Below, piece by piece: positions 1 through 45,502 of a stretch of DNA of 45,502 nucleotides; within the stretch, counting starts at the first letter, position 1; each line of letters begins with the position of its first letter. The notes under the pieces are model-generated. The model was not told the DNA's origin. It worked only from the letters and a program-made list of their open reading frames with translations, and ran no database searches. Source of the DNA: a virus (lineage: Duplodnaviria > Heunggongvirae > Uroviricota > Caudoviricetes); the IMG/VR virus record IMGVR_UViG_3300029705_000019; one strand, 5' to 3'. The position numbers were made by a program, and so were the translations under genes.

Positions 1-561
1 AAGAAGGAGCTTCACAGGCTGAGCAAGCGTAAACGAATTAATACATGCGCCAGTAGTGAATGTAATAGCACCCTCTTCGTCTACATAGTATAACTTCTGA
101 ATTGGCTTTGAAATGATGCCCTTGGTGAGTTCCTTACTATTAAACTGAATCAAAGAAAGAAGAATATCACTTGAAATATTAAAATTAACAGTTGGATTAT
201 TAATATCAATTTCAGGAAGTTCCATCAACTCTTCTCCGTCAAAGATGAGGGGGAGCTTATATGTACCATTTCCCTTTACAACAAGAGAATTACCAACAAT
301 GTTAATCTCAATTGTTTCAGTAGTAATCTGATCAATGAGCTTCAGGAAAAGATTTGCATTTACAGTTGCATGAAAATCAATCTTTTCTTTCATCGGAATT
401 CTTACTCTTGCAAAATACTCTCTGTTAGTTACTGACATAACAAGATCTTCTTCCACAGTTTTAAGCTGCAGAGTTTCCGTAAGAACAGAAAGTGCGTTTG
501 AGTCTACAGCTGCAAGAATCTTACTAGCGGCAGACTGCAGTTCTTCAATACGAACAATCAT
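1..561 (-). CDS. DNA sliding clamp, beta-clamp (DnaN)-like; runs off the left edge
   Basis: Not in the ORF track because it is truncated. Manual translation from ATG at 561 (GAAAGG upstream): MIVRIEELQSAASKILAAVDSNALSVLTETLQLKTVEEDLVMSVTNREYFARVRIP...ATVNANLFLKLIDQITTETIEINIVGNSLVVKGNGTYKLPLI, matching the pattern of DnaN domain I. Open for 187 codons to the edge. Confidence 0.7.
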   Translation of the reverse strand, partial: MIVRIEELQSAASKILAAVDSNALSVLTETLQLKTVEEDLVMSVTNREYFARVRIPMKEKIDFHATVNANLFLKLIDQITTETIEINIVGNSLVVKGNGTYKLPLIFDGEELMELPEIDINNPTVNFNISSDILLSLIQFNSKELTKGIISKPIQKLYYVDEEGAITFTTGACINSFTLAQPVKLLL

Positions 562-599
562 CTTTTATTTTCCTTTCAAAATTTATTTTTACATATTAT

Positions 600-628
600 A
601 TTATAGTATAAATGAACAGATTAATCAA
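600..628 (-). promoter_or_regulatory. sigma70/sigmaA-type promoter for the clamp gene
   Basis: TTGATT (628-623), 17 nt, TATAAT (605-600). Confidence 0.75.
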
Positions 629-629
629 C

Positions 630-1340
630 TTATAACTTTGAAATCATCTGTTCATATTCTTCAACTGTATTAAAATCTTTTGTTGTATAATTCTTAATTT
701 CAAGAACTTCAGCCTTGATTGGTGTTTCATTGAATACATCCAAGAATGTGAATTCATTGCCGTGCTGATGTGTGTATTTTTGAAGTTCATCAGACCAAAT
801 ACTTTCTTGAAAATCATTCAAATGAATCATTAAATCGCAAACATTACCGAAAAAGAGACTTAAGTCATGCCAACCTGCTGTAATCGGTTCTTTATATTTG
901 GAAAATAATACTTTGACAGAGTCTTCATCAGGTACAATTTGAACATATGGATTGTTCTCATATACGCAAGGAATTACAATCTTGCCGTTATAAGCGTTTT
1001 TAATAACTGAATAAATTGATGTATCATGGAAACAATCTCCCCATTGAATAAAACATAAATCATCCTTTTTAATAATGCCACGTAGCATTATCAATTTACC
1101 GATGGCTCTCCAAACTGCATCACCACAACCATAACCAGATTGAATTGTTAGTGTTTTATAATTAGTGAATAAGTGTCTGTTGCTGTTTGAACATACAACA
1201 AACACTTCATCACAAACAGTTTGCATATTTCTAATGTTAATATCCAACATAGGTTCACCATTGATTGGCATTAAACATTTTGGTGTACTATTCTTGAATC
1301 TTGACTGATTTCCTGCTGCAATTATAAATCCGTATACCAT
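630..1340 (-). CDS. NTP transferase (MobA/GlmU/LicC/CofC-like nucleotidyltransferase superfamily)
   Basis: N-terminal IIAAGNQSRFKNSTPKCLMPINGEPM signature, plus WGD and a C-terminal DFNTVEEY. Confidence 0.8.
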   Translation of the reverse strand: MVYGFIIAAGNQSRFKNSTPKCLMPINGEPMLDINIRNMQTVCDEVFVVCSNSNRHLFTNYKTLTIQSGYGCGDAVWRAIGKLIMLRGIIKKDDLCFIQWGDCFHDTSIYSVIKNAYNGKIVIPCVYENNPYVQIVPDEDSVKVLFSKYKEPITAGWHDLSLFFGNVCDLMIHLNDFQESIWSDELQKYTHQHGNEFTFLDVFNETPIKAEVLEIKNYTTKDFNTVEEYEQMISKL

Positions 1341-1343
1341 ATG

Positions 1344-3089
1344 TCACTTTTTATCTTCGTTCAAAAGTCTGAGCAGTAAATTCGTTTCGTACACATCATG
1401 AACATGAATTGCATTTGCAACAACACGAGAAATATCTGCATCATTACCTCCATCAAATTCATCTCCAACGTAAAGAATTGTTGATGGATCCTCTTCGAAC
1501 TGATTCATAACAGTAGTTTTATTATTTTTCTTTGACACAATATCCACTGTTGTTCTTCCTGTCTTGCGTGCAACACAATCATCAAGACCTTCTTTAGGAA
1601 GCAAATAATCATTGAGATAGTCAGCCAAAAGTGTCTGCTCAAAACTAGAGAGAGGCTTAATCTTAACACATGTGGTAAATGTGTCAGAATTTTTTATTGC
1701 ACTAATATTGTACTTATCATTAAGTATGTTAACAACATTATCAATTTTTACTGTGTCCATAAGCAGTTCAGGTATCCAACTAACAACATTGCGACCAATA
1801 ATCTGAACAGCATTTGCATCAGCCCAAATGGGCACCTTGAAATCAGTTAAATCACCACCATAAATGTAGGAAATTTTTTCAGAAATACTATGGTATGAAT
1901 TTCCTGAAACAATAACAGAATTATAACCCTTCTTATAAACTTCATTGAGCAACTTTAAGTTATCAACTGACTTAAGATAATTAAATTTATCAATATCAGA
2001 ATTGTTTGCAGGTCTTGCCCAAAGAGTATCATCAAAATCAAAGATATACTTTTTATACTTTTCAACATTGATAATACCGAAGTAGATCTTATAAATTGCA
2101 GTTGCAAGGGCATTCGGATCATGTTTACCACCCTTCAAGTTCCCCATGTCAAATCTACAAATATTAACATCGGGATTATCCTGTCTGAGTGATTCAACCG
2201 CATCATTATTCTGAAGAATTATAAAATCAGAAAGATCAAGGCCAAGCTTCTGGAATCTATGAATCATCTGATTACTAGTAACTCCGTATGCATCTTTATC
2301 TTCTTCATTATTAAGAATCCAGATTTTTCTTGCCGTTGATTCATTAATATAACGATAGAAGTCATCGTACTGAAGAGTTGGATAGATAGAGGCCCAGAAG
2401 GTGCCTGTTGAGATAATGATGAGATCTGCATCTTTTACAGCCTGAATTGCAGCTGGATTTGTTGTGACATTTTCAGGCATATTATCATAAACGATGTTTG
2501 TAATTGTGTCATCCTTAGTTGCAAATTCAACAATTTCACCCTCATCTTCAATGAGCTTTCCCTGAGCAGTTTGAGCTTGAATGAAAACATTATCAAATGA
2601 ATTAAGAATTACAAAATCATTGAGTTTAAGAAGCTGACAAAAGAACCTATTAGTTTCTTCATATCCATGATCAGAATACATCTGTGAGTAGATAATGTTA
2701 GAAACACTGAAGTCTTTGTATGTATAATTTTTTGATTCAGGACGAGCAAAAAATCTTTCTGCATACAGAATAAGATATTCTAAGCCCCAAAAAACAAGTT
2801 TTTGAGTTACTTCCTTCAGCTCATCCCCCGGAGTAAAATCGTAACGACCCTCATAAAACTCAATGAGATTTTGATTCGGAATATCATACAGAGCTTTATA
2901 CATTCGATAATGATTCTTACGAATATCGGACACTCCGAGAGTATTTGTTACCTTACGACATACACCTGTTGATTTTCCGTTGTCATATGCGTTGACAAGA
3001 ACTTTAAGATTTACCTCAGGATACATCTTAACAATGCCCTTAACAAGAGAATCATTACCGGAACCACCTGATATAATTAAAGTATTCAT
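1344..3089 (-). CDS. CofD/YvcK (UPF0052)-family domain fused to a HAD-IIB phosphatase/phosphomutase domain
   Basis: N-terminal ISGGSG, VNAYDNGKSTG..R, SDIR and ADLIIISTGTFWASIYP are typical of YvcK/CofD. C-terminal FDFDDTLW, VSGN, KTGRTTVDI..K..NK and YVGDEFDGGND are HAD motifs I-IV, PMM-like. Confidence 0.8.
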   Translation of the reverse strand: MNTLIISGGSGNDSLVKGIVKMYPEVNLKVLVNAYDNGKSTGVCRKVTNTLGVSDIRKNHYRMYKALYDIPNQNLIEFYEGRYDFTPGDELKEVTQKLVFWGLEYLILYAERFFARPESKNYTYKDFSVSNIIYSQMYSDHGYEETNRFFCQLLKLNDFVILNSFDNVFIQAQTAQGKLIEDEGEIVEFATKDDTITNIVYDNMPENVTTNPAAIQAVKDADLIIISTGTFWASIYPTLQYDDFYRYINESTARKIWILNNEEDKDAYGVTSNQMIHRFQKLGLDLSDFIILQNNDAVESLRQDNPDVNICRFDMGNLKGGKHDPNALATAIYKIYFGIINVEKYKKYIFDFDDTLWARPANNSDIDKFNYLKSVDNLKLLNEVYKKGYNSVIVSGNSYHSISEKISYIYGGDLTDFKVPIWADANAVQIIGRNVVSWIPELLMDTVKIDNVVNILNDKYNISAIKNSDTFTTCVKIKPLSSFEQTLLADYLNDYLLPKEGLDDCVARKTGRTTVDIVSKKNNKTTVMNQFEEDPSTILYVGDEFDGGNDADISRVVANAIHVHDVYETNLLLRLLNEDKK

Positions 3090-3103
3090 TGTTCAACCTC
3101 CCC

Positions 3104-4006
3104 TTAAAATAGACTAACCTTTGTTACATTATTTTCTTTTACAATAGAACTTTTTGCTCCTCGAGCAACGTATGGTTTGATTCTGTCACGCTCATAATCA
3201 TTACGAGGTAAACAAATGTCTTTTCTTACTTCATAAGGATTAACATGATGATGATTCATTTTGTCAGCTGTTTCAAGAATATATTCATCAATCTTATCAA
3301 ACAGTGTGGGCGGATATTCATATGTGCCCTTCTCATTTGCCCATGTACATGACATCTTTGAAGATGGCTTGTTGATAATAACAGTTGGAGCAAGATAAGA
3401 ATTGGTAAAACGCTGTAATGTTCGAGCGAAATAAACATCATCAGCTGTTCCTTGTCTTGTATCACAACGATCATCAATGTAATATTCTTGATTATAATCA
3501 CGCTTAAAATTTTTGTGAAACAATCCGTGCATCCAATTGTAGCTCTTGTTATTTTTTGTCGGAACAATATGGACTGTATCAAAGAAATCTTCAGCTTTCT
3601 TAAACTGCATTCTTTCCTGTGAAATCCACATTCCAAGAGTTGCAAAAATTGCATCGCACTGATTTAGCTTGTCAGCTTGAATGGCTTGAATAATTGTTGT
3701 AACATCATTCAAAGTGGCTTTTGAAACCATCGAGTTTGCATCAATCCAGAATGCATAATCATAATCAGAATTATAAAAGTACTCAAGAAGTTTATTTCTT
3801 GGAAGTACCCAACCCATTCTTTCTGTTGCGTGACCTATATATGTAAATCTATCATCAAAATCTGATTCTTCAAAACATTGATCATAGATAACATACTTAT
3901 CAAGTTTTAGATGTTCATAATTATATTGAAGTGCTTTTTTGTTGATGTCGCGGTTGTTTGGCAACATCAAACACGGAATAAGAGCCATGATTTTTGCCAT
4001 AGACAA
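3104..4006 (-). CDS. GT-A fold glycosyltransferase-like protein (probable start is the ATG two codons in, after GGAGG)
   Basis: PRNKLLEYFYNSDYDYAFWIDAN (RN...DxD-like) and a DDVYF motif typical of GT2-like enzymes. Confidence 0.6.
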   Translation of the reverse strand: MSMAKIMALIPCLMLPNNRDINKKALQYNYEHLKLDKYVIYDQCFEESDFDDRFTYIGHATERMGWVLPRNKLLEYFYNSDYDYAFWIDANSMVSKATLNDVTTIIQAIQADKLNQCDAIFATLGMWISQERMQFKKAEDFFDTVHIVPTKNNKSYNWMHGLFHKNFKRDYNQEYYIDDRCDTRQGTADDVYFARTLQRFTNSYLAPTVIINKPSSKMSCTWANEKGTYEYPPTLFDKIDEYILETADKMNHHHVNPYEVRKDICLPRNDYERDRIKPYVARGAKSSIVKENNVTKVSLF

Positions 4007-4012
4007 CCTCCA

Positions 4013-4744
4013 TCAATCATTCCAACCAGGATATTCAATAAACTTGTACGCTCCAACAAGTTCACCATCAATAGAAATAATCTGACCTGTCATAACTGTA
4101 TTTTTAACAAGCAAGAAATATATCCATTCTGCGATTTCTTCTACAGTTGCAAGACGCTTTAATACGCTCAAATTTGCTATGTTATCCATAAGTTCAGGCT
4201 GTGCATAAAGTTCAGGTTCAAGAGAAGTACCCTGAATGCCTTTTTCAGGATCAGCTGCAACAATTCCATCAAGGTTAAGACCGTTAACAAGAACATGACG
4301 AGGATCTTTACCATAATTATTTGCAGCCCACATAGTTAGTGCATCTCGACCGCCCTGAGAAGCACAATAGCGGATGTTGTCATATCCTTTTCGACTTGCT
4401 GTTGATCCAATCTGAACAATGCTCTTAAGCATCTCATCATTTCCATACTTCTCAAGTACATTGATATAACCCATAAGATTAACATTCAAAGCTAGCTTCT
4501 GTGGAGTTACAATACCAGCGTTGTTAACAATATATGTAATATCAGTGACATCGGGTAATTCATGAGAATTGCTTACATCACATTTGTAATGAGTATAAGA
4601 AGTTGAATCAATTGTGGAGTCCTTCCAATCAAGTCCAACTACCTGAAAACCTTCATTAATAAACTTAATAGCTGCTGCACGACCGACACCACAACTTGTA
4701 CCAGTAATGAGCACTTTACCACGATAACATTCCATAATAGTCAC
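4013..4744 (-). CDS. Short-chain dehydrogenase/reductase (SDR)
   Basis: LITGTSCGVG (TGxxxGxG), NNAG, GSTAS, YCASQ (YxxxK variant), and a C-terminal TGQIISIDG. Confidence 0.85.
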   Translation of the reverse strand: MTIMECYRGKVLITGTSCGVGRAAAIKFINEGFQVVGLDWKDSTIDSTSYTHYKCDVSNSHELPDVTDITYIVNNAGIVTPQKLALNVNLMGYINVLEKYGNDEMLKSIVQIGSTASRKGYDNIRYCASQGGRDALTMWAANNYGKDPRHVLVNGLNLDGIVAADPEKGIQGTSLEPELYAQPELMDNIANLSVLKRLATVEEIAEWIYFLLVKNTVMTGQIISIDGELVGAYKFIEYPGWND

Positions 4745-4747
4745 CTC

Positions 4748-5968
4748 TTACCACAGCTCAACTTTCGTCTTTGGAACAATGGGCTTCATATTACGAATTC
4801 TTTCCATCCAGATTTCAGTGTCCTCAATATTAAATCTCGCACGAGCATAACAGTTTGTAGAAAGAACATTACCTGGATCGTATGTAACCTTATCCTTACC
4901 ATCAAATGTGAGATGATGTTCACCAAAGGTCCACGTGCCTTTAAATCCATCAACTACTTCATCTTCATCAGTATCCATGAGTTCAACTTTATCAAGTTTG
5001 AATTCATCAACAGCATTGCCATGAATAAGAAGAATGGTCTGATCATTATCTTTTCTCACTACATAATCGGTTTCATCAATTGTAAATTCAATCTGATTTA
5101 CATCTGTCACTCGATAGTTAGCTTCAAGAGGATTTACAAGATAGCCTCTTTCACGGATTATATCTTCAACAGCCTTCTGAAAACCTAAAGAACGCTCTCC
5201 GTAATAATTACCACAAAGTTTTTCACGCTGAACATCACTAATATAGATTGTCTTGTCTTCAATCGCAACCATTCCGTAAGCAGCACGTTTAACCCAAGAG
5301 GTTGCATCAGTTGAATAAACATCTATGTGTTCAAGTACAGAACGAACACCAACACCAAATGCGTGAGTCTTGATTTCAGGATTGCTACTCTCAGAAATAA
5401 TTTTCATGGCATCCTGACCCCATGCAATTCTTACCTTCTTTGTACCCTCCAAAGAAATAGCAAGACCCATATAGGCAACTTTTGACCCGTCTGGATGAAC
5501 ATGTTCGAGATACTTCTTGAGCCACTTCCAATCCTCACCATAGTGGAAAACAGGAATTAACTTATGACGAAGTTCAGGTTTAAGTTTTTCCCACATGTAA
5601 AGATAGTTCTTCCATGTTTTTTCGGCAAACGACTGATCCACATCATCAGGATTTGGGACGGAGTCAACTCCAACAAAGCATTCGAGTCCGTCACCCCACT
5701 CATTAAGGAACTCAAGATATGTATCAGTGTAAGCGTACATGTCTTCATCAGTTAGAACAATGCCCTTCTTCTTGGAGTTCTGATAATGAGTAAATGCACC
5801 AGAATCGCACATTATTTTCGCAGTATATTCTGGATGTTCTCGTTTATATTTGATGGTGTCAATAATTAAATTTTTTTCGTGATAAACCGTAAACAGCTGG
5901 TCACAATTCATTTCACGCTTTAGCGTTGGATGATATGCACCAGAGTAATAATATACTTGACAACTCAA
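4748..5968 (-). CDS. tRNA-guanine transglycosylase (TGT)/DpdA-like base-exchange enzyme
   Basis: CDSGAF, VD..P, IPVFH, KTHAFG and STDATSW...YG match the TGT TIM-barrel catalytic Asp motifs as seen in phage homologues. TTG start after GTGAGG. Confidence 0.75.
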   Translation of the reverse strand: MSCQVYYYSGAYHPTLKREMNCDQLFTVYHEKNLIIDTIKYKREHPEYTAKIMCDSGAFTHYQNSKKKGIVLTDEDMYAYTDTYLEFLNEWGDGLECFVGVDSVPNPDDVDQSFAEKTWKNYLYMWEKLKPELRHKLIPVFHYGEDWKWLKKYLEHVHPDGSKVAYMGLAISLEGTKKVRIAWGQDAMKIISESSNPEIKTHAFGVGVRSVLEHIDVYSTDATSWVKRAAYGMVAIEDKTIYISDVQREKLCGNYYGERSLGFQKAVEDIIRERGYLVNPLEANYRVTDVNQIEFTIDETDYVVRKDNDQTILLIHGNAVDEFKLDKVELMDTDEDEVVDGFKGTWTFGEHHLTFDGKDKVTYDPGNVLSTNCYARARFNIEDTEIWMERIRNMKPIVPKTKVELW

Positions 5969-6013
5969 TTATACATTAACCTCACTTTCTTTATTTGTAT
6001 TATTTACAATTAT

Positions 6014-6042
6014 ATTATAATATGGTTCGTTGATTTAATCAA
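6014..6042 (-). promoter_or_regulatory. sigmaA-type promoter for the TGT-like operon
   Basis: TTGATT (6042-6037), 17 nt, TATAAT (6019-6014). Confidence 0.75.
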
Positions 6043-6043
6043 C

Positions 6044-7507
6044 TTAATTTTCCCAAACATATGTGGCTTGGCCCGCATCATAAATCTCAACAAATCCATG
6101 TTTCAGCATCAATTCGTCATTACGAGTGCCTTTACCATAACAACCAAATTCTTTACCAAGCAATTGGTCAAATCCTCGCTGACGAAGTAAATTATCAGTT
6201 ATATGACGAGCATCTTTTGGATGAGCCCAGTGTTTACTTATGGATGAATCTTTGTATGTAAACCCCAGTTTTTCATATGTTTTGCCTTCAAACTTTGATT
6301 CGTCACAATAACTAACTATGCTTTTTGGCCGATATGTTTTTACAAAATAGCTGAACAATTTTTCTGCTCCACCAATAACATTATAAATTGAACAGTATCG
6401 AATAAGTTCATACTCATATCTTTGATTGTATCGAGGTTTTCCAAATGTCATAACTGATACAAGCTCATCGTTATAAAATAATCCGATATCGATTGAACTC
6501 TGTGCATAGCCCTGCAGATGATTGTTAATTAAAAATTGTTTTGTTGTAGTTTTATCAATAGAACTGATTGTACATTTACGAGCGTAGATGGTCAGCCTTG
6601 GAAGCAAAAGTTTGATAATCGATGAAAATTTGTCCCAATCCCAAATATGAATACACCTGTAACCATGAGCTTTTGCAGTGTCGCTTTTTCTTTTGTGATA
6701 TTCTTTTTGTAGCGGATCACCGCCATGTGGATTCCATGTAGAATTATGAGTTGGAATCGGATCAATTTCAATTAACACATTTCCAATCTTAAAATCATAA
6801 CTATAATTTTCAAGTCTAAATTCCCGCTGAATTTGATCCTCTGAAAATACCTTAAGAAGTTCATTATTAAATGCACAATTTGGACCACTGTTTTTACCAC
6901 CAGCAGATGTACGTGCTTCATCACGCATACATGGCCATGGAACTCCATATTTTTCGAGACAATTGTCGCTTAACTGTTGTTTTATATGAGGCGCTTGCAT
7001 TGGATTCTTTACACCATATTTTTCCATGCAAGTGGCTTCACATTGCTTATTGAACATAGGTGACTTTGCAAAATTATCAACACCATATTTTTCAGTGCTT
7101 GTTTTCCGTTGCTCAGCAACCATGTGCTCAACATACGCTTCATGAGAACCAAAAGTATGTGTATGTACAATTCGAAGTTCTTCAGCCTGAGTTCTTTTTG
7201 GTAAGTTTAACTCTTCGATGACCATACTCACAATTCGATCACTTGTGCGAAAAAAGTTTTTTGTTTCAAATCGTGTATGTGGCTCAAGATAATAATCAGC
7301 AACAGCTTGTTTCCACTCAATACATCTATTTCTGTAATGTGGTACATATTCTCGAGTTTTAACAAGATTAGCTTCATACAGTATTTGATACGCTATATCT
7401 GGGTGCATATCAAATGACTGTGCAAACTGTTTTGGATTGTTACCCAATAGATATTGTTCAATAACAAGTTGTCTTATATCTGTTGTTATATCTTTATAAC
7501 TTAGCAT
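6044..7507 (-). CDS. Hef-like putative homing endonuclease: HTH-like N-terminus, KYG repeats, PD-(D/E)xK/DUF559-like nuclease, GNAT/Mom-like C-terminal domain
   Basis: EKYGVDNF, EKYGVKNP and EKYGVPWP repeats; YSYDFKIGNVLIEID..H nuclease motif; HIWDWD; NHLQGY...YELIRYCS...GGAEKLF...IVSYCD...Y.KLGF. Confidence 0.65.
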   Translation of the reverse strand: MLSYKDITTDIRQLVIEQYLLGNNPKQFAQSFDMHPDIAYQILYEANLVKTREYVPHYRNRCIEWKQAVADYYLEPHTRFETKNFFRTSDRIVSMVIEELNLPKRTQAEELRIVHTHTFGSHEAYVEHMVAEQRKTSTEKYGVDNFAKSPMFNKQCEATCMEKYGVKNPMQAPHIKQQLSDNCLEKYGVPWPCMRDEARTSAGGKNSGPNCAFNNELLKVFSEDQIQREFRLENYSYDFKIGNVLIEIDPIPTHNSTWNPHGGDPLQKEYHKRKSDTAKAHGYRCIHIWDWDKFSSIIKLLLPRLTIYARKCTISSIDKTTTKQFLINNHLQGYAQSSIDIGLFYNDELVSVMTFGKPRYNQRYEYELIRYCSIYNVIGGAEKLFSYFVKTYRPKSIVSYCDESKFEGKTYEKLGFTYKDSSISKHWAHPKDARHITDNLLRQRGFDQLLGKEFGCYGKGTRNDELMLKHGFVEIYDAGQATYVWEN

Positions 7508-7528
7508 TGTAGTTGCTCCATTTATATA

Positions 7529-7557
7529 TTTATATAATGAAACTATTAGAAGATCAA
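7529..7557 (-). promoter_or_regulatory. sigmaA-type promoter for the Hef-like gene
   Basis: TTGATC (7557-7552), 17 nt, TATAAA (7534-7529). Confidence 0.6.
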
Positions 7558-7558
7558 C

Positions 7559-7726
7559 TTATTTGTTTAATTGTTTATTTTCTGTTTTTTCAGCTACATG
7601 CTGTTCAATAAGTTTTTTTACATAGTTCGAAATTGAGCGATCTTCCTTGTCGGCAAGAGCCTTAAGTTGTTCATACAATTCAATAGGTATGTATGTCTGA
7701 ACAACCATCTTATCTTTATAGATCAT
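7559..7726 (-). CDS. Ribbon-helix-helix (CopG-like) DNA-binding protein
   Basis: VVQTYIPIELYEQLKALADKEDRSISNYVKKLIEQHV. Start at ATG 7726 after AAGGAG. Confidence 0.8.
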   Translation of the reverse strand: MIYKDKMVVQTYIPIELYEQLKALADKEDRSISNYVKKLIEQHVAEKTENKQLNK

Positions 7727-7797
7727 TTGATTTTCTCCTTCACTTATATTATACAATGTTAATAATTTTATTTTAATAAAAATATTATCAAATAATT

Positions 7798-7826
7798 ACG
7801 AGCATAATATTTTCAATTATGCCCGC
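7798..7826 (-). terminator. Hairpin, probable terminator after the transporter pair
   Basis: Minus strand GCGGGCATAAT/ATTATGCTCGT stem with G-U pairs, followed by AATTATTT. Confidence 0.5.
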
Positions 7827-7833
7827 TTTTGAA

Positions 7834-8100
7834 TTATTTGTGTTTCATACATACAATTATATAGTAAATATTGACAAATACTAATACACCGTTTAACAAG
7901 ATCATACCAGCTCCAAGTGAACCGAGTAACACACCATAAACAACTGATACAACACTACCAATAAGATTAAACCACCTCATAAGTAGCGCTCCTCGCTTAG
8001 TACGTGTGTTAAAACACATAGAAACAAGAACTATCAAACTGGCCAATAGCCCAATGAGGGCTATTGGATCAGTTACTAAATTTATAAAATATTCAGTCAT
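7834..8100 (-). CDS. Small membrane protein, YgjV/SemiSWEET-like (about 3 TM helices)
   Basis: IGLLASLIVLVSM..., LMRWFNLIGSVVSVVYGVLLG. Its start overlaps the yhhQ stop (ATGA-type overlap). Confidence 0.55.
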   Translation of the reverse strand: MTEYFINLVTDPIALIGLLASLIVLVSMCFNTRTKRGALLMRWFNLIGSVVSVVYGVLLGSLGAGMILLNGVLVFVNIYYIIVCMKHK

Positions 8101-16172: not shown

Positions 16173-16886
16173 TTATCTATGAGTTAGACCTCTTTTATCA
16201 CTGCCGAATAACTCAATATTTGTTGACAAGTTCATTATTCTGCTGTAAAGTCTGTCGCCAACTTTCTCTCGAAGTTCATTACCAGTTAAGTTTGATGTGT
16301 AGATATTGGACTTATTCATATCAATTCGTGTATTGATTAGATTCAATATCTGCTCATGTTCCCACGCTGTAAGAGATTTTGTACCAACTTCATCAAATAC
16401 AACTAGATCAGCTGTAAAGATGTTTTTCTTAATATGATCTATATAATCACTTGAAGTACTAATAGAATCTTTTAATGCAAGAATAAATCTTGGAACATTA
16501 ATAAACAACACCTTGCATGTTAAATCTGACTTGTGCCAAATCTTACCAACATATGATTGAAGTAATCTTAATGACCAAGCTGTTTTGCCATTTCCACAGA
16601 TTGAGGAATGAATGTACAGATTTGTTCCATCCTCAACAAATTTCTCAATATTTTCTTCAATTTTCTTTAACTGAATGAATGCTTCTCTATCTGTTCCATC
16701 ATCATCAATTCTTAAAGATTGATATTTTCTCTGCTTCGGAGACATTAATGATTCGTCATATAAATAGTTGATGCGAAAAAATCTTGGACAATAGATTGCA
16801 CTATGTTTACATTCTGCGTCAGTGTTGTGATATTTCCAACACTGATCCTGCAGATAACATTCATCACTTAGCTGAATACCTGACAA
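16173..16886 (-). CDS. DnaC/IstB-like AAA+ helicase loader
   Basis: SICGNGKT (Walker A), LVVFDEVG (Walker B), IYTSNL, RLYSRI. Confidence 0.85.
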   Translation of the reverse strand: MSGIQLSDECYLQDQCWKYHNTDAECKHSAIYCPRFFRINYLYDESLMSPKQRKYQSLRIDDDGTDREAFIQLKKIEENIEKFVEDGTNLYIHSSICGNGKTAWSLRLLQSYVGKIWHKSDLTCKVLFINVPRFILALKDSISTSSDYIDHIKKNIFTADLVVFDEVGTKSLTAWEHEQILNLINTRIDMNKSNIYTSNLTGNELREKVGDRLYSRIMNLSTNIELFGSDKRGLTHR

Positions 16887-16900
16887 CTAATCACCACCTC

Positions 16901-17638
16901 TCAAAATACCTCATCACTTAATCTTTTTCTCAACTGAGGTTGAACAGGTTGCTGAGGTTTATTTACTACTTGCGGTTGATATTGAGAAGCATCAATTCTA
17001 AAATCTTTTTTGTAGTTGTTAATAGCCCAGGTCACATCTCTATAACCATTAATTGATGCAATTTCAAGAATTTTAAGAGCTACATCAAGATTTCTATTTG
17101 AAAATTGATCAATTGCCGATTGAGCACTTACCACAGCTTGTTTTGTCATCCAACCTTCCTTCTCATACACAGCGTCAATCCAGTTACAATATGCACTATG
17201 AAGTTCTGGATTTAGTGTAATGATATTTGTCTTTAGATTATCACGAATTGTTTCAGCCTTGCTCTTCTTTGGCTGTTTCTTTTTAACAATTCCTGAAATA
17301 TCTTTTACAAGATCTTCATCAGGAGACATTACGATGCTAGTGAGAACTGTTAGATTGATCTGTAACCTCGACGGATTATCAACATCTCTTTCAATTACAC
17401 CAATCTTAGCTAAAGTTTCATCGATAGCGATCTGCTCATTTTCAGTTAAAGTTGTTCTTGATGTAATATATTCTCGATCTACTGTGATGTAATCACCGTC
17501 AATCTTATTTTTACGAATTGCCTTCTCATTAATATCAATTAACTGAGACACATATATGGATGGGTTCAATCCAATCATATGAGCTAGTTTAACATTAAAT
17601 TGTGCATAATTCGACATGCTCAAAAGATCGATAAGCAT
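16901..17638 (-). CDS. Putative replication initiator (N-terminal winged-helix-like region plus DnaD-like C-terminal helix bundle)
   Basis: Upstream of the DnaC-like loader; KLAHMIGLNPSIYVSQL, EQIAIDETLAKIG, ILEIASINGYRDVTW. Start at ATG 17638 after GAGGGTGG. Confidence 0.5.
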   Translation of the reverse strand: MLIDLLSMSNYAQFNVKLAHMIGLNPSIYVSQLIDINEKAIRKNKIDGDYITVDREYITSRTTLTENEQIAIDETLAKIGVIERDVDNPSRLQINLTVLTSIVMSPDEDLVKDISGIVKKKQPKKSKAETIRDNLKTNIITLNPELHSAYCNWIDAVYEKEGWMTKQAVVSAQSAIDQFSNRNLDVALKILEIASINGYRDVTWAINNYKKDFRIDASQYQPQVVNKPQQPVQPQLRKRLSDEVF

Positions 17639-17639
17639 A

Positions 17640-18479
17640 TTATTCACCACCCTCATGTAACAACTTGAAAAATGAATCATGCTGCAACCGTTCTAAACAT
17701 GTTAATGTTTTTGCACGAATTGTAGGAGATCTAAGCGACATAAAATAAGAAAAACCATCCTTAACAGTGTCTATATCAATCTTATATTTTTTAGAAAATG
17801 AATTAATATATGTATCATCAATATTAACAATGAACTTTGTTACTTTTTTAACATTGAATTTTGTAGTAACTACATGTGTTTCAGAATTAACAGAGACATC
17901 AAACACATCTTGAGAAGATATAACATCAATCAGTACTGCTACAAAGTAATCCTTCTTACTAAATAATTTTCTTATGTATGATTCAAGTGCCCATTGAGTT
18001 ATACCATCAGTGACATTCTCAGAACACGCAGGTTCTTCAACAGTACTTCCAAATAATTCCGTTAACTCATCGAGACTTAACATTCCAAAATTATCTTTTC
18101 GTTTTTTACGATTGATAAATTGATAAAATGTTAATCGAGCACACTTCATACATCGATTAATTACTTTATCTGGTCCATTTGGATCTTTATAGATTGAGCT
18201 GTCTTCACGGTCCCAACTTGTTGCTTTCAGACATCCATAAACAGAATCTTCAAGCCATTCATAACAATCTTCAGGAGATGCAACATTCTGACTCATATAA
18301 TAATATTTCGGAATTAAATTCCAGTACCGATACATAATTGCTGCAAAATATGAATCTTGTATATCAGGTCTTCCAGCGTTCTTGACATATTCACGACATA
18401 AATCATTTTTTGATAACTTCTGCCAATCGTCAATTAGATCCGCACATTGACGATAGAGTTCTTTATATTCGTCTAACAT
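17640..18479 (-). CDS. Putative phage sigma-factor-like transcription protein
   Basis: Helical protein with AIMYRYW, EDCYEWL, FYQFINRKKRK and LSLDEL, reminiscent of sigma70 region 2 to 3. Confidence 0.4.
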   Translation of the reverse strand: MLDEYKELYRQCADLIDDWQKLSKNDLCREYVKNAGRPDIQDSYFAAIMYRYWNLIPKYYYMSQNVASPEDCYEWLEDSVYGCLKATSWDREDSSIYKDPNGPDKVINRCMKCARLTFYQFINRKKRKDNFGMLSLDELTELFGSTVEEPACSENVTDGITQWALESYIRKLFSKKDYFVAVLIDVISSQDVFDVSVNSETHVVTTKFNVKKVTKFIVNIDDTYINSFSKKYKIDIDTVKDGFSYFMSLRSPTIRAKTLTCLERLQHDSFFKLLHEGGE

Positions 18480-18523
18480 TCAGTCAATTTACTCCCTCCC
18501 TTAGGTTCTTATTTGTTAATTAT

Positions 18524-18552
18524 ATTATAAATGATACTAAGAGTTTAATCAA
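18524..18552 (-). promoter_or_regulatory. sigmaA-type promoter for the sigma-like/initiator/helicase operon
   Basis: TTGATT (18552-18547), 17 nt, TATAAT (18529-18524). Confidence 0.75.
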
Positions 18553-18556
18553 CTAG

Positions 18557-18586
18557 AAAATAAAAAGCGCCACTGATATGTGACGC
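18557..18586 (-). terminator. Intrinsic terminator
   Basis: GCGTCAC-ATATCA-GTGGCGC followed by TTTTTATTTT. Confidence 0.75.
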
Positions 18587-18616
18587 CTACTTACTCCATC
18601 ACACTTTACAATACTA

Positions 18617-18645
18617 AGTATAATGGAAATAGATAATTTATTCAA
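18617..18645 (-). promoter_or_regulatory. sigmaA-type promoter immediately upstream of a terminator
   Basis: TTGAAT (18645-18640), 17 nt, TATACT (18622-18617). Confidence 0.65.
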
Positions 18646-20322
18646 CTAGATAAATTCTTCAATATATTTTCTGAGACTGTTAAGACCTTTTTCAGAAATC
18701 TTTTCATCAACAATGTAATCGGAAATAGCTTCTTTATCATTAACAATTTCCCAAACTCGTTCGTCAATTGTATCTTTTGCAATCAAGTTATAGATAAATA
18801 CTGGATTTTTTGCACCAATCCTGTGTATACGGTCAGAATTTTGTTCAAACTCTGCAGCTGTAAAGGGTGTGTCAATAAAAATCATATAACTTGCAGCTGT
18901 CAAAGTAATACCTGTTCCTGATCTTTGCCAAGTTCCAAGAAAAATTCTTGTTGAGGGATCATCTTGAAATTTTGTTTTTGATAATTCAAGCTCAGCATCA
19001 TCTTGGTCACCTGTTCCAAGAACAACACCATAGTTACATAGCTGTTTGTATAATTCATAAACAGTTTGTTTGAATGTTGAGAAAATAACAACTTTTTCTC
19101 CACATGATATCAACTGTTCAGCAATATCAACAGCTCTTTCAATCTTTGATGACTCAATACTTTCAGTTGTTAATATTGAGGGGCAAGCTGTTGCCTGTCT
19201 TAATCTAACAGTTATTGCAAGTGTGTTAGCTGTTGTTAACTTAACTTTATCAACTTCAGCTGCAATTCCCTCTTTTATATTATTGTAAAAGATTGATTGA
19301 GCATCATTTAACTCGATATATTCAGGTATAATTGTTTTTGGAGGAAGATCAAGAATATCTTTTGTTCTTCTAAGAGAATACTTTTTTAACTGTTCTTGTA
19401 AAACAGTTAAATTCTTAAAGCCAATCAACATGTTATTGAAAGGCCCGCCATAAGAACAATAGTAATATCTGTAATTACTAAATGTTGAATGCTCGTGTCC
19501 TAACCACTTTAATGGAACATACGCATCAAGTGGATTGTTCATAATTAATGTTCCAGTGGCACCAACACGATGTTTTGCGTTATTCAACTTCAATAAATTT
19601 TTTGATTGTTGACTGTTCTGACCTTTACATTTATGTATTTCGTCAACAACAATCATATCAAATTTATTATGTTTATTCTTTAACAAAGCTTGAATAATTT
19701 TGTCATTTCTTAATGTTTCCACATTTGTAATAACAAAAAATTCCTCAATCGGATTTTTTAACTGTTCCAGTCTCTTGTCAATACCATCAACAACAAACTT
19801 GCCCTTTTTGTTAATTCTCTGACCTAAAATTGTGCATGATAGATTTGAATGTTTTTCAATTTCTGATTTCCAGTTGGTTTTAAGAGAATTAATACCACAA
19901 ACAATCAAACAATGCTGTAGATTTTCTTTTTCTTTAAGCTCTTGAGCAAGGTAAATAAGCTGTAAACTCTTGCCAAGACCAGGAGCATCTAAAAGAAGAA
20001 ATCTGTCATGCTGCAATCCATATTTAATACCGTCAAGCTGATAATCAAACGGTGTTGTCTTGTAAGATTGTAAAGTCACATCAAAACTAACATCCTGATC
20101 ACATTCAAGTAAGTTAAGGTCAACTGAATCAATCTTACAACAACGATCCAGAAACTCACTTAACGCAGTCAACGGAATTTCCCACTCCCTTGTCTCTGGG
20201 TTAAAGAACGTATTCTGTAACAACTTAATTTCATCAACAATAAGTTGATTAAAATCAAACGATACAAATAGGGATGTTAGACCAGGAACTTTTACAGTAG
20301 GTCGTTCATATATTCGAATCAT
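18646..20322 (-). CDS. SNF2-family (SF2) helicase/ATPase with a HARP-like N-terminus
   Basis: YQLDGI, DAPGLGKS, VVDEIH, GATGT, VIFSTF, QNSDRIHRIG, TIDERV. Confidence 0.9.
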   Translation of the reverse strand: MIRIYERPTVKVPGLTSLFVSFDFNQLIVDEIKLLQNTFFNPETREWEIPLTALSEFLDRCCKIDSVDLNLLECDQDVSFDVTLQSYKTTPFDYQLDGIKYGLQHDRFLLLDAPGLGKSLQLIYLAQELKEKENLQHCLIVCGINSLKTNWKSEIEKHSNLSCTILGQRINKKGKFVVDGIDKRLEQLKNPIEEFFVITNVETLRNDKIIQALLKNKHNKFDMIVVDEIHKCKGQNSQQSKNLLKLNNAKHRVGATGTLIMNNPLDAYVPLKWLGHEHSTFSNYRYYYCSYGGPFNNMLIGFKNLTVLQEQLKKYSLRRTKDILDLPPKTIIPEYIELNDAQSIFYNNIKEGIAAEVDKVKLTTANTLAITVRLRQATACPSILTTESIESSKIERAVDIAEQLISCGEKVVIFSTFKQTVYELYKQLCNYGVVLGTGDQDDAELELSKTKFQDDPSTRIFLGTWQRSGTGITLTAASYMIFIDTPFTAAEFEQNSDRIHRIGAKNPVFIYNLIAKDTIDERVWEIVNDKEAISDYIVDEKISEKGLNSLRKYIEEFI

Positions 20323-20651
20323 TCTTCACTCAAAAATAATGTATTTGTATGCATTTTTGAAACATAGGGCTCATCAAAATTCTCTAATTTTGTCGGCTCA
20401 ACAACAAATGTAATCTTTGCACGAACTTGAAATTCTGTATTACAATTGTCACATGTATATGTATCAATAACATCCATTGAATTGCCTTCAAAGTCTAAAA
20501 TATGACCATATACATCTCGAACAATGTCTCGAGGTCTTCCAAAAAACGGATGAGGAACAAATATTTCAGCTGGTAAATATTCTCTACCACAATGTGGACA
20601 TTCAATAATCTCAAATTTTCTTGGCTTCATGTTATATACTTCTCTATTCAA
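20319..20651 (-). CDS. Small zinc-ribbon protein
   Basis: CPHCGREYLPAEIF and CDNC. Confidence 0.55.
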   Translation of the reverse strand: MNREVYNMKPRKFEIIECPHCGREYLPAEIFVPHPFFGRPRDIVRDVYGHILDFEGNSMDVIDTYTCDNCNTEFQVRAKITFVVEPTKLENFDEPYVSKMHTNTLFLSEE

Positions 20652-20659
20652 ACATAAAA

Positions 20660-20709
20660 ATAATAATATATAGAACTATGAAAAATATTATAGCTCTATA
20701 TATTATTAT
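20660..20709. repeat. 20-bp inverted repeat (hairpin) at the structural/replication module boundary
   Basis: ATAATAATATATAGAACTAT, 10-nt loop, ATAGCTCTATATATTATTAT; one mismatch (G-U on the minus-strand RNA). Confidence 0.8.
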
Positions 20710-20771
20710 ATACATTTCAATACGGTTAAATCAATGAAAACTGTAAAATATTTAGTTAAAAATTTTTGTTA

Positions 20772-21317
20772 TTATACCACTCCACCATCAACTTCAGTTA
20801 ATGAATTATTGATTGTTGCATTACTAAATCTTGCTCTTGAATTCTCATTGATTGAATAAGTTCCGCTACCAACAGGGCTTTGTTCATTCAATATGTGTAA
20901 ATACTTAACTTCATAATCAGTAACTAATTCAGGTATTTCAATTGATGTTTCGGATTCAGATGAACAGAACTGTATACCTGTAAACACTGTTTGATCATTG
21001 TTATCAATTGTATCTGCACCACACAATAATGGATTCGATGGACTCATCTTATTAATAACAATTGCAGCGTAAACTTTACTTCCACTAAATTTGAGTGGAG
21101 TTTGTTTTGAACCTTCTAACACAAAGTAATAACCATCAATAACAAACTCAAATGATCCAGTTGGATCGAACGTTTCTGATATAACAAAACTTGGAATTTC
21201 TGTTGTTGATCTAATTATATTTCTTAAATTTACTTCTGATAGAAGATGGTCAGTTAGTTGTTCACTTCTATGTGTTCCAAGCGGAAAAACATGAACTTTG
21301 TTTGAACTAAGATACAC
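20772..21317 (-). CDS. Hypothetical virion-associated protein
   Basis: Long ORF with SD, last gene of the baseplate run. Confidence 0.5.
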   Translation of the reverse strand: MYLSSNKVHVFPLGTHRSEQLTDHLLSEVNLRNIIRSTTEIPSFVISETFDPTGSFEFVIDGYYFVLEGSKQTPLKFSGSKVYAAIVINKMSPSNPLLCGADTIDNNDQTVFTGIQFCSSESETSIEIPELVTDYEVKYLHILNEQSPVGSGTYSINENSRARFSNATINNSLTEVDGGVV

Positions 21318-21330
21318 TTAATTGCCCTCC

Positions 21331-21819
21331 TCAAGAATTTGATATTGTCAATACCCACTTCAATTGAGCCTGACTACCACTTCGGATAATATCATACACA
21401 TCTTTGTTAAATTCAACAGCTGCAAGAATTTCTGACTTATCTTGACCCACAAGGGCTAATGTTACAACTACAGGTTGATAAGTTGCTGATAATAACATTG
21501 AGGAATAAATTGTTGAAATAAAATTTGAATCAACTGTGTCACCACTATCCGTTGTGTACCTTGTTATGTCAACAAAGCGATTCAACAACTCTGAATTCTT
21601 ATGTAACCGTACATCTGGTTTTTGTATCAGCGCATCTTTTGTAGCTTGATATAACATCACATATGTAGGCAGTTTAGAAGAACTAAAATTTTCTACACAA
21701 AGAATTGATGCAATTAGCTTGAATAAATATTTTGATGCGGAATTATATGTAACAAATGTTTTGTCATTTGCCGTCAGATAAAGTTTACCGCTATATACTA
21801 ATGATGATTTTTGTGTCAT
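21331..21819 (-). CDS. Hypothetical baseplate/tail-fibre attachment protein
   Basis: beta-rich ORF in the baseplate operon; ends QLKWVLTISN. Confidence 0.4.
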   Translation of the reverse strand: MTQKSSLVYSGKLYLTANDKTFVTYNSASKYLFKLIASILCVENFSSSKLPTYVMLYQATKDALIQKPDVRLHKNSELLNRFVDITRYTTDSGDTVDSNFISTIYSSMLLSATYQPVVVTLALVGQDKSEILAAVEFNKDVYDIIRSGSQAQLKWVLTISNS

Positions 21820-22454
21820 GATGTAGCCTCATTTTCTGCAATTACTGTTAATCCAACATTTGATTTTAGCTCGTGATTATCTTTACCCTCAGGAAGAACC
21901 TCACTAAGTTCATTAACAGTGCTGACATTATATGTAAGTTTATCACAAAATCGGATATATGAATTATAAGAATCAACACTTACAATTTTATACTCAATTA
22001 AGAAGCCAGTTGGTAATACATATTGAAGTAATTCAAACAATAGTTCATCAACTTTGAAAGCTGAAGCAAATGTAAGAATAAGTCTTGAATTTATTAATTC
22101 AGCTTCATCATATGTTGCAAATGCATTTTCTGAATGTGATAGTCTTGAATATAATGTAAGAATATAATCAATTGCAATTTTTGAACCTTTGTATCTCATA
22201 ATAACTGGAAATGCAGTTAAAATGTACCTCAAAGAATCATCAGGAACTTCAACAGTACTAAATAGACCTAATTTTGTTTTCAGAAGATCTAAAAGTGTTG
22301 CATCACATTCTTTTGTTGATGTTGCTCTTTGTAACGAATCAATTGAATATTTTGTACTATTAAATGCAGAGTCATATAGTCTGCAGAATAACTGAAAATC
22401 TCGTGACTCATTGACATATACTTCAGGTACATTATTTTGTAATCTAAACAACAT
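21816..22454 (-). CDS. Baseplate wedge protein (P2 gpI/T4 gp7-like)
   Basis: VPEVY..ESRDFQLF...LLDLL...RYKGSKIAI; follows the gp6-like gene. Confidence 0.6.
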   Translation of the reverse strand: MLFRLQNNVPEVYVNESRDFQLFCRLYDSAFNSTKYSIDSLQRATSTKECDATLLDLLKTKLGLFSTVEVPDDSLRYILTAFPVIMRYKGSKIAIDYILTLYSRLSHSENAFATYDEAELINSRLILTFASAFKVDELLFELLQYVLPTGFLIEYKIVSVDSYNSYIRFCDKLTYNVSTVNELSEVLPEGKDNHELKSNVGLTVIAENEATS

Positions 22455-22466
22455 GAATGATACCTC

Positions 22467-25400
22467 TTATTTTATATTTGATGACACAGCTACGTCACTT
22501 GTATCAGGTACCCACTGAGCAATTGAATATTTGTTGTATACGTGATTTTTATCAAAGAAAGAACTTGCAGATAAAGGATCAGCCACAAGCAACGATGTTG
22601 GAACAACATATGTATAATTGTATCTATTTTCAGTATCAAGATCAATAAGAAGATCAAGTCTCTTATTGTAAGTTTCACCATTCATTGTTATGTTGTATTT
22701 ATATAGCTGACCTAACGTAACAGTTGTACTTGCGTTCTCTGGTGTAACAACTTCCTCCTCTGTTGGAGAATAAATTGCTTTAAAAATAAGAGATTTTGCA
22801 TCACTCGGTATATCAAAATAATATGTACCAGCCAGTACTTTTTCCATTTCATCTATTTTTATCTTATTGACTGTATCGAGTTTAATTCTTGTAGCATCAG
22901 CTCTGTCTGAAGTACAATAATATGCTTCAAACCCATGAATATCAACTCCGAATGTTATCGGTAAAATATATTTACCTTCAATCAGATTAATGAAGAATTG
23001 TTTATCATATGCGTCATTATCTCCGGACTCAACATATCTAGCAACATTCCAATTGATTGCGAACATTGAAGGAGATGTTCCAGCAGGTAACTTTTGTGTT
23101 TCATAAGAATATATGTTTACAGGTGTTAACTTTTCTGTTAAAATATCTCTGTATCTAACATCGCATCGTTCACCTCCAACAAGAGACAAACTCATATTTG
23201 ATTGCAATGATAAACCACCAGTACCATCAAATACATTTTCTTCTTTCGGTGGATCAGTGAGTTTATCTTCATCAGTATAGTAGTAAATCTTTTGTCTCGA
23301 TGTAAGATCCTGTGGTTTTGTTGAAGACATATTGATATTCAACAATGAATATCCTCTCCAACATGTTTCAGGATCACTACGCATAGGTAGAGTTGTCACA
23401 TCACCTTCATCATTCTGATAAGTAATGCGGAAATTTGTTAATTCATATGGTTCATCATTAACAAATGTGCCAGTACTCTTAACAGTTGAGAAATTTCTAA
23501 AATTAATAGCTGGTGGAATATCTTTAGGTAACTCATCTTTTTTATAGTTGTTAAGATCAACGCTTTCGTCACCAAGATCCATCTCACCAACATATGTTAA
23601 TGACACGGTATTACCATGACCTACTTGATAGTAAGTTGTTTCTGTTACACTGAGAGAAATTCCTTCAGGTATGACAAACCATAAAGCATTAAAATAGTCA
23701 ATGCCATCAGACATAAATTTATCATTATCCATGGGTCTAACAGCCCACTCACCATCACCATTTGATCTTTCAATGATTGTTCCATATCCAAGTGTATAAA
23801 AAGTTGTTTTACTTGGGTTTGCATAGAAAAGGTGCTCACCAGTCTGTAAAATTCTTTGAGTTTCACCGTCTCGGAATAGAACGGATTTATTACCAGATGG
23901 ATTAGATAATGACCAATAGATATTTCTTACCTGATTATCTTTTGTATTGAAAATTAACTTATTTGGTTTTCTAATTGTGATATTTGTTGATCCTGTTAAT
24001 GAGAATCCATCACCTGTTAACTTCGCAATATACTCCGTTAAAGATGCTGAATATGATTCATTTTCTTCCTTAGTAGAATGTGATAGAACTTCACCAGTAA
24101 CTTGCTGAGTTATATATTCAGTTGACCCTTTACCTGCAGGCAAGCTCATTAAAATACTATCCGGAATTTTCGGTAATCTATATGGATCCGGATTCGGCTG
24201 TTTCTTTAATGAGAAACCACCAGGCTGAACAATCTTACCAAGAGAGGATGAACTTGAATCAAACTTATGATACAGGTAAGGAGCGTCATCTTCATTTGAA
24301 TCTTTCCAAAAGAAGATAATATACTCATTATCCTTCATTGTGTATTCATCATCAATTTGAATAAGAACTGACTGATCTTTTTTGTTGCTATAAGCAGGCC
24401 TTTCCTTACCAGCCTGACCAATATTATGAATATATTTTACATAAGAACTAAAAGGAGCTGCTGCTTCTATTGTATTTGGGGCTAAGAAAATTAAATTTTC
24501 ATTCTCATCAAGCATTGTCGTATCATACTTCAACTCAGTAATTTTACTTGTAGAACTTGAACCCTCTTCTGTTTTACCATCAAGCACAACCAACTGTGCA
24601 TCAATTCTGGTTTCTGTTGTAAGATGCGTTATCTCATTAACTACATCAACTTTATTCTGATATAATGAATGAGAGAACTGTGTATCTGGTTCAAGTAGCT
24701 GTGTTTTACCAGCAAGAACATTTTTTACAAAAATCTCATTCTGGAATTTATCAATAAGATCAGCTCCAACTACTTTTGTAAAATACTGAACAAAAGTATT
24801 AAATTCACTAAGATCTGTTATTTTTCCATCAACAAGATTAACAGCTGTATAGCACTTTTTGGTTGGATCAAACGCATAATAAACTACACCTGAGGTTGGC
24901 TTAACAGTTTGATCAGGTACTGGTTCGTATTCAATCGCGTTGCGGTCAATTTGAACTTCCTGAATCTTATCATTTTGATCCATATACACTGCGTAAGTCT
25001 CATATGATATTTCATCAAGTGTAACAGCTCGAATACGAGAATCAGCAGCCATGATTGTGTCATAGATTAATGAATAATCAGCACTCTCACCAAAATTGAT
25101 TACTCGTGAGTTCAATGTTTTACATAAGGCTGTTACAATATTTTTTAGAACATCAATTTCTTCGGTTGCTGTTAATTTACTTAATGGAATAATTCTTGAG
25201 TTGATCGGAAACTTATTCTTAATCATCATGATTCTTTCATGATTTGATTTTATAAAGTTGTGCTGAACAAACTTGACATCATCGATGCCTGCAAGAACTG
25301 TGTTCCAATCTGGGCTTTCATCATTCGGATTGATAACAGTAAATGTTTTTTCAAACTGCTCACCATTTGTTGGAATACCGATGTATGAAAAACCATAAAG

Positions 25401-26690
25401 ACGTAAATCAAAGGCAGTCATTTCATCATGACTTTGATTATCAGAAGTTGTCTTCACAACTGTTGTTAGTAGTTGAGTTACATCATTTTTAGTATTAACA
25501 TCGATAACTTTATATGAAGATTGAGGGTCATTTGTTCTGTCACATACAAATCCATTTGATAATAACTCTGCTGAGTACATGAAATTTTCATAATCTTGTC
25601 TACTAACAAGAGTCTTGAATGTTTCTTTTACTTTCTGATAATTCTTATATGCAGTATCAATTGATTCAGGATTAAAACCATTGATTGCTTCTTCAACATT
25701 TGTAATAGAAACATTATCTGATGTTAACAAAACACCATCTTGTACATTAAATGAATTAATGTATCTTTTAACAGTTGTGTCTGCATAGAACTGTTTTAAT
25801 CTTTGTTTACCAATATTACCATCAGAACCATTTGTTAATACATATTTAATTCTGATACCCTTACCAATAATATTTTCAATGTCATCAGGAAATTCAATGT
25901 AACATGAAGAGCCATCAGCTGTTAAACCAAATTTATAACACTTAGTACCAACAGGTTGCAGCATTAAGTTATCAACCTGCTTCCAATCGTTTAGATTAAA
26001 GACTGAAGTTGTTGATGAATCATCTGCAATAAAAATACCGTTTGAAGGAATATTTAGTCCAGAAAGATATAATCTATTATTATAATCAATGTTATTAACT
26101 GTTATAGTTGTCTCACCATTGATTGTAAAGTCAGTAATAATACCTTGAATTGCAGGAACATCTTTGGTTTCTCCATCTGTTCTCAACATTACATCAGCTA
26201 AAGTTGTGTAGATAACTTCATTGTCAATATCTGAAATCATTGTAAACATTGGAATAACATACGTTCTATGATTTGCCTGCAAACTAAGATCAATTTCAAG
26301 GTCGTTTGGGCTAAGTATCGACAAATCAGATTGAGAGATTTCAGGTTCTGACTTCATTGCAAATGATACTGTTGCAGTTGCACTTTTATAATACTGCATA
26401 TAGTATCCACATTGTTCAAATAATTGACGTGCATTTGTATCCTGTGTAACTGACAGAGGAAACAATTCAAGAATGTTCTTATCAATGTTGTAGTTATTTT
26501 TATCAGCCATCAGAGCTGCAAGTTTCAGTAGTACAACACCTGGGTCACTTTCGTCCGACAAGGATGGATCCCACTTGTACGAAATCTTCTTTGCCAGATC
26601 AAGTAACTCAGGATAAATTTGACCGAAGTCCTTGTTTGTATATGATAAGTTCGATAAACAACGCTCGTACTGTGTCATTGTGGTCTCCAT
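22467..26690 (-). CDS. Large baseplate wedge subunit (T4 gp6/baseplate J-like N-terminus) with an extended C-terminus
   Basis: SYTNKDF...ESDPGVVLL...NARQL..QCGY, YVLTNGSDGN, G.NPESID, TLVSRQDY. Confidence 0.75.
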   Translation of the reverse strand: METTMTQYERCLSNLSYTNKDFGQIYPELLDLAKKISYKWDPSLSDESDPGVVLLKLAALMADKNNYNIDKNILELFPLSVTQDTNARQLFEQCGYYMQYYKSATATVSFAMKSEPEISQSDLSILSPNDLEIDLSLQANHRTYVIPMFTMISDIDNEVIYTTLADVMLRTDGETKDVPAIQGIITDFTINGETTITVNNIDYNNRLYLSGLNIPSNGIFIADDSSTTSVFNLNDWKQVDNLMLQPVGTKCYKFGLTADGSSCYIEFPDDIENIIGKGIRIKYVLTNGSDGNIGKQRLKQFYADTTVKRYINSFNVQDGVLLTSDNVSITNVEEAINGFNPESIDTAYKNYQKVKETFKTLVSRQDYENFMYSAELLSNGFVCDRTNDPQSSYKVIDVNTKNDVTQLLTTVVKTTSDNQSHDEMTAFDLRLYGFSYIGIPTNGEQFEKTFTVINPNDESPDWNTVLAGIDDVKFVQHNFIKSNHERIMMIKNKFPINSRIIPLSKLTATEEIDVLKNIVTALCKTLNSRVINFGESADYSLIYDTIMAADSRIRAVTLDEISYETYAVYMDQNDKIQEVQIDRNAIEYEPVPDQTVKPTSGVVYYAFDPTKKCYTAVNLVDGKITDLSEFNTFVQYFTKVVGADLIDKFQNEIFVKNVLAGKTQLLEPDTQFSHSLYQNKVDVVNEITHLTTETRIDAQLVVLDGKTEEGSSSTSKITELKYDTTMLDENENLIFLAPNTIEAAAPFSSYVKYIHNIGQAGKERPAYSNKKDQSVLIQIDDEYTMKDNEYIIFFWKDSNEDDAPYLYHKFDSSSSSLGKIVQPGGFSLKKQPNPDPYRLPKIPDSILMSLPAGKGSTEYITQQVTGEVLSHSTKEENESYSASLTEYIAKLTGDGFSLTGSTNITIRKPNKLIFNTKDNQVRNIYWSLSNPSGNKSVLFRDGETQRILQTGEHLFYANPSKTTFYTLGYGTIIERSNGDGEWAVRPMDNDKFMSDGIDYFNALWFVIPEGISLSVTETTYYQVGHGNTVSLTYVGEMDLGDESVDLNNYKKDELPKDIPPAINFRNFSTVKSTGTFVNDEPYELTNFRITYQNDEGDVTTLPMRSDPETCWRGYSLLNINMSSTKPQDLTSRQKIYYYTDEDKLTDPPKEENVFDGTGGLSLQSNMSLSLVGGERCDVRYRDILTEKLTPVNIYSYETQKLPAGTSPSMFAINWNVARYVESGDNDAYDKQFFINLIEGKYILPITFGVDIHGFEAYYCTSDRADATRIKLDTVNKIKIDEMEKVLAGTYYFDIPSDAKSLIFKAIYSPTEEEVVTPENASTTVTLGQLYKYNITMNGETYNKRLDLLIDLDTENRYNYTYVVPTSLLVADPLSASSFFDKNHVYNKYSIAQWVPDTSDVAVSSNIK

Positions 26691-26693
26691 TCA

Positions 26694-27065
26694 TTAAACA
26701 AGATCAGAACTTGTTAACTTAATAACATATAGATCTGAAGTATTATCAAATCTATACCAATACTCAATATGTGCATATAGATCAGTTCTGTCACTTGTTA
26801 TCTTTATAGATTTACGTGTTAAAAATATTTGTGGTATAAATGTAATCAATGTTGTGTATATTTTATCAATTACTAGATCCACCACTATTGAGTTTGACTG
26901 TTCAAACAGTGATTTTTTCAATGTTGAACCAAAATATGGATCTCCGAACAATGTTTCTTGTTCAGACATAAGAACTAATCTCATATTTGATTTTACAGCT
27001 TCTTTATCAGGTAATAATCGAGCTGTTACGCTACTGAGCATATCTGGAAAATTAAATGAATACAT
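26694..27065 (-). CDS. Baseplate wedge protein gp25/GPW-like
   Basis: GDPYFGSTLKKSLFEQ and FIPQI; typical size. Confidence 0.75.
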   Translation of the reverse strand: MYSFNFPDMLSSVTARLLPDKEAVKSNMRLVLMSEQETLFGDPYFGSTLKKSLFEQSNSIVVDLVIDKIYTTLITFIPQIFLTRKSIKITSDRTDLYAHIEYWYRFDNTSDLYVIKLTSSDLV

Positions 27066-27083
27066 TGATTATTCTCCATTTCT

Positions 27084-27737
27084 TTATCGCTCATATATAA
27101 TGTTGATTGTATTTTCAACATCCTTAACAATTATTGTTAATTCATCATCCGAAGTTATTCTTGTGTATGTATACTCGTTATTCTCAAGTTGTTCAGCCAC
27201 TGTTATTTGCTGATTATAAAACTTAGCCACAATTGTTTCCTCAACTGTATTTTCAACTGCACCCTGATGCATGTATGTATGAGTCACAGTAACAAAATAG
27301 TGTTGAACAGCCTTTTCCAATAGTGCAACTCGTTGAGAAATACTATTCAATTGATCTTGAATATTGTCACTAATACCACTCAAACACTGTATTTCAGTAG
27401 AAGTAACATCACCTATTGTTGTAGCATCAGGTAATGTTGCACGAATTGAAACAGCTAAATCTTTGAACAACATATTACATTGAGTTGAAGTCATCTTTGA
27501 CCTGTAAAGATACCCAAGAATAATTGCTTCATCTTCATTCTTTTCATCAAGTGCAACATAAACAATATCACCAATCTGTATGTTTGGATCACAGCCTGGT
27601 AATGTACAAACAAGCGCAATGTTTAAGTCACTTGTTTTTGTGTGTTGTGAGGATTGGGGCATTCGATCAAGTTTCGGTATTCTGATTCGAATTTGATACG
27701 GATCAACTATTTGTTCAACAATGGCTTTTGTAATCAT
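27084..27737 (-). CDS. Baseplate spike-like protein (gp5/gpV OB-fold N-terminus)
   Basis: IRIRIPKLD...PNIQIGDIVYVAL....AIILGYL. Confidence 0.6.
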   Translation of the reverse strand: MITKAIVEQIVDPYQIRIRIPKLDRMPQSSQHTKTSDLNIALVCTLPGCDPNIQIGDIVYVALDEKNEDEAIILGYLYRSKMTSTQCNMLFKDLAVSIRATLPDATTIGDVTSTEIQCLSGISDNIQDQLNSISQRVALLEKAVQHYFVTVTHTYMHQGAVENTVEETIVAKFYNQQITVAEQLENNEYTYTRITSDDELTIIVKDVENTINIIYER

Positions 27738-28171
27738 TTATCCACATCCTCATAAAAATTTACATACATGCGCTTATGTTCACAGTAATTTTCATATATT
27801 ATATTATACAATGGCAACTTGGTTACTAACTGTTTGTCAACAACATTTAGTTTCTTTCTTGTGGATAAACATATAAGAGCAAGTTCATTTGTGTACTGTA
27901 ATTTACCACTTGTGCATAAACAAAGGTAATAGTGAGCTAAAACATGTTCTCTGTAAATCAAGTTAACAAGATTACTTAATGAATTGTCAATAGGTAAATT
28001 ATTTAATTTGAACCATGATTTTGGGATAATGTGATGAGCATTTGTTAAACCGTGTCGCACATTTGTTTTCGTATTTCTATCAACAAGCAAACAATACTTA
28101 TCTAGATATTCATTATCAATAAAACTGTCACATGATAATAATGTTTGTTTTGTATTAATCATCTCCAGCAA
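27734..28171 (-). CDS. Short HNH endonuclease-like protein
   Basis: HHIIPKSW...NLVNLIYREHVLAHYYL. Confidence 0.7.
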   Translation of the reverse strand: MLEMINTKQTLLSCDSFIDNEYLDKYCLLVDRNTKTNVRHGLTNAHHIIPKSWFKLNNLPIDNSLSNLVNLIYREHVLAHYYLCLCTSGKLQYTNELALICLSTRKKLNVVDKQLVTKLPLYNIIYENYCEHKRMYVNFYEDVDK

Positions 28172-29396
28172 CTCTTAACAATGTTAATGTTGTTTTATAA
28201 CCACTACTGTTAATTACATCTTCATGTTTTGTAATGATATAAAATCCACTTGATACATGCTTGTGTCCATAAAAGTAAGCATTTACTTTAACATATGACA
28301 TCAATATTGTCGGTCTCATTAAACCTTTTAGTTCCAATTTTGCTGTGATCGGAAACTGAGTCATCTTTGTCCACCAAGTTTTGTCTGATGCTGTGGTCTT
28401 AAGATATCTTGATGAAGATGTTACTGATGAAGATGCTGATGTAATCATTTCACCATGTCTATCAATTGAATAAGAGTATTCAGGCAGTTTCATATCACTT
28501 GATGATTTATAAAGTATAGACCATGTGTCATCATTAACAATAGAAAAATTTGTAACATTACTTGGACTTGGAAAACCAACATCAACTTCATATGTACTGT
28601 ATGTGGAGTCACTTGATGTACCAGCTGTCACTTTTTGAACTTTGAAATATGATCCACCATATTCATTAGTTGTGTCATCATAAACAGCTAACATATAGTT
28701 TGAATCTTTAATTGATGAATTTGTATTTGTTACACTTTCCATACATGTTACAAGATAATTCAAATAATCCAGTGGACTGATTGATTGCTTAGCTTCAATC
28801 TCAACAACTTTATCATCACCAGCAATCAATGAATTAGCTGCATTTTTTGTCTTGTTTGTCATTCCAGTAAATACTGATTGTAAACCTGTTGTAACATCAT
28901 TTAGAAGTTCTTTTAAAACATCACTAGGTTTTGCTTTTCTTTTATTGAAAGATTTTGTACCTGCAAGCAATGATAAACATGTACTAACACAACTAACTGT
29001 ATATACTATTTTAGATTCAGAGAAGTTTGTATTGCTTCTAACCTTTGTAATCAATGCTTCTTCTTCTTTATAAATATATGAAGGCATTTCCCAGTCACCG
29101 TAAGAAATCTTCAAACGGCGAGTATCAGAAACTGAACTAAATACATTTTCAATTAAATTTGGATCATCAACTTCAGTGATACCATATTCAAGAACAATTG
29201 AATATTGATTAACTGTTCCGTTTACTTTTGTTATATTCAGTGATTGAACAAGCTCTGGGAATGTCACCTTTGAAGACAATCGTTGCTTAGAGGACATGTC
29301 ACTTGCATAACCGAATGTGTAATTGCCGATTGTAACAATAATAAATGGTGATTCAATTAAGTTTTCACCCGAAACTAAAGAACTAAGTTCAGCCAT
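28155..29396 (-). CDS. Baseplate hub protein (gp27/gpD-like)
   Basis: Position after the LysM gene; ends with the KGLMRP...YVKVN...SGFYIITKHED.I..SGYKTTLTL hub-type motif. Confidence 0.6.
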   Translation of the reverse strand: MAELSSLVSGENLIESPFIIVTIGNYTFGYASDMSSKQRLSSKVTFPELVQSLNITKVNGTVNQYSIVLEYGITEVDDPNLIENVFSSVSDTRRLKISYGDWEMPSYIYKEEEALITKVRSNTNFSESKIVYTVSCVSTCLSLLAGTKSFNKRKAKPSDVLKELLNDVTTGLQSVFTGMTNKTKNAANSLIAGDDKVVEIEAKQSISPLDYLNYLVTCMESVTNTNSSIKDSNYMLAVYDDTTNEYGGSYFKVQKVTAGTSSDSTYSTYEVDVGFPSPSNVTNFSIVNDDTWSILYKSSSDMKLPEYSYSIDRHGEMITSASSSVTSSSRYLKTTASDKTWWTKMTQFPITAKLELKGLMRPTILMSYVKVNAYFYGHKHVSSGFYIITKHEDVINSSGYKTTLTLLRVAGDD

Positions 29397-29408
29397 AATT
29401 TATCTCCA

Positions 29409-29726
29409 TTAGATATCAAATTCAAGAGTTGAAATTGAAGGTATCTTTATTAATTGCCCTTCTTTTAATTCAGAAAATGGATCTTGGATATGATTAAATG
29501 AACAGATAACCCAGTATAACGTTGGATTATTGTAAAACTCAAGGGCAAGAGTGTCGAATGTGTCGCCCTTACTTACTTTATATGTTGTGTATGTTGTTGT
29601 ATCTTTAAGATATGCTGTAGTTCCATAAATATATTTATCGTCTAACTTGTGATAATAATACGGAAAGGGGCTATATCTTGATAACTTTGTATAAGATTTG
29701 TAAACTTTATCAGTTAATACATCCAT
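29409..29726 (-). CDS. LysM/gpX-like baseplate protein
   Basis: YKVSKGDTFDTLALEFYNNPTLYWVICSFNHIQDPF..LKEGQLIKIP. Confidence 0.8.
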   Translation of the reverse strand: MDVLTDKVYKSYTKLSRYSPFPYYYHKLDDKYIYGTTAYLKDTTTYTTYKVSKGDTFDTLALEFYNNPTLYWVICSFNHIQDPFSELKEGQLIKIPSISTLEFDI

Positions 29727-29739
29727 TTAAGTTCACCTC

Positions 29740-30447
29740 TTATATTGATGATGTGGTTGCAACTTGACTTCGACTGCCCGTCCAACCACCTGCTCTAACG
29801 CCACCGCTATTGGGTCCGCTGCCTGATGACTTCCAAACTCTTCTTTCAAGATCAGTACTTAAACCACGATAACTACCTAAAGTCATAACAGAATCGGCAT
29901 CATATGGTTCAATCTCATTTATCGGAAAGTTGATATCAACAAGTGCATACTTGTCATTTCTCAGAATTGGTCCACTAAATGTTGTTGTAATTGCACCAGC
30001 AACAACACCTTTACAAAAAATATCAGTACCAAATCTAACAGCGATGATAGGTGGATTAACCATTTTTTCGGCAGCTGCGTAACGAGGTAATGTTACAGCT
30101 TGCAACTGTTTAATCAATATATCAACATAATCTTCAGAATCAAGGTTCGGTACATTTAGTGATGAAGCGGATGTATTAATCTGATTCATCAACTCTCTAT
30201 GTAAATGTAGATCAACAGTAAAAGATCTTGGGCCAGAAGCGGAATATGAATAAATCGGTGCAGATCTTGCTAACGGAGTTGTTGGTGTAAATGTTGCACT
30301 CATTGAGTCTGAAATAGATTCAGGATAAGTTGGAATTGCAATTAATGTATCTGTGTGATACAAATACACATAATTGTCAATCATTGAAAAAATTTTTGTT
30401 GATGAACCATTATATTGATAATCTTTATTTACTGGTGTATTTGACAT
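29740..30447 (-). CDS. Tail tube initiator-like protein
   Basis: PTYPESISDS, LARSAP, LPRY...NPPI, GVV..ITTTFSGP; located between the tape measure and LysM genes. Confidence 0.5.
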   Translation of the reverse strand: MSNTPVNKDYQYNGSSTKIFSMIDNYVYLYHTDTLIAIPTYPESISDSMSATFTPTTPLARSAPIYSYSASGPRSFTVDLHLHRELMNQINTSASSLNVPNLDSEDYVDILIKQLQAVTLPRYAAAEKMVNPPIIAVRFGTDIFCKGVVAGAITTTFSGPILRNDKYALVDINFPINEIEPYDADSVMTLGSYRGLSTDLERRVWKSSGSGPNSGGVRAGGWTGSRSQVATTSSI

Positions 30448-31775
30448 TATCTATTTACCACCCTTCTTGATTTCAAATATTCAAAGATTCTTTCAACATC
30501 TTTATTGCCATAACCATCTTGGTCTTCCATGAAAAATTCATGTGAAGCTGAATTCAACAACCTTAATGTGGCACGTTGAATTTCATCATCCCATACACCT
30601 TTACTAATTTGATTGTGGCTTCGGAATGATGCATAACCAAGATCAAGAGCACCAATAGTTTCTTGCATTCTTGCGATATTGCCTGTTAATCTATCACGCG
30701 GAGAAACAACATTCCATAAAAGATATTCAATTAATCTGTCACTAAATGCATATGATTCTTTTGTATTTGATCTTAGTAAACTTAATGCGGATAATGCGGA
30801 TTTATAATCAACTACACAATTAACATCTGTTGCAATTTTATTTCTAACTGCATAGTTACCTTCGAGAACAACAATTGAAGATGTTAAATTTTTTGGAACT
30901 TGCATAACTAAATACAAATTTGACTGTTGCTGATATAATTCTTTATCAATTGTTAAATCATCTTTATGGTCGCCGATTTGCACACTAAATAAAAATGGTT
31001 TATCAAATCTGGCAAATGATTTTTCTTGAAATGTACCTTCAAGATAATCAGAGTAGTATGAAGATTTACCACTACGTTTTACCATACCTGACTTGCCGTA
31101 AATTAAACATCTCATCTGAAATGGTGTATCACAATCAAGCGCGATAGTATATATCTTGTCAAATTTAATTGGAATAGCGTAAACAGTGTGTGTTGGTAAA
31201 TTTCCAAATATATATGTATAGTCAAAGTCTTTTGTATCATCTTGTGGATACAAAGTATGTTCTGGAAACAGTAAATTGCTGGGATACAGAACATCTTTTG
31301 ACACCTGATAAAGATGCACATCATCTAGCTCTTTTGCAGAGAAACAATTGTAATAAGGCATCAGATCAATTGAAGTTCTATTCTTAATATATCTAAGATA
31401 GTTACCAAGCTGTTTATGAGTTTCACTATCATACCAATGAACATTTGAGTTGTATGTATATAGATTATTCCTGTCCGCAATCGACTCATCGTAGTGATCA
31501 ATGACTTTAAACTGGGCAGGTTCTTCACCTGTGCCAGGATACAATACAGCTGAAGGATATAATGTGTCAGAGGGGAATAGTTCATCTACATTATCATCTA
31601 TGTATAATTTACCTGTTTTATAACATTTAATAATAAAGTGGTCAAAGATATAAATGCAATCTTTGATTATGATATCACCCTTCTGGACACAATCCAGAAG
31701 GGGTTGAACTTCTTTTGATAAAAGACATTTTATAAAACGACCTACTAATGTGTCAGTATTGAATTTTTGAAACAC
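30447..31775 (-). CDS. Hypothetical virion protein
   Basis: Long ORF in the tail operon; repeated LFP/LYP motifs. Confidence 0.5.
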   Translation of the reverse strand: MFQKFNTDTLVGRFIKCLLSKEVQPLLDCVQKGDIIIKDCIYIFDHFIIKCYKTGKLYIDDNVDELFPSDTLYPSAVLYPGTGEEPAQFKVIDHYDESIADRNNLYTYNSNVHWYDSETHKQLGNYLRYIKNRTSIDLMPYYNCFSAKELDDVHLYQVSKDVLYPSNLLFPEHTLYPQDDTKDFDYTYIFGNLPTHTVYAIPIKFDKIYTIALDCDTPFQMRCLIYGKSGMVKRSGKSSYYSDYLEGTFQEKSFARFDKPFLFSVQIGDHKDDLTIDKELYQQQSNLYLVMQVPKNLTSSIVVLEGNYAVRNKIATDVNCVVDYKSALSALSLLRSNTKESYAFSDRLIEYLLWNVVSPRDRLTGNIARMQETIGALDLGYASFRSHNQISKGVWDDEIQRATLRLLNSASHEFFMEDQDGYGNKDVERIFEYLKSRRVVNR

Positions 31776-31793
31776 TTAAGTTATCCTCCAAAT

Positions 31794-34700
31794 TCAATAT
31801 GTAAATGAAATTTTCTGCAATGTTGTGTCGAAGTTATCATTTGTAACTCTAACTGGCACATCCTGTAAAGAATCAATCATCTTTTTAAGTTCTTCAACAA
31901 GAGAACCTGAACCTTCTGCCCCAAGCAACGCTGAAGTCATCATTGATTTCATTGCAGCTGCAAGATATGAGCTGACTTCCGGTGACATCTGATCTAAGCT
32001 AACTTTTATTTGCTCAGTCTTTTCACTTGTAGTTGAACTACTCATTGCATATTCACGTGCTAGTTCTGTTGCAGTCATCAATGAAGAAATTGTTTCTAAA
32101 TCATGTTCACTAACAAGATTCTCAAGTCTACTAATTGTTTCTTGAGTTTCCTTTTCTTTCTCTTCAACATCCAACCACTTTTGTTTATCCGCTTGATAGA
32201 AGAACATATTCTTCCATTTTTCATAGTAGGATGGTGTAGCTGGTAATGTACTGTAGATTGGCCCATCACGTGAAGGTGTTACTGAGATTGTTTCAATCTT
32301 AAATACTCGATCTTGCGCAAGTGCAGTCTCGAGGAAATCAGACATTGTTGACACCTCTTCCTTCAACAGCTCAATAGATGGATCTACCGTTACGTTGTCA
32401 ACTAGTGAACCATCAACAGGTGTTCTGTTTGAAGAATTAGTTGGACCTGAAGAAGTCTGAGAGCCAACAGGGGTCGGATTCGTTGTTTGAGATCCACTAC
32501 TTGAAGGTGTTGATGCGGTGCCAGGAGAAGGTATTGATGTGATGCCTGGAGAAGGTGAACTTGAACTGCTGCTTCCACCACTTCCTCCACCTCCACCACT
32601 TGTAATGAATACACGTCCAAAATCAAGATATTTATCAAGTCGTTCATTCATTGCTATTACTTCCGTAACAACATCTGTGTCTTCAGTTACAAGAGCATCG
32701 TACGTGCCTGTTTCGTGGCCTTTGACATGCTGATTAACAATATCTTCATTCTCATTCGCAGTATCAGCAGCGTCTGAGAGTGTTTGATCCTCCACATCAT
32801 TGAAGTTTGAATTACGAACACCGGCCACCATATCAGATATTGATGTTCTCTTCGATGTTTTTCCTGATGCAGATATTTGTTCTGATAAGAATGGAGTGTA
32901 ATTCCATCCTCCGCCACCGTTAGGATTAACATTAAAGTTAAATCCCATACCATTGCCACTAAATGCAGCTCCAAGTAACGCTCCTGCTAATGGAATACCA
33001 TTGGCAAGGTTATACATTATGTCACCGAGATTTGCATGTAAATCCAGGCCGAAACCGCCTGCGAGAACTTGCGGAATTTCAGACATCATATTTGAAGATG
33101 CAATCATATTTGCAAGTTTCCACGCAATATAACCACCCGCAGTTGAACCAACGTTCTGAGCTGTTCCAGCTACAACATTATCCATTATTGTGTTAACATA
33201 CTGAGTGATATGAACACGATCGGATAATTGTCCAAACTGTTTGTTGAGTTCAGACATTGCATCATTGTAAGAACTTGTTAAGTCACTAAGTGCAGCTGTA
33301 TTTGCAGCTAAAGTTTTCGCAGCCGTTAAGTCGGCAATTGAGAATCCAAAAGTATCTGCAAATGCTGACTTGGTAACCATATTACCTGTTTCAGCCTCCG
33401 CAATTTCTTGAAGATACTCAACAACACTCTTTAGCAATGTGTTTGTTGTATCAGGATCAAGCCCATTAGTTAAAATGTCACCAAGATCTTCGCCAACACG
33501 TGACGCGCTCATTGCAATTAGATTCATCATTTGAGTATTATTACTCAAATTCTCTACGTCACCTGTTGCAAGATAATTAAAAGCTGTTGCAATTGAACTT
33601 ACTGTATTCTGATCCATACCAACAGAATACAGTGCACCTAACCATTTCTGTACAATATATTCAAACTCAATTGACATATCACGAGTCATTTGAGAATTTG
33701 CGTCAATCAATGCAGCTGAAACTGTTTGAGCCATATCAGTTAAATAACTTGTATCAGTAAAATACTTGTTAAATAACTGTGTTAATGATGCTTCCATACC
33801 AAGTCGTGCTGCTGTTGTATCAGCCTGTTGTAGTCGAATTAAGCGAAGAAGATTTGAATCAAACGCATCAAATGTTGAAGCTATACTTTCACTAACTTCA
33901 CCAAGAAATGCTCGAAGCTCAAGATTATATGCTACACCTTTATCAGACAACTCAACAAGTTTCTCAACCACATTAGCTTGTTTAACATATGGACTAATTC
34001 CAACATTATCAGCTATTGTATCAAGTACATCTGAATAATCTTGACCAGTTCCCTGCAAGCGCGCATTTACTTTAGCTTGATATTGATAAAAACTCTTTAT
34101 TTTCTCTTCAATAAGATCAGGATTAGCAAAAGTGCTAATGAATGTTTTTAAGGTGTTGTTAATGTTGTTTCCGACAGACTCACCGATTTTCCAACCTATT
34201 TTATCAAGAAGTTGAGAACCTTGCCTTTTAGTAAACATTCCAAGGGCTTCGCCAGGAGTAGTGTCTGCATAAACTCCCTTCTTCTGAATATCCTCAACAC
34301 TAGCACGTGTTTCATTGATATCCATAAGTTGTTTTTGTAATGCGTCTAATTCAGCAGTGTCTGTTGTAACTGAGATTTTAGCTTCTAAATTTCTTGCATT
34401 ATTTTCAAGCTCTGTTAAGTTGTTTTGTAGCTGTTCTGTTGCTTCTTGAGTAAATTCTGGATATGCACGTGCTTCAGCCATCAATAATCTTGAATTTTGT
34501 AGAAGCATTGCATTTCCGCGCTGTTCTGCAGCATGACGTTTAGCAGCTAATGATGCTATAATAGATTCTTCATCACGTTTCAGTTCGAGATATTCATCAG
34601 CGCTAATCTGATTACTATTTCTTTGCTCTTCAATTAAGGCAAGTTTTACATTATGTGATTCAATTTCAGAACTAAGTTGTTCCTTTATTGCCTTCTCCTC

Positions 34701-35207
34701 AAGAGCACGTTGCGCAAAGTACTTCCTTTGAGCCGTTATTGTTCCTGATTTAGCAACTTCGGCATCTCTGCGAGCTGTTATTGAAAGTAATCTTTCCTCA
34801 GCTTCCGTATGTTGTTTAACTCGCTTTTCCTGAACTGTTTTCTCAAGTTCTTGCTGCTTTTTTGCAATTTTTTCGGCAACTTCTTCTTCGTTAGCAGCAA
34901 TTTCTTGAGAAGCTTTTATTTTTATATTCGCAATCTTTTTTTGAGCTTTACGAAGTTCATTACCTTCGAGTTTTTGAGTTTTGATTCTATCATTTATAGC
35001 ATCAATCTCACTTTTACTTTGAAGATTGATCAGCTCAATTGCACGTCGATGAGTAGCAATATCTTCGGAACGTTTGTATTCATTAAGTTCTTTTGTGTTT
35101 TTTTCTTGAATTTTTCGTATCTCGTCCTCAACTTGAGCTGCAATTTGTTTTCGTATTGATGCTGTATGTTGAGCTACATTAATTTCATCAAATGAGCCTT
35201 GTGGCAT
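31794..35207 (-). CDS. Tape measure-like protein
   Basis: 1137 aa with a long coiled-coil N-terminus and an Ala/Gly-rich helical middle; follows the tail chaperones. Confidence 0.65.
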   Translation of the reverse strand: MPQGSFDEINVAQHTASIRKQIAAQVEDEIRKIQEKNTKELNEYKRSEDIATHRRAIELINLQSKSEIDAINDRIKTQKLEGNELRKAQKKIANIKIKASQEIAANEEEVAEKIAKKQQELEKTVQEKRVKQHTEAEERLLSITARRDAEVAKSGTITAQRKYFAQRALEEKAIKEQLSSEIESHNVKLALIEEQRNSNQISADEYLELKRDEESIIASLAAKRHAAEQRGNAMLLQNSRLLMAEARAYPEFTQEATEQLQNNLTELENNARNLEAKISVTTDTAELDALQKQLMDINETRASVEDIQKKGVYADTTPGEALGMFTKRQGSQLLDKIGWKIGESVGNNINNTLKTFISTFANPDLIEEKIKSFYQYQAKVNARLQGTGQDYSDVLDTIADNVGISPYVKQANVVEKLVELSDKGVAYNLELRAFLGEVSESIASTFDAFDSNLLRLIRLQQADTTAARLGMEASLTQLFNKYFTDTSYLTDMAQTVSAALIDANSQMTRDMSIEFEYIVQKWLGALYSVGMDQNTVSSIATAFNYLATGDVENLSNNTQMMNLIAMSASRVGEDLGDILTNGLDPDTTNTLLKSVVEYLQEIAEAETGNMVTKSAFADTFGFSIADLTAAKTLAANTAALSDLTSSYNDAMSELNKQFGQLSDRVHITQYVNTIMDNVVAGTAQNVGSTAGGYIAWKLANMIASSNMMSEIPQVLAGGFGLDLHANLGDIMYNLANGIPLAGALLGAAFSGNGMGFNFNVNPNGGGGWNYTPFLSEQISASGKTSKRTSISDMVAGVRNSNFNDVEDQTLSDAADTANENEDIVNQHVKGHETGTYDALVTEDTDVVTEVIAMNERLDKYLDFGRVFITSGGGGGSGGSSSSSSPSPGITSIPSPGTASTPSSSGSQTTNPTPVGSQTSSGPTNSSNRTPVDGSLVDNVTVDPSIELLKEEVSTMSDFLETALAQDRVFKIETISVTPSRDGPIYSTLPATPSYYEKWKNMFFYQADKQKWLDVEEKEKETQETISRLENLVSEHDLETISSLMTATELAREYAMSSSTTSEKTEQIKVSLDQMSPEVSSYLAAAMKSMMTSALLGAEGSGSLVEELKKMIDSLQDVPVRVTNDNFDTTLQKISFTY

Positions 35208-35225
35208 TTGAGGTTCTCCTCTCCA

Positions 35226-35456
35226 TCATCGACGTTTCGCTTCCTGCTCTGCTCTCATCTTCTCATACATCTGTTTTTGTCGTTCAAGATCATCGATGAT
35301 AAATTCAAGTAAATAATTACGTTCAGTTGGCGATACATTTGCACAATCTTCATACGAAGTATGAATATGTTTAGAAATTAAGTATCGCTCTTTTGCAATC
35401 TCTTTATATCTTTGTGGTCCGTATGGTTTTCCATCCTCAGTCGATTGAGGGTCCAT
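35226..35456 (-). CDS. Tail assembly chaperone, second ORF (possible frameshift extension)
   Basis: Overlaps the upstream chaperone in the +1 frame with no evident SD; directly precedes the tape measure gene. Confidence 0.55.
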   Translation of the reverse strand: MDPQSTEDGKPYGPQRYKEIAKERYLISKHIHTSYEDCANVSPTERNYLLEFIIDDLERQKQMYEKMRAEQEAKRR

Positions 35457-36192
35457 AGAATTCAGCTGTTGTTCGAAAGTTGCTTTTGTAGTCTAACCTA
35501 CAAATCGGACAGGTATGATTGATTGATGAATCAATACCAAATGCGTTAACAAGATGTTCAGCACATTTGAGAATGTAGTTTGTATCCATCATTGGCAGTT
35601 TATTCAAGAATGGAATAATCTTGAATTCTTCGAGATGCTCTCCATCAATTGTATCAATTAGATACTGTAAAGATAATAAAAATGCAGGGTCACCTTTTAA
35701 CTGTTGATTCTTACGACGCTCTTCTTTAGAACGGTATGTAATATCATCAAGTATACGAGGTGTCTGCATTCTAAGTTTGATATTTTTACCTGTTGACGGA
35801 AGAGTAAATTCAGAATATTTAGTAATATAATCTTTGTCAAATGGAACTACATTCATTGTTTCAAGATCGAGAGTTGATCTATTTGTTGTTCCACAAAATG
35901 GGCAAGTTGTTGTAATCTTATAACTTGGGCCATATGTGACAATTCTTAACTTATTCAACATGTACTGATAATCAGCAAGACAAAGATCATATGCTGATAT
36001 ACCAAGATCAGTTACTAAACAATCATCAATAATTTCAGCCATCACACTATATGGTCTGTCAGTGTGATTTAGCCTTTTCATTTCTTCCGCAGTGGTCATC
36101 GACCTCAACTTAAATTGAGGGTTAACTTGTTCGTTGTAAAGTTCGCCATTACTTGGCAGAGTGTATTCATGAGCAATAGTATACTCAGTCAT
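35437..36192 (-). CDS. Tail assembly chaperone/baseplate hub assembly protein (T4 gp26-like)
   Basis: True start ATG 36192 after AAGGAG; LPSNG..Y, LRSMTTAEE, DYQYML..LRIVTYG, CPFC, CPIC. Confidence 0.7.
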   Translation of the reverse strand: MTEYTIAHEYTLPSNGELYNEQVNPQFKLRSMTTAEEMKRLNHTDRPYSVMAEIIDDCLVTDLGISAYDLCLADYQYMLNKLRIVTYGPSYKITTTCPFCGTTNRSTLDLETMNVVPFDKDYITKYSEFTLPSTGKNIKLRMQTPRILDDITYRSKEERRKNQQLKGDPAFLLSLQYLIDTIDGEHLEEFKIIPFLNKLPMMDTNYILKCAEHLVNAFGIDSSINHTCPICRLDYKSNFRTTAEFYGPSID

Positions 36193-36435
36193 TGTAAATT
36201 CTCCTTGAGTTTTCTTTGTAGTATATAAAATATATACAATTTGATACCCATTAAAACAATGTTTACAGAGAATGTTTATTATTAAACTGAGTTGAAAACT
36301 CTCTTTAGCGCAAGGCGTTAAACAATTGATATACCTATAGAGGTATAACTTATAATCAAAGTTGATTGAGCCAGTATTTGACCAAGTTTTCTCCACAGCT
36401 TATGGAGAAAACTTATGGCCAAACATTAGGTTCAA

Positions 36436-37929
36436 TTATTGAATTTCATCGTCAAGTTCTACATCATCGATTGTAAGTTGTTTACCATCTTCTTCTGCAT
36501 TATCTTGTTTTGTAAATCTATACGGATTACCTTTTTGGAACTTATTCTTGTCAATTGCATACTTGTTTGAAATATCAATTGTATCAGTTGAAGTATCCAT
36601 AAGTTCATCATCACCAAATATATCAAGCTGCTGTTCTTCATATGGTTTACCATAGATTGCAGGGTAAATAATCTTTTGATATAGTCTGTTGTAATGTTTT
36701 TCCATATACTTTACATAGTTAAGTATCGTTGATGCAACTTTTAACAACCAACTTGTATTTGACAATACTAAAAGAATATGTTTACAAGCTGATCCAAGAG
36801 TGTCATCAGGATTTGTTATGTCTGAAGGTCTTGTTTCTGGATCGCCAGAAATGATTTGATTTTTTGACTGCCAATATGCAAAACGATATTGATTATCTGG
36901 GCAAGAACATTTTATATAAACGTCTTCCCGATTAAATCCATTTATCAATGCTCTTGTAACAGCTTTCAGATTTAATTCATTTGTTACTTTCATTTGGTCA
37001 CGAAGTAACTCAATGAAACCGCCGTAGCTTATTTTAACAGTATATGTATCAGTTTCACCTTTTACAACAACATCAACAGTTAGAATATTATCTTTAAATA
37101 ATTTATTCATGTCAATACTGTTGTACTGTTTAACTGTATTTGCAACACGAGATTTTACACGCTTCTTAAATCTCTCAAAACCTTTTTGGCTTCTTTTTGA
37201 TTTTGCAAGTAAACTTGTTCTCGAATCTTCATGTAAACAAAGATGTTCAATTGTAAGCTCTTTCGATCTAAATTTCTTATATGCTTCTTTTGCTGTGTCT
37301 AACAATCCAAGATTTCTTATTTCCTTGAATGTTAAATTTCCTGCTCCATATTCACCTTCTGTGTCCAGTGAATTTTTTCTGAGCATATATAGATCATTGA
37401 TAACATTTGTGATTGCTTCTGAATTGTTTGAATCGATTGCCTGAGTAAATTTCAATGACCACTCTGCAACTTCATCGTCAATATCAACTTGAGGTACATC
37501 TGTTAACTTTTTCGGAAATCTTAGCCACCTGTCTTCATATAACGAAAACACACCGTTTGAAATTGATGTTGATCTGATGTCCTCAACATAAACTTCAACA
37601 TTGACACCTCTAATTGAAATATCATAATCAGCATTAAACTTCGCTTTAAGGGCATTGTACATTGTCTGAATAATATCTTTTGGAGCATCAATCAAATCAA
37701 AGTTTGAAATCAAATGTACATCCAAGTCTGAATACTCTGTGTAATTATATGAAGCATTACTTCCAACAAGATGAGCATCCACAATATTCAATTCAATATC
37801 ACAAGTCGATACAAACTGTTCAATGATGTCAATCAATCTTAGTTTAACATCATCTCTTAATCTATTGTCCGCAGTCCACAACTTCGGATTTAATGTATCA
37901 TGTACTTCAAATTTTTCAATCAACATCAT
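36436..37929 (-). CDS. Pol-beta-like nucleotidyltransferase fused to a SWIM Zn-finger domain
   Basis: LVGSNASYNYTEYSDLDVH (GS..DxD) and VEVYVED; C-terminal CSCPD...ACKH. Confidence 0.75.
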   Translation of the reverse strand: MMLIEKFEVHDTLNPKLWTADNRLRDDVKLRLIDIIEQFVSTCDIELNIVDAHLVGSNASYNYTEYSDLDVHLISNFDLIDAPKDIIQTMYNALKAKFNADYDISIRGVNVEVYVEDIRSTSISNGVFSLYEDRWLRFPKKLTDVPQVDIDDEVAEWSLKFTQAIDSNNSEAITNVINDLYMLRKNSLDTEGEYGAGNLTFKEIRNLGLLDTAKEAYKKFRSKELTIEHLCLHEDSRTSLLAKSKRSQKGFERFKKRVKSRVANTVKQYNSIDMNKLFKDNILTVDVVVKGETDTYTVKISYGGFIELLRDQMKVTNELNLKAVTRALINGFNREDVYIKCSCPDNQYRFAYWQSKNQIISGDPETRPSDITNPDDTLGSACKHILLVLSNTSWLLKVASTILNYVKYMEKHYNRLYQKIIYPAIYGKPYEEQQLDIFGDDELMDTSTDTIDISNKYAIDKNKFQKGNPYRFTKQDNAEEDGKQLTIDDVELDDEIQ

Positions 37930-37952
37930 TGAATGTTCCTCTTATAAAAGTA

Positions 37953-37983
37953 TATGGGCGAGGTTGTAAAAGTCTCGCCCATA
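37953..37983 (-). terminator. Intrinsic terminator after the tail tube gene
   Basis: TATGGGCGAG/CTCGCCCATA stem followed by TACTTTTAT. Confidence 0.75.
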
Positions 37984-37998
37984 CTGATTTTTGCTTAA

Positions 37999-38628
37999 TT
38001 ACTCAACATCAGAGTCATCAATCCAAGCCTTATCATATTCAATGGTTGCGCTGAGACTTACTTTACCGTTACCTTCATGATCATAATCACCAAGATTAAG
38101 TGAAGAAATCCAGCAACCAAACATTTTCCAAGCTCTTACGAGCTGATAATCTGGAGTATATTCGAGCAAGTAGGCGTCTTTCTTGTAATCAGTAACAAGA
38201 CCAACTTTTTCAGTCTTAACATCATAAGACTTATTCTGCCAACCAACAAGCACATCTTTTGTACCAGCACCAATGTAATCGTTCAATTCAATTGAGCCAG
38301 ATCCAAATTCAGGCTTGCCAGCAAACTTGATTGTATTGTTACCACGAGCAACACCGATAGCAGACTGCTGGAAGCTTGGTACGGAAGCTTTACTTACTGA
38401 AATTCTAATGATATCATCTGCATTTGCTTTCGCATAATTGTTTGCAGTTTCAATCTGATTTGACAAACCTTCAACATAGAAGATGAAGTTGTTTGTTCTC
38501 TGAATTTCATAATACTTCGGATTGTCTGATAAGTGGTATGTACCAAGTTTGTCACCCTGCTCGTGAAGGGTAGACTTCTTATCAGTATTTTGTAAATGAA
38601 TGAATTTATCTTTTTCCTGATATGCCAT
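37999..38628 (-). CDS. Tail tube protein (T4 gp19-like)
   Basis: RTNNF, KFAGKPEF, LLEYTPD...W.MFGCW, ATIEYD; directly after the sheath gene. Confidence 0.8.
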   Translation of the reverse strand: MAYQEKDKFIHLQNTDKKSTLHEQGDKLGTYHLSDNPKYYEIQRTNNFIFYVEGLSNQIETANNYAKANADDIIRISVSKASVPSFQQSAIGVARGNNTIKFAGKPEFGSGSIELNDYIGAGTKDVLVGWQNKSYDVKTEKVGLVTDYKKDAYLLEYTPDYQLVRAWKMFGCWISSLNLGDYDHEGNGKVSLSATIEYDKAWIDDSDVE

Positions 38629-38648
38629 AATATGTATGCTCCTTTACC

Positions 38649-40646
38649 TTAAGAAACTGTAACATCTTCATCAGCAAGAACAACTGTGATTTCGAAGTAC
38701 TCGATTGCGTAAAGAGGGAAAATCTTAATTACAGCAGCAAGCTCACCACGAGTTAGAGCCTGGCCATTGTACTTTGTTGTACCTCTGATAATTTTATAAC
38801 CACTGATACCAAATCCACCAACAAGCTGATCAAGTAGAGGACTAATGCCAGACTTGAATTTTAACCAGAGAACATCACTATCTTGTTCAAACATCAACTG
38901 CTTTGCAGTGCTATATGCAAGCTTCTTGATGTCACTTACCATATTACGGGTATTGAGGAAGTTATGAGCTGTTGTGCCACGCTCATGAACTGTCTCAAGA
39001 GTTCTATTACCCCAAATTGTTAAACCATAAGGCTTAACATTTGTAATAGCATTTACAGAAATGTTATTAAGATTTTTACCATATTTCGGCTGATAATCTT
39101 CTGCAATAACATTTGTTAAAATCTCATTGGTATGAAGCTCTTTGAGGTTCGGAACGATACCACGAGTTACACCTGCCATTGCAAGCCAGTTAGGGCTTGT
39201 CTTAATAGCATACGCAACACACATCAGATAACCAAACGAAGCAGGCATCAGTTGAGACATTCGTGCAACATCAGTAACAGTTACGCAAGTGTAACGACCC
39301 CAAGGAGAAAACATTGTACCATATTCGTTATTAGCGCCACCCATGAAATAATCATTTGCCTGATAATAGAATGAACCCTCATCATTATAACGAAGAGGAG
39401 CTGCAGGATCATCAATATGGTCAATGATTGCAACAGCATCACCACGCTTTGCAGCACAATCAATCATTGCATCAGCAAGAGCATATGCATAAGAACCATC
39501 TTCCTGCTGAATGTTAATAAATGTTGGATAACCACCACTGGTGATATACTTGACACTATATTCATTCTTATCTTCGAGGCGGTCAAGCGCTTCAGGTAAA
39601 TTATCATATAGATAACTAATCTTACTCTTAACAGCTACATCAGGAAGAACAGTCTCGTTACCAGGCAGAGCTGTTGGATTCAGCTCTCTAAGAGCCTGTG
39701 AATAAACATCCTTATCAACAACCTGAAGTCTGAGAGTAAAGCGCTCACCAGCGATAGAAACATCTTTCTTGTAACGATATTCGTAATGAATAACAATTCT
39801 GAACTGAGCATACTTGTGATCAAGTTCTGTGCAATCACTCCAACTGATTGAATAATCATTTTCATTAACTGTATACTTAGAGGTTTCACCTTCACCAAGA
39901 ATCTGCTCAAATTTTGATACAGTCATGTGTAAACCATGCTCATCAGTGTCAGAGAGGGTAGGAAGACTAAACAGTGCACGAACATCACCACTCTTTGCAG
40001 TAGTAGTTAATGTAAATCTAAATTCGTAATCACCTTCAATGTTTGCATCAGTTACAGGAGCATTGAAATAGAATCTGTTGGAAGCGCCTTCAACAAGTTT
40101 AACTTCTGGACCATTGATCTGTTCTTCAGTTAAGACAACATCAATATTTGCAAGATCCTCAATTACATCATAAGAACAAATGTTCTCATAAATAACCGAC
40201 ATGCCTGCGTTGAGAAGTTCTTTTGCATAAAGATACGATTTATCATAATCACCAGGTTGATATGTATGAGGCTTATCACAGTTAACTGTGTCAGAAGCAG
40301 TCATTACATATGGTGTTGGACCGAAGTAGAATTCAAATTCATCAACAGTATTACAAAGAACAGGAACATTGCGAGAAGGGTGCCACAGCTCAGTTTCATA
40401 CAGATAATTTCCATCCGCATCAAAAAGTCTCTTGCCTTCTGCGTCATAGATTGGAATCTTGTTACCATATTCGTCAAGTTTATTTACTGTTTTATATTCG
40501 ATTGGTTCGCCAATATCGTTAACCTTGGTAACCCATTTATCTGCTGCAAGACCAGGTATATAAGCAATATCTGAACTTACACCAGAGCCAAGAGGTCGTG
40601 TTTCGTTAACTTCATTGATAACAATTTTAACATTATCGTTGGCCAT
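38649..40646 (-). CDS. Contractile tail sheath protein
   Basis: VINEVNET, RGDAVAIID, WLAMAGVTRG, VNAIT...IWGNRTL, FEQD..LW..F. Confidence 0.85.
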   Translation of the reverse strand: MANDNVKIVINEVNETRPLGSGVSSDIAYIPGLAADKWVTKVNDIGEPIEYKTVNKLDEYGNKIPIYDAEGKRLFDADGNYLYETELWHPSRNVPVLCNTVDEFEFYFGPTPYVMTASDTVNCDKPHTYQPGDYDKSYLYAKELLNAGMSVIYENICSYDVIEDLANIDVVLTEEQINGPEVKLVEGASNRFYFNAPVTDANIEGDYEFRFTLTTTAKSGDVRALFSLPTLSDTDEHGLHMTVSKFEQILGEGETSKYTVNENDYSISWSDCTELDHKYAQFRIVIHYEYRYKKDVSIAGERFTLRLQVVDKDVYSQALRELNPTALPGNETVLPDVAVKSKISYLYDNLPEALDRLEDKNEYSVKYITSGGYPTFINIQQEDGSYAYALADAMIDCAAKRGDAVAIIDHIDDPAAPLRYNDEGSFYYQANDYFMGGANNEYGTMFSPWGRYTCVTVTDVARMSQLMPASFGYLMCVAYAIKTSPNWLAMAGVTRGIVPNLKELHTNEILTNVIAEDYQPKYGKNLNNISVNAITNVKPYGLTIWGNRTLETVHERGTTAHNFLNTRNMVSDIKKLAYSTAKQLMFEQDSDVLWLKFKSGISPLLDQLVGGFGISGYKIIRGTTKYNGQALTRGELAAVIKIFPLYAIEYFEITVVLADEDVTVS

Positions 40647-40676
40647 TATAAAATCTCCTATATCAAATTTTACGTC

Positions 40677-41327
40677 TTAAAAAATCATCTCTTTATCAAT
40701 TTCCCACTTATTGGTGTCTTCCATATATGTGTGAATCAAAAGCCCAACTCCACCATCAGGTACAATTGATAAGTTATCTTTAATTCTAACATCAAACAGA
40801 TATGCATCGTCTATGTCAATACCAAGAGTGAATCTTGTGAATTGACCTGAAACAAGTCGTTCTGGAATATCTGAATTATCTTCAACATCTGAAATTAATC
40901 GTATGTTTGCGTCATGAAATAAATGACAATCTTCATACGGAATTTCAATTCTTAACTTAGGGTAGTTTATAATATTAAATACAAGATTGCGTGCATATTC
41001 ATCTGCTTCTTCAAGATAGCGAGTATAGATATCCAGCTGATAATTGATACCTATTGGAATTGCATTCAACTTAGCACCACTTGTTGTAGTTACAATCATC
41101 GTTGATCCACTATGAGAAATTGGTTGCTTGTTTCTATTTTGAATCATGTAACCACCATTTCTACTTAATGCGATGAGAGGTAATTGAAGAGGTTTATCGT
41201 TTTGTTTATCAGCTACTGTCTGAAATAACCTTCTAGTTTCATTTATTCCAACAAGAGTTGTTTCGGTGCCAGCTGTCCAATTTTGTAATTTTTTTAACAG
41301 TGCTTCATCATAAAAACGAACAGCCAT
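40677..41327 (-). CDS. Tail terminator/sheath stabiliser-like protein (gp15-like)
   Basis: YDEAL, LPLIALSR, PIGINYQLDIYT; upstream of the sheath gene. Confidence 0.55.
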   Translation of the reverse strand: MAVRFYDEALLKKLQNWTAGTETTLVGINETRRLFQTVADKQNDKPLQLPLIALSRNGGYMIQNRNKQPISHSGSTMIVTTTSGAKLNAIPIGINYQLDIYTRYLEEADEYARNLVFNIINYPKLRIEIPYEDCHLFHDANIRLISDVEDNSDIPERLVSGQFTRFTLGIDIDDAYLFDVRIKDNLSIVPDGGVGLLIHTYMEDTNKWEIDKEMIF

Positions 41328-41330
41328 GAA

Positions 41331-41756
41331 TTAAAATCCCCTATAAAATCTTTGTACATAATCATTTATATTCTCTGCAACTGCACTAAGTACAGGTGTA
41401 AATATATATGACCCTGAAATTTCTTGATTTCCAAATTCAATTAGTTTACAAAGTGTTTCAATTTGTACCTGATTAAAATTTGGAGCAAATGTATTCTGCT
41501 TAATTCTTATACAAATTTTGCTTGGCATCAATTGATAAACAATATTTCTAATACCAAATAACAATAAATTCGATGTTGAAATTTTTGTTTTCTCACTTAA
41601 CTTTGGAAATGTTGTGTCTTGTTCAAAGAATGCATCCCATTTTGCTAATTGAGTTTTTCTTACATTCAGAATCAATTCATCTTGAATCTGCCTAACAAGC
41701 CATTGAGCAAACAATTCATTCAACTGATTTTCGTTATTAACAATTTCTAAATACAT
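41331..41756 (-). CDS. Hypothetical protein (neck region)
   Basis: ORF in the structural operon. Confidence 0.45.
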   Translation of the reverse strand: MYLEIVNNENQLNELFAQWLVRQIQDELILNVRKTQLAKWDAFFEQDTTFPKLSEKTKISTSNLLLFGIRNIVYQLMPSKICIRIKQNTFAPNFNQVQIETLCKLIEFGNQEISGSYIFTPVLSAVAENINDYVQRFYRGF

Positions 41757-41760
41757 CTAT

Positions 41761-42255
41761 TTACCACTCTTCTTCTCTATTCAAAAGATTGAAGCTGTTT
41801 GTCTTATGTTGATAACTATTATCAGAAAATGTATTTTCATATTCAGGTACAAGTAAACAAGTTAGTGATGCTGGATAAATCATTATTGATGTTATCTGAA
41901 TAACTCTAAATAATCTACCAACTGAATTAAACGGACCAGGTATTGTAAACAACGAGCCCTGCTGTAAACCTTCTGTGTCATAGGGCACAGAGATAATAGC
42001 CGCTGATTGCTGCAACTCACTATTCCATCCAAGTTTTTTCATTGTCTGTGGTGTTGGATGTTCCTCAAAGATACATCCAACTTCCACAGGCTCAAAATAG
42101 TTACTTTCGATTTCTGAATATGTTGTATAAGATTTGCCTTGTCTGGGTGCTCTATGTTTAACTTTTACGCCCAACATTTTGCACATTTCATCAAAATATT
42201 TTCTATGTAATAAGGTGTCTTTCTCTGAGATAAGTAAACCGTAATTGTTATTCAT
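41761..42255 (-). CDS. Neck/head-closure-like protein (gp14-like)
   Basis: YFDEMCKMLG..V, MKKLGW, GSLFTIP, LFRVIQI; position. Confidence 0.5.
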   Translation of the reverse strand: MNNNYGLLISEKDTLLHRKYFDEMCKMLGVKVKHRAPRQGKSYTTYSEIESNYFEPVEVGCIFEEHPTPQTMKKLGWNSELQQSAAIISVPYDTEGLQQGSLFTIPGPFNSVGRLFRVIQITSIMIYPASLTCLLVPEYENTFSDNSYQHKTNSFNLLNREEEW

Positions 42256-42277
42256 CTCTTAAACACCTCCGTTTGAA

Positions 42278-43639
42278 TTATTCCTCTGAATCACGCGGAA
42301 TTGGAGTCGGATTTTCAATCTCTTTAAGTTCGTTTCTGCATCTCTTGATAGCATCACGAACGCTTGATCCTTCCCAATTAAATGTTGTTCTGATGCGTTC
42401 ATCTTTTTCTTCATCAGGAATGTTTTTTGAAACAATTCTTTCAATGCGTTCCTGAAGTCTTGAATATGCATCAATTGCATCACCAAAACGTCTTGTAGCT
42501 TCACCAATGTCAGAAAACAATGTTCTACTAAAGGATGATGTTCTAAAGTTACGTGAATCCGTGATATCAAGACTGTTCATCCTTGAAATTAGTCTAGATC
42601 TAATATCCTCAAGCTGCTTATACCACATTTCAAGTCTTACTGAATAATCCTCAAGACCTACATTGTCAAGCATACGAGCATATTTATCAGGATCAAGTTT
42701 ATAACCTGACTTATCGCAACCACGACTCAGCACCCAAACTGTCTCCTGACCGATAACGTCGTTATAATTTTTACGTCCATCCTCATCTGTTGCATAGATG
42801 TCACGTTTAACAGCATATTGACCTTTACCACGAGCAGTACCATCACGCTCTGCAGCCATACGCATTGCATAACGATCATTACGAACATCTTTCATTGAGG
42901 TTGCTGGATAAGTTAAATCAATGTAACCATATTCCATTGTAAGATCAAGTAGGCGTTTTCTAGCAATATTATCCACCGATCTCATTGCCCAAAAATCACT
43001 TTTATCGAAAAAGATTTCAGGTGCGTAGATACCCTTAATATACACATACTCTTTACCATGAGTATCTTGAATGCGGAATATTGGTAATTTTGTTAAATCT
43101 TTGAATGCTGGGTCAAATGCATTTTTCGGCAATTCATGAGGAATAAATGTTGCATTGTGCAAATCGATATTCTTCTTTAGCAATGCATTTTTTAATGATT
43201 TATTACGAATAAGTTCATCTTTGAACCATTGAGGGAAATTTCCGAATGATTCATTTAACTGATCAAGATCATTTCCATCATTTTCTGGTTCAATACCGTA
43301 AGCTTCTTCAAATCCTTTATCAAAGAATTCTTCTTTACTTGGATTGGATCCGCATTCATACAGTTCATCTTCGTCTTCAGCAAATCCTTCATAGTTATCA
43401 AACCATTCTTCGGCTTCTTCTTCTGAATCACATTCCCAATCTGCATAAGCCTGATCAGGCTCATAGTAATCGCGATCACCAAACATGAAGATGTTTGTTT
43501 CACCATTTGTATACCAAGTATAGTCAGTCATGAAGCCATCTGAATCAGGAACAGACTTTGTTCTAACGAGCCTCCATTCAGAAGTTGTTGATTCTTTCAG
43601 CAATTTACAAGTATATGCTTCATATAAATCTCTCTTCAT
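42278..43639 (-). CDS. Hypothetical virion (probable head-internal) protein with an acidic N-terminal third
   Basis: ATG 43639 after GAGAGG; E/D-rich segments separated by LxE sites. Confidence 0.5.
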   Translation of the reverse strand: MKRDLYEAYTCKLLKESTTSEWRLVRTKSVPDSDGFMTDYTWYTNGETNIFMFGDRDYYEPDQAYADWECDSEEEAEEWFDNYEGFAEDEDELYECGSNPSKEEFFDKGFEEAYGIEPENDGNDLDQLNESFGNFPQWFKDELIRNKSLKNALLKKNIDLHNATFIPHELPKNAFDPAFKDLTKLPIFRIQDTHGKEYVYIKGIYAPEIFFDKSDFWAMRSVDNIARKRLLDLTMEYGYIDLTYPATSMKDVRNDRYAMRMAAERDGTARGKGQYAVKRDIYATDEDGRKNYNDVIGQETVWVLSRGCDKSGYKLDPDKYARMLDNVGLEDYSVRLEMWYKQLEDIRSRLISRMNSLDITDSRNFRTSSFSRTLFSDIGEATRRFGDAIDAYSRLQERIERIVSKNIPDEEKDERIRTTFNWEGSSVRDAIKRCRNELKEIENPTPIPRDSEE

Positions 43640-43644
43640 GTGAA

Positions 43645-45502: not shown

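What the first reader, a model, noticed from the sequence alone, without database searches (positions are those of the whole stretch)
3107..4768. Two unrelated enzymes end in the same TKV(S/E)L(F/W) tail: probable sliding-clamp tether
Seen: the glycosyltransferase ends ...NVTKVSLF* (3107-3124) and the TGT-like protein ends ...PKTKVELW* (4751-4768). The polymerase begins MADSLWG, and a clamp gene closes the cluster. Established: beta-clamp ligands use short terminal QL(S/D)LF-type peptides, and T4 alpha-glucosyltransferase has been reported to bind its clamp gp45. Inference: both enzymes ride the phage clamp and modify DNA behind the fork. This supports DNA rather than tRNA as the substrate and suggests a phage-specific clamp code (xLW/xLF).
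Basis: partly seen in the sequence, partly recalled or inferred. Interest (0 to 1): 0.8.

Follow-up and report, generated by a model that had tools for sequence, protein, structure and literature searches.

The report
Clamp-docking tails on DNA-modifying enzymes
Two unrelated DNA-modifying enzymes of a 410-kb gut phage end in the same short floppy peptide, conserved in over 100 relatives of each, which most likely hooks them onto the phage's own sliding clamp so that new DNA is modified as it is copied.

Summary
On the minus strand, a GT-A-fold glycosyltransferase ends in TKVSLF* and a DpdA/TGT-fold DNA transglycosylase ends in TKVELW*. Chance is unlikely (P about 2e-4).

- All 120 DpdA homologues and about 84 of 100 glycosyltransferase homologues keep a C-terminal [KR]-x-x-L-[FW].
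- The linker in front of the motif is free to vary.
- AlphaFold2 models leave both tails unstructured.

Other support:
- The phage PolA starts with a conserved SLWG motif followed by a lysine-rich linker in 7 of 7 related phages.
- A beta-type clamp gene and a clamp loader lie beside the cluster in all of them.
- Ten of eleven distant DpdAs from cultured phages (9g, Seuratvirus, Dp-1-like MS1, Flasso and others) end in LF or QxxLxGxL.
- All eleven have a clamp gene within about 2.5 kb, apart from one unconfirmed call.
- In the exception, phiSM, the tail sits on DpdM and on a ParB-like neighbour instead.

A complex prediction gave only weak support: ipSAE 0.60, best control 0.00. Binding is not shown, and the T4 alpha-GT/gp45 precedent is now contested.

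The DpdA papers I could search never mention a clamp. This scan has noted the same theme in at least 41 other genomes. Verdict: a new class of clamp clients carrying a variant motif.

The parts
4748..5968 (-). DpdA-like DNA (7-deazaguanine) transglycosylase, 406 aa, TGT fold with a roughly 90-aa beta-rich insert (residues about 281-364)
   Evidence: phrog_887 E 1.7e-34. AF2 pLDDT 91.5. Foldseek hits tRNA-guanine transglycosylases with prob 1.0. tblastn finds the DpdAs of phages MS1, Dp-1, 9g and CAjan at 25-31% identity.
4751..4768 (-). DpdA C-terminal tail TKVELW, a putative clamp-binding peptide
   Evidence: All 120 homologues end in L[FW] or LGW, and 119 have K/R at -5. Linker entropy is about 3 bits, against less than 1 bit at -5, -2 and -1. 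Residues 393-406 are coil and 403-406 have pLDDT below 50. Complex with the clamp: ipSAE 0.60, best control 0.00, rated weak support.
3104..4000 (-). GT-A-fold glycosyltransferase-like enzyme, 298 aa, no Pfam hit
   Evidence: AF2 pLDDT 93.6. Foldseek hits TarP 6h1j (E 3.7e-8), TarS and RmlT. No Pfam or PHROG family matched.
3107..3124 (-). Glycosyltransferase C-terminal tail TKVSLF, a putative clamp-binding peptide
   Evidence: 78 of 100 homologues end in L[FW] and 6 more in L[FWY]+1-2 residues; most of the rest look cut short or differ over their whole C-terminal stretch. K/R at -5 in 92% and V/I at -4 in 79% of the 76 distinct L[FW] tails. The last 20 residues or so have pLDDT 53-55.
12876..12905 (-). 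N-terminal peptide MADSLWGDEF of the PolA polymerase, followed by a lysine-rich linker; a putative clamp-binding peptide of the replicase
   Evidence: M(x0-2)SLWG[DEA]xF is conserved in 7 of 7 related loci, while the linker behind it varies.
11283..12905 (-). PolA N-terminal fragment (exonuclease domain plus the start of the polymerase domain)
   Evidence: PF01612 and PF00476 on the called gene.
8983..9837 (-). PolA C-terminal fragment
   Evidence: PF00476 E 3e-36.
1..561 (-). Beta-type sliding clamp, N-terminal 187 aa. The full 376-aa protein is at L001:10780-11910.
   Evidence: PF00712 E 1.6e-5 and phrog_947 E 2.4e-12. The full gene lies on the 410-kb contig. A family profile hits solved beta clamps, 1vpk at E 7e-11.
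4013..4744 (-). Short-chain dehydrogenase/reductase with no tail; probably acts on a small-molecule precursor
   Evidence: PF13561 and PF00106. Its C-terminus is ...YPGWND.
1344..3089 (-). CofD-like transferase fusion, 581 aa, no tail
   Evidence: PF01933 E 3e-24.
630..1340 (-). MobA-like nucleotidyltransferase, no tail
   Evidence: PF12804 E 5e-9.
8097..8882 (-). Vut_1/YhhQ-type queuosine-precursor transporter
   Evidence: PF02592 E 1e-19.

Best explanation
The last five or six residues of the DpdA-like transglycosylase (K-V-E-L-W) and of the GT-A glycosyltransferase (K-V-S-L-F) are short linear motifs on flexible linkers. They most likely dock into the peptide-binding cleft of the phage's own beta-type sliding clamp. 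The polymerase's N-terminal SLWG peptide probably competes for the same cleft.

The proposed mechanism is as follows. The phage clamp loader leaves clamps on newly made duplex. The two enzymes bind those clamps and slide along fresh DNA. DpdA exchanges guanine for a salvaged 7-deazaguanine base, and the glycosyltransferase then decorates the DNA. The tail-less neighbours (SDR, CofD-like enzyme, nucleotidyltransferase) would make the soluble donor.

What is shown: the motif, its conservation, its disorder, its presence on two unrelated folds, the related polymerase peptide, and the co-encoded clamp and loader. What is inferred: that the clamp is the receptor, and that modification is coupled to replication.
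For: (1) Conservation. All 120 DpdA homologues (53-100% identity, 308-430 aa) end in [KR]xxL[FW] or LGW. 84 of 100 glycosyltransferase homologues end in L[FW] or in L[FWY] plus 1-2 residues. Positions -6 to -14 are near-random at about 3 bits.

(2) Disorder. In AF2 models of both enzymes (pLDDT 91.5 and 93.6) the tails are unstructured.

(3) Shape of the motif. h-x-L-[FW] at a free terminus matches positions 2-5 of the bacterial QL[SD]LF clamp-binding motif (established knowledge).

(4) Polymerase. The PolA N-terminus SLWG[DE]xF plus a lysine-rich linker is conserved in 7 of 7 related phages.

(5) Clamp and loader. A beta-type clamp of 372-380 aa lies 1-4 genes downstream of DpdA in all 7 related loci. 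Gamma/tau-, delta'- and delta-like loader genes are seen in the four loci that reach far enough (L001, L009, L011, L012). The clamp family keeps strongly conserved G-x-I-T-F-T-x-G-A-C-V-N-x-F and C-terminal [VI]-[IL]-P-E segments. These resemble the E. coli strands T172-L177 and V361-M364, which line the cleft; that assignment is from memory.

(6) Specificity. In about 260 ORFs of the eight loci, only DpdA and the glycosyltransferase consistently carry the tail.

(7) Independent lineages. DpdAs of cultured phages at 25-33% identity end in clamp-motif-like peptides: NRLF (MS1), GKLF (Flasso), MELF (VogelGryff, Stenotrophomonas phage), QELF (PaP002, R7M), QGLF (CA8), LQDLFDE (9g) and QQYLLGDL / QQYLFGGL (R26L, Pan1; like the Pol IV motif QLVLGL). 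An annotated clamp gene is adjacent or lies within about 2.5 kb in ten of the eleven; in R26L the corresponding downstream gene is annotated only 'hypothetical'. In phiSM, DpdA lacks the tail, but DpdM (the dPreQ1 methyltransferase proposed to act on DNA; Cui et al. 2023) ends NQVNLF and the ParB-like neighbour ends SVNLF.

(8) Negative controls. E. coli tRNA-Tgt ends PPLNVD. In phage 9g only DpdA and one tail-module protein end this way.

(9) Complex prediction. Two clamp copies with the last 32 aa of DpdA scored ipSAE 0.60 / 0.59 / 0.61, against 0.00 for the best of 3 controls. The tool rated this 'weak support'. The mark was reached by 58 of 80 solved complexes and 2 of 110 mismatches. At 0.60 or below, however, it was reached by only 7 of those 80 solved complexes and by both mismatches that passed. 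The runs agree in at least 93% of contacts and the partner pLDDT is at least 54. Clamp-peptide complexes are solved, so the pass may partly reflect memory.
Against: No binding measurement exists, and the complex score is in the weak band with no contacts reported.

The Q of the canonical motif is replaced by K/R, and tryptophan at the last position is unusual for beta-clamp ligands.

PolA-family replicases are not classical clamp users, so the function of the polymerase's N-terminal peptide is itself only inferred.

Clamp co-occurrence is universal in this clade, so it cannot discriminate between explanations; no homologue lacking a clamp was available as a contrast.

Mapping of the clamp cleft onto E. 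coli DnaN was inconclusive (hhalign probability 1.2%).

The only experimental precedent for a phage glucosyltransferase on a clamp (T4 alpha-GT/gp45) was not reproduced in a 2025 preprint, although that study used C-terminal His tags.
Confidence: 0.7

Rival explanations
1. The tails dock on the host's beta clamp (DnaN) rather than on the phage clamp, or as well as on it. They would then recruit the enzymes to any clamp-loaded DNA.
For: h-x-L-F termini are the generic bacterial clamp-binding type. The LF tails of DpdAs from phages of very different hosts look like ordinary host-type motifs.
Against: Every phage examined encodes its own, often very divergent, clamp right beside DpdA. The K/R at -5 and the W ending are clade-specific, which suggests co-adaptation to the phage clamp. 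The host is unknown, so this could not be tested.
Confidence: 0.12
2. The shared peptide binds another common partner. Candidates are the polymerase, the helicase, an SSB, or a scaffold that assembles a modification complex. The clamp would not be involved.
For: Terminal peptides are also used for other hubs, for example SSB C-terminal tips; the phage 9g helicase ends in DFDDDIPF. The receptor has not been identified experimentally here.
Against: The polymerase itself carries a related terminal peptide, so it is a fellow client rather than the hub. The motif is hydrophobic and basic, not acidic like SSB or T7-type tails. Gene adjacency to the clamp recurs across unrelated phage groups. A control in which the clamp was replaced by an unrelated protein scored 0.00.
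Confidence: 0.12
3. The tail is a structural or regulatory element of each enzyme, such as an oligomer contact, an autoinhibitory plug or a degradation signal. It would have arisen convergently and would not be a docking peptide.
For: Hydrophobic C-termini can act as protease recognition signals. Models of oligomers were not made.
Against: The same motif occurs on two unrelated folds and, in phiSM, on DpdM and a ParB-like protein. The tail is unstructured and separated from the fold by a linker of variable length.
Confidence: 0.04
4. The resemblance between the two C-termini is a chance one.
For: The motif is short, with four constrained positions.
Against: P(>=2 of 44 ORFs) is 2e-4. The motif is retained in more than 200 homologues despite random linkers.
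Confidence: 0.01

Closest known systems
Bacterial beta-clamp-binding motifs (QL[SD]LF pentapeptide and QLxLxL hexapeptide) of Pol III alpha, Pol II, Pol IV, UmuC, MutS, Hda and the delta subunit
   Same: A short peptide at a free terminus on a flexible linker, ending in h-x-L-F. The cognate clamp is of the beta (DnaN) type. Several different clients share one motif. Hda provides a precedent for an N-terminal motif, as on the polymerase here. The Nanhaivirus DpdA tails QQYLLGDL / QQYLFGGL resemble the Pol IV motif QLVLGL.
   Different: K/R stands where Q is expected. Tryptophan often replaces phenylalanine, and some tails end in L-G-W. The clients are DNA-hypermodification enzymes (a base-exchange transglycosylase and a glycosyltransferase), which are not known clamp clients in bacteria. 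Binding is not shown.
T4/RB69 gp45 clamp clients (the C-terminal peptides of gp43, gp55 and gp33) and the reported T4 alpha-glucosyltransferase/gp45 interaction (Sommer et al. 2004, from memory)
   Same: A phage-encoded clamp serves as a hub for several phage proteins through terminal hydrophobic peptides. It also carries the idea that a DNA glucosyltransferase works with the replisome.
   Different: gp45 is a PCNA-like trimer, not a beta dimer. T4 alpha-GT has no recognised terminal motif, and its binding to gp45 was not reproduced in vitro or in vivo in bioRxiv 10.64898/2025.12.06.692756 (that study used C-terminally tagged enzymes).
Phage DpdA 7-deazaguanine DNA modification systems (Hutinet et al. 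2019, PMC6884629; Cui et al. 2023, bioRxiv 10.1101/2023.04.13.536721)
   Same: A TGT-fold DpdA with a Vut_1/YhhQ precursor transporter nearby, sitting in a replication module. These authors conclude that the modification is post-replicative.
   Different: Those papers do not mention a clamp, a C-terminal motif or the DpdA-clamp gene adjacency. Here DpdA is followed by an SDR, a GT-A enzyme, a CofD-like enzyme and a nucleotidyltransferase, a set that suggests a further, uncharacterised hypermodification.
Eukaryotic DNMT1 and UNG2 PIP-box binding to PCNA (from memory)
   Same: A DNA-modifying or base-excising enzyme is tethered to the sliding clamp so that it acts on newly replicated DNA.
   Different: The clamp, the motif (PIP box) and the chemistry all differ. 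The parallel is one of function only.

Membership tests
Beta-clamp-binding motif (CBM) client | A short linear peptide at a terminus or in a flexible loop, outside the folded domain | tested here: met
   DpdA residues 393-406 are coil, with 403-406 at pLDDT below 50. The last 20 or so residues of the glycosyltransferase have pLDDT 53-55. The linker varies in length and sequence.
Beta-clamp-binding motif (CBM) client | Consensus Q-L-[SD]-L-F (or QLxLxL) | tested here: inconclusive
   Positions 2-5 fit: V/I, then S/D/E, then L, then F/W. Position 1 is K/R in 100% (DpdA) and 92% (glycosyltransferase) of tails rather than Q, and W replaces F in most DpdAs.
Beta-clamp-binding motif (CBM) client | A cognate beta-type clamp is present | tested here: met
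   A 376-aa clamp at L001:10780-11910, with PF00712 and phrog_947 hits and a profile hit to PDB beta clamps at E 7e-11. Loader subunits are also present.
Beta-clamp-binding motif (CBM) client | The peptide physically occupies the hydrophobic cleft between clamp domains II and III | not testable with these tools
   Only a prediction is available: ipSAE 0.60 against a best control of 0.00, rated 'weak support' with no contacts given. Mapping of cleft residues onto E. coli DnaN was inconclusive.
Beta-clamp-binding motif (CBM) client | The motif is conserved in orthologues and shared by several clients of the same clamp | tested here: met
   120 of 120 DpdAs and about 84 of 100 glycosyltransferases carry it. 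The polymerase N-terminal SLWG is present in 7 of 7 loci.
DpdA (DNA 7-deazaguanine transglycosylase, TGT superfamily) | TGT (beta/alpha)8 fold and sequence relation to phage DpdAs | tested here: met
   phrog_887 E 1.7e-34. tblastn hits the DpdAs of MS1, Dp-1, 9g and CAjan. Foldseek hits TGT structures with prob 1.0.
DpdA (DNA 7-deazaguanine transglycosylase, TGT superfamily) | Catalytic aspartates and the substrate pocket; DNA rather than tRNA as substrate | not tested
   Invariant D55, D102 and D221 are listed in alignment A3 but were not mapped onto TGT catalytic residues. DNA as substrate is inferred from family, context and the tail.
GT-A glycosyltransferase | GT-A Rossmann-like fold | tested here: met
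   Foldseek hits TarP 6h1j (E 3.7e-8, TM about 0.5), TarS, RmlT and WrtF, all with prob 1.0.
GT-A glycosyltransferase | DxD metal/nucleotide-sugar motif and a defined donor and acceptor | tested here: inconclusive
   D79, D81, D87 and N89 are nearly invariant (in DYDYAFWIDAN) in alignment A4, but their positions were not checked against the DxD of the TarP/TarS structures. No Pfam family matched.

The most novel reading that the evidence does not exclude
Clamp docking may be a general and so far undescribed property of 7-deazaguanine DNA modification. On this reading, phage DpdA transglycosylases carry a terminal peptide matched to the clamp their phage encodes. So do the enzymes that further decorate the inserted base on the polymer: the GT-A enzyme here, and DpdM and a ParB/DpdB-like protein in phiSM. 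Three things would follow. Base exchange would be physically coupled to replication. The tail would predict which enzymes of a hypermodification cluster act on DNA and which act on soluble precursors. And the low or failed modification seen when DpdAs are expressed without their phage clamp would be explained.
Probability: 0.55. Interest if true: 0.8.

Novelty: new variant of a known kind. Interest (0 to 1): 0.68.

Why it matters
How DpdA enzymes find and modify up to all the guanines of a phage genome after replication is not understood. The searchable DpdA literature never mentions the clamp. A clamp tether would supply a mechanism for replication-coupled base exchange.

It would add DNA-hypermodification enzymes to the bacterial-type clamp 'tool-belt', as a prokaryotic counterpart of DNMT1-PCNA. 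It would also give a simple sequence rule, a terminal [KR]xxL[FW] / xLF peptide, for telling DNA-acting enzymes from precursor-making enzymes in uncharacterised modification clusters.

The idea suggests direct experiments in tractable phages (9g, CAjan/Seurat, Dp-1) and may explain why heterologous DpdA expression modifies DNA poorly. Because the tails of cultured phages show the same pattern, it can be tested now.

Tried and rejected
- **Whole-genome census of tails.** No whole genome is held for the window, and the 410-kb contig cannot be searched as a record. A census of all tail-bearing proteins in this phage was therefore impossible. Only the 45.5-kb window, 10 kb beyond it, and six related 21-kb loci were scanned.
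- **Nucleotide and viral-contig searches.** Megablast of window 1-8000 against cultured phages found nothing. A pattern scan of IMG/VR with DpdA found nothing.
- **Comparison with bacterial DpdA.** A DpdA profile against PDB sequences found nothing, so the tail of bacterial DpdA (PDB 7UI4, quoted in a scan note) could not be compared.
- **Mapping the clamp cleft.** hhalign of the clamp family against E. coli DnaN gave a probability of only 1.2%. Mapping of cleft residues is therefore suggestive only.
- **RecU-like protein.** Its tail (SLPEGW / NLPEDW / NLPDNW) looked like a further client, but it is not conserved in three of the four remaining relatives; the L009 copy was not printed. I rejected it as part of the system.
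- **DnaC-like loader.** It has a conserved IELFG about 10 residues from its end, but this probably belongs to the fold. I did not pursue it.
The test 'homologues that lack a neighbouring clamp' could not be made, because every DpdA locus sampled has a clamp gene nearby.
- **Searches not spent.** I did not use the third large homologue search on the polymerase; 7 of 7 loci were judged enough.
Full report
**Observation.** All genes in the window run on the minus strand. Four of the six tail codons differ, so the likeness is in the peptide and not in a DNA repeat. The PolA N-terminal fragment (11283-12905, minus strand) begins MADSLWGDEF. A truncated beta-type clamp gene occupies 1-561 (PF00712, phrog_947). 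In 44 non-nested ORFs the motif [KR]xxL[FW] occurs 7 times in 14,379 positions. The expected number at a C-terminus is 0.021, two are seen, and P is 2e-4.

**What the proteins are.** The 406-aa protein matches phrog_887, 'queuine tRNA-ribosyltransferase' (E 1.7e-34). It also matches the DpdAs of phages MS1, Dp-1, 9g and CAjan at 25-31% identity. Its AF2 model (pLDDT 91.5) has a TGT fold. The 298-aa protein has no Pfam or PHROG family, but its model (pLDDT 93.6) has a GT-A glycosyltransferase fold (TarP, TarS, RmlT). The two enzymes are therefore truly unrelated.

**The gene cluster.** In transcription order the cluster reads:
- PolA, split by a GIY-YIG gene
- a Vut_1/YhhQ transporter
- a DUF7487/Mom-like protein
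- DpdA
- an SDR
- the GT-A enzyme
- a CofD-like enzyme
- a MobA-like nucleotidyltransferase
- the clamp

The window is part of a 410-kb metagenomic contig. That contig supplies the complete 376-aa clamp (L001:10780-11910). Further downstream it carries RecU, RecA and gamma/tau-, delta'- and delta-like clamp-loader genes. A profile of 111 clamp relatives hits solved beta clamps (1vpk, E 7e-11).

All 120 best DpdA homologues (53-100% identity, 308-430 aa) end in L-W, L-F or L-G-W, and 119 have K/R at -5. Of 100 glycosyltransferase homologues, 78 end in L-[FW] and 6 more in L-[FWY] plus one or two residues. Most of the rest look cut short or differ over their whole C-terminal stretch. Column entropy is about 3 bits at positions -6 to -14. 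It falls to 0.8-1.2 bits at -5, 0 bits at -2 and 0.3-0.5 bits at -1. That is the signature of a short linear motif behind a free linker. In both AF2 models the tail is unstructured: DpdA 393-406 is coil with 403-406 below pLDDT 50, and the last 20 or so glycosyltransferase residues score 53-55.

**Link to the replisome.** Six related contigs fetched through DpdA homologues show the same synteny: DnaB, primase, PolA, Vut_1, DpdA, SDR, then GT/CofD/NTP-transferase in two of them, then clamp, RecU-like and RecA. Clamp-loader genes follow in the three of these loci that reach that far. Each has a clamp of 372-380 aa. In about 260 ORFs of these loci, only DpdA and the glycosyltransferase consistently carry the tail. 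The polymerase starts with M(x0-2)SLWG[DEA]xF followed by a variable lysine-rich linker in 7 of 7 loci. So the enzyme most expected to hold the clamp carries a related terminal peptide. The clamp family keeps two very conserved segments, G-x-I-T-F-T-x-G-A-C-V-N-x-F (164-177) and C-terminal [VI]-[IL]-P-E. They resemble the E. coli DnaN strands ...TDGHRL... and ...VVMPMRL that line the peptide cleft; that assignment is from memory. The profile alignment to E. coli DnaN was too weak to prove the correspondence.

**Independent lineages.** I read the DpdA loci of eleven cultured phages. All the DpdAs but one end in a clamp-motif-like peptide:
- MS1 ...KQNRLF
- Flasso ...SQGKLF
- VogelGryff ...RVMELF
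- 9g ...LQDLFDE
- PaP002 ...RIQELF
- CA8 ...MIQGLF
- R7M ...DIQELF
- Stenotrophomonas phage ...EQMELF
- R26L ...QQYLLGDL
- Pan1 ...QQYLFGGL

The last two resemble the Pol IV motif QLVLGL. In each phage a clamp gene is the next gene, lies one small ORF away, or lies within about 2.5 kb; in R26L this is inferred by synteny with Pan1.

The exception is instructive. phiSM DpdA has no tail. Its neighbour gp53 ends NQVNLF; gp53 is a CxxCxxCC/YkgJ-family protein and is the DpdM that Cui et al. propose methylates dPreQ1 already in DNA. The overlapping ParB-like gp51 ends SVNLF.

Queuovirinae polymerases also start with a conserved MR.D[AS][IFL]G[FLM]FW motif. As negative controls, E. coli tRNA-Tgt ends ...PPLNVD. 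In the whole 9g proteome only DpdA and one tail-module protein end this way.

**Complex prediction.** Two clamp copies (alignment A1) and the last 32 residues of DpdA (alignment A2) scored ipSAE 0.60 / 0.59 / 0.61. The best of three controls scored 0.00. The tool rates this 'weak support'. The mark was reached by 58 of 80 solved complexes and 2 of 110 mismatched pairs. At 0.60 or below, however, it was reached by only 7 of those 80 solved complexes and by both mismatches that passed. The runs agree in at least 93% of contacts, the partner pLDDT is at least 54, and no contacts are reported. Clamp-peptide complexes are in the PDB, so part of the score may be memory of those. I count it as a small addition to a hypothesis that was already likely from conservation.

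**Literature.** The main phage DpdA papers conclude that 7-deazaguanine insertion is post-replicative but never mention a clamp, a C-terminal motif or the DpdA-clamp adjacency. Those papers are PMC6884629, bioRxiv 10.1101/2023.04.13.536721, PMC10484667 and PMC7544227. That study used C-terminally His-tagged enzymes. The precedent is therefore contested.

**Earlier notes of this scan.** Unchecked AI notes report the same theme in at least 41 other genomes. They include T4-like phages, an Asgard archaeon, and a phage whose MTase half, GNAT and DpdA all end in K[TQ]EL[WF]. These agree with my reading, but I used them only as leads.

**Interpretation.** The best reading (about 0.7) is that the tails are clamp-binding peptides, a [KR]-x-x-L-[FW] variant of the beta-clamp motif. 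They would put DpdA and the glycosyltransferase on clamps left on newly made DNA, in competition with the polymerase's SLWG peptide. The tail-less SDR, CofD-like and nucleotidyltransferase enzymes would then work on a soluble donor.

The rivals are:
- docking on the host clamp (0.12)
- docking on another shared hub (0.12)
- an intrinsic structural or degradation role (0.04)
- chance (0.01)

Binding itself, the receptor and the timing relative to the fork all remain inferred.

**Novelty.** The clamp 'tool-belt' and terminal clamp-binding motifs are well known. DNA-hypermodification enzymes as beta-clamp clients, the K/W variant of the motif, and the generality of the pattern across DpdA phages are not described in the literature I could search. 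I class the finding as a new variant of a known kind, with interest 0.68.

Noticed in passing
L025:3046-5049 (phage 9g gp11, minus strand of the locus): The superfamily II helicase of phage 9g ends in ...DFDDDIPF. From memory this is the same tip as the C-terminus of E. coli SSB. It may be SSB-tail mimicry that recruits SSB-binding proteins.
   Followed up: no
L025:36460-36888 (phage 9g gp62): A 142-aa protein between the tail tube gene and the tape-measure gene ends ...AAQDSLFF. It is the only other LF-type terminus in the 9g proteome. It could be chance or a second use of the motif.
   Followed up: no
window 16173-16886 (-); L007:1259-1981; L009:1488-2192; L011:1601-2284: The DnaC/IstB-like helicase loader keeps N-I-E-L-[FC]-G about 10 residues before its C-terminus in four relatives. 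This might be an internal clamp-motif-like peptide or simply part of the AAA+ fold.
   Followed up: partly
L001:11910-12383; L007:18823-19296; L008:16492-16965: The RecU-like resolvase directly after the clamp gene ends SLPEGW / NLPEDW / NLPDNW in three close relatives. It does not in L010, L011 or L012, so this is not a conserved tail.
   Followed up: yes
window 4748-5968 (-), residues about 281-364: The 400-aa DpdA forms carry a roughly 90-residue all-beta insert before the last helix. The 308-319-aa forms of related phages lack it. Its function is unknown; it may be an extra DNA-binding module.
   Followed up: partly
L002:1078-2358: In another sample's contig of the same phage, the gene call upstream of Vut_1 is a 426-aa product. 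It has FliG_N/M/C Pfam hits plus a weak PolA hit, where the window has the GIY-YIG gene and the PolA C-terminal fragment. This is odd and I did not examine it.
   Followed up: no
window 8983-12905 (-): PolA is encoded in pieces: 540 aa, an 87-88-aa piece, and 280-284 aa, with a GIY-YIG/NUMOD3 homing-endonuclease-like gene (9883-10830) between them. Related phages have it whole (L009, L010) or split differently. Other notes of this scan deal with it.
   Followed up: no
L021:3195-4496; L022:3201-4502: The Nanhaivirus DpdAs (433 aa) end in QQYLLGDL / QQYLFGGL, the hexapeptide type of clamp motif. They are followed by exonuclease V-like, epsilon-like and beta-clamp genes. Pan1 also has a YkgJ/DpdM-like gene directly upstream, which ends ...KPLLVEA with no tail.
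   Followed up: partly
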